From assembly GCA_016220175.1 (NCBI GenBank), contig JACRHZ010000075.1, positions 1 to 63,373 of the forward strand: DNA of 63,373 nt, in the 5' to 3' direction. Shown here piece by piece: positions 1 through 63,373 of the stretch. How positions within the stretch are numbered: the stretch's first letter is position 1; each line of letters begins with the position of its first letter. The notes below the pieces were generated by a model. It did no database searches. It was given only the letters and a program-made list of their open reading frames with translations, and was not told where the DNA came from. Made by a program: the position numbers and the translations under genes. This DNA is from Candidatus Peregrinibacteria bacterium. Lineage in GTDB: Bacteria; Patescibacteriota; Gracilibacteria; CAIRYL01.

Positions 1-231
1 ATCGAACAAATGTTTTTTAATGAAAAAGAAGACAACGATAACGAAAAACAAACCAGCGCGCCAATCTCGGATAAAAATAAAAACCGTTCCTAGAATAAGT
101 AAGATGCCAGCAATGATAAATGAAACGTCACATATGAGAGCCGAAAGTGTACCGTTCATAGAAGATTGCCACTCTCCTATTAAAAGAAAGATTATTCCTA
201 TTAGAAAAACGATTATTCCTAGATAAAGCAT
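1..231 (-). CDS. small hydrophobic multi-TM protein, N-terminal part only (ORF runs off the left edge)
   Basis: ATG at 231-229 followed by 77 stop-free codons to position 1 on the minus strand (MLYLGIIVFLIGIIFLLIGEW...). Hand-translated. Absent from the ORF track because it has no stop inside the window. Confidence 0.3.
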   Translation of the reverse strand, partial: MLYLGIIVFLIGIIFLLIGEWQSSMNGTLSALICDVSFIIAGILLILGTVFIFIRDWRAGLFFVIVVFFFIKKHLFD

Positions 232-356
232 AATTTTACTTTATTAAATCACCAACGCTCACATTAAGGGCTTCGCATATTTTCTTGAGCCTATCAAGCA
301 TGCATTGGATTCTAGTTTTTGCCGGTCTCAGTTTCAGCTGGAAATACCCATGGTTG

Positions 357-1136
357 TCAAAGTCTAGAAGGTTTTCGACGAGTGTAGTAATTATGTAGTT
401 TTCGTTTTCGATTCTTTTTAATTTCCTTCAATCGATATGGTTCGAATCTTTGTAAGTATTCGAAAATGAGCTTTGTTTGAGATTTTGTACTATCTTCGCT
501 ACTAAAATGCCACCATGAATTGCGATTTAATTTTTGTGAAAGTAAATTAAGAATATTTTCAGCAAGTTTAAAAAGTTTCTCAATCTCCTCCGCAGAAAGA
601 GACACCTTCTTTTTTTTGATCTGATCATGAGCTAAATCTTGATTACGAAATTTTTTTAGCTTCCCAATTAAGCTTCCTTTTGTAAATCTTTTCTCATCCA
701 AATTTAGACCATTTGTAAATAAAAGCTCGCGACACTTGTTGAGATCAGTTTCTTTAATGCCATCATAATTTTTAGAAAGTTCATCAATATTCAGTCTTTG
801 GGAATTAGACTCTTTAAATGTTTCCAAGGTCAGCTTTTTTAAATTGGCTTTTGCAAAATTTATAATTTTCACAATTGAAAGAGAATCTGGGTTGGGGTCG
901 AAAAATTTAACAAGTTCAATTGCAAAAATCTTTCGGTGTGCATCCATTGTTGGACCGAAAAAATTTATAAAATTATTCATAGTTTTTACATTTTTTTCTG
1001 CTTGCTTCTTTCCAATTTGGAATGGATCACGAATCTCTTGCATAGCTTCCCAAATTTGAAAATGTTTATATGCAATAAACAACCGCTCATGTGAGCGTTT
1101 TAAAAATTCCCATAACTTTGAAAATTCGTTTTTCAA
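357..1136 (-). CDS. HEPN-domain protein, AbiU2-like (putative abortive-infection RNase)
   Basis: 259-aa helical, Lys-rich ORF with an R-x5-H motif (RNQDLAH, aa 164-170) typical of HEPN. The overall layout recalls AbiU2-family proteins. Recognition only. Confidence 0.4.
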   Translation of the reverse strand: MKNEFSKLWEFLKRSHERLFIAYKHFQIWEAMQEIRDPFQIGKKQAEKNVKTMNNFINFFGPTMDAHRKIFAIELVKFFDPNPDSLSIVKIINFAKANLKKLTLETFKESNSQRLNIDELSKNYDGIKETDLNKCRELLFTNGLNLDEKRFTKGSLIGKLKKFRNQDLAHDQIKKKKVSLSAEEIEKLFKLAENILNLLSQKLNRNSWWHFSSEDSTKSQTKLIFEYLQRFEPYRLKEIKKNRKRKLHNYYTRRKPSRL

Positions 1137-1162
1137 GAGATAAAACTTACTTTTTATAAAAC

Positions 1163-2911
1163 TTACTCCTCCTCCCTCACCTCAATATGGAGCTCCTTGA
1201 TCTGCTCCTCCGGCATTTTTGACGGAGCGCCGAGCATGAGATCCTGTGCGGTTTGGTTTTTTGGGAACGCAATCACTTCCCGAATATTTGGTTCTCCCGC
1301 AAACATCATCACAATCCGATCGAGTCCCGGAGCGCATCCTCCATGCGGCGGCGCTCCATATTCAAACGCGCGGAGCATGTGTCCAAATCTTCTGTCCGCA
1401 TCTTCTTTCGAAATTCGGAGAATATCAAAAATCTGCGCTTGGAGTTCGGATTCGTGAATTCGGATCGAACCTCCTCCGAGTTCCACGCCGTTCAAAACGA
1501 TGTCATACGCTTCCGCACGAGCTTTTAAAGGTTCATTTGCGAGCAAATGCTGATCTTCTTTCAGCGGTCTGGTAAACGGATGATGCACCGCGCCAATTTG
1601 TCCTTCGGAATTCATTTCAAACATTGGAAATTCATACACCCAAAGATACGCAAAATTATTCGGATCTTTGAGGTTGAAGACATCTCCCAAGCTTGAGCGA
1701 ATTGCACCGAGCGGAGAAACTGCAGTTTCAAAATTTCCGGCGCCGAAGAGAAGGAGATCACCTTTTTCAGAATTCGTTTTTTTCGTAATTTTTTCCAAAA
1801 ATTCTTTGGAACAGTATTTTGCGACTGGTCCGGATTCTTCTCCCACTCGAAACCATGCAAGCCCTCCGGCTCCATTTTTCTTCGCGAGTTCCGTATAGTC
1901 ATCAATCATTTTTCTCGTCACTTCTCCATGTTTTTTCGGAACCGGAAGCACAAACACATATTCCGAATTTTCAAAAACTCCAAATCCACATTTTTCTTTT
2001 TCGCTCGAAATATTGACGAGTTTTAGATCAAATCGCATATCTGGTTTATCGACGCCGTATGTGCTCATCGCGTCGTGATACGTCATTCGGGGAAATTTCT
2101 TTGGGAATTTCTTTCCCGTTGTATGTTTTTCCGTAATTTCTAAAAAATATCGTTCGATCACGTCCATCACATCTTCCTGATTCACAAAACTCATTTCGAG
2201 GTCGAGTTGCGTAAACTCCGGCTGACGATCTCCGCGCTGATCTTCATCGCGAAAACATCGCGGAATTTGGAAATAGCGATCTATTCCTGCAACCATGAGG
2301 AGTTGTTTCAGCTGTTGCGGAGATTGCGGAAGTACATAAAAATCTCCGGGATAGAGTCTGCTTGGAACGAGGTATTCACGAGAACCTTCAGGCGTTCCCT
2401 TAATGAGAATTGGCGTTTCGATTTCGAGAAATCCTTCATTCTCAAAAAATTTTCGTGTCGTTTTGAAAATTTCCGACCTCAAAATGAGATTATTTTTCAC
2501 TCGCTCACGACGAATATCAAGGTAGCGATATTTCAGGCGAAGCTCTTCTTTTACTTCCATTTCCTGATCGATTTCAAATGGCGGAGTTTTTGCACGATTC
2601 AAAAATTCGAGTTCCGTCACTTCGATTTCAATTTTCCCGGTTTTTATTTTTTCATTTGTCTGACCTTCCGGACGCATTCTCACTTTTCCCTGAACTTTGA
2701 TCACATATTCCGGACGAAGCTCTTCGGCAAGCGAAAAATTCTTTTTCAGGATATCGGGATGAAAAACGACTTGTGTAAGCCCATAACGATCGCGAAGATC
2801 GACAAAAATTACACCGCCATGATCGCGTCTTCTGTGAACCCAACCGCACAGCGTGGTTTCGGTTTTTACATGTTTTTCGGTCAGTTCTCCGCAGGTATGT
2901 GTTCTCAGCAT
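1163..2911 (-). CDS. aspS: aspartate--tRNA ligase
   Basis: Class II aaRS motifs (FRDEDQRGDRQPEFTQLD, GGGSIRIH, APPHGG). Start moved to MLRTHTCGEL at 2911. The upstream 21 codons look non-coding. Confidence 0.95.
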   Translation of the reverse strand: MLRTHTCGELTEKHVKTETTLCGWVHRRRDHGGVIFVDLRDRYGLTQVVFHPDILKKNFSLAEELRPEYVIKVQGKVRMRPEGQTNEKIKTGKIEIEVTELEFLNRAKTPPFEIDQEMEVKEELRLKYRYLDIRRERVKNNLILRSEIFKTTRKFFENEGFLEIETPILIKGTPEGSREYLVPSRLYPGDFYVLPQSPQQLKQLLMVAGIDRYFQIPRCFRDEDQRGDRQPEFTQLDLEMSFVNQEDVMDVIERYFLEITEKHTTGKKFPKKFPRMTYHDAMSTYGVDKPDMRFDLKLVNISSEKEKCGFGVFENSEYVFVLPVPKKHGEVTRKMIDDYTELAKKNGAGGLAWFRVGEESGPVAKYCSKEFLEKITKKTNSEKGDLLLFGAGNFETAVSPLGAIRSSLGDVFNLKDPNNFAYLWVYEFPMFEMNSEGQIGAVHHPFTRPLKEDQHLLANEPLKARAEAYDIVLNGVELGGGSIRIHESELQAQIFDILRISKEDADRRFGHMLRAFEYGAPPHGGCAPGLDRIVMMFAGEPNIREVIAFPKNQTAQDLMLGAPSKMPEEQIKELHIEVREEE

Positions 2912-3016
2912 AGAAAAGAAAAAATAGCAGGGGGGATTTTCTCGTGTTTCTGCGGAAAAGGCAACGAAAATCAACTCCGCTGAAGCGGAGTCAATTACGA
3001 ATTACGAGTTGATTCT

Positions 3017-3283
3017 TTACATATTGAGACTTTTATAAAAATTTTCACGAGCTCCGATGGCAACAATAAGAATTTCTTTCTCAATTTTATAAACAATGCG
3101 ATACTCGACTCCTCTGTAAGAGAAATGATGAGAAAAGAGCCCTCGTAATGTACCGCCAAGAGTTCTTGCTTTTTGGTACGGGTTGGTCTGGATTTTCAGT
3201 GTTTCCAGTTTTATTTTTTCTTCAAGTTCTTGAGAAGACTTTTTGATGAATTTTTGCGCTTGCCGGAGGAAGAAGATTTCCAT
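3017..3283 (-). CDS. type II toxin, RelE/ParE family
   Basis: 88 aa with a C-terminal YRIVYKIEKEILIVAIGARENFY signature typical of RelE/ParE. An antitoxin ORF lies directly upstream. Confidence 0.75.
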   Translation of the reverse strand: MEIFFLRQAQKFIKKSSQELEEKIKLETLKIQTNPYQKARTLGGTLRGLFSHHFSYRGVEYRIVYKIEKEILIVAIGARENFYKSLNM

Positions 3284-3504
3284 TTTTTTTGCCCAAATAC
3301 CTCCTCAAATGTATATCGCTCTCCTGTTTTTTTATAATGCTTGAGTTCTTGAAGAATAAATTCTTCTTCTTTTTTTGCCAAATAGTCTTGTGCACGGAAA
3401 TAATACTCCACAGCAGTATTCACGACTTTGCTTTTATTCGCAGCAGAAGTGACTTTTCCCCAGTTTTGAGGAGTGAAAGAAATGGTGCTTCTGACGACAC
3501 TCAT
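3211..3504 (-). CDS. ribbon-helix-helix antitoxin (CopG/Arc-like)
   Basis: 97 aa. The N-terminal STISFTPQNWGKV...VVNTAVEYYF segment looks like an RHH fold. It sits upstream of the RelE-like toxin. Its 3' end overlaps the toxin start by 73 nt in another frame. Confidence 0.55.
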   Translation of the reverse strand: MSVVRSTISFTPQNWGKVTSAANKSKVVNTAVEYYFRAQDYLAKKEEEFILQELKHYKKTGERYTFEEVFGQKKWKSSSSGKRKNSSKSLLKNLKKK

Positions 3505-3572
3505 AGGATTAGAATAGTATTACGAATATATCATATCGTAATACTATACAAAAGTCAAAAAAAATAGGAATT

Positions 3573-3599
3573 TTCTGTCGACGAACCCCGACGACAGAA
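3573..3599. repeat. TGTCGACG-type hairpin, copy 1
   Basis: ttctgtcgacgaaccccgacgacagaa. Imperfect palindrome shared with 21562, 29421 and 40727. Confidence 0.6.
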
Positions 3600-3688
3600 T
3601 CGCAAGTTCTATCGAGTGTTGCCTGCGATCAATATCGCTCACAATCTTGAATTCAAAATTCAAAATTCAAAATTTAGAATTTAAAATT

Positions 3689-4960
3689 TTACCGAATTTT
3701 TCCCTGAAACTTCGCTTTTTTCCCGAGCATCGTCTCAATCCGAAGCAGCTGATTATACTTCGCAATTCGTTCACTTCGGCAGAGTGAACCGGTTTTGATT
3801 TGACCGGTCAAAAGTCCGACCGCGAGATCAGCAATCGTCGTGTCTTCCGTTTCTCCACTGCGGTGGCTGATAACGCTCGTCCACTTTGCATTTTTTGCCA
3901 TTCCGACGGTTTCAATGGTTTCAGAAAGTGTTCCGATTTGATTCACTTTGATGAGCGCCGAATTCACGCATTTTCGCACAATCGCCATCTGAACTCTTCG
4001 TGGATTCGTGACGAGCAAATCATCGCCCACAATTTGGATTTTGTCTCCAATTGCTTTTGTAAGAGCGGTAAACGCATCCCAATCATCTTCAAAAAATGGA
4101 TCTTCGATCGAAATAATTGGATATTTTTCTACGAGCGAAGAATAGAATACGAGCATTTCCTCCGCAGTTTTATATTCTCCACGAATTTTATAGCCCTTTC
4201 CTTCTTCATAAAATTCCGAAGCGGCAGCATCGAGCGCGATCTGAATTTTTCCATCATGTCCCGCTTCATGAATCGCCTCCAGAATCACTTCAATAGCTTC
4301 TTCATTGGTTTTAAAATGAGGAGCAAATCCGCCTTCATCGCCAACTGCCGTCACCATTTTTCGTGCCGCAAGAATTTTTTTGAGATGGTGAAATGTTTCT
4401 GATCCCATTCTCAGTGCTTCAGAAAAATTTTCCGCGCCGGTTGAAAAAATCATAAATTCTTGAATTTCCATTCCCGAATCCGCGTGAGCTCCACCATTCA
4501 CGACGTTCATCATCGGAGTTGGAAGTAAATTTGGAGATGAATTTCCAGCAAGATGTCCAAAATATTCGAAGAGGGGAATACTCTTCTCCAGTGCTGTTGC
4601 CTTCGCTGTCGCGAGTGAAACTCCGAGAATTGCATTCGCTCCGAGTCGTTCCTTATTCATCGTTCCATCGAGATCAATCATCGTCTGATCGATTTTTTTT
4701 TGTTCTTCGCTTTCCATTCCGATCACAGCTTTTGCAATTTCTGTATTCACATTCTGAACCGCTTTCAAAACTCCTTTTCCGAGATAGCGATTCTTGTCTC
4801 CATCTCGAAGTTCCACAGCTTCATGAGCTCCAGTGGAAGCTCCAGAAGGAACAATTGCGCGAGCATTTGCACCACTTTCCAGTTGTACTTCTACTTCTAC
4901 CGTCGGATTTCCACGAGAATCGAGAACTTCAAGAGTGTGGATGTGGGTGATACGAGACAT
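3689..4960 (-). CDS. eno: enolase (phosphopyruvate hydratase)
   Basis: [26 protein letters not shown]-terminus and the SHRSGETED motif. Start set at 4960. Confidence 0.95.
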
Positions 4961-5006
4961 AAAATTGGGTGTGAGAATCTGGTAGAATTGTAAGTGAGGA
5001 AACGAA

Positions 5007-5074
5007 AAGTACAAAGTACAAAGTACAAAATTAAAAAGTAGATAATGATTTTGTACTTTGTACTTTGTACTTTT
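5007..5074. repeat. heptamer (AGTACAA) inverted array forming a long hairpin
   Basis: aagtacaaagtacaaagtacaaaa ... ttttgtactttgtactttgtact. Lies between the membrane-protein stop and the eno start. Confidence 0.8.
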
Positions 5075-5444
5075 AGCTTTGTACTTCGGCGTATCCGCTC
5101 ATTCTCACTGCCACCTGCCCGATGATCGGAATCTTAAAGAATTTTCCTCTTGCGGCAAAAAATCCAACGAGGAAAAGTAAAGTAATTCCCACGGGAAGTG
5201 GAAAAAAAATTGATTTCAGAAAAAACTCATTTGGTTCTCCAGCTTCGAGTGCACGAATTGTATTTTGCACGTACCACAAATAAAAAATAACATCGAGAAG
5301 CGCAAAAGAAGTATTAAGAATGAGCGCTTGCCATAAGTGAAATAACGTCAGCGTATTTTTTTTCTCCTCCATAAGAATTCCCACAAACGCAATGGCTCCA
5401 AAGAAATACGCGAAGAAAATGAAAAATCTCGGATACTTCTCCAT
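5073..5444 (-). CDS. DUF4870-like small membrane protein
   Basis: 123 aa with 3-4 TM segments. HLWQALILN and [10 protein letters not shown] resemble the paralogue at 47625 (HHALQALYLG, GRYYKIPVV). Confidence 0.5.
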
Positions 5445-5599
5445 ATATATTTCAAAGTAACAGTTTTCGTAAAATTCGCACTTCCATCTCCAAATGTATC
5501 ATACACTCAAAGCGTAATTTTAAAGAATGATGCTGATCGAGAACTTGTCTTCTTTTTACAAATCTTTTACCGTATGCATTGACGTCATGTATCGACATT

Positions 5600-7108
5600 A
5601 TGCGCAAGATTCCTGTTACGATGGCTACCCAACATCCGGATAACGCCTGCAAGACATATTTTACGGGGAAAAGGGCACTTTCTTCTCAAGATGAGATTGA
5701 AGAGTGTTATCGATGTTTTTCAGAACTCGGAATTCACGAATACATGTGGGATTGGGAAGGGAAATTTGTCGATGAAGCCGTTGTGGATCGCCTCTACAAC
5801 ACCTATCATGATTATTTTCAGAAGCATCCACTTGGACGTGATGAGTTTCTGACATTCCGCATTCCGAATATCTGGATTGAATCAAGCCATAAACTCCCAA
5901 GAGCATTTATGAATCTGCTTTCTTCTGAGAAGGCCGCTCTTCATTATAAATTTCATTCGCCGCCACTTTTTGAAATTATTCTTCCGATGACGACGCGAGC
6001 AGATCAGCTCATATATCTCCAAAAAGCGTTTTCTAAAATTGCAACCGCGACGGAAGAAATTTTTGAGCTGAAAACGGTTCTCTCCGTGCTCAGTATTATT
6101 CCGCTTTTTGAAGAGCTCAAAATTGTGGAAAAAGCGCCAGAAATTTTGCGAGAATATGTCCATTTTTTGAAAGAGGAATATGACGCGTATCCCGAATATC
6201 TCCGAGTATTTACCGCACGAAGTGATCCAGCACTCAATGCCGGATTCCTTTCAGCAAAACTCATGAATAAACTCGCGCTCCATCTCTATCAGGAATTCGA
6301 ATCTGAGAGTGGAATTCCTGTGTATCCCATTGTTGGAGCTGGTTCGCTCCCATTTCGAGGAGGACTCAATCCGGAAAATATTGATGCTGCCATCGAAGAG
6401 TACAAAGGTGTTGCCACTCTTACGATTCAGAGTGCATTTCGATACGATTACGATTATGAAACTGTAAAAAAAATAATCGAAAAAATAAATACCGAAATTC
6501 CAAAAAATAGGGGAAAATCGCAAAAAATTTCCCCAGAAGAACAAAAACTTTTAAGGAAATTTACGAATGCAGCGGAAAAATTTTATCGCCCTATAATTGA
6601 AAGTTCTGCGGAGATGATCAATGCTGTCGCGGAAAAGCTTCCATCTCATCGAGAAAGAGTCCTTCACATTGGTCTTTTTGGATATTCTCGAGGAATGGGA
6701 AAAGTGCAGCTTCCGAGAGCGATTCATTTTACGGGAGCTCTCTATTCACTCGGGGTTCCCCCCGAACTCATTGGATCGGGAAGAGCTCTCAGATTCGCAA
6801 AAGAACAAGGAATGTTGGACCTTATCAATACACTCTGTCCGTATTTGAAAGAAGATTTTCGTCATGCTGGACATTATTTGAATCGTGAAAATCTCGATCA
6901 TCTCTGCAAAGAAGATCCGCTGTGGGAAGAAGTGAAAAATGAAATTCAGGATATTGAAAAACACGTAGGAATTCCAATCGGACCTGAAGAATCTCACCAT
7001 ATCATCCACCGAAACTTTACTTCAAACATTTATCATAAATTGAAAATTGGTGAGGATTTTTCCGAAGATATTTTGCAAGCGGCAGAGATTCGAAAATCAC
7101 TTGGATAA
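5600..7108 (+). CDS. ppcA: phosphoenolpyruvate carboxylase, archaeal type
   Basis: The MRKIPVTMATQHPDN N-terminus is diagnostic of the ~500-aa archaeal-type PEPC family. ATG at 5600 preferred over the upstream TTG. Confidence 0.85.
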   Translation: MRKIPVTMATQHPDNACKTYFTGKRALSSQDEIEECYRCFSELGIHEYMWDWEGKFVDEAVVDRLYNTYHDYFQKHPLGRDEFLTFRIPNIWIESSHKLPRAFMNLLSSEKAALHYKFHSPPLFEIILPMTTRADQLIYLQKAFSKIATATEEIFELKTVLSVLSIIPLFEELKIVEKAPEILREYVHFLKEEYDAYPEYLRVFTARSDPALNAGFLSAKLMNKLALHLYQEFESESGIPVYPIVGAGSLPFRGGLNPENIDAAIEEYKGVATLTIQSAFRYDYDYETVKKIIEKINTEIPKNRGKSQKISPEEQKLLRKFTNAAEKFYRPIIESSAEMINAVAEKLPSHRERVLHIGLFGYSRGMGKVQLPRAIHFTGALYSLGVPPELIGSGRALRFAKEQGMLDLINTLCPYLKEDFRHAGHYLNRENLDHLCKEDPLWEEVKNEIQDIEKHVGIPIGPEESHHIIHRNFTSNIYHKLKIGEDFSEDILQAAEIRKSLG

Positions 7109-7129
7109 GAGTCAATTACGAATTACGAA

Positions 7130-8452
7130 TTAACTTCCCACGTATTCCTCTATCGCATTCTTCAGTGTCGAATACGTTTTTTTCCTCCTCTCATCATCTC
7201 GATCAAGAGTCGTGAGACGGAAACCATGATACGGACTGAAAAATCCAGAAGCTGGAACCACGCAAATTCCGGTGGTTGCGAGGAGATAATAAGTAAATCG
7301 TTGATCCAGTGGGAATCCCGGGCGAGAAACTTCTTTTTCTATAAATTTTTGAACTTCTTCATTTTCAATGTGGAGCTTCTGCTTATCGTTTAAAATTCCT
7401 TTCTGAAAAAGCGGCATCATATAAAATGCTCCATTTGTTCTATTTACCTTCATTTCTTGAGCTTGAGAAAGAATATCTGCGATAAAATTCCCGTTTTTTT
7501 CAAGTTCTGAATTATAATGTTGAATCCATGCATCAAACTCAGGATGATCATAAATTCGCGACAAAATAAATTGCGGGAGACTTACAGAGCACACTTCCAT
7601 AAGAACTCTTTTTTTCACTCCTTCCGCGTATGAACGAAAATCAGGATCTCTGTCAACATTATGAAATTCAAGCCATCCAGATCTTCCTCCCGGCCATGGA
7701 ACGTCTTTTGAAATTCCCCTCATCACCACAAGTGGAACTCGATTCTGAGCGATTTCCGTAATTTGTGCATATGTATGCCCATTGTATACCATGCGAAAAT
7801 ACACTTCATCAGAAATCAGCATGAGGTGATATTTTTCAGCAATTTGCACGATTTTCTCGAGTGTTTCTGGGCTGTACACAGCGCCTGTTGGATTATTCGG
7901 ATTAATAATAAGAATTCCGGTGACTTCTGGATGTGCTTTTACCTGTGATTCTAAATGTTCTATATTCGGCTGCCAGTTATTTTCCGGATCGAGCATATAC
8001 GAAATAGGCTCTTTCCCAGATGAAAAAGATTCCATCGAAGCATGAGTTGGATAACTTGGAGTTGGTTGCAAAATTCGACTTCCTTCGGGGAGCATGTGAT
8101 AGAGTGCAGAAATTCCGGCTCCGAGTCCGCTCACAAAAAGAACATATTCATAATCGAGTTTTGAAGATGGAGAAAAACGTTTGGCATAATCAACAACCCA
8201 CTTTCTCGCTTCAGGAAGTCCCCTCGAATGAGAATATCCGAACACTTTATCTCCCGGTTTTTGCACTTCTTTTACAATAATTTCTTTGAGGAATGGCGGC
8301 ACCGTCCAACTCTTTGCAATGGGATCTCCAATATTTTCTGAAATAAATTGGAAATGGGGATCCATTTCAGCTAACTTTTGCGCAACATCTACGATTTCAC
8401 GGATGCCATATTTGAGGAGATGGACTTTTGGATTTGAGAGAGAATTGCGCAT
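7130..8452 (-). CDS. PLP-dependent aminotransferase, class I/II (alanine aminotransferase-like)
   Basis: INPNNPTGAVY, and SKD..PGGRSGW containing the PLP lysine. 440 aa. Confidence 0.85.
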   Translation of the reverse strand: MRNSLSNPKVHLLKYGIREIVDVAQKLAEMDPHFQFISENIGDPIAKSWTVPPFLKEIIVKEVQKPGDKVFGYSHSRGLPEARKWVVDYAKRFSPSSKLDYEYVLFVSGLGAGISALYHMLPEGSRILQPTPSYPTHASMESFSSGKEPISYMLDPENNWQPNIEHLESQVKAHPEVTGILIINPNNPTGAVYSPETLEKIVQIAEKYHLMLISDEVYFRMVYNGHTYAQITEIAQNRVPLVVMRGISKDVPWPGGRSGWLEFHNVDRDPDFRSYAEGVKKRVLMEVCSVSLPQFILSRIYDHPEFDAWIQHYNSELEKNGNFIADILSQAQEMKVNRTNGAFYMMPLFQKGILNDKQKLHIENEEVQKFIEKEVSRPGFPLDQRFTYYLLATTGICVVPASGFFSPYHGFRLTTLDRDDERRKKTYSTLKNAIEEYVGS

Positions 8453-8648
8453 AGAAAAATCTTAAAAAAATGAGGAATATTTTCTCGGAAAAAAGACTCG
8501 CTCATTGTAGGAAATGTCCTCAAGAAATTCAAAGAAAAAATACACCTTCTCTCGTCTCCAGATTTTTCATTGTTCTCACCAAACGCGTAGTTGTATTCTG
8601 GAGAGGAAGATGATACCTTTACGCCTTATTATTTTACGTACTCGTTCT

Positions 8649-9440
8649 ATGGACGCTCCTCAAAAAGTTATTTCTGCTCTTAGAAGCATTGGACTCAATG
8701 ATAAAGAAGTTCATCTCTACGTTGAAATGCTTACGATTGGCGCTCAGCCCGCTTCTGTTCTTGCAAGAAAAATAAATTTGCCGAGAAGCAGTACACAATT
8801 CCTTGCAGAATCGCTCGTAGCGAAAGGAATTGTCAGCAAACATCATAAACAGCGCATTACACTATACCAGCCAATTCAAGCCGAAGACCTGATGCGAATG
8901 CTCGAAAAAGAGAAGACAGAAATGATGAACAACTTTGAAGAAAAAGAGAAGCAACTTTTATTCGCAGTTTCCGAACTGAAGAAATTGAAAAAACATGAAT
9001 TTTCAAAACCGAAATTAAGTTTTTATGAGGGAACTCAAGGAATTAAAATGGTGTATGAGGATACGCTTTCCGCCAAGGAACCAGTTCGAGCTCTTGCAAA
9101 TTTTGAAGAGCGACTCAAGTTTCTTCCGGATTATTTTAAAGAATATTACAAGCGTCGGAAAAAAGCAGGCGTCTATATGATGGCCATTTATCCGGATACT
9201 CCATTTGGGAAAGGGAGAAAGGCTGCGGATCCGGAGTGTTATCGGGAATCGCAAATCATTGATCACAAAAAGTACCTTTGGGAACCAGAAATTCAAATTT
9301 ATGATAATAAAGTAACAATTGCATCTGGGAGAAATCGCATCGGAACCATTATTGAAGATGCCGAAATCGCCCAAGCCATGAAAGTGCTTTTTGATTTGGC
9401 ATGGGAAGGAATCAAGAAGCGAGGAAAGAATTTACGGTAA
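8649..9440 (+). CDS. TrmB-family transcriptional regulator
   Basis: N-terminal winged-HTH (LNDKEVHLYVEMLTIGAQPASVLARKINLPRSSTQFLAESLVAKGIV). Start set at MDAPQK. Confidence 0.6.
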   Translation: MDAPQKVISALRSIGLNDKEVHLYVEMLTIGAQPASVLARKINLPRSSTQFLAESLVAKGIVSKHHKQRITLYQPIQAEDLMRMLEKEKTEMMNNFEEKEKQLLFAVSELKKLKKHEFSKPKLSFYEGTQGIKMVYEDTLSAKEPVRALANFEERLKFLPDYFKEYYKRRKKAGVYMMAIYPDTPFGKGRKAADPECYRESQIIDHKKYLWEPEIQIYDNKVTIASGRNRIGTIIEDAEIAQAMKVLFDLAWEGIKKRGKNLR

Positions 9441-9500
9441 CCACAAAATAGCAGTTTTTAAGGGGAAATGGATTTTCATCGAAAATATTTTTGCCAATTT

Positions 9501-11777
9501 CTAGAGTCCTTTCTTGATTTCCCTCAGCACCTTCTCACTCACGATCTCAAGAAGCTTTTCATCACTCGCATCGCGGATTCCAGATATCGATCCGAACGCT
9601 TGCAGAAGTTTTTTCTTCGTTTTTGTTCCAATTCCCGGGAGATCATCAAGCACTGATTTCTGCTGTGATTTTTTGTGAAGATCAGCGTTATAGGTAATCG
9701 CAAACCGGTGAGCTTCATCACGGATTCGTTGGAGGAGTTTCCCTTCGGGAGAATCAGCGGTAATTGCGAGTGGTTTTGAATTTCCAGTGATATAGACTTC
9801 TTCAAATTGTTTCGCGAGGGAACAGAGTTGGATTTTTTTTGCGAATGGAAACTCATCAAGGATCTTTTTTGCAGAAGACAGTTGTCCTTTTCCTCCATCA
9901 ATTACCAGAAGGTCTGGTATGATTTTGAGAGAATCGTATTTTTTCTTTTTGCTGAGATTTTTGAAAACCCAACATTCATTTTCAAAAATAAACCCGAGAT
10001 TTTCCAAGTGTCGATCATCGTCGACTCCGGAAAAAAATATTTTCTTCGATTCTGAAATTTCCAAGAGTTTTCGCACGAGGAAATATCCGACTTCGGATTT
10101 CTGTGTCATTGCAAGTTTCGAATCCATCCAAGAAATTTGAATTTCTTCAGATTGGGCAACCGCGAGAGTTGCCCCTACGGGTTTGCGTTCCAATATTCCA
10201 ATTATCTTTTCACCATTTTTGAGAATGATGAAATTTTCGTTTGGGCGTGAATTTGGATTCGCGCCTTCATTTTTGCCCGACGTCGCCGCTACGATGAATT
10301 CCATATCTTTTTTTGAATTCACCTTTTGTACTTTCCATCCGTCTGGCATTTGCCTCGGAATATGTTTGAGCCTTCGAAGAATCACCTCTTCCATGCTTTT
10401 AAAATCATTTATCTCTCCATGAGCAATTGTTTTTAATTGAAATCGCCGATACTCTGCATTTTTCTCTTCTCCTTCCACAAAAACCGCCATCGAAGCGACC
10501 GTTTCCGTTCCTCCAAAATGGGAAACATCATAACATTCGATGCGTTTTGGAATGTGTTTCATTTTGAGTTTTTTCTGAAGAGTTTCCAAAACTTTGTCGA
10601 GGTCTTCTTCGTGTTTCAAGAAACTTGCGGCATTTCGAATCGCATAACTCTCGGCATTTTTCTCAGCGAGTTCGAGAAGTTTTTTTCGTTTTCCCTTTTC
10701 TGGAAGAGAAATTTCAATTTTCTGATGCCATTTCTCTTGAAAGAATTTCTCCCAAATTTCCTGTTCTTCTTTGGGAAAAATTTGAAGGGAAAGTACGAGA
10801 GTTTTGGGAATATCCGCGGCTCTGTCTGAGTGTTCTCGAAGAAAAGCAAAAAGCGCTTCTTCAGAGTCCTCAGATGAATTCATCGACAGAGAAAATGTTT
10901 CTGAATTGATCACTTTTCCTTCGCGAATTTGAAAGAGATGAAAAAATGCATGACCAAATTTGAGGCATGTTCCAATGACATCTGCAGAAAATTCATCGGG
11001 AGCAGAAACGATTTGTTTTTCAGAAATTGACTCTACTGCACGAAAAAGATCACGAACCCGAGCGGCTTTTTCAAATTCTCTTTTCTCGGCAGACTCCTGC
11101 ATCTGTTTTTCCAAATCCGCAAGAACTTCTTTGGTATCGCCCTTTAAAAACTTGATCGCCTTTTGAATTCGCGATCGATATTCTTCTTTGAAGATATTTC
11201 CAATGCAGGGGGCGGAACATTTTTTGATATGAAAATTAATACAGGGATACTTGATATTTCCCGGATTTTTCACCTCTACTTTTCCTGGAGAAATTTCGGT
11301 AATTTCCAGATTCGTTGTTCTCAGGAGAAAAATATCCCGTAAAAGATCGATTGTTTTTCGCACTGATCCTGCAGAAATTTTCGGACCAAAATATAAACTC
11401 CCATCTTTAATGACGTGCCTCGTGAGCGTGATTTGAGGAAAATCATCCCGTATGGAAACACAAAAATACGCATAACTTTTATCGTCTCTGAGAAGAATAT
11501 TAAATTTGGGACGCTTCTCCTTGATCAGATTCGATTCGAGAATAAGAGCCTCGACCTCAGAACTCACTTCTGTCCAGAAAATATCGTGTGTTTTTTCGAT
11601 CATTTTTTGAATACGCAGACTCAAAACTGCTTTTACTCGAAAGTAGGTTTGTACTCGCTTTCGGAGATTTTTCGCCTTTCCCACGTACAAAGTGTCGCCA
11701 TCCTCCGACAGCATTTCATAAACACCAGGAGTACTCGGAAGATGGCGCAATGATTTTTTGAGTTTTTCAGAAAGCAT
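9501..11777 (-). CDS. uvrC: excinuclease ABC subunit C with a ~145-aa internal insertion
   Basis: GIY-YIG (GVYEM..LYVGKAKNLRKRV), UVR domain, IECYDVSHFGG, PDLLVIDGGKGQL and a C-terminal HhH2. Start moved to MLSEKLKK (11777). Confidence 0.9.
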   Translation of the reverse strand: MLSEKLKKSLRHLPSTPGVYEMLSEDGDTLYVGKAKNLRKRVQTYFRVKAVLSLRIQKMIEKTHDIFWTEVSSEVEALILESNLIKEKRPKFNILLRDDKSYAYFCVSIRDDFPQITLTRHVIKDGSLYFGPKISAGSVRKTIDLLRDIFLLRTTNLEITEISPGKVEVKNPGNIKYPCINFHIKKCSAPCIGNIFKEEYRSRIQKAIKFLKGDTKEVLADLEKQMQESAEKREFEKAARVRDLFRAVESISEKQIVSAPDEFSADVIGTCLKFGHAFFHLFQIREGKVINSETFSLSMNSSEDSEEALFAFLREHSDRAADIPKTLVLSLQIFPKEEQEIWEKFFQEKWHQKIEISLPEKGKRKKLLELAEKNAESYAIRNAASFLKHEEDLDKVLETLQKKLKMKHIPKRIECYDVSHFGGTETVASMAVFVEGEEKNAEYRRFQLKTIAHGEINDFKSMEEVILRRLKHIPRQMPDGWKVQKVNSKKDMEFIVAATSGKNEGANPNSRPNENFIILKNGEKIIGILERKPVGATLAVAQSEEIQISWMDSKLAMTQKSEVGYFLVRKLLEISESKKIFFSGVDDDRHLENLGFIFENECWVFKNLSKKKKYDSLKIIPDLLVIDGGKGQLSSAKKILDEFPFAKKIQLCSLAKQFEEVYITGNSKPLAITADSPEGKLLQRIRDEAHRFAITYNADLHKKSQQKSVLDDLPGIGTKTKKKLLQAFGSISGIRDASDEKLLEIVSEKVLREIKKGL
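10154..10178 (-). repeat. REP-like GTAG-headed hairpin inside uvrC, in frame
   Basis: Minus strand reads GTAG-GGGCAAC-tctcgcg-GTTGCCC and is translated as PVGATLAVAQ. Confidence 0.7.
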
Positions 11778-11788
11778 TGTTAAAAGCG

Positions 11789-11875
11789 AAAAGTACAAAG
11801 TACAAAATACAAAATGCCAACAAGAAAAACAAATTTCTTTCCTGTTTTTATACTTTGTATTTTGTACTTTGTACT
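11789..11875. repeat. heptamer (AGTACAA/AATACAA) inverted array
   Basis: aaagtacaaagtacaaaatacaaaa ... tatactttgtattttgtactttgtact. Same word family as 5007 and 40140. Confidence 0.8.
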
Positions 11876-11935
11876 AAAAATTGACATCTTTTTCCATTTC
11901 GAGGAGAATTCAAACCGCTCTCAACACATACGAAT

Positions 11936-13384
11936 ATGGCATTCTTTGGTCACAAACACACTCCGTATTTTCGCAAACGGAAGGTTCATCCGCTTTTTAT
12001 CAGCCTTCTCATTATTGCTGGAGGAGTCGCTCTTTTCTATTTGATTCAGTTTTTATTTTTTGGACAAACGGGAGAAGTCGCTGAAGTGAAACTGAATGTA
12101 CCGCCACAAAATACGGTTTATGTTCAGTTTTCTGGTGAAGAAACATATCGATCAGTTATGGCAAGTTCGATCAAACTCCTGGAAAATGAAGTGGTCCAAA
12201 GCCGTAATACAGCGAACAGCTCTCTGGAATTTTTTGAAAAATCTGAGCTATATCTTGACACCAAAACAGAAATACGTCTCGTAAAAAGTAGGGTGCAAAG
12301 TGGAGATACTCGGGAGATACGAGTGCGCATGAACGGTGGGAAAATATGGGCTGATGTTGCTTTGAGTCTTAATCCACGTTCTGTTTTCGAAATCCAACTC
12401 TCTTCCACTATTTTTATAACTTCAAAAAATGGGGAATTTTCTGTGGACTATGATAAATCACTCGTAAAAGTTGCAAAAGGAAATGTTCGAATTTCAAAGC
12501 AAGAGAAGGGAACAGAAGTCTTTTCACAGGATGTCGGAGTGGGGCAACAGTTTGAATTCTCCGATAATATTGAAGAAAAAGCTCTGGCTATTCTTACGGA
12601 AGATGATTGGTTTTCAGCCCATGCTCCTCGCGAGGTGCCACCAGCTTCAGAAGAGGTTTCTTCCGAGGAAAGTGGAGATAAAACTTTGGGAGAAGAAAAT
12701 CCTGTAAAAATTCTCGTTCCAGGAAAAAACAATTCTGTAGTGCTTATCAGCAAAGAACCTCAGAAAATTTCGGGGACAGTTCCGCGCGGAACGAAAAAAG
12801 TAGTAATAAATGATTACGCACTCTCAAAATTTGTCGAAGGGGATAAGGAATTTACCTATATTGCAAGTGTAAAATTTGAAAGTCTCATTCTCGGGAAGAA
12901 CGTGTATGTCATTCAGGCATTTGATAAAAATGACACACTCCTCGGCAAAGCTGAAATCACCATTCACTATGATCCGGAGGGAAAATTTGAGGGAGGAGAT
13001 ACTCTCGGCGGAGAGAAAGAGCTTGATGCGACGAAAACGCCAGAATCAACAGGAAAATTGGAAATCACCGAGCCGAATAAAGGAGATGACTTTACAGCGA
13101 AGGATTTAACCGGGTTTGATCTCATCGGGACAACGTCTTCAGACACAGAAAAAATTCTTGTAAATGATTATGCCCTCTCGAAATATGTTCCAGGAAACGA
13201 AAAATGGACATACAAAGTGCGTATAGAGTTTGGAAACCTGAAAGCCGGTGAAGAAAACATTTATGAAGTTAAGGCAGTCGACAAAAATGGAAAGGTACTT
13301 GCCAAAGACTTCATCAAAGTTATCTTTCCAGCGAAAACAGGATCCGAAGCAAATGTGATTACTCCCGAGGCGGCAAGACAATAA
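11936..13384 (+). CDS. membrane-anchored FecR-like protein with two C-terminal Ig-like repeats
   Basis: N-terminal TM segment. Internal duplication (VINDYALSKFVEGDKEFTYI... versus LVNDYALSKYVPGNEKWTYK...). The FecR call is tentative. Confidence 0.5.
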   Translation: MAFFGHKHTPYFRKRKVHPLFISLLIIAGGVALFYLIQFLFFGQTGEVAEVKLNVPPQNTVYVQFSGEETYRSVMASSIKLLENEVVQSRNTANSSLEFFEKSELYLDTKTEIRLVKSRVQSGDTREIRVRMNGGKIWADVALSLNPRSVFEIQLSSTIFITSKNGEFSVDYDKSLVKVAKGNVRISKQEKGTEVFSQDVGVGQQFEFSDNIEEKALAILTEDDWFSAHAPREVPPASEEVSSEESGDKTLGEENPVKILVPGKNNSVVLISKEPQKISGTVPRGTKKVVINDYALSKFVEGDKEFTYIASVKFESLILGKNVYVIQAFDKNDTLLGKAEITIHYDPEGKFEGGDTLGGEKELDATKTPESTGKLEITEPNKGDDFTAKDLTGFDLIGTTSSDTEKILVNDYALSKYVPGNEKWTYKVRIEFGNLKAGEENIYEVKAVDKNGKVLAKDFIKVIFPAKTGSEANVITPEAARQ

Positions 13385-13508
13385 GCTCATACTCATTCCG
13401 AAGAGAAATTCTCCCAAAGTTTGCCTTTTTCAGGAGCCTGCAAGTAGTCAGCGGTCAGTAGTCAGTTGTCAGCAAAGGAGATAATGATTATGATCAAAAG
13501 TAACGTTC

Positions 13509-15161
13509 TTAATTAGTATTAGTACTGATCTTCTTTTTCTCAACTTGTTCCGGAATAATTACCGCAGCTTCACCTTTATGAGCAATTTTTCCAAGGAAAG
13601 GGATGCTGAAGAGTGAAATGCTCACAAGGAGGACACCAAACATGAGGAATCCGCTCGTGAAGCCCAAAAAGGCGAAAATAAGACCTCCACCGAATTGCCC
13701 CAAAATGTTTCCAATGTTGAGAACGAGTCTGAGTGGTGCAGCACCAGCATCGTTACTGAGGATTTTCCCCGTGGTTCTGTAAATATGCCGCTGATGCTCG
13801 GAAATAAACATTGCCTGAGAAGGCGAAAAAGCTGCCGCGTATCCAGTGCTGTTGAGCATTCCCGACAAAAGCAGAATCCAGAAACTTCCCCCAAATACAA
13901 TATCAATAAGTCCAAGAGCGAGGAGAGAAAGACCAGAAATGCTTATCCCGATGAGAATCATAATGTATCTGCCGTATTTATCCGCAAGTTTGGAAAAAGG
14001 GATTTGGAGCACGAATACCGGCAATATAAAAAGTCCCATAATAACGCCTCCGAGTGATTTTCCCCATGGTCCAAGGTCATTTGCGAATCGTCCGAGAAAA
14101 ATTGGTTGAAAGGTAATCGCCATTGTGTCCCAAAATGAAAAAAACATGACCACGAATATCGCCCAAAACATTGCAAGCGGCGTATTTTTGGAGAGAATAC
14201 TCAGGAAATCATTGAGAAGTTCAACGACTTCCTTCCCCATTTCATGAAACCTAAATTTTGGCTTTTCCGAAGATTCGTGCTCAATCTCTTTTTCCTTCAT
14301 GAGAATATCAATGAGGTTTTTTCGTGCCGCTTCGAGCATTTCCTCAGCTTTTTTCTTTGCATTTTCTGGAAGATCTTTTATTTTTTCCGCAGTTTCTTTT
14401 GAGAGTGCGATCACCTCATTTTTGAGCGAGGTACTCGTATCACCTACCGCGGTAGCAATCTTATCGGGGTGGGCAATGAGTTCAAACACTTCTTTCCAGT
14501 TAATCCCGGATTTGTCGGAAAATTTTAAAGAAACATTGTCTTCATCTCGATCAAAATGATGTCTCACAAAGAGGAAAAGCCCGAAAAGGAAAAAGAGAAG
14601 AAATACTTGAGCGATCTCTGTTCCGAATGAAATAATAACTCCTCCAACAATGAGACCTCCAAGCATTCCGAAGGCCTCAGCGACCTTTTTTTGAGAAATA
14701 TTTTGTGCGAATTCTTCAGATTTTGATTTTCTGAGAATGTACGTCACCATGGTGACTTCATAGAGATCATAGCTCCATCCATACGTAAACGCCGCAACCA
14801 CGGTAAAAAATGCCCATTTGAGTGGCTGGAAAAGATCCACATCAAATTGAGAAAAGAGGAATATAGAAACAGTAAGGGCGAGTCCACAAATTGACCACAT
14901 AAAAAGCATCCGAGCAGTTCTGATTTTTTGAAGATATGTCCAAAAAACATCCACAAACGTGGCGAAGAAACTGGCTGCCCCGAGAATTGCGCCCACTAAA
15001 AAGATAGCATTGTCCGCCCCCTCAAATCGCTCTTGCAGGAATACGGCAATAGAATAAGCAAGAACTGTGTAGACGAACATAAAGTTCATCGCCGCGAGGT
15101 AATACATAAGTATCCTTTTTGTCGTAATCGTTGTTTTTTGAAGGAATTTTGGAGCGAGCAT
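13509..15161 (-). CDS. MFS transporter with a long charged central loop
   Basis: About 12 TM segments and LADKYGRY (the MFS D-x-x-GR motif). A coiled, Lys/Glu-rich insert sits mid-protein. The start is uncertain; an alternative Met lies at 15107. Confidence 0.65.
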   Translation of the reverse strand: MLAPKFLQKTTITTKRILMYYLAAMNFMFVYTVLAYSIAVFLQERFEGADNAIFLVGAILGAASFFATFVDVFWTYLQKIRTARMLFMWSICGLALTVSIFLFSQFDVDLFQPLKWAFFTVVAAFTYGWSYDLYEVTMVTYILRKSKSEEFAQNISQKKVAEAFGMLGGLIVGGVIISFGTEIAQVFLLFFLFGLFLFVRHHFDRDEDNVSLKFSDKSGINWKEVFELIAHPDKIATAVGDTSTSLKNEVIALSKETAEKIKDLPENAKKKAEEMLEAARKNLIDILMKEKEIEHESSEKPKFRFHEMGKEVVELLNDFLSILSKNTPLAMFWAIFVVMFFSFWDTMAITFQPIFLGRFANDLGPWGKSLGGVIMGLFILPVFVLQIPFSKLADKYGRYIMILIGISISGLSLLALGLIDIVFGGSFWILLLSGMLNSTGYAAAFSPSQAMFISEHQRHIYRTTGKILSNDAGAAPLRLVLNIGNILGQFGGGLIFAFLGFTSGFLMFGVLLVSISLFSIPFLGKIAHKGEAAVIIPEQVEKKKISTNTN

Positions 15162-15235
15162 GGAAATATGTCTTTATTTTCGCTCCATTATACCAAAAAA
15201 TCGAATATTTTTGAAGGGAAAAACGTGAAGAAGTG

Positions 15236-16876
15236 CTAAAATTCCAGATCTACTTGAGCCCGAATGAGAAGTGGTGTGGTGACGATTTTTCCGGAAACTC
15301 TTTGAATTCCAATGTTTTGCGCTTCAGGAAGCCATGGGAGTAAAAATTTTGGGAAAAAACTAAACACTTCCTCCGATGGACCAGCAAATTTGAGGGGGAG
15401 TTTTTGAGAAAGGAGTGAGGAAGCATTTTTCTTGAGGAGTTCGCCGACTTTTGTGCTCGGAATACCAAAAAATAAGGTGTCACCTTCTTGTCCTAAACTC
15501 AAAGAAAAAAGTGAAGCTTCATCATTCTTGGCTGAAAACGTAAATATTTTTCCATTTCCTTCGGCAGTTTCTTCCATTTGTACGGCATCTTCATCGGGAA
15601 ACACCTCTTCTACGGTAGAGCCATCTTCTAATGCGTACGAAACAATTTTTGGAATAAATCGAGCCGATATTTTTTTAATGGCACTTATCAATTTTTCTAA
15701 TTTTGCCTGCGCAAATTCTTCATCATTTGTCTTGAGAACAGCAAAAAATCCATCGTCAGAATTCCCGACCACAAATTCGGAAGCAAGAAGTGGAAGAATA
15801 TCATATTCCCATGAAATTTCTCCGCCAAAAAACTGTTCGAGCCGCGAAGCGATAGTGCTTTTCACAGTAATCAAAAAGGCAGGATCCACTTCGCCAAAAT
15901 AAGAAAATCCATGGTCAATATCTTCCGCAAGATCATTTCCCCAAAGAAATGCGTTGGCGTTTTCGGGAAGATACGAAAGGATTTCTGGAGAATCTTTTTG
16001 GAAAGAAATCGCCTCATTTGAAATATCTTTTTGGATACCTATATTTTTTCTAAGGAGAACGAAGGCAGTTTCGAGCGCATTACTCCGCGGTCTTTCAGTG
16101 ATTGCTGCACCGACACTCGGGAATACTCGGATGAGGGGCAATACGAGTTTTGCCGAAAAAGTCGGAGGAAGCAGATTTTCGAGTGCAGCAGTTCGGAGAA
16201 ATACTCGCGCTTTGTGAAGTCGCGGCAGCTCAGACGCGATCTTTTGAAAATCTTCTGCATCGGCCAATTTTTGAACTGCTGAATCTTTGCTCTCGAGAAT
16301 ATTTTGAAGCGTCAGTTTTTCGTCGGAGCATGCCATGTATTTGAGGTAGAGTGTGCAATACTCAGTCCGAGGGGTATCAAAAGTGTATATCTCATATCCC
16401 TGAAAAACCTGAGTATCTTTCGGACTTCTGCTAATGAGATACTCATGAGCTCTTTGCCAGTCTCGTGTTTCTACGAAATCAACTTTTGAAAACCAATCGC
16501 CTTCCACTGCATCTCTCCTGTAAAGCGCTACTCCTCCACGTCGTCCTTTCCATTCAAGCTGAGAGAGATCGGTCCCGAGCATGCTATCCTGAAGTGATAA
16601 GATTGTTTTGAGTAGCAGAGGACTGCTCTTCTCAAGAGAACTCCATGTTTCGAGTTCTTCGAGATTCATCAGCATCACGAGATCTTTTTCGGGAAGAATT
16701 TTTTCGAGATCTGGAGCAACAAAAAATCGATCCCACAGCAAATATCCCGCAAAAATTGTCATAGCTCCTCCGATGAGGAGAAAGAGCAGACCCGCCATGA
16801 GGCTTCGTCTTTTCTCTTCCTCTTGTTTCTTTCGTTTGTATTCCCAGATTTTTTTGAAGACTCTCGAAAGTTTCAT
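15236..16876 (-). CDS. hypothetical membrane-anchored protein (DUF3352-like?)
   Basis: 546-aa ORF with an N-terminal TM segment after a basic stretch. No motif recognised. Confidence 0.5.
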   Translation of the reverse strand: MKLSRVFKKIWEYKRKKQEEEKRRSLMAGLLFLLIGGAMTIFAGYLLWDRFFVAPDLEKILPEKDLVMLMNLEELETWSSLEKSSPLLLKTILSLQDSMLGTDLSQLEWKGRRGGVALYRRDAVEGDWFSKVDFVETRDWQRAHEYLISRSPKDTQVFQGYEIYTFDTPRTEYCTLYLKYMACSDEKLTLQNILESKDSAVQKLADAEDFQKIASELPRLHKARVFLRTAALENLLPPTFSAKLVLPLIRVFPSVGAAITERPRSNALETAFVLLRKNIGIQKDISNEAISFQKDSPEILSYLPENANAFLWGNDLAEDIDHGFSYFGEVDPAFLITVKSTIASRLEQFFGGEISWEYDILPLLASEFVVGNSDDGFFAVLKTNDEEFAQAKLEKLISAIKKISARFIPKIVSYALEDGSTVEEVFPDEDAVQMEETAEGNGKIFTFSAKNDEASLFSLSLGQEGDTLFFGIPSTKVGELLKKNASSLLSQKLPLKFAGPSEEVFSFFPKFLLPWLPEAQNIGIQRVSGKIVTTPLLIRAQVDLEF

Positions 16877-17025
16877 AAATTCTAAAAAGCGTATCCGAAG
16901 TATAACGGAAGAATATATAAATTTAAAATTCTAAATTTTGAATCCGCTAAAGCGGATTTGAATTTTGAATTGAATTCAAAATTTCAGCTCGTCATGCGAT
17001 AATCTTCTCGTTCTTTCCTTTTTTT

Positions 17026-18087
17026 ATGTTTTCGGACATTCTCACATCATGGGGAGAGAAAAAATATCGAATTCTACAGGTGAATCATGGAATTTTTCGT
17101 GAACTCGTTTCAGATTTTTCCGAAATTTCCACGCTCCCAGAACCGCTTCGTAAACGCTTTCATCAGGAGAAAATTGAATTTTCTCTTCTAAAGCCGAAAA
17201 AAATAGTAGCGAGTTCTGATGGCAACACGGAAAAAGTACTTTTTCGCACTCACGAAGGGAAATACATCGAATCTGTTCTTATGCATCACAAACGACGAAA
17301 AACTGTTTGTGTTTCTTCGCAAATCGGCTGTCCTGCGGGATGCGTGTTTTGCGCCACCGGAAAACTGGGAATTACGAGAAATCTCGAAACGAGAGAAATT
17401 ATTGAACAGGTTCTTTTTTGGAGTCGCCATCTCAAAAATGAATGGCAGAAAACAAATCCTCAAGAAAAATGGAAACCGCTGAATCCTCCGCATGAGGCAA
17501 GAGTTCGGAATATTGTTTTTATGGGCATGGGAGAGCCACTTTTTAATTATGAAAATGTCGTAGGAGCGATCAAAACTCTCAATGATCCCAAAAAGTTTGG
17601 AATCGGTGTTCGCCATATTACGGTTTCCACTGTTGGAATTATTCCGGGAATTGAAAAACTCATGCACGAAAAACTTGGAGTTCATCTCGCATTTTCTCTT
17701 CATGCTCCTACCGAAGAGTTGAGAAGCAGCTTGGTTCCGATGAATAAAACCTTCTCTCTCACAAAACTCATGAAAGTGCTGGATGAATTTACAAAAATGA
17801 CCGGAAGGAGAATTTTTTATGAATACGTTGTTTTGCAAGGGAAAAATGATGGAGATGAAGATGCAAAGGTGTTAGGGAAACTCCTCGAAAGGCGTCTCGC
17901 ACACGTAAATTTTATTCCCTACAACGTCAATCCTGAATGCGGCGATGATCTCAAAAAACCCGAAGAAAAACGAATTCGAGACATGCAAAAAATTCTCGAG
18001 AAATATAACGTACCATCTACAATTCGCCTCACGATGGGAGATGAAATTGCCGGAGCGTGTGGGCAACTCGCGAGTAAGGAAGAATGA
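17026..18087 (+). CDS. rlmN: 23S rRNA/tRNA A2503-C2 methyltransferase (radical SAM)
   Basis: CVSSQIGCPAGCVFCATG radical-SAM cluster, GMGEPL, and a C-terminal GACGQL. Confidence 0.9.
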   Translation: MFSDILTSWGEKKYRILQVNHGIFRELVSDFSEISTLPEPLRKRFHQEKIEFSLLKPKKIVASSDGNTEKVLFRTHEGKYIESVLMHHKRRKTVCVSSQIGCPAGCVFCATGKLGITRNLETREIIEQVLFWSRHLKNEWQKTNPQEKWKPLNPPHEARVRNIVFMGMGEPLFNYENVVGAIKTLNDPKKFGIGVRHITVSTVGIIPGIEKLMHEKLGVHLAFSLHAPTEELRSSLVPMNKTFSLTKLMKVLDEFTKMTGRRIFYEYVVLQGKNDGDEDAKVLGKLLERRLAHVNFIPYNVNPECGDDLKKPEEKRIRDMQKILEKYNVPSTIRLTMGDEIAGACGQLASKEE

Positions 18088-18160
18088 AGTAGGAATCAGG
18101 AAGTAGGAATTACGAATTACAAATTACAAATTACAAATGAAACGTCCTTATCTGTTCTGT

Positions 18161-18631
18161 ATGAAAGTAAAGGTTCTGGTTGTCGGCAAAACAAAGGAAT
18201 CTTGGTGCAGGGATGGCGAGAAGTTTTATTTTGATCGTGTTCAGCATTTTTGCGATCTCCAAAAAGTGGAAGTGGCGGAAGAAAAAATCACAGAAAGTAT
18301 GACTGATAAGGAGATTGTACAAAGAGAGGGACTGAGGTTGCTGAGTCGAATTGGCAGTGATGAATTTGTAGTTGTCCTCACGCCTTCGGGAAAAAAGCTG
18401 TCTTCCAAAGATTTTGCTGATCTTTTTCGAGAAGTTCGAGACTATAAGGGAGGAAAGATCACGTTTCTTATTGGTGGACCACTCGGACTCTCTAATGAAG
18501 TCATAGGGTCAGCTCAAGCAAAAATTTCCTTCTCAGATATGACATTTCCCCATGATTTATTTCGGATCATGCTCCTCGAACAAATCTACCGAGCGTTTTC
18601 CATCTTGGTCGGAAAGAAATACCACAAATAA
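18161..18631 (+). CDS. rlmH: 23S rRNA pseudouridine1915-N3 methyltransferase (SPOUT)
   Basis: MKVKVLVVGKTK..., ITFLIGGPLGLS, and a C-terminal YRAFSILVGKKYHK. Confidence 0.85.
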   Translation: MKVKVLVVGKTKESWCRDGEKFYFDRVQHFCDLQKVEVAEEKITESMTDKEIVQREGLRLLSRIGSDEFVVVLTPSGKKLSSKDFADLFREVRDYKGGKITFLIGGPLGLSNEVIGSAQAKISFSDMTFPHDLFRIMLLEQIYRAFSILVGKKYHK

Positions 18632-18701
18632 GCAGTAAGCAGTAAGAAGTAAGCGGTAAGTATTTTTGAGCTGCAGCTTACTGCCTATTGCTTACTGCTT
18701 A
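18630..18701. repeat. heptamer (GCAGTAA) inverted array
   Basis: aagcagtaagcagtaagaagtaagcggtaag ... cttactgcctattgcttactgctta. Same family as 37983. Confidence 0.8.
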
Positions 18702-19355
18702 TTTCTCGCTCTTCTCCATCGCTTCTCGTGCAATGCTTTTCCAATCGTATGGAAATCGATAGTTTTCCATTGTCCGAACAACAGTTGCAAACACTTTCCA
18801 TTTCTCCGGTGATTCGAATAAAAACGAGTTTCCATATTCCTGATTCGGATTATAGTCCCGAAGGATTTCGGGAAAATGGTATTTATCAGCGATGGGAACA
18901 ACGCCGTATGAAAGCGCGTTGTGAAGGGCAGTAGCATTTTCTTCATTTCGAGAGAAAAAGAGCATTGCATCGCATCCGGCATTAAGCTTTCGAATATTTT
19001 CGTCTGTATTTTCGAGAATAACAGCGTGCGTTTCATTCTCTTTTGCAAATGTTGTTACGATTCCCTGATATCTTTCCGTTCCAATTCCTAAAAATGCAAT
19101 TTGGATACCAAGAGCCTCAATCCCGGGAAGAATTTCTGAGAGCACATTTGCTCCATTTTTTTCCGTAAGGGGAAGAGAAAATCCAAGGAGAAGTGTTTTC
19201 TTTTCGGGAATAAGTCCAAATTCCTTTTGGAACTCTTCTTTATTCATTGCCTTTTTCTCCAAAGTCTTCGAAGAAAACTTTATATAGATTTTGTTATCAT
19301 ATGCCGCCGATGGCAATCGAGGTTCTTGCTGGGGAATTTGAGCGACTGGATTCAT
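18699..19355 (-). CDS. glycogen-synthase-like GT5 C-terminal domain only, truncated or degenerate
   Basis: Aligns by eye to the GlgA C-terminal half (KKAMNKEEFQKEFGL..., IQIAFLGIG). The N-terminal Rossmann half is absent and the catalytic PSRFEPCG region is replaced by FFSRNEENAT. Confidence 0.5.
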   Translation of the reverse strand: MNPVAQIPQQEPRLPSAAYDNKIYIKFSSKTLEKKAMNKEEFQKEFGLIPEKKTLLLGFSLPLTEKNGANVLSEILPGIEALGIQIAFLGIGTERYQGIVTTFAKENETHAVILENTDENIRKLNAGCDAMLFFSRNEENATALHNALSYGVVPIADKYHFPEILRDYNPNQEYGNSFLFESPEKWKVFATVVRTMENYRFPYDWKSIAREAMEKSEK

Positions 19356-19528
19356 TCTTTTGGGATGTGTATAAAATTTGAATATCAGGACATGATACCA
19401 CAAAAGCGCTTCTTTTTGAAGGGAATATACTTGCCAAATGTGCGAAATTCCTCAAAAAATAATCTTTCTCAAAAACTCTCCAAAATACGATTTTTTCGCT
19501 ACACTCATGTTGTTTTTTTCATAAAATC

Positions 19529-20143
19529 ATGTCACTTGTCCAAATTTCAGCTCTTTCTAAAAATGATCTCAGGAAAGAAGTGCTTCAGAAGAGGGCTGCG
19601 CTGCCAAAAGATGCACGTCAAAAATTTTCTCAAGAAATATGTGCCTCACTTCAAAAGCTGATACATCACAAATTTCCCGATGCGGCGAATATCCTCTTTT
19701 ATGTTCCTTATAAAAGTGAGGTGAATATTAAAGCTCTTATAAAATGGGCACTTCTCCATGAGTCATATCATGTGTATCTCCCCAAAATCATTGACCCTGA
19801 ATCTGCTCTTTTTGAGGCGATACGTATTTCTTCATACGACGAAATTTCTCCTGTTTCTGAAAACTATAATCTTTCCGAACCGAAAGGATCGTCTTCGATT
19901 TCTCCTCAAATGCTCGATCTCGTCATTGTTCCGGCAGTAGCAATTGATTTTCTGGGAAATCGTATTGGATATGGAAAAGGGTACTACGATCGATTTTTGG
20001 CAAATGTTTCAGGGCGATGTCAAAAATGGGCGGTTATTTTCTCCTGTCAAAAAGTCGAAAAAGTTCCAGTGGATGAATACGATATTCCCGTTGATGCGTA
20101 TGTTGATGAGAATGGTTTGCGAGGAATAAGGAATAAGGAATAA
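19529..20143 (+). CDS. 5-formyltetrahydrofolate cyclo-ligase
   Basis: LRKEVLQKRAALP and VPAVAIDFLGNRIGYGKGYYDRFL motifs. Confidence 0.8.
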   Translation: MSLVQISALSKNDLRKEVLQKRAALPKDARQKFSQEICASLQKLIHHKFPDAANILFYVPYKSEVNIKALIKWALLHESYHVYLPKIIDPESALFEAIRISSYDEISPVSENYNLSEPKGSSSISPQMLDLVIVPAVAIDFLGNRIGYGKGYYDRFLANVSGRCQKWAVIFSCQKVEKVPVDEYDIPVDAYVDENGLRGIRNKE

Positions 20144-20297
20144 GGAATTGGTAGTACTCATCGCTTATGAAATAAATCTCTGCTACGAATGCCTGAGCAC
20201 CCAGAAAATTCAGAATATTTGCAAAATCTTATTTCTGATGACATGATACATTTGTATGAAAAAGTCCATTTTTTGCGTTCTTTCTTTAAAAAATTTT

Positions 20298-21560
20298 ATG
20301 CAATATTCCGCAGTAAAAGCCACGGATCCACTTATCTACGAACTTCTTCTTGCCGAGGAAAAGAGACAGAAAGAAGGTCTTGAGCTTATTCCTTCGGAAA
20401 ATTACGCATCTCGTGCGGTGATGGAAGCAATGGGGAGCGTGTTTACGAATAAGTATTCCGAAGGATATCCCCACAAGAGATATTATGGAGGACAAGAAAA
20501 TACAGACGGTATAGAGGAATTGGCGATTGAGCGTGCGTGTAAACTCTTTGATTGCAAATATGCAAATGTACAGCCGCACGCTGGAGCTCCTGCAAACATA
20601 GCGACGTATTTCGCCCTTATGGAGCCAGGAGATACACTTATGGGAATGGATTTAAGTCACGGTGGACATTTAACTCATGGTCATCCCGTCACGTACATCA
20701 CGAAGATCTTCAATTTTGTTCGATACAAAATGAAGGATGTGAATACGGGAGAAATAGATTTTGATGAATTTCGAAAAGTGGCGCGTGAGGCAAAACCAAA
20801 AGTAATCCTTGCCGGATATTCAGCGTATCCGCGGGACTTGGAATATGACAAATTTGTAGAAATCGCAAAAGAAGTAGGCGCAATTGCCATTGCAGATGTC
20901 GCTCATATCGCTGGATGTATTGCTGGAGGTGCTATGAAAAATCCATTTCATTACGGATTTGATGTCGTGCTCACGACGACGCATAAAACACTTCGTGGTC
21001 CACGAGGAGGAATGATCCTCACTCGAGACAATGAAGAAATTGCTACAAAAATCAATAAATCTATATTTCCTGGATTCCAAGGCGGACCACTTATGAACAT
21101 GATAGCAGCAAAAGCCGTATGTTTTGAAGAAGCACTCCAACCAGAATTTAAAGAGTATGCACATCAAATTATTAAAAATGCGAAAGCTATGGAAAAAGTT
21201 TTCCATGAAAGGAAAGTGCGCATGATTACAGGAGGAACATCAAATCACCTTATTCTTATGGATGTGCAGACTTCTTTTGGAGTGAATGGGCACGATGCGC
21301 AAGAAGCCATGGATGAAGCGGCGATTACTCTTAACAAAAATATGATTGCTGATGATCCAAATCCAGCAATGAGACCTTCAGGAATTCGTTTTGGAACTCC
21401 AGCGCTCACCACTCGGGGAATGAAAGAACCAGAAATGGAGCAAATAGCTCATTGGATGGTCGATATTCTTAAAAATATGGGTGACACGGAACTCAGGAAA
21501 AAGATCAGACTTGAGGTGAATAGCATGGCTCTGAAGTTTCCAGTGCAGGGAGTTGGATAG
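20298..21560 (+). CDS. glyA: serine hydroxymethyltransferase
   Basis: LELIPSENY and TTTHKTLRGPRGG (PLP lysine). Start set at MQYSAV (20298). Confidence 0.95.
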   Translation: MQYSAVKATDPLIYELLLAEEKRQKEGLELIPSENYASRAVMEAMGSVFTNKYSEGYPHKRYYGGQENTDGIEELAIERACKLFDCKYANVQPHAGAPANIATYFALMEPGDTLMGMDLSHGGHLTHGHPVTYITKIFNFVRYKMKDVNTGEIDFDEFRKVAREAKPKVILAGYSAYPRDLEYDKFVEIAKEVGAIAIADVAHIAGCIAGGAMKNPFHYGFDVVLTTTHKTLRGPRGGMILTRDNEEIATKINKSIFPGFQGGPLMNMIAAKAVCFEEALQPEFKEYAHQIIKNAKAMEKVFHERKVRMITGGTSNHLILMDVQTSFGVNGHDAQEAMDEAAITLNKNMIADDPNPAMRPSGIRFGTPALTTRGMKEPEMEQIAHWMVDILKNMGDTELRKKIRLEVNSMALKFPVQGVG

Positions 21561-21561
21561 G

Positions 21562-21590
21562 AATGTGTTGACGATGTCCGTCGACACATT
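21562..21590. repeat. TGTCGACG-type hairpin, copy 2
   Basis: aatgtgttgacgatgtccgtcgacacatt, 12-bp stem, immediately after the glyA stop. Confidence 0.6.
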
Positions 21591-21607
21591 ATTTCATACA
21601 AAATATC

Positions 21608-21632
21608 GTAGGGGCGACCCTCGCGGTCGCCC
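21608..21632 (+). repeat. REP-like GTAG-headed hairpin upstream of the RAYT gene
   Basis: GTAG-GGGCGACC-ctc-GCGGTCGCCC. Confidence 0.75.
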
Positions 21633-21750
21633 GAAATGACAGATGATAATGAAAATGATTCGATCATCCAAAGTAATAATTTTCGCATGATGAGTTTTGT
21701 CGTACCAAATCTTTCCATCATTATAATATGTGGAAGTTTTTTCGTGGCGC

Positions 21751-22398
21751 ATGAAGGATCTTTACAACAAAAATCGTCGATCAATTCGTCTGAAGGGATA
21801 CGATTATTCACAACCCGGGTATTACTTTATTACGATCTGCACAAAGAATAGAGAGTGTGTTTTCGGCGAGATTTTTCAACAACACATGCGTTTGTCAGCT
21901 TTGGGAAAAATTGTTGATTATGAATGGCGACACATTTCGAATCGATATTCGAATGTAATATTAAATGAATTTATTGTGATGCCAAATCATATTCATGGAA
22001 TCATTATAATTAGTGATGAATTTTTCGTCGGCATATCGGAAGAAATCGTAGGAACGACCTTCGCGGTCGCTCAATGCAATTCGATCGTTCAAAATAATAA
22101 TATGACAGGCGCAAGGTCTATATCATCATTAATTTTGAATGAAAGGGCAGGCGCAAGGCCTGCCCCTACGATTACGATTGGGAATATTGTCGGATCATTT
22201 AAATCATTGTGTGTACATGGATATTTGCAATACTTAAAAAACAAGAACATTCATGATGTTCCTGGAAAATTCTGGCAACGAAATTATTACGAATCCATAA
22301 TTGAGAATGATTCACATTTGGAAAACGTTCAGGCGTATATTCAAAATAATCCTCTGAACTGGAATACTGACCCAGAAAATCTGGAGTTTATTTTATAA
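21751..22398 (+). CDS. REP-associated tyrosine transposase (RAYT, IS200/IS605 Y1 HUH-like)
   Basis: YDYSQPGYYFITICTKNRECVFG, HUH motif MPNHIHGII, and the catalytic-Tyr region FWQRNYYESII. REP hairpins lie next to and inside the gene. Confidence 0.8.
   Translation: MKDLYNKNRRSIRLKGYDYSQPGYYFITICTKNRECVFGEIFQQHMRLSALGKIVDYEWRHISNRYSNVILNEFIVMPNHIHGIIIISDEFFVGISEEIVGTTFAVAQCNSIVQNNNMTGARSISSLILNERAGARPAPTITIGNIVGSFKSLCVHGYLQYLKNKNIHDVPGKFWQRNYYESIIENDSHLENVQAYIQNNPLNWNTDPENLEFIL
22048..22070 (+). repeat. REP-like hairpin inside the RAYT ORF, in frame
   Basis: GTAG-GAACGACC-ttc-GCGGTCGC, translated as IVGTTFAVAQ. Confidence 0.7.
22145..22169 (-). repeat. REP-like hairpin (variant stem) inside the RAYT ORF, in frame
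   Basis: Minus strand reads GTAG-GGGCAGGC-cttgc-GCCTGCCC, translated on the plus strand as RAGARPAPT. A degenerate copy lies just upstream (gacaggcgcaaggtc). Confidence 0.65.
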
Positions 22399-23685
22399 AA
22401 TTTTTCCATTTTTCACTTTTTCCACTCCTCCCACAAACACCTGATCAGCTTTTCCAAGGAGCGTCATTCCTTCAAAAACAGAATTTGCACCTTTTGTTTC
22501 CATATCTTTCACGCGCACTGCCCATTTTTTCCCGGTATCAAAAATCGCAATGTCCGCATCAGTTCCGACAGAAAGTGTTCCGTGAGGAATTCCAATAACC
22601 CCGGCTGGATTCACACTCATGAGTTCAATAAGTTTTACGAGAGAAATATGATCTTTTTTGACGAGATGTGTAAATCCCGCAGCAAAACTCGTTTCAAGAC
22701 CAACACTTCCTCGTGCTGCGTCTGAAAACGGTTTGAGTTTATCAAATTTCGTATGGGGAGCATGATCTGTACTGATCACAGATATCACTCCTTTTTTGAG
22801 TCCTTCAACAATTCCTTTTTTATCTTCTTCAGAACGAATGGGTGGATACATTTTAGCATTTGTATTGTATCCTTCAACAATTTTATCGGTGAGAGAAAAA
22901 TATTGAGGACACGTTTCTGCCGTCACATGAACACCTCTTTTTTGAAAAAACTCAATGAAATCTACTGAATTTTTGGAAGAAACATGGAAAATATGTATTT
23001 TTGCGCCCGTGTATTCTGCCAAACATAACATTTTAAGAACGGAAACATCTTCGGCAACTCTCGGAATTCCCGGAAGTCCCAATTTTGTCGAAATGATTCC
23101 CTCATGCATCATTCCGCCAGCAGAAAGACTTTCCACTTCACAGTGATTCATGAGCACTAAATCAAGCGTTTTCGCGTATTCCATGGCTCTTTTGAGAACA
23201 ACTTCATTCTGCACATCTTGCCCATCATCTGTGACGGCAACAATTCCCGCATCTTTCATTGCTTTCATGGGAGCGAGCTCTTTGCCTTCTTCGCCTTTCG
23301 TAATCGCTCCTGCAGGAAAAAGTCGCGCAAGCCCGAGTTTTTCAGCTTGTTCGATTTGATAGCGAACAGCAAGTGCTGAATCTGTTATAGGACAAGTGTT
23401 CGGCATGGAAACGACAGAAGTGATGCCTCCTGCGAGAGCAGCTCTAAGACCGGTTTTCAAGTTTTCTTTCCCTTCTTGTCCTGGTATCCTCAAGTGTACT
23501 TGAATATCCACGAGTCCCGGAGTAACAATTTTCCCTCGCGCTTCCACTTTCTGGCAGTGTTTTTCCACTTTTATTTTTTTCCCGATTTTCAGAATTTTTC
23601 CATCCCGCACATGAATATCACAAATGGTGTCCACTTTGTGAGCAGGATCAATCACATGTCCATTGGTAATAAGAAATTCAGTCAT
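22393..23685 (-). CDS. pyrC: dihydroorotase
   Basis: PGLVDIQVHLR and TDHAPH motifs. 430 aa. Adjacent to pyrB. Confidence 0.9.
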   Translation of the reverse strand: MTEFLITNGHVIDPAHKVDTICDIHVRDGKILKIGKKIKVEKHCQKVEARGKIVTPGLVDIQVHLRIPGQEGKENLKTGLRAALAGGITSVVSMPNTCPITDSALAVRYQIEQAEKLGLARLFPAGAITKGEEGKELAPMKAMKDAGIVAVTDDGQDVQNEVVLKRAMEYAKTLDLVLMNHCEVESLSAGGMMHEGIISTKLGLPGIPRVAEDVSVLKMLCLAEYTGAKIHIFHVSSKNSVDFIEFFQKRGVHVTAETCPQYFSLTDKIVEGYNTNAKMYPPIRSEEDKKGIVEGLKKGVISVISTDHAPHTKFDKLKPFSDAARGSVGLETSFAAGFTHLVKKDHISLVKLIELMSVNPAGVIGIPHGTLSVGTDADIAIFDTGKKWAVRVKDMETKGANSVFEGMTLLGKADQVFVGGVEKVKNGKIL

Positions 23686-24672
23686 TTATGCAGGAGAAAA
23701 AGGTTTCGTTTTTTTATCGTACCTCTTTGCGAGAAGCCAAAGCACCGCTTTTCTCACAGCGAGACCATTTGTTACCTGTTCCCGAATTTTTGATTGCGGA
23801 TGGCAAACGAGATCAGATGCCACATCAACCCCGCGAATGACTGGTCCAGGATGAATAAGGATCGCATTTTTATCCGCAAGAGCAAGACGCTCTGAAGTCA
23901 TACAGTACATTTTTGCGTATTCTTGAAGACTCGGAATAAAACCAGTTGAACCTCGTTCTTCTTGCACTCTGAGTGCGCATATTACATGTGCTCCTGCAAG
24001 TGCTTTTTCTACATTGGTGAAGATTTCCACGCCAAATTCTTCCACTCCTTGTGCGATAAAAGTACACGGAGAAGCAATTCTCACCTTTGCTCCGAGTTTT
24101 TTTGCAACTCGAACAAGTGATCCAAAAACCCTCGAGTGTAAAGTGTCGCCGATGATCGTCAACACTTTTTTTTCCATATTTCCGTGATGATCGAGCATCG
24201 TTTTTGCATCGAGGAGACCTTGGGTTGGATGCTCATGCCACCCATCTCCAGCACTCACCACTGCACATGGTACATGTTGCGCGACAAAACACTGACTTCC
24301 GGCATCAGTGGAACGCATGACAATTACTTTTGGTTTGAGTGCTGCAAGCGTGAGCATCGTGTCGAGAAGACTCTCTCCTTTCCTCAGAGAAGAGCTTTCT
24401 GCTGAGGTTCCGACAACATCTGCCCCGAGGTGTTTCCCTGCAAGTTCGAAGCTGAGCCTCGTCCTCGTCGACTGTTCGTAAAACGCGGTAATAATGGTGG
24501 AGTCCTTAAGAAGGCTAAGCTTCGCCGTTTCCGCTTCCTTAAAGAGTATCGCAATTTTTAAAATAAGTTCAATATCTTGCATCGAAAGATCATCAATCGA
24601 AAGTACGTCAAAAACAGAAAGATCGCGTTTCCTGCGAGCTTTTTCGAGTTTTTTTTCAAGTGATACAGGCAT
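23686..24672 (-). CDS. pyrB: aspartate carbamoyltransferase catalytic subunit
   Basis: STRTRLSFE, HPTQGLLD and HPGP motifs. Confidence 0.92.
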   Translation of the reverse strand: MPVSLEKKLEKARRKRDLSVFDVLSIDDLSMQDIELILKIAILFKEAETAKLSLLKDSTIITAFYEQSTRTRLSFELAGKHLGADVVGTSAESSSLRKGESLLDTMLTLAALKPKVIVMRSTDAGSQCFVAQHVPCAVVSAGDGWHEHPTQGLLDAKTMLDHHGNMEKKVLTIIGDTLHSRVFGSLVRVAKKLGAKVRIASPCTFIAQGVEEFGVEIFTNVEKALAGAHVICALRVQEERGSTGFIPSLQEYAKMYCMTSERLALADKNAILIHPGPVIRGVDVASDLVCHPQSKIREQVTNGLAVRKAVLWLLAKRYDKKTKPFSPA

Positions 24673-24821
24673 GGTCAGGGTACCAAAAATTTTCTTCTGC
24701 CATCATACCGTTTTCTGCTGGAATTTGAAAAGAAGAAAATACAATTGACTGACAATTTGTGTTTTTGTAAATATTCTGTATTCTGAAAGTACATTCCTTT
24801 TTGTTTTTTTTCTTTCTTTTT

Positions 24822-25901
24822 ATGTCAAAAACTTCTGTAAAAGACCCGAGACATGAAGCACTTTTAAATGCTATGGCTCAGATTCAAAAACAATATGGAG
24901 AAGGTTCTATCATGAACCTTTCCAGCGCCGGAAAAATGAACGTAGAAACTATTCCAACAGGATCAATTTCACTCGATATTGCTCTTGGAGGAGGAATTCC
25001 CAAAGGGAGAGTTATTGAAGTATATGGACCGGAATCTTCCGGAAAAACGACACTCGCTCTTCATATCGCGGCGGAGTATCAGAAACGCGGTGGACAGGTC
25101 GCATTTATTGATGCCGAACATGCCCTTGATCCGGAGTATGCCAAAAGAATTGGGCTAAATCTCGAAAAATGTACCATTTCTCAGCCAGATTCTGGGGAAC
25201 AAGCACTCGAAATTGCTGAACTCCTCGTTCGTTCGGGCGCGATTGATCTCATCATTATAGACTCCGTTGCAGCTCTCGTTCCAAAAGCAGAAATTGAAGG
25301 AATGATGGGGGATTCGCACATGGGACTTCAAGCTCGTCTCATGAGCCAAGCACTTCGAAAACTCACAGGAATTGTGGGAAAAACAAAAACGACCATTATT
25401 TTCATTAATCAAATTCGCATGAAAATTGGGGTTATGTTTGGAAATCCAGAAACGACTACCGGCGGAAATGCGCTCAAATTTTATGCTTCTGTGCGAATGG
25501 ACATCAGACGAACGTCAAAAATTGAAACAGGATCAGGTGATACAAAAGAAGCTGTGGGAAATAGGGTAAAAGTGAAAGTGGTAAAGAATAAAATTGCTCC
25601 TCCGTTCAAATCAGCAGAGTTTGATATTATGTTTAATGAGGGAATTTCTCGAGTTGGAGATATTCTGGATACTGCCGTGCGTCTCGGAATTGTAAAAAAA
25701 TCAGGCGCATTCTTTACGTATAAAGAAACAAAACTTGGACAAGGTCGAGAGAACGCTAAAGACTTTCTGAAGACAAATCAAAAAATTTCAGATATTCTCG
25801 ATAAGGAGGTCCGAGAAATGGTGGCACGTGGCGAAGTTGAGCCAGTTCCTGCAATAATGGAAGAAGAGAACGGTGCGGAAAATGAAAAGATGGAGCTGTA
25901 G
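24822..25901 (+). CDS. recA: recombinase A
   Basis: [12 protein letters not shown] Walker [11 protein letters not shown] and [30 protein letters not shown]. Confidence 0.97.
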
Positions 25902-25976
25902 AGAAAAGGTAAAATGTAAAAAAAATTACAAAATTAAAAATTCTTTAAAAATTATAAAATTTAGAAATTCCACATT

Positions 25977-27245
25977 ATGTTTCAACAGCACAGTCTTCCC
26001 AATAACCTTCGCCTCATTACCTCTCAAAATACTGGTACGAAAGCAGTAACGCTCCTCATCCTTACCGGAGCAGGATCACGAAATGAGAAAGATGAAGAGC
26101 GCGGAATTTCTCATTTTCTTGAGCATATGTTTTTTAAAGGTGGAGCTCGTTATAAAAATGCGAAAGAAGTTGCCGAAACAATTGATGGCGTTGGCGGAGA
26201 TTTTAACGCGTTTACGGGAAAAGAATATGCGGGATATTACGTAAAGGTTTCTGCTGAACAAGTGGAAACCTCGTTTAATGTTCTTTCTGACATGCTCCTC
26301 AATTCCATTTTTTCTCCACATGAAATCGAAAAGGAACGCGGAGTAATTTTGGAGGAATTTAACATGTATGAAGACACGCCGATATATAAAATTGGGTGGG
26401 ATTTTGAAGAACTTCTTTTTGGAAGTGATCATCCGATGGGACGGGATGAAATCGGGACAAAAGAATTCATTGCAAAAGTTACGCAGCAGGAATTTCAAGA
26501 TTACAAATCTGCGCTCTATACGCCGGAGAATACGGTCATCATTGCTTCCGGAAATATTTCTCCCGAGAAATCGCTTGAGCTTGCAAAACAATATTTTCAG
26601 TTTCCAGCTGCGAAAAGAACGCGACATCATATTGATTTTGCTTGGCCAAAAAATCCTGAACGTCTTCATCTTCGAAATAAAAAAACCGAACAAGCGCATC
26701 TCGTGGTCGGCTATCCGGGGCTTCCCATGGCGCATAAAGATGAACATGTCCTGAATCTTCTCGCCGTAATTTTAGGCGGCAATATGAGTTCTCGCATGTT
26801 TTTGAACATTCGAGAAGCACACGGTCTCTGTTACTCCATTTCTACTACGACCGATCGATACACGGATTGTGGAGTGATTTCTACACATGCGGGAGTAGAT
26901 ATTGCTCGGGTGGAAAAAGCAATCACGGCAATTCGGCAAGAATATGAGAAAATTACTGCTGAAAAAATTTCAGATGAAGAGCTTCAAAAGGCAAAGAATT
27001 TTCTCAAAGGGAAAATTACGCTTCGTATGGAGGACAGTGAAGAAGTTGCAAGTTTTTTGGGAACGCAGGCGCTCCTTCTTCCGGAAATCAAAACACTGAA
27101 ACAACTTTTTGCAAAAATTGACGCGGTTTCAGCAGATGATATTCTCCGAGTTTCTCGGGCAATTCTCATTCCTGAAAAACTTTCTCTCGCACTCATCGGA
27201 CCGTTTGAAGGGAAAGAGGAGGAGTTTCGAAAGTTGCTGGGGTGA
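25977..27245 (+). CDS. M16-family (pitrilysin/insulinase) metallopeptidase
   Basis: The inverted zinc motif HFLEHMFFKG. Confidence 0.85.
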   Translation: MFQQHSLPNNLRLITSQNTGTKAVTLLILTGAGSRNEKDEERGISHFLEHMFFKGGARYKNAKEVAETIDGVGGDFNAFTGKEYAGYYVKVSAEQVETSFNVLSDMLLNSIFSPHEIEKERGVILEEFNMYEDTPIYKIGWDFEELLFGSDHPMGRDEIGTKEFIAKVTQQEFQDYKSALYTPENTVIIASGNISPEKSLELAKQYFQFPAAKRTRHHIDFAWPKNPERLHLRNKKTEQAHLVVGYPGLPMAHKDEHVLNLLAVILGGNMSSRMFLNIREAHGLCYSISTTTDRYTDCGVISTHAGVDIARVEKAITAIRQEYEKITAEKISDEELQKAKNFLKGKITLRMEDSEEVASFLGTQALLLPEIKTLKQLFAKIDAVSADDILRVSRAILIPEKLSLALIGPFEGKEEEFRKLLG

Positions 27246-27307
27246 AAATTTGTAGTATTTAAAAGTATTTTATAGTATAATATCTACATAATATAATATT
27301 TTATACT

Positions 27308-27559
27308 ATGGTACACTATAATATTACACTCAATGAGGATCTTGCTGATGTAGTTGAATCTCAAATGAAGAGAAGAAGATTTGCGAATCGCAGTGAATTT
27401 TTTCGTGATCTCATTAGAAGTCAGTATGTCCTCATCGAGAATGAAAACATCCTCATAGAGGAAATTTCGCGAGATGATGCCGATTATGCTATCATAAAAA
27501 AGCGAGAAAAAAATGCGGAATTTATTCCATTAGAAAAAATACTGCGCTCAAAGAAATAA
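27308..27559 (+). CDS. ribbon-helix-helix antitoxin
   Basis: 83 aa, NITLNEDLADVV...RSEFFRDLIR (RHH). Directly upstream of the RelE-like ORF. Confidence 0.65.
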   Translation: MVHYNITLNEDLADVVESQMKRRRFANRSEFFRDLIRSQYVLIENENILIEEISRDDADYAIIKKREKNAEFIPLEKILRSKK

Positions 27560-27580
27560 TATTTTTCTATTTTTTTATAT

Positions 27581-27835
27581 ATGTTCGAGCTTCTTATTGA
27601 AAAAAGAGCATGGAAAGACATTGATAAAATTGATGTGCAAGAACAATCAAGAGTTTTAACAAAATTACAACAAATTCTTTCCGAAAACCCTTATCCTCGA
27701 GGCGGAAATCCAAAGAAACTCATGGGAGAAGAAGCATTTCGTCTGAGAATTGGAGATTATCGAGTGCTTTATAGAGTTTATAAAAAACAAGTATTTGTTT
27801 TTGCTGTGGGTCATCGGAAGGATGTGTATAGATGA
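27581..27835 (+). CDS. type II toxin, RelE/ParE family
   Basis: 84 aa, FRLRIGDYRVLYRVYKKQVFVFAVGHRKDVYR. Confidence 0.8.
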   Translation: MFELLIEKRAWKDIDKIDVQEQSRVLTKLQQILSENPYPRGGNPKKLMGEEAFRLRIGDYRVLYRVYKKQVFVFAVGHRKDVYR

Positions 27836-28068
27836 AACTGGATTATGTGTGAAAATATTCCCCACGAAAATGCAAGTGAATTTTTTTGCAAAGTGGAGTA
27901 CAAATAAAAAAACTTTTTTCACGGAATATGCCAAATTCAATGCTCACTATGCCAAACTGTAAAACTTCTTCGAAGTCTAATCGTAAATCTGCTCGTGCTT
28001 CTTTGAAGAGAAAGAAAAAGATTGTAAAAAAGGGAAGAAAAAATTCGTGAACTTCTTACAATTTTACA

Positions 28069-28932
28069 TCAGCACTTTGCGACATGTGCGGGTGTGTGAT
28101 TCGCACGAACATGTTTTATCGATAATACCATCCAAGTAGCGAGCACAAATGGAGCAGTAAGAGCGATTATACCGAGTTTGTTCAGACCGAGGAAAAAGAG
28201 CACAGAGAGAATAATTGCAAAATTCGTAATCACAAATGAGTCCCACTTCTTCGTTCCTAACACTATGCCACAGAGTATGGCATTATATCCAAAAAGACCG
28301 ATATTTATCAGAGAAAGAGGCAAATGAAAAAATATCGCTAACAGATTCCCGAGTAATGATGCATAAAGTGCATAAAAAGCAGCAGTACGTGAATTTATTA
28401 AAATGCCAAAAAGAAAGAGGAGGCCAGTGATGGCATTCTCTTGGAACATCACCTGACCAATTCCAATGCTGATTGCTGAAAATAAATCGAGCAATGCGGT
28501 TTGTGGCAATGCTGATATCAGCAAAGGGGAAGCATGAAGAAATTTTATACCAAAAATTCCCATCCAGGTACTCAGAACGAATGGTGCAGTAAAAGCAGGG
28601 ATTCTTTTTTGTATTGCATGCATGATAACGCTAGAGAGTGCGGAGCTAATAATTATAGCAAGCGCTGTAGCGACGTTGACCCCAAAGAAAAACCAAATGG
28701 CAATTCCGACAAGTGTTCCATTGAATCCATACAAACCGTTTTTAATATCTTCCTGAGGATATTTGAGAAACACAGCGAAAATACTTCCAACAATGTTTCC
28801 GAGAATTGCTCCGAGTCCCAAAATCCAGGAGTTGTAAAATATTCCGACTAAAAATAAGAGCCCGGTCAAAGCATTATTTTGAAGCATCACTTGGCCAACT
28901 CCACGGAGTATTATTTGGACGGAATCTCGCAT
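28069..28932 (-). CDS. urea transporter (UT family)
   Basis: 287 aa, ~10 TM segments, internally duplicated. QVMLQNNALTGLLFLVGI and QVMFQENAITGLLFLFGI match UT-family signatures. Confidence 0.75.
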   Translation of the reverse strand: MRDSVQIILRGVGQVMLQNNALTGLLFLVGIFYNSWILGLGAILGNIVGSIFAVFLKYPQEDIKNGLYGFNGTLVGIAIWFFFGVNVATALAIIISSALSSVIMHAIQKRIPAFTAPFVLSTWMGIFGIKFLHASPLLISALPQTALLDLFSAISIGIGQVMFQENAITGLLFLFGILINSRTAAFYALYASLLGNLLAIFFHLPLSLINIGLFGYNAILCGIVLGTKKWDSFVITNFAIILSVLFFLGLNKLGIIALTAPFVLATWMVLSIKHVRANHTPAHVAKC

Positions 28933-28962
28933 AGAAAAAACTTGTCGCGTATAATGCTATAC

Positions 28963-29000
28963 TTCTTTTCCCAAAGAGTCACCCGTCCTTGGATGACTTC
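28963..29000 (+). repeat. 38-bp direct repeat, copy 1 (contains the GTCACCC...GGATGAC hairpin)
   Basis: ttcttttcccaaagagtcacccgtccttggatgacttc. About 90% identical to 30898-30935. Confidence 0.7.
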
Positions 29001-29035
29001 CTCGGAAGCTTGTGCAAGGGATTTCAATCTCGCCC

Positions 29036-29106
29036 TGGTGGAGAGGACGGGAATCGAACCCGCAAAATTAGGTCTCAACCCCAATTCGTACACCAGTACC
29101 CTCCCC
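29036..29106 (-). tRNA. atypical tRNA-like gene (71 nt with encoded CCA, UGA anticodon-like loop, truncated D-arm, no variable arm)
   Basis: Canonical T-arm (GCGGG-TTCGATT-CCCGT). 7-bp acceptor GGGGAGG/CCTCTCC followed by A-CCA. 7-nt loop GTTGAGA on a 5-7-bp stem. The D-arm is only GTAC-TGGT-GTAC. A 10-nt leader (GCCCTGGTGG) pairs with CCACCAGGGC at the 3' end. Confidence 0.4.
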
Positions 29107-29420
29107 ATAGCCACCAGGGCATGGTTGATAATACTTCCATGCAATGAGATACAAAAACGACCACTTCTTGCGAAATAGTCGTTTTTGCTGAGACCTAATT
29201 TATGCAGGCAGATGCCTGTGTACGAATTTGGGCATCACTATAATACAAAATTGAGTTCAAAAATTCAAGAGAAAATCATAGTTTTTACTTTGGGATCACA
29301 TCAAAAATTTGGGGAGAAAATAATCAAGCATATATTTTAGAGAGACGGAAAAGGAAGAATTTTTTATCAGTAACACCACGAACAAGCGCACGGAAGCCTT
29401 TGATTTTTCCACAGCGAAAA

Positions 29421-29445
29421 TGTGTCGACGAGGTCCGACGACACA
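29421..29445. repeat. TGTCGACG-type hairpin, copy 3
   Basis: tgtgtcgacgaggtccgacgacaca. Confidence 0.6.
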
Positions 29446-29479
29446 ATCGACATTTCTCTATGAAAAAAACCCAATCGTC

Positions 29480-29518
29480 GGTTCAACTCTTTTGAGTTGA
29501 ACCCTTCGTTTCTTTTTT
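29480..29518 (+). terminator. rho-independent terminator-like hairpin inside the IS110 5' arm
   Basis: GGTTCAACTC-tttt-GAGTTGAACC (10-bp perfect stem) followed by cttcgtttctttttt. Confidence 0.5.
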
Positions 29519-29536
29519 ACCATTAACTTACTTTTT

Positions 29537-29767
29537 TGATGAAAAGGAAACGTTGTGGAGCAACTCAAAAGAGTTGCTGGTATATTCAAAGTACTAAGAG
29601 ATATGTAAGAATCAAGGGAAAGGGAGTTGCGGAGAGTTACTTGAGAACAAATGTCTCGTGAGGGAGCATGCAATCCCTACTGTTTGTAACGAATGAGAAG
29701 GTTGTGGATTTCGCCACGTATCACTCACCAGCTTGTTAGGCAGTAGGACTCCCTTCCCTTTTCATCA
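29537..29767 (+). ncRNA. candidate IS110 bridge RNA
   Basis: An 11-bp long-range stem (29537-29547 with 29757-29767) closes a ~230-nt region with internal hairpins (agcaactc-aaaa-gagttgct). It sits directly upstream of the transposase ATG. It contains GAGGGAGC, complementary to the element 3' end GCTCCCTC. Confidence 0.4.
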
Positions 29768-29784
29768 TTTTACCCAATTTTTTT

Positions 29785-30738
29785 ATGAAATGCATCGGCA
29801 TTGATGTTTCCTCCAAGAAACTCAACATCTATAGGAATGATACTAAAGAGAGTTTTGAGATTGAAAACACACAAAATGCTTTAGAAAAATTTGAGAAGCA
29901 AAAGAAATTAGAATCTGATGAATATGTGATAGGGGTCGAATCAACTGGTCGATATCATTTTGTGTGTCAGGAGTACTTTGTTATGAAGGGATACGAATTT
30001 CGTTGTTTGAATCCACTTCTCACGAACAAAGTAATATTTGCGACTGTGCGAAAGAAAAAAACGGACAAATCAGATGCGGAAGTAATTGCATTTTTATTGA
30101 ATTTAGGAGAAGGACAAAAGGTAACAAAAGAACAACTGCGAACCACAAAGAGGACAATTCTCCGCACCAGAAAAAAATTGGTACATCAAAAGACAGTTTT
30201 GAAATTATTACTTCAGGAACTAGGAAAAGAGCATCAAAACAAGGGCATTACGGAAACAAAAGCTTCTCTTCAAAGAGTTCTCATAACGATCGAAGATGAA
30301 ATAAAAGTATTGGAGAAAGAGGCAATGGGAGTTTCTGAAACGAAGGCAGAAAAACTCATTCGATCAATTCCTGGATTTGCTACGCAACTCGCAGGAGTGG
30401 TCGCGACAGAAGTTGGAGATTTTACGAGGTTTTCTGCTGCAACGCAGTTTAAGGCGTATGTCGGGATTGATCCGAAAGTATCTCAGTCAGGGGCAACTCA
30501 TTACACCGGAAAAATAACAAAGAGGGGAAATCCGTATCTTCGATGCGCATTCTATCTTGCCGCACAAGTCGCGAGACAACATGATCCGGAACTGAAAGCT
30601 TTTTACGAGAAAAAAATAGGGGAAGGAAAAAACTTCAGAGTGGCAATTTGTGCAGTTGCGAGAAAGCTCTGTGAAAGAGTTTACGCCGTAGTAATGAGAG
30701 GTGTTCCTTACCAAATACGAGAACTCTCTTTCTCTTGA
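29785..30738 (+). CDS. IS110-family transposase (DEDD RuvC-like N-domain plus Ser C-domain)
   Basis: IGIDVS, GVESTGRYH, KTDKSDAEVIA, IPGFATQLAGVVATEVGDFTRF, and GIDPKVSQSG...KRGNPYLR. Confidence 0.92.
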   Translation: MKCIGIDVSSKKLNIYRNDTKESFEIENTQNALEKFEKQKKLESDEYVIGVESTGRYHFVCQEYFVMKGYEFRCLNPLLTNKVIFATVRKKKTDKSDAEVIAFLLNLGEGQKVTKEQLRTTKRTILRTRKKLVHQKTVLKLLLQELGKEHQNKGITETKASLQRVLITIEDEIKVLEKEAMGVSETKAEKLIRSIPGFATQLAGVVATEVGDFTRFSAATQFKAYVGIDPKVSQSGATHYTGKITKRGNPYLRCAFYLAAQVARQHDPELKAFYEKKIGEGKNFRVAICAVARKLCERVYAVVMRGVPYQIRELSFS

Positions 30739-30897
30739 TTTTGATATAGAAGGCTCCCTCGGAAAACGTTTCAGAGCAATCGAGACGATTGCTCCAGCAC
30801 AAGATTTTTCTATTTTGATATTCGGTCTAAATCTTCTTCGATAATTTTTATCAATGCCGGGGTATCGTCAACCAATGTGGCAGTATCGGAGCTTGAA

Positions 30898-30935
30898 TTC
30901 TTTCCCCAAAGAGTCACCCGTCCTCGGGTGACCTC
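30898..30935 (+). repeat. 38-bp direct repeat, copy 2
   Basis: ttctttccccaaagagtcacccgtcctcgggtgacctc. Followed by the GC hairpin GAGTCGCCCC-agga-GGGGCGACTC (30936-30959). Confidence 0.7.
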
Positions 30936-30969
30936 GAGTCGCCCCAGGAGGGGCGACTCTTAGGAAAAC

Positions 30970-31038
30970 GAGAGGTGTTCCTTACCAAATACGGCAACTT
31001 TCTTTATCTTGATTTTGATATAGAAGGCTCTCTCGAAA
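30970..31038 (+). mobile_element. solo copy of the IS110 3' end (last ~14 codons plus right end)
   Basis: About 90% identical to 30696-30765 (gagaggtgttccttaccaaatacg...cttgattttgatatagaaggctc). It would encode RGVPYQIRQLSLS*. Confidence 0.65.
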
Positions 31039-31139
31039 GGACCAAAACTCAGGAAAGGTCATGCGTGGATGCATGCCCCCCACGAAATATTACTAATAAA
31101 TTTTTCTTAAAAAAAGCCAGAAGAATTAACATAAAATTC

Positions 31140-31467
31140 TAGCACTCAGAATAAAGAAGTGCTAATATCACCGAGTCCTTCTCTGCTAAGATGAAGGAGC
31201 CGATGGTGAGAAAATGGCGACATGAAGAATATAAGCCATAATCACCAAAGGGCGCCACCGACGCGCGTCGGTGGTCGGAACCTTATAAGGGTACGACGTA
31301 AGTCGTGGTCAGATAGGGGATCCAAACTCGGGAAAGAGTTCCGAGCGGGAGAAATCCCAACCAATCGGAATCTTAGCCACGCAAGTGGCTGAGGATTCCA
31401 AAAGAACTCAGAACCGAGAGAGTCAGGCTCTTAAAAAAAGAGCTTGACTCACCGAGTCCTTTTTTTG
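31140..31467 (+). ncRNA. structured non-coding region upstream of the RT (candidate RT-associated ncRNA)
   Basis: No ORF. Visibly GC-richer than other spacers. Stems at 31140-31164, 31205-31246, 31255-31274, 31367-31399 (GCAA loop) and 31420-31450 (13 bp). Small hairpin GACTC-acc-GAGTC plus a T7 run at the 3' end. Bracketed by a 13-nt direct repeat. Confidence 0.45.
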
Positions 31468-31483
31468 TTATCTCTTTAATCAC

Positions 31484-32734
31484 ATGCCAATATCTCTCCA
31501 AAACTTGAGCAAAATAAGGTCACTCGAAACGGCTTGGGGGTTAGTAAAAAGTAGAAAATCTATTGAAAGTCGGAAGAACTCACGAGGAATTGATAAGGTC
31601 AGTTTAGAAGATTTCGAAAAAAATTTATCAGAAAACCTTAACTTAATCAGCAATAAATTAAGAAATAACTCTTATGAACCAGATTCAGTTAAAATAGTTC
31701 CACAAAAAAAAGAAAATGGTAAATATCGATTCATAGCTGTACCTACAATAAGAGATAGAATAGTACAAAGAGCAATGTTGGAGTTATTTATGCCATATAT
31801 AAAAAATATTATACAAACTGGGGTGAGTTATTGTGGTGTGAAAAATGATGAAAATGAAGCTATGTGTACTAAAAAAGCTGTTAAAAAAATTATAGATCAC
31901 ATTAAAAATGGTCTCTTTTGGTTTTTTAAGTCAGATATAGAGGGCTTTTTTGATAATATACCTAAGAAATCGATTCTTAAAAAAATTCAAAATAAAATTC
32001 CATTAAGCGAAGAGGTTTTTAAGCTGACAAAAAAATACATTCATTATCAAGTTGGCAACCCTGAGGTATTCCAAAAACACAGGCTAAAAATACCTGACGA
32101 TATATTAGGAATAACACAAGGATCGGCTCTTTCACCAGTCTTTGCTAATTTATATTTAGCCGATTTTGACAGAAAAGTAAAAAAAGTTTTTGGAGACAGA
32201 TTTATTAGATATGTGGATGACTTTGTCGTTATATGTAAAGATCAAAAAGAGGCAAAAGAAGCATTGAATTTTTTAAAAGATGAGATAAAAAAAATAGACC
32301 TCAGTTTGCCAAACGAAAACAAGAAAGATTCAAAAACAAGGACTGGAAACCTGCGAGCTTCAAATAAAATTGATTTTTTAGGCTTAGCCATTGATCGTAA
32401 TAGGATTTGTCCAAAAGGCGGAATTAAAGAGTTGAGATTTAAAATACAAAATAAGTTGAAACTAAAAAAGAAAAATGGGGAAGAATATAAATCTGTAAAA
32501 CGCAATGGAAAAGAATATAGTGTTCGTGAGCAAATCGAAGAAAAAATCATGGGATGGGCAAAGCATTACAGTTTCTACCATGTAAAAGAACTATATGAGT
32601 CTTTAGATATCTTCATAAGAGAAAGAGCGAAAAACACAAAACTTTTGAAAGGAATGATTGGATTAGGAACAATAAAATTGTCACCTATCATCTCTGAAGG
32701 CGATTGGCAAAAAATGTTCTCAACAAAACATTAG
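31484..32734 (+). CDS. reverse transcriptase, group-II-intron-like, free-standing (no En domain, no intron RNA domains)
   Basis: RT0-7 motifs: GIDKVSLEDF, RFIAVPTIRDRIVQRA, SDIEGFFDNI, QGSALSPVFANLYL, YVDDF and IDFLGL. Thumb-like MGWAKHYSFY. Confidence 0.9.
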   Translation: MPISLQNLSKIRSLETAWGLVKSRKSIESRKNSRGIDKVSLEDFEKNLSENLNLISNKLRNNSYEPDSVKIVPQKKENGKYRFIAVPTIRDRIVQRAMLELFMPYIKNIIQTGVSYCGVKNDENEAMCTKKAVKKIIDHIKNGLFWFFKSDIEGFFDNIPKKSILKKIQNKIPLSEEVFKLTKKYIHYQVGNPEVFQKHRLKIPDDILGITQGSALSPVFANLYLADFDRKVKKVFGDRFIRYVDDFVVICKDQKEAKEALNFLKDEIKKIDLSLPNENKKDSKTRTGNLRASNKIDFLGLAIDRNRICPKGGIKELRFKIQNKLKLKKKNGEEYKSVKRNGKEYSVREQIEEKIMGWAKHYSFYHVKELYESLDIFIRERAKNTKLLKGMIGLGTIKLSPIISEGDWQKMFSTKH

Positions 32735-32748
32735 CAAATTATTTCCTG

Positions 32749-33981
<1,233 letters not shown>

Positions 33982-33985
<4 letters not shown>

Positions 33986-35712
33986 ATTTTTATCCATTTA
34001 AGAATTTTTTTCTCCACCTCATCAATTCCGACTTCTTCCGTTTTTTCCGAACTTCGTTCTTTCCATTCCACAGAATTTTTTTCCAGAGTTCGTGGAGAAA
34101 TCACAATTCTCAGCGGAATTCCAATCAAATCTGCGTCAGCGAATTTTTTTCCCGGACTTTCTTCTCGATCATCCACCAGCACTTCGATTCCTTTTTTCTC
34201 CAGCGCTTTTTCGAGGTCTTCTGCTTTCTTCAGAGAAGTTTCGAATTCTCCCGTTTTTCCAATGGGAACAATGATGACGTGGTATGGCGCAATACTTTTT
34301 GGCCAGAGAATTCCTTTCTCATCGTGAAACGCTTCCACCGCTGTTCCCATAAGTCTCGTCACGCCGATGCCATAACATCCCATCAAAACTTGCTTCAATT
34401 TTCCATCTTTGTCCGTGAATTTAAAATCAAATGCATCAGAATATTTTGTTTCGAGATCAAAAATATTTCCGACTTCTACACATTTTTCCGCTTTCAAAAC
34501 ATGTCCACTTTTTACTGAAGTAAAGCCTTCTTTGACCAACGCGAAATCGGCGAAATCTTCAAAATTACAGTCTCGTTCGACATTTGCATTGAAATAATCG
34601 TGATTCATTGTGTTTGCTCCGGTACAAAAATCTCTCATCTTTTTCACCGAATGATCGGCATAGAATTTAATTTTTGAATTTTTTATTGGTGAAATAAATC
34701 CTTCCGCGAGTCCTTTTGCCGCAAGTTCTTCTGAAGTTGCTGGACGAAATTCTTCGGTTTGGAAATACGAGGAAACTTTGTGCATATTGATTTCCAAATC
34801 TCCACGAACAGAAACCCCGACCATTTCTGATTCTTTTTCTCCTTTTTTTCGAATGAGGAGAATAAGTGTTTTTAGAATTTCCCATTCGTGAATTTTGTAC
34901 TGTTCAGCAGTTTTCGAAATACTTTTTGGTCGAGGAATTTCTTTTTCTTCGAGCGGCAATTCCTTTTCTTTCCACTTTTCTAAAAGTTCTTTTGGCTCCG
35001 GAGCATTTCCCACCGCAATTTCAGAATTTTGCGGATGAAGAAGTTTTCCCTTCTCTTCCTCAAAAATAACGGTGTCTTCTCCCGCCGGAGTAATCGTCAC
35101 GAATTCGTGCGAAACTTTTTTCGTGAAAATTCCTCCGGAAGCTTCGATCGCATACGCCGTGAGTCCGCACCTTGCAAAAACTTTCAAATACGCGTCATAC
35201 ATTTTTTGATAATACTGATCGAGATCTTCTTGCGCCCTATGAAACGAATACGCATCTTTCATAAGAAATTCTCTTCCACGAAGAATTCCTGATTTCGCTC
35301 GCGGTTCATTTCGGAATTTTGTCTGAATTTGATACAAAGACATCGGCAAATCTTTCCAAGATTTAATATATTCTTTTGCAATTGGCGTCACCATTTCTTC
35401 ATGACTAAACCCGAGAATCGTTCGATCTGTTGGTCTGTACGCAATGTCAAGTTTGTCGCGTCCGGTTTTTTCCCAGTTTTCAAGCGGAGTAATCGCGGTC
35501 ATTCCGATTTCGACAGAATCGATCGCATTCATTTCTTCTCGAATAATTTGTTCAATTTTTCTCACGACACGTTTTCCGAGTGGAAGAAGGGAATACACTC
35601 CCGCAAGTTCTTTTTTCATAAAATTTCCCTGAGTGAGGAGCTTTGCGTTGATAGAATCAGCGTCGGAAGGAGCTTCTTTAGTTGTGCGAATGGCGGCTTT
35701 TGTAAATTTCAT
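33982..35712 (-). CDS. proS: proline--tRNA ligase
   Basis: Class II aaRS, FRNEPRAKSGILRGREFLMKDAYSF, and GCYGIGVTR. 576 aa. Confidence 0.93.
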
Positions 35713-35890
35713 ATGGAAATGGATGAGGATAAAATTATTCGGAGGAATTGGATGTGTTAATTTCGAATTTTAAATTTTAAAATTTCTAAATAAATTCTAA
35801 TTTTTAAATCTTAATTTCCAAACATTAAAAATTAGACATTAAGATTTATTTAAAAATTTCAAAATTTCAAAATTAAAAATTCTCCAAAAA

Positions 35891-36301
35891 TCATATCATA
35901 ACAAGAAGAAACGTAACTCCCACTCCCAAAAATATTCCCGTCATCATTTCCACAAATGTGTGCCCAAGGCGTTCTTCGAGTTTTTTCTCTCCGATGAGAT
36001 AATTGAGAACTTTCGCATGTTTCCCCGCTTCCCATCTCAGTTTTATCGCATCGTAGAGGACAATTACAGAAAATACACTTGAGAGGGCGAATTCAATAGA
36101 TGAAATTCCATATACAAGAAATATTGTCATAGTCAGGCTTGAAACCAGTGTTGCGTGTGCAGAAGGCATTCCGCCAGACCTCGCAAAATCACTCCAGTGA
36201 ATTTTTTTTTCTTTCCAAAAACAAATCAGAAGTTTCAATATTTCCGCAGAAAGAAGAGCTATAAATGGGGTAACCACCGGAAATTTGAGAAAAATATTCA
36301 T
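35891..36301 (-). CDS. divergent PAP2-family membrane protein (DUF212)
   Basis: GGMPSAHATLVSSL motif, 136 aa, 4 TM segments. Confidence 0.75.
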   Translation of the reverse strand: MNIFLKFPVVTPFIALLSAEILKLLICFWKEKKIHWSDFARSGGMPSAHATLVSSLTMTIFLVYGISSIEFALSSVFSVIVLYDAIKLRWEAGKHAKVLNYLIGEKKLEERLGHTFVEMMTGIFLGVGVTFLLVMI

Positions 36302-36438
36302 GAGTTCCCAAGAAAGGAAGCGGGAATATGATGCTATTTTTTCAGAAAAATGGCTCCCTCACAAGTTCTTCCCGAAAATACATTTGTTTCTGGCAAAAAA
36401 TAGTGGCAGACTACCTCTGTATTTTTCTTGCATACGCT

Positions 36439-37182
36439 ATGACAGAACACATTGGAATGGGCGATCTTGGTGATACGTCGCTCTTTTCGGGGAGAAGAAT
36501 TTCAAAAGAAAGCCAGTGCATTGAGGCTGTGGGGAATACTGATGAACTGAATGGAGTCCTCGGGATGATTTTGACCATGGATCTCCAGCCTGAATCGCGT
36601 GAAATTTTGGAAACGATATCACATATGACTTTCGACATAGGAGCTGAAATTTGCGCAGAAGGGAAATTCATGGCAGAAAATGTTTCTTCGAGTGAGGTTA
36701 TCAAAATGACCGAATGGATTCTCTTTTTGGATGAAAAACTTCCAGAACTTCGAGAATTTATGCTCCCGAGTGGAGCTCAAGCAGCCATTTGGCTCAATTA
36801 TGCTCGAGCAGTAACGAGGAGGCTTGAAAGGAGCCTTGTCCCGCTCTTAAGGACGCAGTATATCCGTGCTGAACTTTTTGCCTTTGTAAACCGACTCTCT
36901 CGGCTTCTTTTCTCATTGGAAAGATGGGAGAATTTCCGAAAATCTGGAGAAGAAACGAAATGGAAAAAGGGAAGAAAACTCCCAGAAATTCCGTTTAAAA
37001 ATTCTGTAATCACAAAGAACATCGATGTCGGAACTGATGAGACTCTGAATAGCAAAGTACATAAAAAATATGAGAGCGACAGAACAACAGAAAAAGGAAA
37101 TTTGGTTGCGGACCAATTTGATGCGGATATTCCTGTTCAAGAGGAAGAAGTTCCAGATGTTCAAAGTTCAATTTTTTCATAA
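36439..37182 (+). CDS. ATP:cob(I)alamin adenosyltransferase, PduO type, with a C-terminal extension
   Basis: GDLGDTSLFSG..ISK...IEAVGNTDELN signature. Start set at MTEHIG (36439). Confidence 0.8.
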   Translation: MTEHIGMGDLGDTSLFSGRRISKESQCIEAVGNTDELNGVLGMILTMDLQPESREILETISHMTFDIGAEICAEGKFMAENVSSSEVIKMTEWILFLDEKLPELREFMLPSGAQAAIWLNYARAVTRRLERSLVPLLRTQYIRAELFAFVNRLSRLLFSLERWENFRKSGEETKWKKGRKLPEIPFKNSVITKNIDVGTDETLNSKVHKKYESDRTTEKGNLVADQFDADIPVQEEEVPDVQSSIFS

Positions 37183-37997
37183 TGTTCATGTCTCCATCTC
37201 TTGGATTCATTGGTGCCGGAAACATGGGATCAGCACTGATTTCCGCGTTTTTAACGTCCGAAAATATCTTGCGAGCAAATCTCAAAATATGCGACCGCAG
37301 CTCTGGAAAACTCGAATATTTTCGAAAAATGGGAATACAAGTTTCGGAAGATCCAAATGTCGTCATCCGTGGATCTGATATCATATTTCTTGCCATCAAA
37401 CCACAAGATGTTCAAACATTTTTTGGTTCTGTTCGAGATTCTCTAAGAAAAAACGTACTTTTAGTATCAATAGCTGCTGGGATTTCAATTCATTTTCTTC
37501 AGAAGATCAGCGATATTTCAAAAGTAATTCGAGTGATGCCAAATACTCCAGCACTCGTAAAAATGGCGGTAGCGGGAATGTTCCCGTCGAAAGAAGTAGA
37601 AAAGAAAGAATATGAATATGTGAAAAATCTTTTCCACACATGTGGCGTTACAATCGACTGTACATCTGAAGAGCAAATTGATGCCATTACGGCTCTTTCA
37701 GGAAGTGGTCCAGCATATTTTTTCCGAATTCTCGAAATTTTTTCTCAAAAAGCACAAAAATTTGGATTTTCTGAATCAGACGCGAAAAACATCGCACTCG
37801 GAACTTTGCGAGGAACAGGAGAACTCGCGCAACAATCCGAAGATTTTTTTCAAACTCTTCGGGAAAAAGTCACATCCAAAGGCGGAACAACGGAGGCAGC
37901 ACTAAAAAAATTTGAAGAACTCAGACTCGAAAATGTCCTAAATGCAGGAATTCAGGCGGCGTATGAAAGGGCGAGGGAAATCAGCAATAAGCAGTAG
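37182..37997 (+). CDS. proC: pyrroline-5-carboxylate reductase
   Basis: LGFIGAGNMGSALI, VMPNTPA, and SKGGTTEAAL. Confidence 0.9.
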   Translation: MFMSPSLGFIGAGNMGSALISAFLTSENILRANLKICDRSSGKLEYFRKMGIQVSEDPNVVIRGSDIIFLAIKPQDVQTFFGSVRDSLRKNVLLVSIAAGISIHFLQKISDISKVIRVMPNTPALVKMAVAGMFPSKEVEKKEYEYVKNLFHTCGVTIDCTSEEQIDAITALSGSGPAYFFRILEIFSQKAQKFGFSESDAKNIALGTLRGTGELAQQSEDFFQTLREKVTSKGGTTEAALKKFEELRLENVLNAGIQAAYERAREISNKQ

Positions 37998-38060
37998 GCA
38001 GTAAGCAATAAGTTCGAATTGAATAACTTATCGCCTATTGCTTATTGCTTACTGCTTGCC
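37983..38060. repeat. heptamer (GCAGTAA/GCAATAA) inverted array
   Basis: agcaataagcagtaggcagtaagcaataag ... cttatcgcctattgcttattgcttactgcttgcc. Confidence 0.8.
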
Positions 38061-38063
38061 GAG

Positions 38064-39188
38064 CTATTCTTCCTTAAAATAATGAATGTAATCCTCTTGC
38101 CTGATGATTCCATCTTCCGCGAGTTGTTCTGCATATTTCTCCATTCGAATCATTCCGAGTGAAGCTCCAGATTGGATTGCATTCGGCATCTGCGCAACAT
38201 CTCCTTGACGAATAAGATTTCGAATAGCGGCATTTACCACCATGAATTCGTAAATTGCAACTCGTCCTGGACGATCTGCCCTCGGTACAAGTCTCTGAGA
38301 AATAACTCCGATGAGCGTATCCGCAAGACGTGAATATATTTGCATCTGTTGTTCTGGCGGGAACGCACTTGCGATTCTCGAAATTGTTTGAGGAGCGCTT
38401 GACGTGTGGAGTGTAGAAAATACGAGATGTCCTGTTTCAGAAAGGTTCATCGCCGCCATAATTGTTTCTGGATCACGCATTTCTCCGATCATAACGACAT
38501 CTGGATCCTGACGAAGAGCTCCACGAAGAGCATTTGCGAATGAAAGAGTGTCAGAACCGATTTCACGTTGAGAGATAATCGACTTGTCAGGCGTAAATAC
38601 GAACTCGATAGGATCTTCAATTGTCAAAATATGTTCGACACGATGTTTATTAATATGATCGAGCATTGACTGCATGGATGTTGATTTTCCTGATCCCGTT
38701 GGTCCGGTGACCAGAATGAGTCCCTGTTTTGCGCGAATGAGATTATATACGGCGTGAGGAAGTCCAATTTCATCAATAGACCATGCTGCTGACGAAATTC
38801 TCCTCATTACGCCTGAAAGATTTTTTCGTTTATAAAAAAGATTCACACGGAATGCGGTTCCATCTTTATGTTCGTATGCAAAATCAAGTTCCCGAGTACG
38901 AATCAATGTTTCTTTCATCGATTCTGTAGGAATCATGCCGTAAATAATACGCTCTGATTGCTCTCTTGTAAGTGGTGGAACATTATCCACAAAACAAATT
39001 TGTCCGTTAATACGAATGGCGATACGAGCATTTGCCCCAAAGTGAATGTCGGACGCTTCTTGATCGATGACGAGGTCCAGTAGGTCATCAAGAGAGACTT
39101 CATCTCCAATATTTTCAAGTTTCACCTCATGATCGGGCTCTTGGACTTCTTCTTCATCCTGTTCTTGCATGAGTTCTTCATTGATCAT
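38064..39188 (-). CDS. pilT: type IV pilus retraction ATPase PilT
   Basis: LILVTGPTGSGKST Walker A, ILTIEDPIEF, VMIGEMRD, and GHLVFSTLHT. Confidence 0.88.
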   Translation of the reverse strand: MINEELMQEQDEEEVQEPDHEVKLENIGDEVSLDDLLDLVIDQEASDIHFGANARIAIRINGQICFVDNVPPLTREQSERIIYGMIPTESMKETLIRTRELDFAYEHKDGTAFRVNLFYKRKNLSGVMRRISSAAWSIDEIGLPHAVYNLIRAKQGLILVTGPTGSGKSTSMQSMLDHINKHRVEHILTIEDPIEFVFTPDKSIISQREIGSDTLSFANALRGALRQDPDVVMIGEMRDPETIMAAMNLSETGHLVFSTLHTSSAPQTISRIASAFPPEQQMQIYSRLADTLIGVISQRLVPRADRPGRVAIYEFMVVNAAIRNLIRQGDVAQMPNAIQSGASLGMIRMEKYAEQLAEDGIIRQEDYIHYFKEE

Positions 39189-39219
39189 ATGTGTGTGTAT
39201 TTAAAATAAGAACTTCGGA

Positions 39220-40104
39220 TTATTGTATCATTTTTTGAGGTAAAAAACAAGGATTCAGGGCGAGAATTCCTAGAGAAATGGGGCTCTTCATCTTAGGGAA
39301 AATCGAGAGTTTCGCATGAGGGAAATGTTTGAGAACGATTTTTTTGATTTTTAATTTTTGTTTTTGAGAAAATTCAAAAATACACATATCGCACGGAAAC
39401 TTTTGAAGTTCTTGAAAAAATCTTCGATACAAAGAAAGTCCATCATTCCCGCTGAGTAAAGCTATTTTTGGGTCATATTTTTTTACTTCGACGGGAAGAA
39501 TATCACGCTTCGGTATGTAGGGAAGATTCGCAAGGACAAGAACCGGACATGGAGTATTTTTCGGAAGGCGAATATTTTTCAAAAGATTTGATTTTTTAAA
39601 AATAATATAAGAAGCGTGAAGTAGTCGAGCATTTTTTCGGGCTATTTTTAGCGCTTTTTCCGAAATATCAATGGCATACATCTGATGACATGCGGGAAGA
39701 TATTTTCTGAGCGAAATCGCAATACATCCGCTGCCCGTGCCAATGTCGAGAATGGTCGACTTTTCAAAATTCTTCAGAATTTCTAATGCTTTCTCTACGA
39801 GGATTTCGGTTTCCGGACGCGGAGTTAAGACGTGTTCATCGACATAAAACTCAAGTCCGAAAAATTCTTTTCGATGGAGAAGATGAGAAATGGGAGTTCC
39901 AAAAGTTCGTTTCTTAAGAAGAACAGAGTATTTCTTGAGATTTTTTTGAGAAAGAGAAGTGTTTCCATGTGCAAAAAGGTACGTGCGGGAAACACTCAGA
40001 ATATCGGCAAGAAGCACTTCCGCATCCAAATTCGGAGTATCATCTTTTTGGAGATATTTCTTCAGGCTTTTTTTTGCCATCTGTAAGGCTTCAGTAATGG
40101 TCAC
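39220..40104 (-). CDS. prmC: release-factor glutamine N5-methyltransferase
   Basis: DIGTGSGCIAISL and the NPPY-type motif ANLPYIP. The start is uncertain (GTG at 40104 or ATG at 40080). The long upstream extension in the ORF track overlaps heptamer repeats. Confidence 0.8.
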   Translation of the reverse strand: MTITEALQMAKKSLKKYLQKDDTPNLDAEVLLADILSVSRTYLFAHGNTSLSQKNLKKYSVLLKKRTFGTPISHLLHRKEFFGLEFYVDEHVLTPRPETEILVEKALEILKNFEKSTILDIGTGSGCIAISLRKYLPACHQMYAIDISEKALKIARKNARLLHASYIIFKKSNLLKNIRLPKNTPCPVLVLANLPYIPKRDILPVEVKKYDPKIALLSGNDGLSLYRRFFQELQKFPCDMCIFEFSQKQKLKIKKIVLKHFPHAKLSIFPKMKSPISLGILALNPCFLPQKMIQ

Positions 40105-40202
40105 ATTCAGAGAATAATTTCTAAAATTCAAAATTCTGTTTTGTGCTTTGTGTTTTGTACTTTGTACTTCTATAATATTTCCATCTTTCCGCTTGGAATC
40201 CA

Positions 40203-40721
40203 ATGAAAAAACGAGCACTCTACATCGGCAGATTTCAACCGATTCACCTTGGACATGTCGATGCAATCCAGCAAATACTTAAGCATCCAGATCATTTTGA
40301 CGAAATTATCATCGCTATCGGCAGCGCTGAAGACAGTTTTCTTCTGGAAAATCCGCTCACAGCTTCAGAACGATTTGAACTCATTCTCGGAGTCCTTGAA
40401 GAAATGAAGATTCCTCGAGAAAAAGTATGGATTCTTCCTGTTCGAAATATTGACAATTATGCCCTTTGGCCAGCGCACGTTATCCATCTCTGTCCTGAAT
40501 TTAATGCTGTTTTTTCAGGGTCTCCAATTGTGAGAAAGTTATTTCATGATTTCACTGAGAAAAAGGTATATGAAATAAATACAAAACGAGTGTGTATTTC
40601 CGCCACAGAAATTCGGAAAAAGGTAAAAAAAGGGGAAGATGTGTCATCATTTCTTCCAAAATCAGTGCAGGAATATTTGCAGAAATTGGATTTTCGGAAA
40701 AGGTTGCAGGAAATTGAATAA
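40203..40721 (+). CDS. nicotinamide-nucleotide adenylyltransferase, archaeal type
   Basis: RALYIGRFQPIHLGHVDAI (the cytidylyltransferase H-x-G-H motif). 172 aa. Confidence 0.8.
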   Translation: MKKRALYIGRFQPIHLGHVDAIQQILKHPDHFDEIIIAIGSAEDSFLLENPLTASERFELILGVLEEMKIPREKVWILPVRNIDNYALWPAHVIHLCPEFNAVFSGSPIVRKLFHDFTEKKVYEINTKRVCISATEIRKKVKKGEDVSSFLPKSVQEYLQKLDFRKRLQEIE

Positions 40722-40726
40722 AAATT

Positions 40727-40750
40727 TTCTGTCGTCGGACCCCGTCAACA
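40727..40750. repeat. TGTCGACG-type hairpin, copy 4 (opposite orientation, degenerate)
   Basis: ttctgtcgtcggaccccgtcaaca. Its first 12 nt are identical to the reverse complement of copy 1. Confidence 0.5.
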
Positions 40751-40805
40751 CTTTCGATCGCCTGTTTTTCTCTCTATTGTGAAGAAATTCAAGTCTTCTC
40801 TTTTT

Positions 40806-41217
40806 TTTGTCACCCCGGACTTGATCCGGGGTCAAAGTATCATGTCTGATATAAACCATCGTTCCAATATGACCAGATATTTTTATGAAAACAGAGCATA
40901 TTATGTGTATATCCTGAGTAATATAAAGAGAACTGTTCTGTATGTTGGCGTAACAAATAATCTCGAAAGGAGAATGCTTGAGCATAAAGCAAAATTGAAG
41001 GATGGATCCACAAAGAAATATGGAGTTCAGAGATTGATGTATTTTGAAGAATATCAGTATATTGGAGATGCAATTTATCGTGAAAAACAATTGAAAAAAT
41101 GGAGAAGAAAATGGAAGGAAGAGCTTATGGAAAAAGAAAATCCTCTTTGGAAAGATCTGGCTGAATCGTGGAACGATGATTGCATCTTTGACCCCGGATC
41201 AAGTCCGGGGTGACAAA
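40806..41217 (+). mobile_element. GIY-YIG gene cassette bounded by perfect 32-bp terminal inverted repeats
   Basis: Left arm 40806-40837 (tttgtcaccccggacttgatccggggtcaaag) is the exact reverse complement of right arm 41186-41217. Each arm is itself a hairpin (ACCCCGGA/TCCGGGGT). Confidence 0.55.
40842..41213 (+). CDS. GIY-YIG nuclease family protein (UPF0213-like)
   Basis: YYVYILSNIKRTVLYVGVTNNLERRMLEH and REKQLKKWRRKWK. The ORF reads through the right inverted repeat (..DPGSSPG*). Confidence 0.8.
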   Translation: MSDINHRSNMTRYFYENRAYYVYILSNIKRTVLYVGVTNNLERRMLEHKAKLKDGSTKKYGVQRLMYFEEYQYIGDAIYREKQLKKWRRKWKEELMEKENPLWKDLAESWNDDCIFDPGSSPG

Positions 41218-41375
41218 GACCGATATTGACCATAATTTGAGGAGTTTTGTTGTTTTTAATAATGGCGAAGTACAAAACATCCTGCCGTGCTTTGGACCTT
41301 TAAAGGAAAACAAACAAATGGAACCGCGCTAAAAACGCGCTTCCGCGGAAAGTTTGTGGTGGTGGAGTAAAAATT

Positions 41376-42185
41376 TTACTTGTATTCAGCAATAACAAAT
41401 TTATCTATTGGCTTAAAACCAATACTTTTGTAAACTTTTTGAGCGGCGATGTTATCATTGCCTGTGAAAAGCAATCCATACTTTATTCCCTTTTGAAAAT
41501 AATATTCGCATAATTTGCTCACGACCTTTTTCGCCAGTCCTTGTCCTCTAAATGCTTCTAACGTTCCCACACCGCCTATTTGAAAGTAATTTTTTGAATA
41601 CCCGTGAAGATTCGCCTTTGATACGATTTTGTTTCTCATTTTCATAAAAAATGTGTGTTCATGGAGAATTTTCTTTCTCTCTTTTGACCTGATTTCCCCT
41701 TTTTCTTTTGAAAAACCAATTTTTCTATCAAATTTAACAATATCATCAATATCTTTTTTAGAACCTTTTTCTTCGATCCCCGCTGAAAAATTTCGGAAAG
41801 TTTTTTTTGTGAGAATGAATACAATATCATTCATTATTTTTTTTGGCTTTTTCTTATGGATTTTCTCAAATCTCTCAATCATTCCCTTTGCATATTTCTT
41901 AAATGCAGGAACACATCCAATATTTAATTTTTCACGAACTCCATAATCAACAAGTGCTTCAAGGACTTTTATTCTATTGGCGTTAATCACAAAACTTCCA
42001 AATTTTCCAAAAAATGTAGCAAGTCCTATTAAACTTCCCCTTTGAAAGTATCCGTAGTATTTGTTTATAGAGAATGGTTTTTTGTCATTTTTAAAACTAC
42101 CGATAACAAAAAGATTTTCTCTTTCTCTTTTGTAGCAGAAATCAAGTATTTGTTGCTGGTTTTTTAGGGTTAGCTTTTTAATCAT
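41376..42185 (-). CDS. GNAT-family N-acetyltransferase
   Basis: C-terminal QIGGVGTLEAFRGQGLAKKVV (acetyl-CoA binding motif A) and AAQKVYKSIGF. Confidence 0.75.
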   Translation of the reverse strand: MIKKLTLKNQQQILDFCYKRERENLFVIGSFKNDKKPFSINKYYGYFQRGSLIGLATFFGKFGSFVINANRIKVLEALVDYGVREKLNIGCVPAFKKYAKGMIERFEKIHKKKPKKIMNDIVFILTKKTFRNFSAGIEEKGSKKDIDDIVKFDRKIGFSKEKGEIRSKERKKILHEHTFFMKMRNKIVSKANLHGYSKNYFQIGGVGTLEAFRGQGLAKKVVSKLCEYYFQKGIKYGLLFTGNDNIAAQKVYKSIGFKPIDKFVIAEYK

Positions 42186-42476
42186 TCACTTATATCTGAT
42201 CTTTAAAAGCAATATCGAAAGTGCGAGGAAAAATCCTATGACACTCATAATTCCTATCGGATAGTTCGGTTTTAAAAATCCGTAAACTGACCACAACATC
42301 AAACCAGAGGTATAAATGGTGTACCGACTAAGAGATAAATCTTTTGTGGATTTTGTTTTCCAGCTTTTTATTGTTTGCGGAATCAAAGAAATAGTCACAA
42401 GAATGCCGGCAATGTATCCCAATATATCGATGTATGGCATGCGAGAATTAAAATTCGAATCTGTTTTTTTTGGCAA
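42186..42476 (-). CDS. SemiSWEET / PQ-loop family transporter
   Basis: 96 aa, 3 TM segments, with the LIPQTIKSWKTKSTKDLS PQ motif. Confidence 0.6.
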   Translation of the reverse strand: MPKKTDSNFNSRMPYIDILGYIAGILVTISLIPQTIKSWKTKSTKDLSLSRYTIYTSGLMLWSVYGFLKPNYPIGIMSVIGFFLALSILLLKIRYK

Positions 42477-42863
42477 TTAACTGCGGATAATCTTCCTGCA
42501 TTTCTTCCTCCCACAATTACATTCCATATAAGTATTAGGAGGCAATTCTTCGCTGTAATCCGCAGTAATCTCTTCTCCTTGTTGAATATCTCTCATGGCA
42601 ACATCACAAAAATGCTGAGCAGTGGTGTTTGGTTCACATGAATGATTTACATACTTTTCAGGTTCTTGCAGTATCACATACTTACCATCTAAAAACGAAA
42701 TGTACTTTTTTTCCTCGTTAGACATTTTTTCCACTTTTTCTTTTGGCAATGTATGTGAAGTATCCCAATGCAAAACAATTTCCCCCTTCTTAAAATCACG
42801 ATGTGCGAACACTCCTTTTCCTTCAATCCCAGAATTTTTGACGAGGACTTGATCTGTTTTCAT
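42477..42863 (-). CDS. SET-domain protein (putative lysine methyltransferase)
   Basis: GIEGKGVFA, NHSCEPN, EEITADY, and a post-SET Cys cluster (CNCGRKKC). Confidence 0.8.
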   Translation of the reverse strand: MKTDQVLVKNSGIEGKGVFAHRDFKKGEIVLHWDTSHTLPKEKVEKMSNEEKKYISFLDGKYVILQEPEKYVNHSCEPNTTAQHFCDVAMRDIQQGEEITADYSEELPPNTYMECNCGRKKCRKIIRS

Positions 42864-42914
42864 ATCTCACAAAAAGTTGTCGACTTTGTTAAACGTATCC
42901 TCATTCGTAATTGA

Positions 42915-44603
42915 TTATTGAATTCTCGTCTCTCCGAGCGAATCTCCCGCTGCGACCATGGGGAACACATTTTCTTCCTGCGAAACATTACATTCGATCA
43001 GTACTGGACCTTTGATTTTTCGGGCTTTCTTAATCGCTTCACGCGTTTCTTTTTGATTATTTGCACGAAATCCCGGAATTTCATTTGCTTCTGCGAGCTT
43101 CACGAAATCTGGGGTTTTCATGTCGACGAATGAATAGGTTTTATCATGGAAAAGTTCCTGCCACTGACGCACCATTCCGAGGTAATGATTGTTGATAATC
43201 ATCATTTTCAGTGGAATTTTATCTTGAATGAGTGTGATAAGTTCCTGTGAATTCATCTGAAATCCGCCATCGCCAGAAACACTCCAGACTTCCTCGTCTG
43301 GCATCGCGAGTTGAATCCCCATCGCTGTTGGAAGAGAAAATCCCATGGCGCCAAGACCTCCAGAATAAAAATGGGAATTTTCTTTTTTTACGGGAAATAC
43401 TTGTGCTGCCCACATTTGGTGCTGACCAACGTCAGGAACAAAAAGGACGTTTCCCTTCGTTTCTTCTGCGAGAATGCTCAGGGCATCGCACGCTCTCAGC
43501 GTATTCAAACATTTTCGGTCTTCACACGCATGGACTTTTTCAATTGCGAATTTATCTTTCCACGTATCAATAACCTTCCACCACGATTCGCATTTTTTCT
43601 GTTTGAGGAGTGGATTCAGTTTTTTCAAAGTTTCGGAAATATCTCCGATGAGAGGGACCGTCACTCGAACATTTTTTTCAATTTCAGAAGGATCAATTTC
43701 AAAGTGAATTACCTTTGCATCAGGAGCAAAATCTTTGAGTCTTCCGGTAATACGATCATCAAAACGAGATCCTAATGAAATCACGAGATCGGAATTATGA
43801 ACTGCATAATTTGCATACACATTTCCGTGCATTCCGAGAAGCCCGAGATTTTTTGAATGTGCGCTCGGAAGTGCGCTGAGTCCATGAAGTGTACAGACTG
43901 CGGGAATATCAGATTTTTCCAAAAAAGATTTAAGTTCCTGAAAAGCGCGAGAAATTACTACTCCATGCCCAACAATTGCCACTGGTTTTTTCGATGCCTG
44001 AATGAGATCACGAGCTTTTTCTAAATCTGAAGAAGAAACGCTGTGAATTTTTGGAAATCCCGGAAGAGAAACTTTTTTCGGATATTCATATTTCGCTGTT
44101 TTTAAAAACGCATCTTTCGTGATGTCGATATGCACTGGACCAGGACGTCCATTTTGCGCGATATAAAAAGCTTCCTTGATCACTCTTGCCAAATCTTTGG
44201 GATCGGAAACAAAATAGCTGTGCTTTACCACAGGAAGAAAAATTCCAATGGAATCAGTTTCCTGAAATGCATCACTCCCGAGAAGATGCGAGTGCACTTG
44301 CCCAGTAACGGCAATCATCGGAATAGAATCGAGCATTGCATCCGCAACTCCGGTAACGAGATTTGTCGCGCCGGGACCAGAAGTTGCAAAACATACTCCC
44401 GGTTTTCCGGTTGCGCGACCAACTCCATTTGCCGCAAATGCGGCTGCTTGTTCATGACGAACAAGAATATGTCGAAGTTTTGGATACTTTACGAGTCGAT
44501 CGTAGAGCGGAATCACCGAGCCTCCTGGATATCCGAAGACGAGACGAACTCCTTCTTGTATTATGCTCTGCAGTAATATATCAGCACCGCTTATTTCCGT
44601 CAT
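42915..44603 (-). CDS. ilvB: acetolactate synthase large subunit (ThDP-dependent)
   Basis: GYPGGSVIPLYD and GDGGFQMN..EL ThDP motif. 562 aa. Confidence 0.92.
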   Translation of the reverse strand: MTEISGADILLQSIIQEGVRLVFGYPGGSVIPLYDRLVKYPKLRHILVRHEQAAAFAANGVGRATGKPGVCFATSGPGATNLVTGVADAMLDSIPMIAVTGQVHSHLLGSDAFQETDSIGIFLPVVKHSYFVSDPKDLARVIKEAFYIAQNGRPGPVHIDITKDAFLKTAKYEYPKKVSLPGFPKIHSVSSSDLEKARDLIQASKKPVAIVGHGVVISRAFQELKSFLEKSDIPAVCTLHGLSALPSAHSKNLGLLGMHGNVYANYAVHNSDLVISLGSRFDDRITGRLKDFAPDAKVIHFEIDPSEIEKNVRVTVPLIGDISETLKKLNPLLKQKKCESWWKVIDTWKDKFAIEKVHACEDRKCLNTLRACDALSILAEETKGNVLFVPDVGQHQMWAAQVFPVKKENSHFYSGGLGAMGFSLPTAMGIQLAMPDEEVWSVSGDGGFQMNSQELITLIQDKIPLKMMIINNHYLGMVRQWQELFHDKTYSFVDMKTPDFVKLAEANEIPGFRANNQKETREAIKKARKIKGPVLIECNVSQEENVFPMVAAGDSLGETRIQ

Positions 44604-44655
44604 GTTTTCAACAAAAATGTATGAGTATTTTCTTGGTTTTTTGCTGAAGATTCAA

Positions 44656-44733
44656 GTCAATTACGAATTACAAATTACGAATTACGAATAAAAAAACTAA
44701 ATACTGACAACTTGATCGTAATTCGTAATTGAC
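44656..44733. repeat. heptamer (ATTACGA) inverted array
   Basis: gtcaattacgaattacaaattacgaattacgaata ... cgtaattcgtaattgac. Confidence 0.8.
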
Positions 44734-44734
44734 T

Positions 44735-45637
44735 TTACCATTTCTCCGGTCGCACTTCCTTTTTTTCCGCATCCCAAAGAAATGGATTCGTCACAAATAC
44801 GTTTTTGGTGAGTTCTTCCAGAATTATCCCCCGATCTGACACGAGATCTTTGTGGATAACCTGATTTTCTAAAATGTCGATAAGCTTTGTGATCTCTTCA
44901 TCCTTGGGAATTTTTTTACCGATGAGTTCCGAAACTTTTGACTCAAGAGGAATATACACTGTAATTTTTTGAAGAAGAAAAAGCTTTCCCACTTCTTCTA
45001 TCTTATCGAGCAAATAGTTCTTTTCTTCATCTAATTCGGCATTTTGATATTGTTCAATAATGTTCCAAAAAGCAATTTCCACTTTTCCTTTTCGCGCTTC
45101 GAGTGTTGGGATAAGTGTTTTTGCTCCGCGAAGGCATCCAGATTTTGTGAGACATCGCTCATATGCGGCAATCGCTTTGTCGTAATCTTCGAGATAATAA
45201 AAAGAGAGAAATCCAAGATCAAAAGAAATTTGCCAGTCATTCGGAACATTTTTTTCACCCTTCAATAAAATTTCTTCAGCTTCAGGATATTTTTGTACTG
45301 AAGGAAGCATCAGTCCGGCAAAGTGATACACATATGCAAATTTCGGATCGAGATCAGTAATGGTTTGAGAAAATCCTTCGAGCGCGGGGAATTCCCTGAG
45401 CCGCGCATTTCCTCCCACATACTGAAGTGTTCTCAGCCAAAATAAATCCGCTAAAAAATTATCAAAACCCAGCGCAAAATATTTCAGTTCCTTTCCGCTA
45501 TTAAACGCGGTAATGGGAGCTTTATCAGAAAAAAAACGATTTTCATGAAATGGGAAAAGACTCATTTGTCCTTCCCAGATTCCCAGAAAAGAAATTCCTA
45601 TGAAAACGACGAGAACAAGCGTTCGAAATATTTTCAT
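44735..45637 (-). CDS. hypothetical membrane-anchored TPR-like protein
   Basis: 300 aa, N-terminal TM segment, helical-repeat character (DYDKAIAAYERCL). Confidence 0.45.
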   Translation of the reverse strand: MKIFRTLVLVVFIGISFLGIWEGQMSLFPFHENRFFSDKAPITAFNSGKELKYFALGFDNFLADLFWLRTLQYVGGNARLREFPALEGFSQTITDLDPKFAYVYHFAGLMLPSVQKYPEAEEILLKGEKNVPNDWQISFDLGFLSFYYLEDYDKAIAAYERCLTKSGCLRGAKTLIPTLEARKGKVEIAFWNIIEQYQNAELDEEKNYLLDKIEEVGKLFLLQKITVYIPLESKVSELIGKKIPKDEEITKLIDILENQVIHKDLVSDRGIILEELTKNVFVTNPFLWDAEKKEVRPEKW

Positions 45638-45694
45638 GAGAGAAAAATGATCAGCATATTTTTTCGCAAGGAAATCAAGAAAAATCTCGATTTC

Positions 45695-46447
45695 TCACAC
45701 AAATTGTTTTCGAGAAAATATGAGGATAGCGAAGATAAGGAAGAGGAGGATAAAAAGAACAGCAGTGAGGACAATGTAAAAAATATCAAGAGACGTATAG
45801 GGAATATCGTACAAAATATAATTTTTTAAATTCAAACTGCTAAAATTCGGCATGATGACATAGATGACATTGGAAAATTTTTGAAACACTTCTCCTCCAA
45901 AATGCGCTGAAAGAATTTTCAGAGATGCTGTGGTATTTCCGACTACAAAGAGAAGTATTCCCGCTACGGAAGAAAGGAGTGGAGACATGAACGATGAAAG
46001 AAATAATACGAGTGCAAGGAGAAGCAAAAAAGAGAGATAGAGGAGTGCGACTGTGAGAAGTATTGCGAAAGAAAACGGAACAAGGAAAAAATACACTCCC
46101 GTCATCAGCATGGTCGTCAAAAAAAGTACGGCGCCAAGTCCAAAAAATTTCCCCAGAATAATGGAACTTCTCGGAATTGGTTTTGGAATAAGGAGGAAAA
46201 TAGTTTTTTTATCAATTTCATTGAAAATCAGCCTGCTTCCGACAAATATGGTGAGAAAAATTCCAAAAAGGTGAATCATCGAAATGCCAAAATTTGCCAC
46301 GAGTCTTTGCTCTTGCCCTACCGCGAGTTTTCCAGCAAGTGGTGCTGCGAGAAGAAAGAGAAATCCAAAAACAAAAATAACAGAGAGAATTCGGTCTCGA
46401 ATTGCTTCTCGGAATGCGTTTTTTGCCAGAGAAAAAAGGACATTCAT
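45695..46447 (-). CDS. ABC-2 type transporter permease
   Basis: 250 aa, 6 TM segments. Overlaps the upstream ATPase gene by 4 nt. Confidence 0.6.
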   Translation of the reverse strand: MNVLFSLAKNAFREAIRDRILSVIFVFGFLFLLAAPLAGKLAVGQEQRLVANFGISMIHLFGIFLTIFVGSRLIFNEIDKKTIFLLIPKPIPRSSIILGKFFGLGAVLFLTTMLMTGVYFFLVPFSFAILLTVALLYLSFLLLLALVLFLSSFMSPLLSSVAGILLFVVGNTTASLKILSAHFGGEVFQKFSNVIYVIMPNFSSLNLKNYILYDIPYTSLDIFYIVLTAVLFILLFLIFAILIFSRKQFV

Positions 46448-47169
46448 GTGCGTTTTTGAGTAATAATGGAAACAAAAACTTCTTCGAGCGGAATGGTGTA
46501 ATTTTTGGTAATTACTTTCACGGTATCGTCCAGAATAATTTTTCCACGATCAATAATTGCCGCATGATCGCAGAGATCTTCGACATCAGAAAGAATGTGA
46601 GAATTAAAAAATACGGTTTTTCCATTTTTCTTGAGATTCAAAATAATGTCTTTTACTTCTTTTCGCCCAAGAGGATCAAGTCCTGCCATCGGTTCATCGA
46701 GAACTACAAGCTCAGGATTGTTAATAAGCGCTTGCGCAAGACCAAGACGCTGTTGCATTCCTTTGGAATATGTTCGAATCTTTGTATTCCATGCTTCTTT
46801 TTTGAGATGAACACTCAGAAGTGATTCGCCGATTTTTTTCTGAATTTTTACTCGCGGAATTCCAAAAATATTCGCACACATTTCAAGAAATTCCACTGCT
46901 GTAAGATACTGATAAAAATACGGATTTTCTGGGAGGAATCCAATTTTTGTTTTCACCCGAAAATCTTCAGGAGTGGAATCAAGAATCGAAATTTTTCCAG
47001 AAGTTGGACGCATGAGTCCCATCATCATTTTTACAGTTGTCGTTTTTCCAGCTCCATTTGGTCCCAAAAATCCAAAAACTTCTCCCTTTTTCACATTCAG
47101 CGAAATTTTCTCAACTGATGGAGTTTTTGTTCCTGGATATATTTTGGTAAGATGAGAAATGGAAATCAT
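46444..47169 (-). CDS. ABC transporter ATP-binding protein
   Basis: GFLGPNGAGKTT, YSKGMQQRLGLAQAL, and LVVLDEP. Start set at MISISHL (47169). Confidence 0.88.
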   Translation of the reverse strand: MISISHLTKIYPGTKTPSVEKISLNVKKGEVFGFLGPNGAGKTTTVKMMMGLMRPTSGKISILDSTPEDFRVKTKIGFLPENPYFYQYLTAVEFLEMCANIFGIPRVKIQKKIGESLLSVHLKKEAWNTKIRTYSKGMQQRLGLAQALINNPELVVLDEPMAGLDPLGRKEVKDIILNLKKNGKTVFFNSHILSDVEDLCDHAAIIDRGKIILDDTVKVITKNYTIPLEEVFVSIITQKRT

Positions 47170-47624
47170 CACGTTTCGATAAGGAAAACTCTGCTGAGAT
47201 TGTATCCAAAAGTAGATTTTTTGCAATGAGGAAAAAGGCGATCGGGCAGTAATTTTCTGGTAACGATTCCATTGTGTTTTATAAGGAGAAATGGAGATGC
47301 TTGTTGACTTCCTCTCGTAATCGTCATCCCGACTGCAGACGCGAAACATTAGGAAGAATTCATGAAACACTGAGGGTGTCTTTTTGGAGGGATCTCACTT
47401 GACCATAAATATACACTGAATAAGGTGTACAGAGATTGGTGACAAGAGATTCCTCCCGTTCGTAAAGTTCACCCATCACACATCTTCCTGAAGCTGAATT
47501 ACTGCGGTCGGAATGACGAAAAGCGTAGTGGGAACTTACTTCTATCGAATTCTCATCCAATGATTTTGAAAGAGAATCGAGAAAATTTTGCTTTCCTGCG
47601 CTATTTCTGGTAAAATAATATGAA

Positions 47625-48248
47625 ATGCAAGAACCTTTTTCCAAGAATATGTCGGAATCTCCATCGAATACCACTGCTCAAAATCTCCCAGATGATATTG
47701 AAAAAAATAAAGATATCGCAGCATTTTCCTACATCCTTATTTTCGCTCCTATTCTCCTCATAAGTCGCAGAGATAGCGACTTTATAAAGCATCATGCACT
47801 TCAGGCACTCTATCTCGGATTTTTCTTTGTGATTTTCGCCATGCTTCCCTGGGGTCTCAATTATTTGAATATTCTCATTGTAGCCGGTGCACTTATGGGA
47901 TTTTTGGAAGCACAGGCGGGACGATATTATAAAATACCAGTTGTTTCTGATCTTATTGTTCGAAAAATTACTCTCGAATCGACTTTTCAGAAACTGAAAA
48001 ATTTCGTTTTTAAAATAGGGAATATTCTGAGAAGAATTTTTACGGAAGGACCTGGATTTGCCGTGAGAGAAACTGCTGAAGCTATTGAAAAGGCTCGCGG
48101 AATTGACGCCCTGAGGGTACACAGCGAAGTTGAAGAAGTGCGAAAAGTTCTCGAAAAAACAAATGAAAAACTCAAGGTTCTGGAAACAGACCTGATTGCT
48201 CTCAAGAGTAACACAAGCTCCAAGCAGGAATTAGGAATTAGGAAGTAG
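47625..48248 (+). CDS. DUF4870-like membrane protein with a C-terminal coiled coil
   Basis: HHALQALYLG and GRYYKIPVV. Paralogous in style to 5073-5444. Confidence 0.5.
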   Translation: MQEPFSKNMSESPSNTTAQNLPDDIEKNKDIAAFSYILIFAPILLISRRDSDFIKHHALQALYLGFFFVIFAMLPWGLNYLNILIVAGALMGFLEAQAGRYYKIPVVSDLIVRKITLESTFQKLKNFVFKIGNILRRIFTEGPGFAVRETAEAIEKARGIDALRVHSEVEEVRKVLEKTNEKLKVLETDLIALKSNTSSKQELGIRK

Positions 48249-48410
48249 GAATTAGGAAGTAGGAATTAGGAAGTAGGAATAAGGAAGCAGGAATAAGGAA
48301 GTAGGAATACGGCTTTATAGAGATGACACTTTTCGAATGTCATTTCTTGAGTGTTGCACCTCTTCCTTATCCATTATTCCTAATTCCTGCTTCCTAATTC
48401 CTACTTCCTT
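48224..48410. repeat. large inverted array of 14-mer (GGAAGTA+GGAATTA) heptamer pairs
   Basis: Left arm 48224-48308 has ~6 units. Right arm 48361-48410 is its complement with ~3.5 units. A central hairpin ATGACA...TGTCAT is present. The arms run into the 3' codons of both convergent genes. Confidence 0.85.
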
Positions 48411-49920
48411 ACAGAAGTGACACAGGATTTTCCATGTCCCTTTGCTCACGTTCAGTGCGAGTAGCATCATTTCTCACCTGCTCAATATGAATTAGGTACT
48501 CTTCTTTCACATTTTTCGTGCAATATACTCCATCAAAACAAGAAGTTTCAAATCCATCGAGTTTTGGATTTCCCTCATGACAGGCGGCGATAAAGTCTTC
48601 GAGATCCTGATAAAAAAGTCCATCAGCACCAATAAATTTCCCAATTTCATCTTCGGTAAGTCCATGGGCAATAAGTTCGTTTCGTGACGGCATATCAATG
48701 CCGTATACGTTCGGATATTTCACCTCTGGAGCAGTGGAAGCAAAATACACTTTTTTAGCTCCTGCATTTCTCGCCATCTCAATAATTTTCTTAGATGTAT
48801 TTCCACGAACAATTGAGTCATCAACGAGAAGGACATTCTTATCTTTGAATTCTAGAGAAATAGCATTGAGTTTTTGTCGAATAGATTTTTGCCGAATTTC
48901 TTGTCCTGGCATGATGAAAGTTCTGCCAATGTACCGATTCTTTACAAAACCTTCGCGATATTTCACGTTCAGCTTATGAGCAATTTCGATAGCCGCAGTA
49001 CGACCAGAATCTGGAATGGGAATTACCACATCAATATCGTGATTTTTTAACTTTTTCAGAATTTTTTTTGCGAGTTTTTCTCCCATTCTGAGGCGTGCTT
49101 TATATACGGAAATTTTATCAAGAATCGAATCTGGTCTCGCGAGATAGACGAGTTCAAAAATACACGGACGATATTCCGTGTGATCCGCGCATATTTTATA
49201 TTCGTATTCATTTGAATTAAACGGGAAATAAATGCATTCTCCCGGAAGCACATCACGAATTATCTCGAATCCAAGGCTGTCCAGAGCAACCGATTCAGAG
49301 GCAACCATGTATTCTGTCCCGAACGGTGTTTTTCGTTTTCCGAAAATAAGCGGCCGAATAGCGTATGGATCACGAAAAGCAATCATGCCGTGATCTGCAA
49401 TAAGAGCGACAGCCGCATAAGCGCCACTACATCTCTTATTGAGTCGGGTGACTGCGGCAAAAATATCATCTCCGCTCAGTTTGATTTTATTGCACTGCTG
49501 AAGCTCATGCGCGAGAATATTGAGGAGAATTTCTGAATCAGACGTGGTGTTCAAATGCCGACGATCTTTTTGAAAAATTTCTTCCGCAAGTTCATCTGCA
49601 TTTACGAGATTTCCATTATGACCAAGTGAAATTCCAAACGGAGCATTTACATAAAAAGGCTGGGCCTCAAGTGGAGAAGCACAGCCTGCAGTTGGATAAC
49701 GCACATGTCCTATTCCGACATTTCCAACGAGATCCTTCATATTTTTTGTGCGGATCACATCTCTCACAAGACCATTTCCTTTGTGCATGAAAAAATTCCG
49801 CCCCTGAATTGTGGTAATTCCTGCGGCATCTTGTCCCCTGTGTTGGAGAACAGTAAGAGCATCGAAAATATCCTGATTCGCCGGATATTGCCGATTAATA
49901 ATACCAACAAGACCGCACAT
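48409..49920 (-). CDS. purF: amidophosphoribosyltransferase
   Basis: MCGLVGII N-terminal nucleophile, and the PRPP loop [11 protein letters not shown]. Confidence 0.95.
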
Positions 49921-49981
49921 TGTTTCGGGAAAAAGGTACCTTTATTGTGAGGGAAAGGCAGGAAAAGCGCAATGTCAATAT

Positions 49982-50020
49982 CAATTACGAATTACGAATT
50001 ACGAATTACGAATTACGAAT
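49982..50020 (+). repeat. tandem heptamer array (ATTACGA x5)
   Basis: caattacgaattacgaattacgaattacgaattacgaat. Confidence 0.85.
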
Positions 50021-50068
50021 GCTGTCCTACTACCTGATTTTCATATTTTTGAAATATTCAAACTTTTC

Positions 50069-51583
50069 TCATGCGCGAAACCGAAATCGGGCTTTAAAAT
50101 GTCGAAGTGAAAGCTCTTTGCCGTAAATCACATCCACGGGGGGAATTTTATCGCGATTTTCAAAAAGTTTTTGTATCGCTTGAGCAGCAGCAGTGAGATC
50201 TTGTTCCTCATATCGTAAACGTGGTACAGCGAGCCGCACAAAGTTTACTTCGGGAAATGTTTCTTTCTGTGACACCGAATCATAGGATCCAAATGCAAAA
50301 TTGCCGAGTTCACATGCTCGATGTCCGTACCCGGCAAGAAGAAGTGCTGTAAAAGAAATTCCTCCAAAATCTCCCGGAGTCATTTTTGTACCAGCAAAAA
50401 ACCGATTCATGTCAATATATACGGCATGTCCACCGAATGGCTGTAAAACTGGAACCCCAGCGTCCGCGAGGGTTTTTCCAAAATTTTGAACCTGCCTGAT
50501 GCGAGCAGTAAGATACTCTTCTTCGGTCACTTGTTTGAGTCCATACACGAGCGTCATAATATCCCTTCCCGAAAGACCTCCATACGTTGGATGTCCCTCT
50601 TTCATGATCTGGTAATTCATGAGATCATCGAGCATTTTGGGATATTTCTTATGAAAAAGTCCACCATGCTTTATAAAAAGTCCGCCTCCCATATTTACAA
50701 GCCCGTCTTTTTTGAAACTCATCGTAAATCCATCTCCATGGGAAAAAATCTCTTTCACAATCGCTGGTATTCTTTTTTCTTGATACTCGCTTTCGTGCTG
50801 CTGAATGAACCACGCATTTTCTGCAAACCGGCACGCATCCAAAAAAAGAGGAATATCATAAGAGTGAAGTAACTCTGCAACTTCGCGAATATTTTGAAGA
50901 GAAACCGGCTGCCCACCTCCGGTGTTATTTGTAATGGTGAGAAAAACAAGAGGAATTCTGTTTGCAGAGGTTTCTAGCAGGCTTTGGAGCCTTCCTATAT
51001 GCATATTCCCCTTAAAGTAGGATGAAGATGATTCATCCTTGAATTCTTCACAAAACAAGTTTTGTGGTTCAATTTTATTTGCTGTGATATTCGCTTCAGT
51101 TGTATCAAAATGCCCATTGCTCGGGATAATGAGGTTATCTCCGAGCTTTCCAATATGGGAAAAAAATGCATCTTCTGCAGCTCGTCCTTGATGGAACAAA
51201 AATGCATTTGGAGATTCTTCTGTCTCTATGTGCCAAAAATCTTCACCAAATGTTTCTCGGATTTGGTCTCTGAGCAAAAAATATCCAGCATTTGATCCGT
51301 ACGCTTCGTCGCCTTTATGAAGAGCTGCCCATTGTTCTGAAGTCATTGTGGTCACTCCAGAATCGGAGAGGAGATCACACCCGGTTACCATTTCTGATGG
51401 GAAATAAAAAATATTGAGACCTACTTCTTCAAGTACTTTTGTTCTCATTTCTGGAGAGCAGATTTTTTTAAACTGTACGGAATGATTTATGTATGCTCGA
51501 GGGAGTGTTTCGAGGGTTTTTTCATGTGGAAAATTTTTGAGAAGAAGCGAGAGATTCATGTGGGGAAAAAAATTTGGTCTCAT
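50069..51583 (-). CDS. beta-eliminating lyase (tryptophanase / tyrosine phenol-lyase family)
   Basis: SDSGVTTMTSEQWA and SFKKDGLVNMGG (PLP lysine). Start trimmed to 51583 because the longer ORF overlaps tsaD. Confidence 0.85.
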   Translation of the reverse strand: MRPNFFPHMNLSLLLKNFPHEKTLETLPRAYINHSVQFKKICSPEMRTKVLEEVGLNIFYFPSEMVTGCDLLSDSGVTTMTSEQWAALHKGDEAYGSNAGYFLLRDQIRETFGEDFWHIETEESPNAFLFHQGRAAEDAFFSHIGKLGDNLIIPSNGHFDTTEANITANKIEPQNLFCEEFKDESSSSYFKGNMHIGRLQSLLETSANRIPLVFLTITNNTGGGQPVSLQNIREVAELLHSYDIPLFLDACRFAENAWFIQQHESEYQEKRIPAIVKEIFSHGDGFTMSFKKDGLVNMGGGLFIKHGGLFHKKYPKMLDDLMNYQIMKEGHPTYGGLSGRDIMTLVYGLKQVTEEEYLTARIRQVQNFGKTLADAGVPVLQPFGGHAVYIDMNRFFAGTKMTPGDFGGISFTALLLAGYGHRACELGNFAFGSYDSVSQKETFPEVNFVRLAVPRLRYEEQDLTAAAQAIQKLFENRDKIPPVDVIYGKELSLRHFKARFRFRA

Positions 51584-51668
51584 TGTGTCTGAAATGTGGA
51601 GTGAGGACAAATAATTTTGGAACACTTTTCTATTTCCAGTACAATATCGTCGCTTATTTACGAAGATA

Positions 51669-52706
51669 ATGAAAATTCTTGGCATTGAAACATCGTGCGA
51701 TGAAACGGCAGCATCAGTCGTAAAAGATGGGTATGGAGTCTTGTCAAACGTTATTGGATCATCAGAGAAGCTCCATGAAGAGACGAAAGGGATTGTGCCG
51801 GAAATTGCGGCACGCGATAGCGCTTTAAAAATCGCACCCATTCTCCAAAAAGCTGTTCTCGATGCGCGTGTTTCGTGGGAAGAAATTGATGCCATTGCCG
51901 TTACAAATGGTCCAGGACTCCTCGGATCGCTCCTCGTCGGAATTGAGGCTGCGAAAACACTCGCACTGCTTTATAAAAAACCACTTATTCCCGTATTTCA
52001 TATTGCTGGGCATCTTTTTTCAAATATTCTTGAACGAAAGGAATTGCCGCATTTTCCGGTAATTTCACTCACTGTTTCTGGAGGTCACAATGATCTTTAC
52101 GTGTGGGAAAGGCTTTCTGAAATTCAAAAACTCGGATCAACGATTGATGATGCCGCGGGAGAGGCATTTGATAAAGGAGCTCGAATGCTCGGGCTTCCTT
52201 ATCCAGGAGGACCTCATCTTTCTCGAATTGCTGAAGGCGGCGACGCTCAAAAAATTCATTTTCCACGACCAATGAAACAGAGTGGAGATTTCAATTTTTC
52301 ATTTTCAGGTCTCAAAACAGCGCTGTTTTATGAAATTCGTAATCGAGGAGGGCTTCATGAAATTTCTGATTCAGAAAAAGCCGATCTCGCTGCGTCATAT
52401 CAAGAAGCAATCGTTGAGATACTTCTCCAAAAACTATTTTCAGCGGCGGATGCATATTCAGCAAAGGAAGTTCATCTCGCTGGCGGAGTTTCGGCAAATA
52501 AGAGGCTTCGCGAACGATTTCTCGAAGAAGCACAGAAACGAAATCTTCTCACGCGGATTCCAGAAAAAATGTCATATTCTACCGACAATGCCGCCATGAT
52601 TGCAGCGGCGGGATATGTGATGTGGGAAAATGCATCGAAAGAAACGCGAAAAACATTTACAATTCAGAATTTAGAAGTGAATTTGTCACATGAATTTCGA
52701 ATGTAA
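51669..52706 (+). CDS. tsaD: tRNA N6-adenosine threonylcarbamoyltransferase
   Basis: MKILGIETSCDETAASVV, VSGGHN, and GGVSAN. Confidence 0.93.
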   Translation: MKILGIETSCDETAASVVKDGYGVLSNVIGSSEKLHEETKGIVPEIAARDSALKIAPILQKAVLDARVSWEEIDAIAVTNGPGLLGSLLVGIEAAKTLALLYKKPLIPVFHIAGHLFSNILERKELPHFPVISLTVSGGHNDLYVWERLSEIQKLGSTIDDAAGEAFDKGARMLGLPYPGGPHLSRIAEGGDAQKIHFPRPMKQSGDFNFSFSGLKTALFYEIRNRGGLHEISDSEKADLAASYQEAIVEILLQKLFSAADAYSAKEVHLAGGVSANKRLRERFLEEAQKRNLLTRIPEKMSYSTDNAAMIAAAGYVMWENASKETRKTFTIQNLEVNLSHEFRM

Positions 52707-52728
52707 AAAGTGCAAAATTTGATTTTTT

Positions 52729-54060
52729 TCAATTGCCTTTTGTCTCATGAGGTTTGTTTTGTTCCACAAGCTTCTTCATGTTATCGATATAATCGAGCAA
52801 ATATTTTTCGCATGCTTGTAAAATTAATCCAATATATTTTTGGCGAAACTTTTCATCATGAGATGGTATCCATTTTTGAATAAGGTAATCACTGAGAGCG
52901 CTACTACTCGAGAGATCTGATGGTTGATCCTGAAATATAAGAGGGCGCTTCTTTATTGATCTAGAGAATACTCCGAAAAAAAAATTGCGAGAATATTCAT
53001 ATTGAGCAATATTAGTTTTCGATAATTTCTCAGAAATTTCATGGGAAATAACATTTTGATTTTTAGTGGCGAGCGCCGCCTTGAGAGAAGTCAAATCCGA
53101 ATATGCTTCACTAAGTTGAAGTATGGTTAATCTTGTCCGTGGATCTCGAATGTATTCATAATCCTCTGGAGGAAATATGACATCAAAAATAATATTTCCA
53201 GTTTCATTTGCGAAAACGAGTTCTCTTTGTGATTCATAGGGGATATTTGTTTTTTCAGCCGAAAATTGAATTCCTTCTTGAAATAAAAATATCTTCATAT
53301 CATGCCTATTTATTGTTCCACAAAGTGGGAATGGACCTTCTTGTCCTTCGATTTCGGAAAAAAGAGGACTAGGAATTAACATTTTTCCGAGAGTTACAAC
53401 TTTTACTGGAATTAGAGCTTTCAGATCATAAGGATTTTTGAGAGTTGTCTCTTCTATTTTTTCTATAGGATGAAAAAGCCATATTTGCACTTGATATCCT
53501 TCTAATTCTATATGACCGTATCCGTCAAAGTATATTCCTTGACGCTCAAAACTTTTTTGCAGTTTTCTATTGAGATTGATGAGGGAAAGATTTTCTCCAA
53601 GAAGAGTATTCATTTTTGTCACAGGGGATGATGTGATGAGCTCTGTCGCCCTTTTATCATCATCTGTTATTTTTTCTGCTGTTTGAAGAACATTTTTAAA
53701 TTCTTCCGAAGTTCCAATTTGATACACTTGTTCCAATTTTTTGATTTCTTCCTCCGTAATTTCAATATTGGCCCCGGTTTTTTTCAGTGATTGAAATACT
53801 TCTAAAAAAGCGCCGAGAGTGAATAGATTCATCTGCATTTCAAATGTTTTCATTCCTCGAACTTTTTCCTGATTCGAATAAAATTTCTCAACGACATTTC
53901 CTACAATCTCTATAGATTTCGTTTTTTTTTCTTCTCTTTCTCTGCCTTCCTGAATTTTATTCTTCAGATTTACAAGCATCGACTTGCTCCAGTCATATAT
54001 TTCCAAAGCTTTTTCCTGTACCGAAGATGTGAGGGATTTTTCTCCTTCTGGTTTTTGCAT
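52729..54060 (-). CDS. hypothetical protein
   Basis: 443-aa ORF. No motif recognised. Confidence 0.5.
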   Translation of the reverse strand: MQKPEGEKSLTSSVQEKALEIYDWSKSMLVNLKNKIQEGREREEKKTKSIEIVGNVVEKFYSNQEKVRGMKTFEMQMNLFTLGAFLEVFQSLKKTGANIEITEEEIKKLEQVYQIGTSEEFKNVLQTAEKITDDDKRATELITSSPVTKMNTLLGENLSLINLNRKLQKSFERQGIYFDGYGHIELEGYQVQIWLFHPIEKIEETTLKNPYDLKALIPVKVVTLGKMLIPSPLFSEIEGQEGPFPLCGTINRHDMKIFLFQEGIQFSAEKTNIPYESQRELVFANETGNIIFDVIFPPEDYEYIRDPRTRLTILQLSEAYSDLTSLKAALATKNQNVISHEISEKLSKTNIAQYEYSRNFFFGVFSRSIKKRPLIFQDQPSDLSSSSALSDYLIQKWIPSHDEKFRQKYIGLILQACEKYLLDYIDNMKKLVEQNKPHETKGN

Positions 54061-54193
54061 AAGTTTTCCTATTTTACTTGGGGCAGATCATACAGAGCAT
54101 TATTTCAGAATTCAAATCCCCCAATTCTTTAGACCTTTTTTGATTGCGCTTTTTCCATTGATCCTTACAATATTTGTAGATTTTTGAGATTTT

Positions 54194-54634
54194 ATGAAAA
54201 TCGCCATTGCCTCAGATCACGCCGGATTTAAATATAAAGAAGAAATCAAGAAATTTCTTGGAAAAAAAGGGCATGAAGTGAAAGATTTTGGAACGAATTC
54301 GGAAGAATCGTGCGATTATCCAGACTTTATTTTCCCAGCTGCGCAGTCAATTTCAAAAGGAGATTCAGAGCGAGCCATTGTTCTCGGAGGATCTGGAAAT
54401 GGCGAAGCAATCGTCGCGAATAAGGCGAAAGGAGTTCGCTGTACGCTTTGCTGGAGCGAAGAATCTGCCAAGCTTGCCCGCCTCCACAACGATTCAAATT
54501 GCCTTTCACTGGGGCAGCGGATGATGAGTTTGGAAACAGCGCTGAAAATAGTCGAAATCTGGCTTAGAACTGAATTTGAAGGAGGAAGACACGCGGTGCG
54601 AATTCAGAAAATAGCAGACTTGGAAAAGAGGTGA
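54194..54634 (+). CDS. rpiB: ribose-5-phosphate isomerase B
   Basis: MKIAIASDHAGFKYKEEI and LGGSGNGEAIVANK. Confidence 0.9.
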   Translation: MKIAIASDHAGFKYKEEIKKFLGKKGHEVKDFGTNSEESCDYPDFIFPAAQSISKGDSERAIVLGGSGNGEAIVANKAKGVRCTLCWSEESAKLARLHNDSNCLSLGQRMMSLETALKIVEIWLRTEFEGGRHAVRIQKIADLEKR

Positions 54635-54723
54635 GGTGCATTTGGGAAATTTTGAATTTTAAATTCTAAATTTTAAATTTTTTTTAATCTAAAATCTAAA
54701 ATTCAAAATCTAAAATTATCTAT

Positions 54724-55005
54724 ATGGATTCTACAACTCTCATTGGAACCACTGGCGCGACAATTGTCCTCATTGCTTTTATCCTCAGCCAGTTTCGAAT
54801 ATGGAATAATGAATATTTCATTTATGATTTTTGTAATTTTCTCGGGAGTGCGCTTTTAGTTTGCTATGCTCTCCTCCTTTCGAGCCTTCCATTTCTCATT
54901 TTGAATGCTGTTTGGGCGATTGTCTCTCTCAAAGACGTGTATACTGATCTCGTGAGGAATTCGAAGAGAAAAGAGTGCGGATTTTATGAGAAGTGGATGA
55001 AGTAA
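54724..55005 (+). CDS. small membrane protein (3 TM segments)
   Basis: 93-aa hydrophobic ORF flanked by AT-rich repeat spacers. Confidence 0.45.
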   Translation: MDSTTLIGTTGATIVLIAFILSQFRIWNNEYFIYDFCNFLGSALLVCYALLLSSLPFLILNAVWAIVSLKDVYTDLVRNSKRKECGFYEKWMK

Positions 55006-55173
55006 GAAATTTTTAATTTTTAATTTTTAATTTTAAATTTTGAAATTTCTAAATAAATCTTAATGTTTAATTTCTAATTTTTAAAATCAGAAAAATGACT
55101 GCGAAGGTTTTTGTTTAAAAATTACGATTTAGAAATTATTTTGAAATTTGAAATTCGAAATTTAAAATTAACT

Positions 55174-55809
55174 ATGCCAAATCTCCAAATATTTCCCTCC
55201 CTCCTTTCCGCTGATTTTGGAAAACTCCAAAGTGAAATTGATCGTTTTGAACCCTATGTCGAAGGATTTCACTTTGACGTCATGGATGGTCATTTTGTTC
55301 CAAATCTTACGATGGGAGCACCGGTTCTTAAAAGTTTACACACAAAAACTCTTTTCGATGTGCATCTCATGGTGGAACATCCAGAAGAATATGTTGAAGA
55401 TTTTCAAAAAGCTGGGGCAAAAATGATCTCTTTTCATGTCGAAGCAGCAAAAGAAAATTCTTCGAATGCACTGATTCAGCAAATTCAAAATCTTGGCATG
55501 AAGGCAGGAATAGTTCTCAAGCCAAAAACGCCATGCTCAGAAGTTGAAAGTTTTTTAGATGCCATTGATTTTGTCATGATCATGAGTGTCGAACCCGGAT
55601 ATAGCGGACAAAAATTTATGCCAGAAGTTCTTCCCAAAATTCGAGAAATTCGAGAAAAATATCCAGAAATGGATATTGAAGTTGATGGAGGAATCAACGA
55701 TGAAACAGTTCGTGAGGTTGTTGAAGCTGGAGCGAATATGATCGTATCAGCATCGTATTTGTTCGGGGCAAAAAATGGAGAAGAAGCAGTGAGGAGTTTA
55801 CGGTTGTAG
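55174..55809 (+). CDS. rpe: ribulose-phosphate 3-epimerase
   Basis: PSLLSADFGKL, HFDVMDGHFVPN, and VDGGIN. Start set at 55174. Confidence 0.92.
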   Translation: MPNLQIFPSLLSADFGKLQSEIDRFEPYVEGFHFDVMDGHFVPNLTMGAPVLKSLHTKTLFDVHLMVEHPEEYVEDFQKAGAKMISFHVEAAKENSSNALIQQIQNLGMKAGIVLKPKTPCSEVESFLDAIDFVMIMSVEPGYSGQKFMPEVLPKIREIREKYPEMDIEVDGGINDETVREVVEAGANMIVSASYLFGAKNGEEAVRSLRL

Positions 55810-55829
55810 GCGCGACCGCTCGGTCGCGC
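55806..55829 (+). repeat. REP-like GTAG-headed hairpin between the convergent rpe and mutY genes
   Basis: GTAG-GCGCGACC-gct-CGGTCGCGC. The TAG of the head is the rpe stop codon. Confidence 0.75.
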
Positions 55830-55831
55830 TT

Positions 55832-56974
55832 TCATGTCATCCTCATTTTCTGTAACCTCTCAATCGCCTTTGCATTCCCCGAAGGGAATGTGTATTTTTT
55901 GAAATCGCTCGGAGAAATCCACTGTATTTTCTCATGTTCAATGCATTTTGGAATTCCTTTTAAAATCTGACATCTAAAAAATCGAAGCCGCCAAAAAAAT
56001 TCTTTTTCTTCCCACACCGTTTCAAAAAAATAGGGTCGAACAGAAATTTCAATTCCAAGCTCTTCCTCAATTTCTCGTTTGAGGCAATGTCTCCAATCTT
56101 CTCCTCGTTCTCGTTTTCCTCCCGGGAATTCCCATCTTCCGCCTTTCCGTTTTTGACGTTTCGCGATGAGGTATTTTCCATTCTGATGAATACAGGCTAC
56201 GGCGACTTCCATGGGAATTTTTGCGGAAAGAATCTTTTTCCGTGGAAGTGAAAGAAGTTTTTTTGTAAAATCTCCCCTTTTTCCACTCTGAAAAAAATGA
56301 CAATAATTTTGCAGCGGACAGATTTCACATTCCGGAGTTCGACTTTTACAAATCATTGCGCCGAGATCCATAAATGCGTGATTCAAATGGGAAGGCGACG
56401 ATCCGTATTGTCGCTGAAAGCGCGACCGCACGGTCGCGCCTACCGGGACATCGGCGCGAATAAGATTCGCGCTTTCATGGAGAAAAAGCGCATTTGCTCT
56501 CGGGATCACTCCTTTTTCCGTACACCCATACACGCGCTGGAACACTCTTCGTAAATTCGTATCGATCGCTGGGACAGCTTTTCCAAATGCGAAGCTCAGA
56601 ATTGCAGCAGAAGTATATTCGGCAACACCTGGGAGGTTTATGAGAAGTAACTTTGATTTGGGAAATTTCCCGTGATGTCTCTCCACAAGCATTTTTGCAG
56701 ACCTCAGCATATTTTTTCCACGAGAGTAAAATCCGAGCCCCTGCCAATACGGCAGAAATTCTTCCCAATTCGCATTTGCAAGATTGTAAATGTTTGGAAA
56801 ACGTTTCAGGAATCGTTCGTAATAGTCGAGAACTCGAGAGACTTGTGTTTGTTGAAGCATAATTTCTGATACCCAAATTTTGTATGGATCAGAAGTTTTT
56901 CGCCATGGAAGATCACGCTTGTTTTTTTTATACCAAGTGAGCAAATCTTTTCGAAGATTTAAAAATTCGGACAT
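55832..56974 (-). CDS. mutY: A/G-specific adenine glycosylase with a C-terminal NUDIX domain
   Basis: WYKKNKRDLPWR, HhH-GPD, the Fe-S cluster C..C..C, and the NUDIX box GGKRERGEDW..CLKREIEEELG. Confidence 0.88.
   Translation of the reverse strand: MSEFLNLRKDLLTWYKKNKRDLPWRKTSDPYKIWVSEIMLQQTQVSRVLDYYERFLKRFPNIYNLANANWEEFLPYWQGLGFYSRGKNMLRSAKMLVERHHGKFPKSKLLLINLPGVAEYTSAAILSFAFGKAVPAIDTNLRRVFQRVYGCTEKGVIPRANALFLHESANLIRADVPVGATVRSRFQRQYGSSPSHLNHAFMDLGAMICKSRTPECEICPLQNYCHFFQSGKRGDFTKKLLSLPRKKILSAKIPMEVAVACIHQNGKYLIAKRQKRKGGRWEFPGGKRERGEDWRHCLKREIEEELGIEISVRPYFFETVWEEKEFFWRLRFFRCQILKGIPKCIEHEKIQWISPSDFKKYTFPSGNAKAIERLQKMRMT
56420..56443 (-). repeat. REP-like hairpin inside mutY, in frame
   Basis: Minus strand reads GTAG-GCGCGACC-gtg-CGGTCGCGC, translated as PVGATVRSRF. 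Confidence 0.7.
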
Positions 56975-57217
56975 AATCTCACAAAAAAGCGCATGTACTA
57001 TGCCAAAAATCTCTCAGGACGTCCAAAAGAAACGCTCAGGAAACGTGAAGAGAAAAGGATTTTTTAGAGGAGAAGAGAACTTTTTTTTATTTTCGCCCAG
57101 ATTTTCGTTTTTTAGCGAGAAGATGACGTCCTTTTCGTTTTATCGGAGCGCGCGATATTCTTTTCTTCTTAAATACTATTGGTGCCATAAAAAAATGGAA
57201 AAAGGATAGAAATAAAT

Positions 57218-59038
57218 TTATTTTTTTGATGAGAAAAAATGTTTTTCAATTGCAGGAATATTCGTTATTTCCGTATTTCGGTGCTCTTCAGTTCTTTTTT
57301 CGGTCATTTTTTGCGTTAATATTTCATAAAATCTCCCTTTTTTTCTCATAAGTGCATCAAAAGTGCCCTCCTCTACAATTTTCTTCTCAAAGAGAACGAT
57401 AATACGATCGGCTTTCTTGAGCGTTTCGAGATGGTGAGAGATAATAATGGTAGTTTTGTCTTTCGTAAAATCCTCAAGAGATTTGAGCACCAGGTGTTCT
57501 GATTCTGGATCAAGAGCAGAAGTCGCTTCATCAAAAATAAGGAGCGGCGGATTTTTGAGAATCGCTCTCGCAAGGGCTATTCGTTGAAGTTGGCCGCCAG
57601 AAAGGTTTGCATAATTTTGTGAAATAACTTCGTGATATTTTTTCGGAAGTCGCATAATAAAATCATGGGCGTACGCTTTTTGGGCCGCTTCAAATGCATT
57701 TTCGGGAGACGCATCCTTCGCTCCAAAAAGGATATTATCCATCACCGTTCCCTTCATAATAAAATGTCCCTGCTGAACTTCTCCGATTTGTCCTCTGAGT
57801 GATGCGATATCAATGTTGCTAATGTCCATATCATCGACAAATATTTTCCCCTTGATCGGGTCATAAAACCTCATGAGAAGTTTTGTGATCGTCGATTTCC
57901 CCATTCCGCTCGGTCCGATAAGAGCAATTTTTTCGCCCGCTCGTATGTGAAGACTAAAATTTTCGAGCACATTTTCTTTTGATTCGCTGTACGAGAAGGT
58001 AATATTTTCAAATCGGATATCTCCTTTTTTAATGGGAAATTGAACACCCTCCTCAGTTCGAAATGCCTCCTCTCTTTCATCAAGAATATCAAAAATTCTT
58101 CGGAGAGAAACTTTGCTTTTTTGCATCTCGAGATAGGTATTTGAAAGACTATCAATTGCTATAAAAAGCATTGCGGAGATGCTATTAAACGCCACCAAAG
58201 TTCCGATACTGAGTTGTTTGTGAATCACGAGATATCCTCCATACCCAAATACAATAAAAACGGTAACGCTCTTAATTGCGCTCACCAAGCTTTGAGAAAA
58301 AATGTACACATTGAGAAATTTGAGTACCGATGTAATATATTTTTGCAAAATCTGCCCGATTTTTGTTTTTTCAAAAGTTTCGAGAACAAAGGATTTGACG
58401 AGATAGAGATTTTCAAGCGCGTCTTGATAATTCTCGATGCTTTTGTCATAATTTTTCATGAGAGCTTCATACCGAGTATCAATTGTTTTCTTGAATTTTT
58501 CCGTGGTAAGAATGTAGAAGGGGAGCAGGAGAATGCAGAGAAGTGCCATATTCACGTGCATAGAGAGGAGAATTGCGCTCACCACCAGGAGTTTCAAAAT
58601 ATCGAGTACAATTCCAATAAGAGATTCATACATCACACTGTAGAGCTGATCGACATCGTTGGTAAGCTTGGAAACAAATTGTCCTGTTTGATGTTCGTGG
58701 AGATATTTCACGGGGAGATGCTCGATCTTTTCAAAGAGCCTTAGCCTTACATCACGAGAAATATTTTCCTCAGTCATAGCACTGACTTTGCGCTGGAGAA
58801 AGAAAACTACCGAAGGGAGTTCGCTCACGAGAAAGAAGGTAAACACGACATACATGAGCTGCTCATATTTTTCTCCCAAAATAACGGTGTCGATGAGATA
58901 TTCCATAAGAAGTGGCGTTGTCAGATCAAGTCCGAGAGTGATAACGGAAAATACGCCAATAATACATCCCTGTTTCCAATATGGCTTCAGGAAAGAGAAA
59001 AAACGCCAAAGAACTTTTTTTGAATGAGAAGATTTCAT
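57218..59038 (-). CDS. ABC exporter, fused permease/ATPase (MsbA-like)
   Basis: 6 TM segments, then GPSGMGKST, LSGGQLQRIALARA, and LLIFDEATSALD. Confidence 0.88.
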   Translation of the reverse strand: MKSSHSKKVLWRFFSFLKPYWKQGCIIGVFSVITLGLDLTTPLLMEYLIDTVILGEKYEQLMYVVFTFFLVSELPSVVFFLQRKVSAMTEENISRDVRLRLFEKIEHLPVKYLHEHQTGQFVSKLTNDVDQLYSVMYESLIGIVLDILKLLVVSAILLSMHVNMALLCILLLPFYILTTEKFKKTIDTRYEALMKNYDKSIENYQDALENLYLVKSFVLETFEKTKIGQILQKYITSVLKFLNVYIFSQSLVSAIKSVTVFIVFGYGGYLVIHKQLSIGTLVAFNSISAMLFIAIDSLSNTYLEMQKSKVSLRRIFDILDEREEAFRTEEGVQFPIKKGDIRFENITFSYSESKENVLENFSLHIRAGEKIALIGPSGMGKSTITKLLMRFYDPIKGKIFVDDMDISNIDIASLRGQIGEVQQGHFIMKGTVMDNILFGAKDASPENAFEAAQKAYAHDFIMRLPKKYHEVISQNYANLSGGQLQRIALARAILKNPPLLIFDEATSALDPESEHLVLKSLEDFTKDKTTIIISHHLETLKKADRIIVLFEKKIVEEGTFDALMRKKGRFYEILTQKMTEKRTEEHRNTEITNIPAIEKHFFSSKK

Positions 59039-60330
59039 GAATGGCGTCTTTTTTTATGTTGAAATACGTGAGCGGTGTGATGTCCTCTATGTTTTTTTAC
59101 ATATGTCATCTTTCTCGGAATTCCGAGAAAGTCGATAAGATTTTCGTAATATTGAGGCTCGGTTGCGGGGAGAATTGTTGCGGGAATATTGAGAAGTCTC
59201 AAAATATCAACTTCTGGAAATCCAATAAGACCTTGATAAAGCCAACAAATATCTTCACCGCTCGCGAGATATTCCGACACGAGATTGTATCCGAACTCGT
59301 ACACATAATCTCTGGTAAATGAATACCCCTTCGTATTTCCGGGAGAATGAATTCCCATGAAAAATCTGCTCGCTGAGTAAAAAGCGTCTTCTTTTTCAAA
59401 TTGTAGCATTCGAAGTACTTCAAAAATTTTTACAAAATCATCGCCTTTAGCAATTCGGCTAAGAACGAGATTGGAAATATTCATGTCGAAATCTTCCGCA
59501 ACATGAAAAAATTTTTTCATCATGGAAACTTCGCGATACATTGCAATTCCTTCATCGAGAGTGAGAAATCCCTTTGTTCCTTCTTCGAGAATTTGGTACG
59601 GCGAAAAGACAGCATTTGCTCTTTTGAGCGCATGACCTTCAATCTCATGGAAAAATAAGGAAAGTGCTTCAAATGGGTCGAGCAAGGTGTTTTTTGGGAT
59701 TTGAAAGTAAATCGCCTCTCCGCCCATGCTGACATTTGGAATGATATTGTCATCGCCGATTTCAATATTCACGGTAATTCCAAATTTTTTGGTGTAATAC
59801 TGCATCGCTTTTTTCAGAAAAGCAGTAAATTTTTCTGCATCAAGTGGTTCGAGTTTATCATTCGCGTAGGGAAGATCGTCAAAAGCTTTCTTTTTCGAAG
59901 TGATTTTTTGCCGAATATCCGAAAATAGTCGCGCTTCGAGGAGGGTATCTACTATTGTCGGTCTGCCGTAAATTTTTGAACTGTACCGGTAAAACTCAGC
60001 GTCGTCTTTTTTGAGAAACGCGAGGAGCATATGATATGAATCGAAAATATCATCAATTGCTCGCATGTAGAGGAGAAGAAGAGCCTTATCCATTTTGGAT
60101 CTCAAAATCTGCTCTCGAATGTTCTGAACTTCGGTTATCCATCTTTGCACTTCAGTTTTTGAAAATGGACACTCAAATTTAAAATACGGCGCCTTTTTTG
60201 GGTTTTTCAAAAACTGATCACAGGCTTTTTCGAGATTTGTAGGAGCAAAATATCCAATAATATCGAAATTGTGTTTTTCGATCATTTTTGCAAAGCGAAG
60301 ATCGCGTTTTTTGATATGGCGGAGTTTCAT
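59035..60330 (-). CDS. DUF1704 / QEGLA-motif putative metallopeptidase
   Basis: HEIEGH zinc-type motif followed by LDEGIAMY (QEGLA-like). 431 aa. Overlaps the ABC exporter start by 4 nt. Confidence 0.6.
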   Translation of the reverse strand: MKLRHIKKRDLRFAKMIEKHNFDIIGYFAPTNLEKACDQFLKNPKKAPYFKFECPFSKTEVQRWITEVQNIREQILRSKMDKALLLLYMRAIDDIFDSYHMLLAFLKKDDAEFYRYSSKIYGRPTIVDTLLEARLFSDIRQKITSKKKAFDDLPYANDKLEPLDAEKFTAFLKKAMQYYTKKFGITVNIEIGDDNIIPNVSMGGEAIYFQIPKNTLLDPFEALSLFFHEIEGHALKRANAVFSPYQILEEGTKGFLTLDEGIAMYREVSMMKKFFHVAEDFDMNISNLVLSRIAKGDDFVKIFEVLRMLQFEKEDAFYSASRFFMGIHSPGNTKGYSFTRDYVYEFGYNLVSEYLASGEDICWLYQGLIGFPEVDILRLLNIPATILPATEPQYYENLIDFLGIPRKMTYVKKHRGHHTAHVFQHKKRRHS

Positions 60331-60475
60331 GCAAAAAGTAATGAATTTTTCCAGACATTATATCATATTTACGCGCTTAAGAACAGTGCGAAACACATTT
60401 CAAAGGAAAATACACACGCCGAAACAGGCGTCCAATAAAAATTAGACGCCCGCTTCTTTTTTTGAGGAAACGACA

Positions 60476-60688
60476 TTAAACTGCGAACGTCGCAGGTCCT
60501 CTATGCTTAATTTTCGCCACTCTAGCCGTAGCACGTCGTGCAACTCCTCGAGCGGAAGCATGGCCTCTTTTCGCAACAGCGCGACCTGCACGAGATGTTT
60601 TTGCTGCTCTCCGAACAGAACGAGCGGCAACTTTACCTCGACGAGAAAGAACTCTGGCTTTTTTGCCAGCATAACTTTTCCTTTTCAT
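60476..60688 (-). CDS. small Arg/Ala/Lys-rich basic protein (possible nucleic-acid binder)
   Basis: 70 aa from MKRKSYAGKKARV.... A locally GC-rich ORF inside an AT-rich spacer. No family recognised. Confidence 0.4.
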   Translation of the reverse strand: MKRKSYAGKKARVLSRRGKVAARSVRRAAKTSRAGRAVAKRGHASARGVARRATARVAKIKHRGPATFAV

Positions 60689-61423
60689 AATGAAAGGATA
60701 AAAGAATAAAAAACGATGGTGTATATTTGTTTTTCCATCGAACTTATAATAACACAATTTCACCAAAAGATCAAACGTATTTTGAAAAATTTTTCTTAAA
60801 CAAAAAAACTCGAACTACTACAACATTTTGTGAACAACTCACAAAACAATCATAACAACTTCGAGTTTCTTTTTCTTATCGAAAAAATACACTTCGTGAT
60901 TTTTTCGTAGGTTCCTGAAAAAAAGAAAAACTATTTTTTCTTTTTTGACACTTTCTTCCTCCTTTTTGCTACTTTCTTTACTTTCTTCTTCGTTTTTTTC
61001 TTTGCCGCCATATTGTGGGGGGATAAAAATAAAAAAAATTGATCCTTAAAATTGAATCAACTTGTGTGTGATTGTATTCAACATTTTTTTTCAAAGCAAC
61101 AAAAAGAGATGGACAGGATGCGCTTCGTGCAGAAGAATATTTTTTTATTTCAAAATTTATTTCAAAAATATTTTTTTAGAATTCTTGGGATGCAAGTAAG
61201 AATCTAGTGAAAATCATTTTCTGTTTTTCAGAAGAAGAAAAAATATTTTATTAGAAAAAATTTTTCATCAATAAGAAAAAATAATAAATATTTTATTATT
61301 TTATTTTTTTACAATCAAAAAAATAAAATTTAATGTATTCTTGTGTTAATACATAAAAACAATCTCGAGGAATACTTTCGGGAATATTTTTTTAAGTTAC
61401 ATATATCGACATGATTTTTTTGA

Positions 61424-63169
61424 TCACGTATTATCCATCACTGCTCCTGTATCTGCACTCTGGACATGCTCCGCATATCTTCCGAGCCATCCTTTTTTCA
61501 CCTTTTTTTCAAACGCCGGAAGTTTTTTCAGTCGGAGAGCGATGTCCTTCTCCGAAACTTTCAAATTCATCGTTCGTGCCGCTACATCAATTTCAATAAT
61601 GTCTCCATCTTGAATTGCCGAAATTGGTCCTCTTGCTGCGGCTTCTGGAGAAATATGTCCAATGCAGAGTCCACGCGTTCCCCCGGAAAATCTTCCATCA
61701 GTAATGAGTGCAGCGCGAATCCCTCTTCCTTTGAGTGCAGACGTTGGAGAAAGCATTTCCTGCATCCCCGGACCGCCTCGGGGTCCTTCATACCTGATCA
61801 CCACGACATCTCCATCGGAAACTTTGCCATCCAGAATTGCTCGAAGTGCCTCCTCCTCAGAATCATAACACACGGCTTTTCCACTGTACTCCATCATGTC
61901 AGGCTCCACGCCGGCAGTTTTTACGACTGCTCCATTCGGCGCAATATTGCCATGAAGAATTGCGAGGCCTCCTTTTTCAGAAAACACATTTTTCCCGGTG
62001 CGAATGATATCTTCGTCGGCATCTGGCGCAGATTCCACAATCTCCCGCAGCGAGCCTGCACAGGTTTTGAGATCTAAATTGAGTGGTGCTCTCCCATCTT
62101 TCAATATTGCTTTGAGAATTGCCGGAATTCCTCCGACTCGATGTACATCTTCTACATGCACATCTGGTCTGGAAGGCGAAACTTTGCAAACATTCGGTGT
62201 TATGTTTGAAAGCTCATCAATTCGTTTTAAATCATATTTGATTCCAGTTTCGTGAGCGAGCGCGAGCGTATGGAGCACGGTATTTGTCGAGCCGCCCATT
62301 GCAAGATCGAGAATAAAGGCATTGTCAATTGCGGCTTCGGTCACGATATCGCACGGACGAATGTTATTTTTCAAAACATATTCCACCGTATCGGTAGCTT
62401 TTTTGATCAGTTCAATGCGTTCTGGATTTACTTCCCACGTCATTTTTTCTCTATCAGTCCAACGCGCCGCGGGAATACTTCCATTCCCAGGAAGAGCGAG
62501 TCCGATGGCTTCGGCAAGACAATTCATAGAATTTGCGGTAAACATGCCGCTGCAACTTCCACATGTGCGACAAGCCTCTGATGCGAGTTTTGTAAGGTCA
62601 TCTTCGTTCATTTTATGAGCGGCATTTTTTCCCACGCCCTCAAACACCGTGATGAGATCGGATTTATTTTTTCCTGCGAGCATGGGACCTCCGCTTACAT
62701 ATACAGAAGGAACGTTCAGCCTCACCATTGCATTTAACATTCCTGGGACAATTTTGTCGCAATTCCCAATGCCAATCCATGCATCGCACGGATGCGCTCC
62801 CACAATGGTTTCAATCTGATCAGTAATAAGTTCACGTGAAGGAAGAGAATACTTCATGCCAAAATGTCCCATGGCAATTCCATCATCAACCGCGCCTCCA
62901 ATATTGCAGTACCACACGTTGTATCCTTTTTGTTTCAGTTCCTGTACGATAATTTCTCCAAGTACATTCAAATGCGCATGTCCGGGAATATGTGTTGTAT
63001 ACGAATTCACCACTGTTATAAATTGTTTTTTTCGATCAGAAATTTTCTGGAGTACTCCAGCCGCCATCATAAGCGATGCTGCCGGAAGCGTATGAATTCC
63101 TTCCCCGACAATTCTGCTTCCGCGCTTTTGAATATCTGCAAAGCCTTTGTTGATAGGATCATGGGACAT
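61424..63169 (-). CDS. ilvD: dihydroxy-acid dehydratase
   Basis: NCDKIVPGM, SGGPM, CGSCSGMFTANSMN, and DGRFSGGT. Start set at MSHDPINKG (63169). Confidence 0.95.
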   Translation of the reverse strand: MSHDPINKGFADIQKRGSRIVGEGIHTLPAASLMMAAGVLQKISDRKKQFITVVNSYTTHIPGHAHLNVLGEIIVQELKQKGYNVWYCNIGGAVDDGIAMGHFGMKYSLPSRELITDQIETIVGAHPCDAWIGIGNCDKIVPGMLNAMVRLNVPSVYVSGGPMLAGKNKSDLITVFEGVGKNAAHKMNEDDLTKLASEACRTCGSCSGMFTANSMNCLAEAIGLALPGNGSIPAARWTDREKMTWEVNPERIELIKKATDTVEYVLKNNIRPCDIVTEAAIDNAFILDLAMGGSTNTVLHTLALAHETGIKYDLKRIDELSNITPNVCKVSPSRPDVHVEDVHRVGGIPAILKAILKDGRAPLNLDLKTCAGSLREIVESAPDADEDIIRTGKNVFSEKGGLAILHGNIAPNGAVVKTAGVEPDMMEYSGKAVCYDSEEEALRAILDGKVSDGDVVVIRYEGPRGGPGMQEMLSPTSALKGRGIRAALITDGRFSGGTRGLCIGHISPEAAARGPISAIQDGDIIEIDVAARTMNLKVSEKDIALRLKKLPAFEKKVKKGWLGRYAEHVQSADTGAVMDNT

Positions 63170-63264
63170 GCGATGTCTTCGAAAGTAATACAGAAAGTGA
63201 TGATATTCTACGGAGCTCCCATGAAAAGTAAATAAGGAAAATTCAAGGATTATAAGCACCACCC

Positions 63265-63373
63265 CTAGAGGAGATCAGAAATGACTTCATTTGGAGTACG
63301 ATATCGAAGTGATTTTCTTGGTCTGTCGTTGAGTTTTTCTTGTACTGCATAGATTTTTTCTTCTGATACTTTG
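63265..63373 (-). mobile_element. IS30-family transposase, C-terminal 36 codons (ORF enters from the right edge)
   Basis: Hand translation gives ...KVSEEKIYAVQEKLNDRPRKSLRYRTPNEVISDLL*. LN-RPRK-L-Y-TP-EV is the IS30 C-terminal signature. Confidence 0.6.

Follow-up and report, generated by a model that had tools for sequence, protein, structure and literature searches.

Known bridge RNA systems and the present locus

Insertion sequences of the IS1111 type have subterminal inverted repeats and encode their RNA, known as seekRNA or bridge RNA, downstream of the gene, in the right end. The system closest to the locus described here belongs to the IS110 group and is IS621 of E. coli, which encodes a bridge RNA of 177 nt (Durrant et al. 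2024, PMC11208160; Hiraizumi et al. 2024, PMC11208158; PDB 8WT6). The left guides of IS621 base-pair with the bottom strand and its right guides with the top one, the core being included in all four (PMC11208160), and the roles of the catalytic residues D11, E60, D102, D105 and S241 have been established (PMC11208158). The circular form of IS110 elements follows a known expression logic, in which a promoter is assembled at the junction (PMC11208160).

The window, meaning the whole stretch of 63,373 nt that was analysed, contains an element that is best compared with this system. The best explanation, which is given a probability of about 0.88, is that positions 29579-30753 constitute an intact IS110-group insertion sequence, that a bridge RNA of ~150 nt is encoded in its left end and forms two stem-loops with internal loops, the target-binding one preceding the donor-binding one, and that it was inserted in the 3' arm of an intergenic hairpin, between two CT cores. 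The element ends, the fold and covariation of the RNA, the complementarity and covariation of the guides, and the conserved catalytic residues were all observed, at this locus and among its homologs.

Host genome and comparative material

The host genome comprises 1.49 Mb in 79 contigs, with 39.5% GC and 96% completeness, and its relatives range from 0.6 to 2.0 Mb. Recoding of TGA was considered, since a genome of the same class shows in-frame TGAs, and was dropped: TGA terminates 209 of the 732 long ORFs, as expected of the standard code. Homologs with 54-61% protein identity were gathered, together with their flanks, from genome and metagenome contigs; the scan of the genome collection yielded only two close relatives, so that metagenome contigs were the source of most comparative data. 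The nearest named carriers of homologous elements are Candidatus Falkowbacteria, Moraniibacteriota and Saccharibacteria, so that the host is most likely a groundwater bacterium of the Patescibacteria (CPR). The locus is present in one groundwater DNA run, probably from the source sample and deposited as assembled contigs, among which neither a circle junction nor an empty site was found; no RNA run was listed as containing it.

The recombinase

29785-30738, + strand: IS110 recombinase gene, 317 aa (PF01548, PF02371, NF033542; catalytic residues aligned to IS621)

An IS110-family transposase with DEDD and Ser motifs had been recognized here in an earlier reading of the sequence (the original prediction), and this identification is borne out. 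The N-terminal RuvC-like DEDD domain matches PF01548 (E 1.8e-18) and the C-terminal Tnp domain matches PF02371 (E 1.9e-25), while the whole-protein model NCBIfam NF033542, 'IS110 family RNA-guided transposase', scores 183.8 bits against a cutoff of 140. The best solved relative of the protein is IS621 (8WT6; E 2.4e-23, 86 bits), to whose catalytic D11, E60, D102, D105 and S241 the residues D7, E52, D94, D97 and S235 align, the serine lying in a QSG motif opposite ESG in IS621. D7, E52, D94 and D97 are invariant across 31 homologs.

Element ends, cores and target hairpin

29579-30753, + strand: IS110-family insertion sequence (limits of homolog conservation; breakpoints of identical copies in differing flanks)
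29577-29578, + strand: left core dinucleotide CT, the end of the left target (CT on both sides of the element)
30754-30755, + strand: right core dinucleotide CT (CT on both sides of the element)
29547-29578, + strand: left target half, consisting of the outer arm GAAACGTT and then GGAGCAACTC-AAAA-GAGTTGCT (fold of the joined empty site)
30756-30773, + strand: right target half, in which CC finishes the inner stem and AACGTTTC is the outer arm (fold of the joined empty site)

The original prediction had given the element an extent of 29233-30768, with an upstream arm of ~550 nt. Conservation between the window and the homologs first appears at GGTATATT (29579) and is last seen at GATATAGAAGG (30753), the tip ending in GAAGG. 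Two homologous elements are also available as identical copies in four and two differing left flanks, respectively, and in both the identity stops exactly at the core plus GGTATATT and at GAAGG plus the core. Together, these limits place the element at 29579-30753 plus the CT cores, which amounts to 1175 bp excluding the cores, with a left end of only 206 nt and a right end reaching 15 nt past the stop codon; the sequence at 29233-29578 belongs to other repeats. The core on both sides is CT in the window, in L189 and in L215-217, and TT in the remaining homologs. Because a G precedes the core in donor and target alike, a repeat of 3 nt rather than 2 is possible. Terminal inverted repeats are absent: neither of the two ends, GGTATATT... 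and ...ATAGAAGG, is an inverted repeat of the other.

When 29579-30755 is deleted in silico, a perfect 10-bp hairpin, GGAGCAACTC-AAAA-GAGTTGCTCC, is restored, surrounded by an outer 8-bp helix of GAAACGTT with AACGTTTC; the restored empty site folds at -25.0 kcal/mol (z -4.7). The likeness of GGAAACGTT to GGAAAACGTT, previously taken as a guide match, is explained by this palindrome, both strings lying in the flanks as the outer arms of the pre-insertion hairpin.

Fold and covariation of the predicted bridge RNA

29613-29746, + strand: bridge RNA core (covariance-model match; the transcript probably starts near 29593)
29621-29678, + strand: target-binding stem-loop, outer stem 29621-31/29669-78, inner stem-loop 29643-57 (RNAalifold)
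29687-29738, + strand: donor-binding stem-loop, outer stem 29687-91/29734-38, inner stem-loop 29703-18 (RNAalifold)

The proposal that the non-coding 5' end encodes a bridge RNA is upheld by the modelled fold, its covariation and the guide matches. The predicted RNA is ~150 nt long, spans about 29593-29746 and is encoded by the 206-nt left end. From an alignment of 14 left ends, RNAalifold derived a consensus of two stem-loops, each with a large internal loop, and a covariance model, R1, was built from the same ends. In the target stem-loop, helices 1 and 2 are 93-96% paired, with compensatory changes in 13 of 15 pairs; in the donor stem-loop, helices 3-5 are 95-98% paired, with such changes in 9 of 12. 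Over 23 distinct sequences, 95.2% of cells are paired and double changes occur in 22 of 27 pairs, compared with 32-52% of cells and 4-10 double-change pairs in slid controls, although the covariation alignment was fitted to the model and these figures are biased towards the structure.

Model R1 reaches 132 bits at 29613-29746, on a par with its training members, and this is its sole match in the host genome. It also has nine matches outside the training set, all of them immediately in front of homologous transposase genes that are more distant, and a search with the RNA alone across 150 other genomes of the phylum returned one further match, again with an IS110 gene downstream of it. The single-sequence fold of 29593-29784 is unexceptional (z -1.5), its minimum-energy structure differing in part from the consensus. 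No bridge RNA match was found in Rfam 15, either at the gathering score or at E up to 10, the presence of a bridge RNA family in Rfam being itself uncertain; the matches that Rfam 15 does give are microRNA-like ones to the flanking palindromes and a sub-threshold tmRNA at 29036-29106.

A shared ATCACT had also been proposed as a guide match to the region starting at 29234. This match is due to chance: its partner at 29234-44 is the -10 region of the minus-strand promoter of the neighbouring repeat unit. The motif ATCAC is invariant in the donor loop across all homologs.

Guide sequences and their co-variation with flanks and ends

29633-29641, + strand: left target guide AGAGTTACT, in the same sense as the left flank AGAGTTGCT (29570-78), 8/9
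29660-29667, + strand: right target guide GAGGGAGC, exact complement of GCTCCCTC at 30753-60, 8/8
29695-29703, + strand: left donor guide GAGAAGGTT, matching the right-end tip TAGAAGG plus CT at 7/9, or 8 with one U-G wobble
29727-29732, + strand: right donor guide ACCAGC, complement of GCTGGT at 29576-81, 6/6

All sequence strings quoted in the original prediction were found where it had placed them, and one of its matches, that of GAGGGAGC to the element's 3' end, for which chance had been considered, is the genuine right target guide: the complementarity is exact and, given the homologs, far beyond chance. Cognate right target guides pair at 8/8 in 5 guide classes, matching quite different sequences, while non-cognate combinations mostly score 2-6, with a maximum of 7 where related guide sets have a target type in common. 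In the left target guide, the sole mismatch is the G next to the core, and non-cognate flanks score 3-6. The left donor guide co-varies with the right-end tip among homologs (AAGG, ATGG, TTAG); it has TT where the core is CT, and at the core C its U pairs with the bottom-strand G by wobble. The right donor guide co-varies with the core plus the left-end start, as ACCAAC with GTTGGT and ACGAAC with GTTCGT, for elements starting with GGT and CGT. Further, in a 9 x 9 test of guides against flanks over nine guide classes, only 1 of 362,880 permutations, the identity in which every guide meets its cognate flank, reaches the observed total, with or without the core positions.

The orientation of the guides in the window corresponds exactly to the scheme of IS621 (PMC11208160). 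The base after the core complement, a C in both right guides, faces an invariant G at position 7 of target and donor, so by analogy this last C may be the handshake-type position described for IS621 (PMC11208158). Element ends placed elsewhere by other copies had been named in the original prediction as a ground for rejecting it. The left end does lie elsewhere, and the guide logic nevertheless holds with the corrected ends; it is in fact stronger, because all four guides can now be assigned.

Two homologous elements deserve separate mention. P0032 (L215-L217) is located within short-repeat arrays bearing GCTCAGGGA(A/C)C, which match its own right target guide (~1682-1760, downstream of the insertion sequence), and it seems to target a tandem repeat family. 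The copy from Falkowbacteria, L029 (2265-2300, 3486-3500), has a 5-nt insertion between the left-end GG and the -10 box, and its flanks match its own guides poorly, at 4/9 and 5/8; it may be a decayed or off-target insertion.

Putative junction promoter and proposed mechanism

29581-29586, + strand: -10 box TATATT at the left-end tip, putative half of a junction promoter (GGTATAT(T/C) kept in 12/13 aligned homologs that have the left-end start)
30735-30740, + strand: right-end sequence TTGATT, a putative -35 box that overlaps the stop codon (most homologs: TTGAC(T/A/G))

The -35 box is degenerate in a few homologs, such as L189. In a circle containing one core, the spacing between the -35 and -10 boxes is 13+2+2 = 17 nt; once the element is integrated, the sequence at the -35 position is GAGCAA, which matches poorly. 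By analogy with IS110 circles, the two boxes would act as a promoter in the circular form.

The mechanism proposed for the element follows the same analogy. Excision would yield a circle in which the right-end TTGATT is brought 17 nt from the left-end TATATT, and the resulting junction promoter would drive the bridge RNA and probably also the 317-aa DEDD/Ser recombinase. The first loop would set the target, with GAGGGAGC pairing with the top strand of G-CT-CCCTC, and the second loop would set the donor, with GAGAAGGTT corresponding to the right-end tip and ACCAGC to the core plus the left-end start. Strand exchange at the core would follow, catalysed by the recombinase as has been shown for IS621. 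Transcription, RNA-protein binding and recombination are thus all attributed to this element on the model of its described relatives.

Copy number and mobility in the host genome

30967-31038, + strand: solo 3'-end remnant, the last ~60 nt of the IS110 element, ending GAAGG-CT-CTCTC (90% identical to 30693-30764)

One full copy and one 72-nt solo 3' end are present in the genome. The solo end, which is decayed, lies 213 nt downstream of the intact copy, and its flank, CT-CTCTC, resembles the right target and would form 7/8 pairs plus one G-T wobble with the right target guide. No other perfect target site was found in the host genome, and sites with one mismatch number 4-6, near chance by a rough estimate. 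A genome of the same family also carries a solo 3' end (L022, G001:C6, 441-547), in which 29 nt identical to the window's right end are followed by CT-CCGGC. Since solo right ends occur in both the host genome and this same-family genome, the IS110 lineage has been present for some time.

These counts bear on the best surviving alternative, namely that the locus is a bridge-RNA-type insertion sequence stranded in a copy no longer mobile in this host genome. Such a state would account for there being only one full copy and one bridge RNA in a genome that is 96% complete, for the lack of another perfect target, for the one mismatch in the left target guide, and for the decayed solo right ends nearby and in the same-family genome. 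Against it, the ORF of the element is intact with all catalytic residues, its bridge RNA scores at 132 bits like the training members, and both promoter halves and both cores are intact. A stranded copy is accordingly regarded as improbable, and the reading as an intact bridge RNA element is retained.

Could the left end be only a 5' leader?

A second alternative takes the left-end structure as nothing but a cis-regulatory 5' leader of the transposase mRNA, acting on translation or stability and having no guide role. The structure does lie directly upstream of the ATG, and some pairings would suit a leader. A segment of the 3' tail, 29749-60, can pair alternatively with 29614-26, and a closing helix, sought between the 12 nt that precede the target loop and the 45 nt that follow the donor loop and weakly formed in the window by 29613-20 with 29754-60, is suggestive in about half of the members, although absent in L210, L029 and L199. 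A leader alone, however, leaves unexplained why, from one element to the next, the loop nucleotides change exactly as the flanks and ends do. In architecture and guide orientation, moreover, the structure agrees with the IS621 bridge RNA. With loop 1 matching the target, loop 2 the donor, and the guides changing with flanks and ends, a pure leader role is therefore very unlikely, and the bridge RNA remains the preferred interpretation of the left end.

The mosaic to the left of the element

29030-29275, - strand: repeat unit of ~245 nt in five copies (other copies at G000 C7:19677-19920, C70:148-392, C59:1307-1550 and C6:11597-11685)
29291-29407, - strand: C-terminal remnant (…KIKGFRALVRGVTDK…) of a second, multi-copy transposase, weakly ISL3-like (PF01610, E 0.014)
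29413-29457: short hairpin repeat (GTGTCGACGAGGTCCGACGACAC…), with six further copies in the genome (three in C43 and one each in C7, C56 and C68)

The sequence at 29030-29578 consists of repeats that recur elsewhere in the genome without an IS110 gene, and the part once counted as the element's upstream arm, 29233-29578, is a mosaic of unrelated repeats outside it. At 29480-29578 stand two related hairpins, the second of which is the IS110 target; the first, at 29480-29503 with a T-run, is the terminator-like hairpin of the original prediction, a real structure but one that lies outside the element. A scan of 4.5 kb for inverted repeats of 14 nt returned nine (I17-I25), the proposed long-range helix (5' arm 29537-50) among them. 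That helix and the hairpin exist in the sequence, but an element of 29233-30768 whose ~230-nt RNA follows an internal terminator and is closed by 29537-47/29757-67 can hardly be sustained, as the 5' arm lies outside the element among repeats found elsewhere without an IS110 gene, and the homologs share nothing to the left of GGTATATT and have no counterpart of the helix.

The five-copy unit carries a sigma-70-like promoter of its own and a 5' piece that ends in a hairpin plus T-run, followed by a 71-nt tRNA-like domain. This domain shows a canonical T-arm, an acceptor stem with G3:U70 and an encoded CCA; two of its segments are complementary to two segments of the 5' piece, with which they co-vary between copies. 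The tRNA-like domain scores 32 bits against the Rfam tmRNA model, under the gathering score, and ARAGORN found 42 tRNAs and no tmRNA in the whole genome.

The ISL3-like remnant is also found at two contig ends, C27:1-143 and C30:1-133, and is continued by a 1427-nt contig of the source run; the intact element caused a break in the assembly and is missing from the genome bins. Insertion of the IS110 element into this gene (29291-29407) was considered and rejected, as 170 nt separate the end of the remnant from the left end of the IS110 element and no convincing continuation was seen in the right flank.

On the right, a repeat of ~60-75 nt at 30893-30968, with two GC-rich hairpins in it, occurs on at least 7 other contigs, and a partial copy of it at 28963-29000 produces a 38-45-nt direct repeat that brackets the whole mosaic. 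Farther downstream, 31484-32734 (+ strand) encodes a group-II-intron-like reverse transcriptase (RVT_1, E 1.2e-24; weak GIIM), preceded by non-coding sequence at 31040-31480.

Significance

The annotation of the locus is corrected by these results: the element measures 1.18 kb, not 1.5 kb, and the 350 nt at its left are other repeats. In a host lineage of tiny genomes with scarce mobile elements, a natural bridge RNA now has all four guides, both cores, a putative junction promoter and the target hairpin assigned. About nine natural guide/target sets, together with a natural switch of the core from TT to CT, could help to define how compact bridge recombinases are to be reprogrammed. As the mechanism, described in 2024, had already been established for IS621, the result is a confirmation and no surprise.

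More speculatively, the homologs may represent a Patescibacteria-centred clade of minimal bridge systems, with a 317-aa recombinase and a ~150-nt RNA that has no 5' stem-loop. Natural switching between TT and CT cores, in which three guides change and the UU of the left donor guide serves both cores by U-G wobble, could then be a route of core re-coding, and the 3'-tail pairing (29749-60/29614-26) might couple RNA folding to transposase expression. This wider proposal is tentative and is considered rather doubtful as it stands.

Comparison with known systems

The element resembles IS621 in combining a DEDD RuvC-like domain with a Tnp domain that carries the catalytic Ser, in encoding its predicted RNA in the left end as two internal-loop stem-loops with the target loop before the donor loop, in the arrangement of a right-end -35 and a left-end -10 as a junction promoter, here judged by sequence, and in its structured, hairpin-type target. 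In contrast to these likenesses, the two proteins are only distant relatives (86 bits), and in the family of the present element no 5' stem-loop is conserved before the target loop. An uninterrupted 8 nt make up the right target guide here, compared with four bases in IS621; the core is TT in most members of the family and CT in the sub-branch of the window, and the left donor guide stays UU even with a CT core. The element is also slightly smaller, at 1.18 kb with a protein of 317 aa compared with 326 aa, and its host has a genome of the Patescibacteria type.

With the IS1111 group, the element shares the recombinase family and the RNA-guided logic, but its RNA is encoded upstream of the gene and only 15 nt follow the stop codon, which sets it outside the IS1111 subgroup. 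Its closest counterparts are the homologous IS110 elements of Candidatus Falkowbacteria, Moraniibacteriota and metagenomes (L029, L030, L109-L111, L189-L217), which have 54-61% protein identity and the same predicted bridge RNA fold, and which share with it the right-end tip GATATAGAAGG, the left-end start GGTATATT and the guide positions. From these it differs in the guide sequences and hence in the targets; most of them have a TT core, but L189 and L215-217 have CT like the window.

IS110 proteins of Patescibacteria and of Candidatus Andersenbacteria were already included in the supplement of Durrant et al. (PMC11208160). The locus is a well-supported natural bridge RNA element, which by analogy would act in the manner of IS621, and an ordinary example of a known mechanism in a host group that the published survey already covers.

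What the first reader, a model, noticed from the sequence alone, without database searches (positions are those of the whole stretch)
31040..32734. Free-standing group-II-intron-like reverse transcriptase preceded by a ~330-nt densely structured non-coding RNA region
The 416-aa ORF has every RT finger/palm motif in group-II-like form: GIDKVSLEDF, RFIAVPTIRDRIVQRA, SDIEGFFDNI, QGSALSPVFANLYL, YVDDF and IDFLGL. It also has a maturase-like thumb (MGWAKHYSFY). It has no endonuclease or DNA-binding tail. No intron domain V/VI can follow it, because its stop is 14 nt from the stop of the convergent tgt. No Cas genes and no retron-type effector gene are nearby. The 440 nt upstream carry no ORF. Region 31140-31467 is visibly GC-richer than any other spacer in this AT-rich window and is almost entirely stem-loops. 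The stems are at 31140-31164, 31205-31246 (nested), 31255-31274 (8 bp with a GCGC loop), 31367-31399 (GCAA tetraloop) and 31420-31450 (13 bp, just before the start codon). A small hairpin and a T7 run follow, 17 nt before the ATG. The RT gene is more A/T-rich than its housekeeping neighbours and sits in an IS-laden island, which suggests horizontal acquisition. A single RT plus an upstream structured ncRNA is the layout of ncRNA-templated defence RTs (DRT2/DRT9-like). The RT motifs, however, look group-II-like rather than retron- or Abi-like. This could therefore be an undescribed RT-ncRNA lineage. The alternatives are a G2L-type repair RT or a decayed class-C intron.
Basis: partly seen in the sequence, partly recalled or inferred. 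Interest (0 to 1): 0.85.

Follow-up and report, generated by a model that had tools for sequence, protein, structure and literature searches.

The report
Intron-like reverse transcriptase with RNA partner
A stand-alone reverse transcriptase related to group II intron enzymes is always encoded directly behind its own ~300-nt, tightly folded non-coding RNA in a small family found mainly in candidate-phyla bacteria; this looks like an undescribed enzyme-plus-RNA module whose function is not yet known.

Summary
ORF 31484-32734 encodes an intact 416-aa group-II-like RT. The spacer before it is the G+C-richest and by far the most structured in the window (z -10 to -14).

The RT belongs to a discrete family of about 40 clusters at 50% identity, mostly in CPR bacteria; the window's host is Peregrinibacteria-like. 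Its nearest solved relative is the free-standing G2L4 RT (TM 0.72), followed by group II intron RTs. It is not UG17/DRT10, DRT2, DRT9, a retron or a DGR RT.

No intron RNA domains occur beside any member, although Rfam does find them at true introns. In 13 of 14 family loci the ~310-nt leader is strongly structured (z -4.1 to -9.9). Controls and 16 non-family G2L loci are not.

A conserved promoter sits at a fixed distance from the first hairpin. Hairpins recur with different stem sequences, and the terminal hairpin is specific to family loci. Neighbouring genes vary and are often defence or mobile genes.

Best reading: a domesticated G2L RT working with a dedicated leader RNA as scaffold or template. 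A G2L4-like repair enzyme with a regulatory leader is the main rival. The function is untested.

The parts
31140..31168 (+). Putative sigma-70 promoter of the module: -35-like TAGCAC (31140-31145), 17-nt spacer, extended -10 TGCTAATAT (31160-31168).
   Evidence: An extended -10 (TGnTAnnnT) ends 16-18 nt before the TAARRT loop in 10 of 15 loci. The best promoter-like match sits at the same position in 12 of 14 loci, and 5 loci reach 9/12 or better. The strict scanner does not call it in the window because the -35 is poor.
31175..31483 (+). Structured non-coding leader RNA of about 300 nt. The 5' end is predicted from the promoter; the 3' end is unknown, either at the T-run near 31467 or continuous with the RT mRNA.
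   Evidence: z = -9.9 to -10.2. It is the outlier among window spacers. Homologous leaders have z -4.1 to -9.9 in 13 of 14 loci. There is no Rfam match and no conserved ORF.
31176..31198 (+). Hairpin P2 with the conserved loop motif UAAG(A)U.
   Evidence: Fold. In the anchored hairpin test across 13 loci the stems differ in sequence; Fisher combined p = 5e-6.
31204..31247 (+). Nested hairpin P3 (outer 31204-31209/31242-31247, inner 31214-31218/31235-31239).
   Evidence: Fold. A homologous AUGUGAAAACAU-type hairpin is present in most homologues.
31254..31275 (+). Hairpin P4, 9 bp with a GCGC loop. It carries the family-wide CCNCC motif.
   Evidence: Fold. The pairing appears as CCACC/GGUGG, CCUCC/GGAGG or CCGC/GCGG in homologues, read directly from the aligned sequences.
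31277..31323 (+). Extended hairpin P5 with a GUAA tetraloop.
   Evidence: Fold.
31327..31418 (+). Three-way domain. A long-range closure (31327-31341 with 31404-31418) encloses Pb (31347-31358, GAAA loop) and Pc (31367-31399, GCAA loop). It contains the two copies of the CCGAG/GUUCCGAAA-type motif at 31341-31345 and 31414-31418.
   Evidence: Fold. The motif is duplicated 67-102 nt apart in at least 8 loci.
31420..31450 (+). Terminal hairpin Pe, 13 bp with an A-rich loop and the conserved 3' arm CUUGACUC.
   Evidence: Present in all 14 loci. 73.5% of cells are paired, against 54-55% when slid by one column. Model R2 hits every family locus (the seeds and duplicate contigs of two of them) and none of about 177 non-family RT loci below E 0.08. 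Partial cross-validation with R3.
31446..31467 (+). Small hairpin GACTC-ACC-GAGTC followed by T7: a terminator- or attenuator-like site. Window-specific.
   Evidence: Terminator scan. Absent from the homologues' sequences.
31484..32734 (+). Free-standing G2L-type reverse transcriptase, 416 aa: RT0-RT7, YVDD active site, thumb, and the family-specific C-terminal PIIS..W..xF motif. No endonuclease domain.

Best explanation
This is a two-part module: a conserved promoter, a highly structured non-coding leader RNA of about 300 nt, and a catalytically intact, free-standing group-II-intron-like (G2L-type) reverse transcriptase.

Shown:
- The RT belongs to a discrete family centred on CPR bacteria.
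- The leader is conserved as a structured element, with shared hairpins, in nearly all family loci and only there.
- No intron ribozyme, effector gene or Cas gene is linked to it.
- The neighbouring genes change from locus to locus, so RT and RNA are inherited as one unit.

Inferred:
- The RT binds this RNA, as group II intron RTs bind their intron RNA and as DRT and retron RTs bind their ncRNAs. Together they form a ribonucleoprotein.
- I consider it most likely that the RNA serves as scaffold and internal template for cDNA synthesis.
- The product would act in phage defence or another conflict or maintenance function.
- Candidate landmarks for initiation and template boundaries are the twice-repeated GUUCCGAAA-type motif at the base of a closed three-way domain, and the sequence-conserved terminal hairpin.

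Likelihoods:
- RT plus RNA as a functional unit: about 0.8.
- RNA-templated cDNA synthesis: about 0.35-0.4.
- Antiviral role: about 0.3.
The confidence given for this entry (0.45) is for the explanation as a whole: an RNP in which the leader is a working partner of the RT rather than only a regulator of its expression.
For: RT class:
- Family profile against PDB: G2L4 172.6 bits over the full length, group IIC RT 158.9, Cas6-RT-Cas1 152.6, DRT2 58.9, DRT9 54.7.
- Foldseek on a pLDDT 90.9 model: G2L4 TM 0.72, GsI-IIC 0.68.
- NCBIfam group II RT/maturase 196.6 bits, below the cut-off of 300.

Discrete family:
- Members score 340 bits or more and align through the C-terminal motif. Below them is a gap, then a continuum at 272 bits or less.
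- The active site is YVDD or YIDD in 50 of 59 members; the outgroup is mostly YADD.

Leader RNA:
- Window z = -10.
- 13 of 14 family loci have z -4.1 to -9.9. RT coding sequence and far-upstream controls are near 0. 16 non-family G2L-type loci give +0.7 to -2.8.
- Upstream G+C exceeds RT G+C in all 13 loci.
- The closest-clade consensus has 73 pairs, 13 of them with compensatory changes.
- The P2 stems differ around a conserved loop, combined p = 5e-6.
- The terminal hairpin is specific to family loci and is recovered in held-out loci: L170 at E 1e-6, L163 at E 0.006, and as the top hit in its locus in four more.
- The sense strand folds better in 9 of 13 loci. 23 of 92 hairpin loops are GNRA.
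- A promoter sits at a fixed position.

Not an intron:
- No Rfam intron domain in the window or in 8 family loci at E up to 1. Positive controls were found at L019 and L022.

Context:
- The RT is solitary, with an upstream gap of 345 nt or more in every locus.
- Neighbours include RM systems, an AAA_15 ATPase, an SLFN-type helicase with MrcB, a TIR-SLATT pair, RhuM, recombinases and tRNA genes.
Against: - There is no direct evidence of RT-RNA binding, of cDNA, or of any phenotype.
- The closest characterised relative, G2L4, works on DNA ends without an RNA template (bioRxiv 10.1101/2022.03.14.484287; PMC12337344).
- Covariation in the best-conserved helix is not significant, because that helix is conserved in sequence.
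- A model built from the closest clade detects distant members only at noise level. One held-out locus (L167) was missed and one (L209) was weak.
- The strand test is not unanimous: 4 of 13 loci favour the antisense strand.
- A DRT2-style endless ORF from the unit between the repeats is excluded.
- The window's own neighbours are housekeeping genes.
- The leader is contiguous with the RT mRNA, so a purely cis-regulatory role would fit the same data.
Confidence: 0.45

Rival explanations
1. G2L4-like DNA repair polymerase. The RT acts on DNA ends (microhomology-mediated end joining, snap-back synthesis). The structured leader is a cis-acting 5' UTR that controls RT expression or activity, for example by autoregulatory binding or attenuation. 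It is not a template.
For: - G2L4 is the best sequence and structure match.
- The active site has a beta-branched residue (YVDD or YIDD in 50 of 59 members) like G2L4's YIDD, not the YADD of introns (PMC12337344).
- RT3a is long and aligns with the G2L4 plug region.
- G2L4 also has a conserved non-coding region of about 520 bp upstream that modulates its effect without changing protein level (bioRxiv 10.1101/2022.03.14.484287).
- The window has a terminator-like hairpin plus T7 between RNA and ORF.
Against: - Identity to G2L4 is only 25% (110 bits). Unclassified group-II-type RTs score higher against the family profile than G2L4 does: 272 bits or less against 172.6.
- The nearest outgroups also have a long RT3a, so that feature is not diagnostic.
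- G2L4's upstream region is two ~140-bp palindromic direct repeats, and nothing like that is present here.
- An RNA of 300 nt with at least 8 helices and many GNRA loops, conserved across the whole family, is large for a translational operator.
- The terminator-like site is not conserved.
Confidence: 0.3
2. A new kind of mobile retroelement. The leader plus RT mRNA is copied by the RT and inserted elsewhere, which would explain the varied genomic contexts and the flanking tRNA and recombinase genes.
For: - The contexts differ between loci, even between two Peregrinibacteria genomes.
- tRNA genes, IS elements or recombinases lie nearby in several loci.
- RT G+C is below its surroundings.
Against: - There is a single copy per locus and per window.
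- There is no endonuclease or integrase domain.
- No terminal repeats or target-site duplications are shared between loci. The 12-nt repeat in the window is not conserved.
- Nearby recombinases could move the island themselves.
Confidence: 0.07
3. Decayed group II intron. The upstream RNA is what remains of domains I-IV and the RT is a relic with no present function.
For: - The RT is group-II-like, with a weak maturase-domain match.
- The ORF follows a structured RNA, as it does in an intron.
Against: - No D1-D4 or DV/DVI match in the window or in 8 family loci at E up to 1, while true introns are detected.
- There is no room for DV/DVI in several loci.
- All catalytic residues are invariant across members that are 35-50% identical.
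- The leader keeps its structure across that same divergence. That means selection, not decay.
Confidence: 0.05
4. A divergent member of UG17/DRT10, the telomerase-like system that synthesises tandem-repeat DNA.
For: - The PADLOC RT_UG17 model is the second-best hit, at 151 bits.
- UG17 was formerly called G2L3 (PMC8632793).
- An ncRNA lies upstream.
- One homologous locus has a SLATT gene nearby.
Against: - G2L4 (107 bits) and ordinary group-II-type outgroup RTs (127-185 bits) score the same or higher on the UG17 model, so the hit is generic.
- The defining SLATT partner is absent from the window and from 11 of 12 loci. The one SLATT found is SLATT_1 paired with a TIR gene and lies convergent to the RT.
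- DRT10 ncRNAs are about 137 nt and lie upstream of the SLATT gene (PMC12632851).
Confidence: 0.03

Closest known systems
G2L4 reverse transcriptase (Pseudomonas aeruginosa; PDB 9D4S/9D5X)
   Same: - Free-standing RT of about 410 aa, of group II intron descent, with NTE/RT0, RT2a, a long RT3a and a thumb, and no endonuclease domain.
- Best sequence and structure match.
- A beta-branched residue in Y(I/V)DD.
- A conserved non-coding region upstream.
- Codon and G+C usage differ from the neighbours, and the genomic locations vary.
   Different: - Only 25% identity.
- YVDD rather than YIDD.
- The upstream element is a complex-folded RNA of about 300 nt, not two 140-bp palindromic direct repeats.
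- The family is centred on CPR bacteria, not Pseudomonas.
- A repair function has not been tested.
Mobile group II intron RNP (intron RNA plus intron-encoded RT/maturase)
   Same: - RT fold and motifs.
- The ORF is preceded by a structured RNA.
- The RT probably binds an RNA encoded at its own locus.
   Different: - No DI-DIV or DV/DVI ribozyme domains.
- No space downstream of the ORF.
- Below the NCBIfam cut-off.
- Single copy.
- YVDD instead of YADD.
DRT2 (UG2), a single RT plus upstream ncRNA that synthesises the neo gene by rolling-circle reverse transcription
   Same: The layout: promoter, a structured ncRNA of about 300 nt, an RT of about 400-500 aa, and no other protein. A repeated short motif flanks a closed RNA domain.
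   Different: - The RT is from another lineage: Drt2 model 79 bits against a cut-off of 390; DRT2 structure TM 0.50.
- No stop-free concatemer frame.
- No RNA homology was detected.
DRT10 / UG17 (formerly G2L3)
   Same: An RT historically classed as group-II-like that works with a structured ncRNA. It is the second-best PADLOC model.
   Different: - The required SLATT effector is absent.
- Its ncRNA is about 137 nt.
- The UG17 score is no better than for any other group-II-type RT.
Retrons and the RT-1 to RT-19 RNA motifs (Weinberg 2017, PMC5737381)
   Same: An RT gene next to a conserved structured RNA on one side only.
   Different: - The RT is not of retron type: 66.5 bits against a cut-off of 235.
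- No effector gene.
- No Rfam family matched, even at E up to 1.

Membership tests
Mobile group II intron | RT/maturase ORF with RT0-7 and the X/thumb domain | tested here: met
   RVT_1 1e-24, weak GIIM; TIGR04416 aligned 21-383; fold match to GsI-IIC RT, TM 0.68.
Mobile group II intron | Ribozyme domains I-IV upstream of and around the ORF | tested here: not met
   No group-II-D1D4 match at E up to 1 in the window region or in 8 family loci. The same library finds D1-D4 at L022.
Mobile group II intron | Domains V/VI downstream of the ORF | tested here: not met
   Only 14 nt separate the RT stop from the tgt stop. No RF00029 match in family loci. Positive controls at L019 and L022.
Mobile group II intron | Score at or above the NCBIfam equivalog cut-off (TIGR04416, 300 bits) | tested here: not met
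   196.6 bits.
G2L4 RT | Free-standing group-II-like RT without intron RNA | tested here: met
G2L4 RT | YIDD at the active site | tested here: not met
   The window has YVDD. Family counts: YVDD 43, YIDD 7, YADD 6, YCDD 1, and 2 with no match.
G2L4 RT | RT3a plug: the 9-aa insertion with conserved R190/R191 | tested here: inconclusive
   The region aligns with a similar length (NPEVFQKHRLK--IP against NIDDLRRKGLDEIFP), but the RR pair is not conserved. The nearest outgroup RTs also have a long RT3a.
G2L4 RT | Two ~140-bp palindromic long direct repeats with a ~240-bp spacer upstream | tested here: not met
   No such repeats in 28000-33000. The upstream region is a multi-hairpin RNA.
G2L4 RT | Function in double-strand-break repair by MMEJ | not testable with these tools
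   Needs genetics and biochemistry.
UG17 / DRT10 | Adjacent, co-evolving SLATT effector gene | tested here: not met
   None within about 9 kb on either side in the window. Absent from 11 of 12 homologous loci. L161 has a convergent TIR + SLATT_1 pair.
UG17 / DRT10 | RT scores specifically as UG17 | tested here: not met
   151 bits. G2L4 scores 107 and outgroup group-II-type RTs 127-185 on the same model.
UG17 / DRT10 | ~137-nt ncRNA with an A-B-A' template that yields tandem-repeat cDNA | not tested
   The leader is about 300 nt. No DRT10 covariance model was available, and the cDNA cannot be tested here.
DRT2 | RT of the UG2 lineage | tested here: not met
   NF041746 79.4 bits against a cut-off of 390; PDB DRT2 58.9 bits.
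DRT2 | ncRNA template whose concatemer forms a stop-free ORF (neo) | tested here: not met
   The unit between the repeated motifs has stops in all frames on both strands in 5 of 8 loci. Only this candidate unit was tested.
DRT9 | RT of the UG28 lineage | tested here: not met
   PADLOC Drt9 78 bits; PDB 9ioa 54.7 bits; TM 0.60.
Retron | Retron-type RT plus msr/msd and an effector | tested here: not met
   NF038233 66.5 bits against 235; Ec86 40 bits; no Rfam retron RNA; no effector.
CRISPR-associated RT | Fusion or adjacency to cas1/cas6 and a CRISPR array | tested here: not met
   The neighbours are pyrC, pyrB, recA, a peptidase, a urea transporter, IS110, tgt and proS. There is no fusion; the protein is 416 aa.

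The most novel reading that the evidence does not exclude
This is a previously undescribed class of RT-ncRNA system that arose from the group II intron/G2L lineage, independently of retrons and of the UG/Abi DRTs. A domesticated intron-type RT keeps a dedicated complex-folded RNA of about 300 nt, which is no longer a ribozyme intron, and reverse-transcribes part of it into a functional cDNA. The system serves immunity or genome maintenance in CPR bacteria with reduced genomes.
Probability: 0.35. Interest if true: 0.8.

Novelty: new variant of a known kind. Interest (0 to 1): 0.62.

Why it matters
Free-standing group-II-like RTs are among the least understood bacterial RTs. Only G2L4 has an assigned function.

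All RT-ncRNA systems with known mechanisms (retrons, DRT2, DRT3, DRT9, DRT10) belong to other RT lineages. A G2L family that always travels with a large structured RNA would do three things:
- Show that RNA-partnered RTs also evolved directly from intron RTs.
- Give a concrete intermediate between mobile introns and domesticated RT systems.
- Offer a compact two-part module (RT plus RNA, about 1.6 kb) from CPR bacteria as a candidate for templated DNA synthesis tools.

It also prompts a second look at the unexplained conserved non-coding region upstream of G2L4.

Tried and rejected
- **Host guess.** I first guessed Leptospira. That was wrong: RecA places the window in Peregrinibacteria-like CPR bacteria. 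The IS110 transposase gave no host information.
- **Missing Shine-Dalgarno as a regulatory clue.** Rejected. Only 4 of 42 window genes have one.
- **DRT2-like endless ORF from the unit between the repeats.** Rejected.
- **CTTGACT in the terminal hairpin as a second promoter for the RT.** Rejected. There is no consistent -10 or spacing in the homologues (sequences).
- **Covariance model R1 from the four closest sequences.** Too narrow. Distant members score 11-13 bits.
- **RNAalifold on broad MAFFT alignments.** On the closest clade it preferred a long-range pairing (GGUGGA/UCCGCC) that distant members do not support.
- **Strict promoter scanner.** It does not call the window's promoter. The case rests on positional conservation.
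- **Regex measure of RT3a length.** It matched too few family members to use. It did show that the nearest outgroups also have a long RT3a.
- **Metagenome and viral scans.** They added no clear family members. L081 and L003 lack the RNA, and no viral member exceeds 30% identity.
- **The 12-nt direct repeat at both ends of the window RNA, and the hairpin plus T7.** Not conserved in the homologues.
- **Minerva preprint (10.64898/2026.09.22.753630).** It could not be opened. Term counts show DRT 18 times and G2L 0 times, so I cannot exclude that it describes related ncRNAs.
- **First window-spacer scan.** It timed out and was rerun with mononucleotide shuffles.
Full report
**1. The observation**

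The ORF 31484..32734 (+) encodes a 416-aa protein with all the quoted RT motifs. Pfam finds RVT_1 (1e-24) and a weak maturase/thumb match (GIIM, E 0.009). Its stop is 14 nt from the stop of the convergent tgt gene.

The spacer upstream is G+C-rich, up to 0.53 against 0.25-0.34 inside the RT gene. Region 31040-31483 folds to -163.7 kcal/mol, z = -10.2 against dinucleotide shuffles. Among the 13 window spacers of 200 nt or more it has the highest G+C and by far the most extreme folding score: z = -14.3 with mononucleotide shuffles, against -0.2 to -5.7 for the others.

**2. What kind of RT it is**

- NCBIfam's group II RT/maturase model gives 196.6 bits, below its cut-off of 300. The Drt2, Drt3a, retron, Drt4 and AbiA models score far lower.
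- A profile of the family finds G2L4 RT best among solved structures (172.6 bits, aligned end to end). Next come a group IIC intron RT (158.9), Cas6-RT-Cas1 (152.6) and GsI-IIC RT (139). DRT2 and DRT9 reach only 55-59 bits.
- An AlphaFold model (pLDDT 90.9) matches G2L4 best (TM 0.72), then GsI-IIC (0.68).
- The pairwise alignment with G2L4 runs from residue 7 to 382 and includes the long RT3a segment.
- PADLOC's second-best model is RT_UG17 (151 bits). This is generic: G2L4 scores 107 bits and ordinary group-II-type outgroup RTs 127-185 bits on the same model.

The RT therefore belongs to the group II/G2L/CRISPR-RT superclade, not to UG/Abi, retrons or DGRs.

**3. A discrete family**

- Word-indexed and exhaustive searches show a clear set of relatives at 35-50% identity. 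In the 50%-identity library there are about 40 clusters at 340 bits or more. They all align through a family-specific C-terminal motif (PIIS..W..xF).
- Below them is a gap, then a continuum of other group-II-type RTs at 272 bits or less.
- The active site is YVDD or YIDD in 50 of 59 members. The outgroup is mostly YADD.
- Named members come from Gracilibacteria, Peregrinibacteria and 'Patescibacteria group' genomes.
- The window itself is Peregrinibacteria-like. Its RecA is 76-81% identical to Peregrinibacteria RecA, including that of genome CP065009, which carries family member P0007 at a different locus.
- No close member was found in viral contigs.

**4. Not an intron, and no linked protein partner**

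- Rfam at E up to 1 finds no intron domain or any other known RNA next to the RT, either in the window or in eight family loci. The whole window has no gathering-level hit.
- The same library detects D1-D4 and DV/DVI at true introns among distant relatives (L019, L022). The closer non-family relatives (L004-L018) are also free-standing.
- In every family locus the RT is solitary, with an upstream gene-free gap of 345 nt or more. The neighbours vary: RM systems, an AAA_15 ATPase, an SLFN-type helicase with MazG and MrcB, a TIR-SLATT pair, RhuM with LexA-like genes, serine recombinases, tRNA genes, or plain housekeeping genes.
- In the window the neighbours are pyrC, pyrB, recA, an M16 peptidase, a urea transporter, one IS110 transposase, tgt and proS.

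**5. The leader RNA is conserved with the RT**

- G+C: the 450 nt upstream are 6-22 points richer in G+C than the RT gene in all 13 loci examined.
- Alignment-free structure test: the 310-nt leader has z between -4.1 and -9.9 in 13 of 14 family loci. RT coding and far-upstream controls scatter around 0. The borderline relative L003 (32% identity) has z = -1.2.
- Specificity: sixteen non-family G2L-type loci give +0.7 to -2.8, so the structured leader is specific to this family.
- Shared elements:
  - a hairpin with a UAARRU loop;
  - an AUGUGAAAACAU-type hairpin;
  - a hairpin carrying a CCNCC motif, paired as CCACC/GGUGG, CCUCC/GGAGG or CCGC/GCGG;
  - a three-way domain whose base carries two copies of a GUUCCGAAA-type motif, 67-102 nt apart;
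  - a terminal 9-14-bp hairpin (GARGUCRAGG...CCUUGACUUC) with an A-rich loop, 15-40 nt before the start codon.
- Consensus structure: the closest clade gives 73 pairs, 13 of them with compensatory changes.
- UAARRU hairpin: the stems differ between loci (UCCUUC/GAAGGA, GUUCCAC/GUGGAAU, CGCGGUGCG/UGCACUGUG, CUCUCA/UGAGAG and others). The anchored test against shuffled flanks gives a combined p of 5e-6.
- Terminal hairpin:
  - It keeps register: 73.5% of cells are paired, against 54-55% when slid by one column.
  - It is conserved in sequence, so covariation is not significant.
  - Model R2 finds it in every family locus. These hits are expected, because the model was built from the 14 loci; L162 and L164 are duplicate contigs. 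It finds nothing below E 0.08 in about 177 non-family RT loci.
  - A six-seed model recovers held-out L170 (E 1e-6) and L163 (E 0.006). With filters off it ranks the true site first within its locus in L168, L166, L169 and L208. L209 is weak and L167 is missed.
- Strand: the sense strand folds better in 9 of 13 loci, by 17-34 kcal/mol in the window's clade. GNRA loops make up 23 of 92 hairpin loops.
- Coding potential: small ORFs in the leaders are not conserved.

**6. Promoter and RNA ends**

An extended -10 (TGnTAnnnT) ends 16-18 nt before the UAARRU loop in 10 of 15 loci.
- The best -35/-10 match lies at that position in 12 of 14 loci, and 5 loci reach 9/12 or better, for example TTGACT-17-TAAAAT in L002.
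- In the window: TAGCAC (31140-31145), a 17-nt spacer, then TGCTAATAT (31160-31168). This predicts a start near 31175, at the base of the first hairpin. The strict scanner does not call it because the -35 is poor.
- The 3' end is unknown. The window has a small hairpin plus T7 run (31446-31467), but homologues do not.
- The lack of a Shine-Dalgarno sequence is normal for this genome: only 4 of 42 genes have one.

**7. Mechanism**

Shown: RT and leader RNA form one conserved, self-contained unit, without an intron ribozyme or a partner protein.

Inferred: the RT binds this RNA. Relatives on both sides do the equivalent: intron RTs bind intron RNA, and DRT and retron RTs bind ncRNAs. I rate an RNP in which the RNA is scaffold and internal template for cDNA synthesis as most likely, at about 0.35-0.4 for templating. 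Its size, GNRA-rich multi-helix fold and strict family-wide linkage exceed what a translational operator needs. The duplicated motif at the base of a closed domain resembles the template-boundary or re-alignment elements of DRT2 and DRT10 (PMC11100668, PMC12632851).

A DRT2-type endless ORF from that unit is excluded.

The main rival, at about 0.3, is a G2L4-like repair polymerase with a regulatory leader. Three things support it:
- G2L4 is the nearest characterised relative.
- The family has the beta-branched Y(V/I)DD.
- G2L4 has its own unexplained, activity-modulating non-coding region upstream (bioRxiv 10.1101/2022.03.14.484287; PMC12337344).

A decayed intron, UG17/DRT10 membership and a new retroelement are each unlikely (see the rival explanations).

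**8. Comparison with known systems, and novelty**

- It works most like the RT-ncRNA modules (the DRT2 layout). By descent it is a sister of G2L4 and the group II RTs.
- It fails defining features of every named family tested (see the membership table).
- I found no description of a G2L-type RT with a dedicated structured RNA in the searchable literature.
- UG17, formerly G2L3, is now DRT10 and requires a SLATT partner (PMC8632793, PMC12632851, bioRxiv 10.64898/2026.04.29.721553).
- The RT-1 to RT-19 motifs (PMC5737381) were not detected by the Rfam scans.
- One recent preprint on ncRNA mining could not be read.
- I rate this a new variant of a known kind: an RT-plus-ncRNA module in a new RT lineage with a new RNA.

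All evidence is computational. Function and mechanism remain to be tested.

Noticed in passing
window 24801-25901 (recA) and the whole window: The host is a Peregrinibacteria-like CPR bacterium. Its RecA is 76-81% identical to Ca. Peregrinibacteria RecA. Only 4 of 42 genes have a Shine-Dalgarno-like sequence. There are no tRNA genes and no Rfam gathering-level hit in 63 kb.
   Followed up: partly
window 29036-29106 (-): A 71-nt tRNA-like element with an acceptor stem, a T-arm and a 3' CCA. It matches the ends of the Rfam tmRNA model at 32 bits (gathering score 47). ARAGORN calls nothing there. It may be a tRNA or tmRNA fragment marking an integration site.
   Followed up: no
window 28956-31038: An IS110-family transposase gene lies at 29785-30738. 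Its 3' end (30693-30764) is duplicated at 30967-31038 (90%). A 45-nt repeat occurs at 28956-29000 and 30891-30935. A perfect 16-bp inverted repeat (29484-29499/29561-29576) lies upstream of the transposase gene and could belong to an IS110 bridge-RNA region; that link is from memory and was not tested.
   Followed up: no
window 31169-31180 and 31450-31461: A 12-nt direct repeat CACCGAGTCCTT, part of a 28-nt repeat at 79% identity. One copy sits at the predicted 5' end of the leader RNA and the other just after its terminal hairpin. It is not conserved in homologues.
   Followed up: partly
window 27246-27555 (+), 3375-3684 (-), 28933-29242 (-), 5015-5324 (-): Other intergenic tiles with moderately strong folding signals (z -4.5 to -5.7 with mononucleotide shuffles). 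They have no Rfam match and could be further unannotated RNAs.
   Followed up: no
L161 5281-6089 and L162 2249-3057: In the Gracilibacteria homologue a ThsB-type TIR gene and a SLATT_1 gene lie convergent, immediately downstream of the family RT. No other family locus shows this pairing.
   Followed up: partly
L207 2255-2327, L001 4748-4819, L163 452-665: tRNA genes lie close to the RT-RNA module in several homologous loci. This fits insertion of the module, or of its island, at tRNA genes.
   Followed up: no
L165 3831-3876, and the equivalent copy-1 regions in other loci: The model of 'second GUUCCGAAA copy plus terminal hairpin' also weakly matches the first copy plus its following hairpin (16.8 bits). 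This suggests an internal duplication of a motif-plus-hairpin unit within the RNA. Its meaning is unexplained.
   Followed up: partly
L001, L165, L207 (alignment A7): In the window's closest clade an alternative long-range pairing (GGUGGA with UCCGCC, CUGC with GCGG) competes with the two local hairpins P2 and P4. It may be a conformational switch or a coincidence.
   Followed up: no

Follow-up and report, generated by a model that had tools for sequence, protein, structure and literature searches.

Dispersed heptamer arrays in a Peregrinibacteria genome, best read as gene-less hairpins of the rRNA intervening-sequence type

Introduction

ORF-bearing intervening sequences (IVSs), which extend the tips of conserved rRNA helices, interrupt the rRNA genes of Coxiella burnetii, Leptospira, and other bacteria. 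The IVS in helix 45 of the Coxiella 23S rRNA, which bears the S23p ORF, forms a 28-bp stem in which 3 copies of the heptamer GACAGAT precede this ORF of the PF05635 family (PMC4990558). Strains vary in the number of these repeats, the first of which is where RNase III cleaves to excise the element (PMC4990558). ORFs of the PF05635 family are also known in rRNA inserts of candidate-phyla bacteria, where their function is unknown (PMC11270868), and the family has been described as similar to Avd, the accessory protein of diversity-generating retroelements (PMC10053308).

Heptanucleotide long simple-sequence repeats are a second class of described elements. They include GGGAATC in Xanthomonas, for which inverted arrays have been described, and GGGGAYT in Nostoc, show a period-7 excess confined to intergenic DNA, and vary extensively in length and sequence between related species (PMC4692102). 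The excess of heptamer repeats in bacteria, and the idea that it reflects the footprint of the polymerase, go back to a 2007 survey as cited in PMC4692102. Direct repeats of another 7-nt word, TAACTGA, are found in intergenic regions of Beggiatoaceae, Cyanobacteria, and Bacteroidetes, often beside start codons, with a patchy spread that suggests horizontal transfer and no evident mechanism (PMC4679880). Dispersed intergenic palindromes that act as landing sites for insertion sequences are also known as REP or REPIN elements, which have a conserved, GTAG-headed palindrome of 20 to 40 nt and are associated with RAYT transposases. To our knowledge, the heptamer repeat excess of bacteria has been noted for decades without explanation. 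Cyanobacteria carry further 7-nt units, STRR1 to 3 (CCCCAGT, TTGGTCA, and CAACAGT). The papers on heptamer repeats and rRNA IVSs cited here do not tie intergenic heptamer hairpins in general to PF05635 cassettes, and such a link is barely in print.

Results

The window analyzed in this work is one whole contig (63,373 nt) of a Candidatus Peregrinibacteria genome, hereafter G000 (1.49 Mb in 79 contigs, 96% complete, 39.5% GC). An initial annotation of the window had described a small vocabulary of 7-nt words that recur as tandem arrays, and genome-wide TRF confirmed a genuine period-7 excess that far exceeds chance expectation: 469 arrays (14.1 kb) have period 7, whereas 56 and 99 have periods 6 and 8, respectively. 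When only perfect arrays of at least 3 copies were counted, 36 had period 7 and no other period between 2 and 15 had more than 2, and AATT repeated 4 times in phase occurred 92 times at period 7 and not once at periods 5, 6, or 8 to 11. As in the heptanucleotide long simple-sequence repeats, the arrays consist of at least 3 head-to-tail 7-nt units, and within an array neighboring units are the most alike. The arrays represent about 1% of G000 DNA and are present in roughly one in four spacers with a length of 40 nt or more; 71% of them are mostly intergenic, in a genome whose intergenic share is 10.5% on a crude gene map made by greedy choice of the longest ORFs. Their position within contigs, their imperfect units, and the unique sequence on either side show that they are not assembly artifacts. 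Unlike the repeats of Xanthomonas and Nostoc, those of G000 are built from other, A/T-rich words that do not form G4 structures, belong to a candidate-phyla lineage, and comprise several coexisting words common to genera; a tie to PF05635 does not appear in the papers on those repeats. TAACTGA is a single word with a proposed translational role, found almost only in direct orientation (1 inverted set in 170; PMC4679880), whereas G000 has many words and frequent inverted pairs. None of the STRR1 to 3 units was among the 40 commonest of the 100 canonical period-7 units of G000.

The focal hairpin of the window (48226-48409) consists of a left arm with 11.9 units of AGGAATT/AGGAAGT and a 14-nt super-period (48226-48308), a 67-nt interior without an ORF that has a small inner hairpin, GATGACA...TGTCATT (48309-48375), and a right arm with 4.9 units of TTCCTAA/TTCCTAC, the complement of the left-arm word (48376-48409). 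Folded as RNA, this region has an MFE of -91.5 kcal/mol (z of -10.6 versus shuffles). The left arm provides the last codons and the stop of the plus-strand gene at 47625-48248 (ELGIRK*, 48248), and the right arm adjoins the stop of purF (48409-49920, minus strand). In a metagenome scan for near relatives using purF, the closest match had 64% identity.

All other loci named in the initial annotation were likewise found by TRF to be 7-nt tandem arrays of the words given there, and the described spill of arrays into coding ends was borne out, as at ELGIRK* above and in the next 2 hairpins, both formed by AAAGTAC and GTACTTT. The first (5006-5086) lies between enolase and a 123-aa gene that stops inside its AAAGTAC arm, from which the C-terminal EVQS* (5073) derives. 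A heptamer hairpin directly upstream of enolase was found in G000 and in G001, a genome of another genus of the same family (C8:~21990-22085), and in these 2 only among 18 genomes examined; the words have drifted (AAAGTAC in G000, AAAGCCA/AAACACA in G001) and the upstream neighbor gene differs. The second (11790-11875) occupies a divergent spacer with a conserved TTGACA box just downstream, and in the G001 counterpart of this spacer the box is kept and the array is absent. The longest uvrC ORF has its TTG start inside this array, 7 codons before the real methionine, so that a spurious YFSLLT precedes the uvrC methionine at 11798. Two further hairpins lie between convergent genes: TAAGCAG/GCTTACT at 18629-18703, and AGCAGTA/CTTATTG at 37983-38057, between the P5CR and T2SSE ATPase genes. 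The AATTACG/CGTAATT hairpin at 44659-44730 has the ends AGTCAATTAC...GTAATTGACT, and nested hairpins with outer AATTAC arms and inner AAAGTAC arms also occur.

Solo arrays of AATTACG were found on the plus strand at 49983-50020 (5.4 perfect units), at 2993-3007 (a short array adjoining a small GC hairpin), and at 7114-7132, where 2 convergent genes are separated by a 21-nt spacer that consists almost entirely of the array. Those of AGTAGTC/AGTTGTC (13443-13472) and TTTGTAC/TTTGTGC (40137-40169) have 4.3 units each, and the plus-strand AGGAATA array at 20122-20148 (3.9 perfect units) overlaps the last codons (GIRNKE*) of the gene at 19529-20143. The whole RlmN-RlmH spacer is filled by a composite solo array (18077-18138) of AGGAAGT grading into AATTACA, in which the word changes gradually from AGGAATT through ACGAATT to ACAAATT. 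Within it (18088-18136), AGGA recurs every 7 nt until 26 nt before the RlmH start, a Shine-Dalgarno-like series that could affect the translation start. The AT-rich arrays comprise 5.6 units of AATTCAA (3650-3688), a hairpin with the GC core AATCCGC TAAA GCGGATT (16920-16990), arrays of AATTTTA, AAACATT, and ATTTCAAA (35766-35881), an AAATTTT/AAAATCT hairpin upstream of a 93-aa ORF (54647-54717), and a palindrome containing the non-periodic stretch AAATAAATCTTAAT (55008-55169); members of this AT-rich family share non-periodic stretches. Loops of hairpins with the same word are mostly unrelated, and one AAAGTAC subfamily has a common loop. The window also contains a gene for a tryptophanase-like beta-eliminating lyase (50069-51895) whose closest relatives in species genomes belong to Methanoperedenaceae, Woesearchaeota, and WOR-3 (61%-66% identity), and lateral transfer of this gene is possible. 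A cyanobacterial source of the DNA, suggested by heptamers at 40% GC, was rejected in view of these candidate-division and archaeal relatives, the 1.49-Mb genome, and the inserts in its 16S gene.

Pairing and location of the arrays were analyzed in the whole genome. Adjacent arrays were arranged as 63 inverted versus 9 direct pairs (median gap of 30 nt), and the inverted pairs have a median MFE of -27.8 kcal/mol. The arrays had been described as usually forming inverted arms; inverted pairs clearly exist, but "usually" overstates their frequency, as pairs account for about 126 of 489 arrays and the remainder are solo, a count affected by the fact that TRF misses short partner arms. Most AATTACG arrays are solo. 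A preference for gene-end spacers was not found either: among spacers of at least 40 nt, 25% of the co-directional, 26% of the convergent, and 21% of the divergent ones hold an array. The words showed no sense-strand bias, solo arrays showed no consistent orientation within contigs of the kind that a replication-strand bias would produce (p = 0.39), and there was no rule that the A-rich arm comes first (33 versus 29). Sense RNA folds were more stable than antisense folds in 23 versus 13 cases, which is not significant and does not support RNA-level selection acting via G-U asymmetry. Moreover, no heptamer hairpin between 36 and 56 kb of the window fits the terminator consensus of a GC-rich stem followed by a T-tract, and such sites occur there at chance frequency. 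Since divergent, promoter-only spacers hold arrays as frequently as convergent ones, and considering the strand and consensus results, the arrays are neither terminators nor specific for gene ends, the former in agreement with the initial annotation. No recognizable target-site duplication, which in MITEs accompanies terminal inverted repeats and a conserved interior, was found around the heptamer hairpins.

We next consider the distribution of the arrays in the class. The density of period-7 arrays was 315 per Mb in G000 (469 arrays in 1.49 Mb), 604 in G023 (another family), 174 in G001 (GC of 49%), 132 in G005, and 92 in G012, a member of the same order without an excess relative to periods 6 and 8. 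For comparison, the density at unrelated loci from metagenomes was 44 per Mb. Unlinked loci do indeed share words, and this re-use extends to another genus of 49% GC: AAAGTAC reappears in G001 and G023, and AGGAAGT/AGGAATT in G001, in all cases at different positions. Of 201 class genomes, 111 contained the pattern (AATTNNN)x3.5, with up to 166 hits, and the reversed pattern usually had none. In one class member, G191, 83 reversed (TTAANNN)x3.5 hits versus 1 AATTNNN hit indicate that a different phase or word dominates. Across 200 class genomes, the number of PF05635 matches correlated with that of (AATTNNN)x3.5 hits with a Spearman rho of 0.63, a value that is not phylogenetically corrected and leaves AT content uncontrolled; in a within-family permutation, p was 0.0005. 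There are exceptions in both directions, with 44 hits and no PF05635 gene in G004, and 12 genes and no hits in G166. This correlation could also stem from AT content or from the general repeat load.

The genome G000 has 4 PF05635 genes, all on contigs other than the window, and each of them lies between inverted heptamer arms. Of the 4 arm types, 3 are built from words that are also found in the window. The gene on contig C63 (22010-22324) has AAGCAGT/GCTTACT arms, the word of the window hairpins at 18629-18703 and 37983-38057; the one on C45 has AGGAATT/CCTAATT arms, the focal word; and the one on C65 (44115-44405) has AT-rich arms and shares AAATAAATCTTAAT with the window palindrome at 55008-55169. 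Next to the C45 cassette (C45:25268-25477), a unit of about 90 nt with a CCTAATT arm is repeated 3 times in tandem. The 16S rRNA gene of G000 is about 500 nt over length and contains 2 inserts. The one at the tip of helix 6 (428 nt; C74:18006-18433, positions 1580-2007 of L081) has a PF05635 ORF between (TTGTTNG)x5 and (CCAACAA)x4, and the other, near position 190 (213 nt; C74:18539-18751, positions 2113-2325 of L081), is an AT-rich heptamer palindrome with AAATAAATCCTAAT. In G000 and 5 other genomes, inverted arms were found within 100 nt of 22 of 32 PF05635 genes versus 10 of 427 control ORFs, and, under a strict rule for heptameric arms, at 10 of 32 versus 4 of 427; in some PF05635 arms the repeat unit is 9 or 16 nt long. 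The 4 paralogs of G000 share 17% to 41% identity, and no 2 of them have the same arm word. Between genomes, protein identity and arm-word similarity were uncorrelated overall (rho of -0.02), and in the 5 closest pairs the words were more alike (1.8 versus 3.2 mismatches out of 7). No hairpin of the window contains a PF05635 ORF, and Rfam detected no rRNA in the window, where the arrays sit between protein genes. The frequent words AATTACG and AAAGTAC do not bracket a PF05635 gene in G000. An RNase III gene is present in this genome (C74:1173-1562). In 7 genomes (G151, G101, G089, G047, G157, G164, and G193), PF05635 frames contain 1 to 6 in-frame TGA codons, which is consistent with the TGA-recoding lineages of the class and affects any gene count based on translation table 11.

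The initial annotation had also invoked an active generating mechanism, but no generating enzyme was found, and neither movement nor target duplication of the arrays was seen. The reverse transcriptase encoded in the window was excluded as their maker: it has homologs in only 3 of 200 other class genomes and is missing from most array-rich ones, and one carrier, G015, has no arrays. An IS903-group (IS5 family) element has roughly 18 copies, which are collapsed in the assembly at a total of 35 contig ends (16 of one end type and 19 of the other); examples, outside the window, are C53:44252-44384, C42:1-139, and C17:12754-12889. The end of this element, GGCTTTGTTGCACAAAT, is similar to that of IS903B, GGCTTTGTTGAATAAATC (PMC10569121), and the C17/C53 pair has a common 9-bp duplication, AAGTGGAAG. 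The duplication consensus is ATTNNNAAT, and 28 of the 35 flanks fit AT[TC]NNN[GA]AT. Insertion-excision footprints of this element were discarded as the source of the 7-nt units, the duplication being 9 bp and not 7. The flanks lie inside heptamer repeats in 23 of 35 cases, and 40% of the intergenic AT[TC]NNN[GA]AT sites are also located there; the arrays are therefore the main safe landing pads of the IS903-like element and not its product. The interior of this element is absent from the assembly, and only weak partial matches (E of 1e-4 or worse) were obtained in 200 class genomes and plasmids; the N-terminal peptide of the element, at 21 aa, falls below the length that Pfam or NCBIfam could classify. 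Finally, a RAYT-type, IS200-like Y1 transposase (PF01797) is encoded in the window (21730-22398), with a GC-rich, GTAG-headed hairpin upstream (21608-21632) and 2 similar ones inside the ORF (~22048-22070 and ~22150-22170). A RAYT/REP origin of the arrays was rejected because this transposase has its own hairpins, unrelated to the heptamer arrays, which differ from REP and REPIN elements in having neither a fixed head sequence nor a linked transposase.

Discussion

Altogether, the period-7 arrays of G000 are a real, strongly non-random repeat class that is best read as gene-less hairpins of the IVS type. We estimate a probability of about 60% that they are whole or half stems of such a hairpin family. 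This reading is based on the bracketing of PF05635 genes, the 16S inserts, the correlation across the class, the words found in more than one genus, the excess of inverted pairs, the stable focal fold together with an RNase III gene in the genome, and the parallel with Coxiella. The copies in the window are probably short-loop versions, without the gene, of the hairpin that encloses PF05635 genes. As in the Coxiella IVS, heptamers form the terminal inverted-repeat stem, and G000 has a PF05635-bearing 16S insert of its own; however, the window copies differ from rRNA IVSs in that they lie between protein genes, lack an ORF, and are in many cases single arms, and there are hundreds of arrays per genome with about a dozen words. 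About three quarters of the arrays are without a detectable partner arm, and this, like the frequent words that bracket no PF05635 gene in G000, the mostly unrelated loops, the exceptions to the class-wide correlation, and the lack of an overall correlation between protein identity and arm words, speaks against an IVS-type origin. An active mechanism had been taken to underlie the re-use of words, but this re-use is more readily accounted for if the arrays descend from IVS-type hairpins, elements that carry PF05635 genes as well.

Each element of this family is a long inverted repeat with both arms made of tandem runs of one 7-nt word, an architecture shared with the surroundings of the PF05635 genes of G000 (family name "23S rRNA intervening-sequence protein", an Avd-like four-helix bundle) and with the inserts at helix tips of its 16S rRNA gene. 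The arrays would change in length through slippage or through unequal exchange, in steps of 7 or 14 nt, with the arms remaining complementary, and transcripts are predicted to form near-perfect double-stranded RNA of 20 to 35 bp or more. By analogy with the Coxiella IVS, and thus on evidence from other bacteria only, RNase III would cut this double-stranded RNA, and the arrays may serve as sites of RNA processing or decay rather than as terminators.

The arrays might instead be plain long simple-sequence repeats, born in place from chance seeds by a slippage that favors 7-nt units, neutral, and only incidentally near PF05635 genes. We consider this unlikely, although several observations fit it: the period-7 excess and the polymerase-footprint idea are already in print (the 2007 survey as cited in PMC4692102), the words have no strand bias with respect to transcription or contig, all types of spacer are affected alike, similarity is highest between adjacent units and one word can pass gradually into another (AGGAATT into ACGAATT, for example), and the orthologous G001 spacer lacks the 11790 array. 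However, the same words occur in genera of very different GC content, and random slippage seeds would not give such re-use of words at other places in another genus or family. The predominance of inverted over direct pairs (63 versus 9), the occurrence of arrays as inserts at 16S helix tips, and the specific bracketing of PF05635 genes also argue against it, as does the patchiness of the excess among close relatives, which is nil in G012 and 2-fold in G023.

Even less probable is that the arrays are selected RNA elements of operons, either bidirectional terminators or 3'-end stabilizers comparable to REP or ERIC hairpins. Their stems are very stable, many hairpins begin at or overlap stop codons, and a related hairpin precedes enolase in both G000 and G001, but arrays are as frequent in divergent as in convergent spacers, most of them are solo, sense folds are not significantly favored, the one position checked (the 11790 spacer) is not conserved, and the 36-56 kb region has no hairpin matching a GC stem with a T-tract and such sites only at chance. 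Equally improbable is a dedicated enzyme or binding protein that would read the 7-nt word, the candidate being a PF05635 pentamer with its own word for each paralog: the 4 divergent paralogs (17% to 41% identical) with their different arm words, the 5 closest cross-genome pairs (1.8 versus 3.2 mismatches of 7), and the resemblance of PF05635 to Avd (PMC10053308) are compatible with it, but protein identity and word similarity are uncorrelated overall, some array-rich genomes have no PF05635 match, and in Coxiella the protein is probably not produced at all (PMC4990558).

The arrays have several consequences for the genomes that carry them. They extend or truncate ORFs, which results in false starts and borrowed stop codons, and they hold most copies of the IS903-like element, which break the assembly. 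By analogy with Coxiella, they would also create RNase III sites inside operons. A bolder proposal, which we regard as doubtful, is that PF05635 genes and heptamer-armed hairpins are one selfish element family, with gene-less copies spread class-wide in intergenic DNA and rRNA genes and each protein lineage tied to its own word; if true, it would explain the heptamer repeat excess of many bacteria. If the link between arrays and PF05635 genes holds, a single testable system would unite 3 puzzles, namely the excess of heptamers, the IVSs of rRNA genes, and the PF05635 family, so far without explanation.
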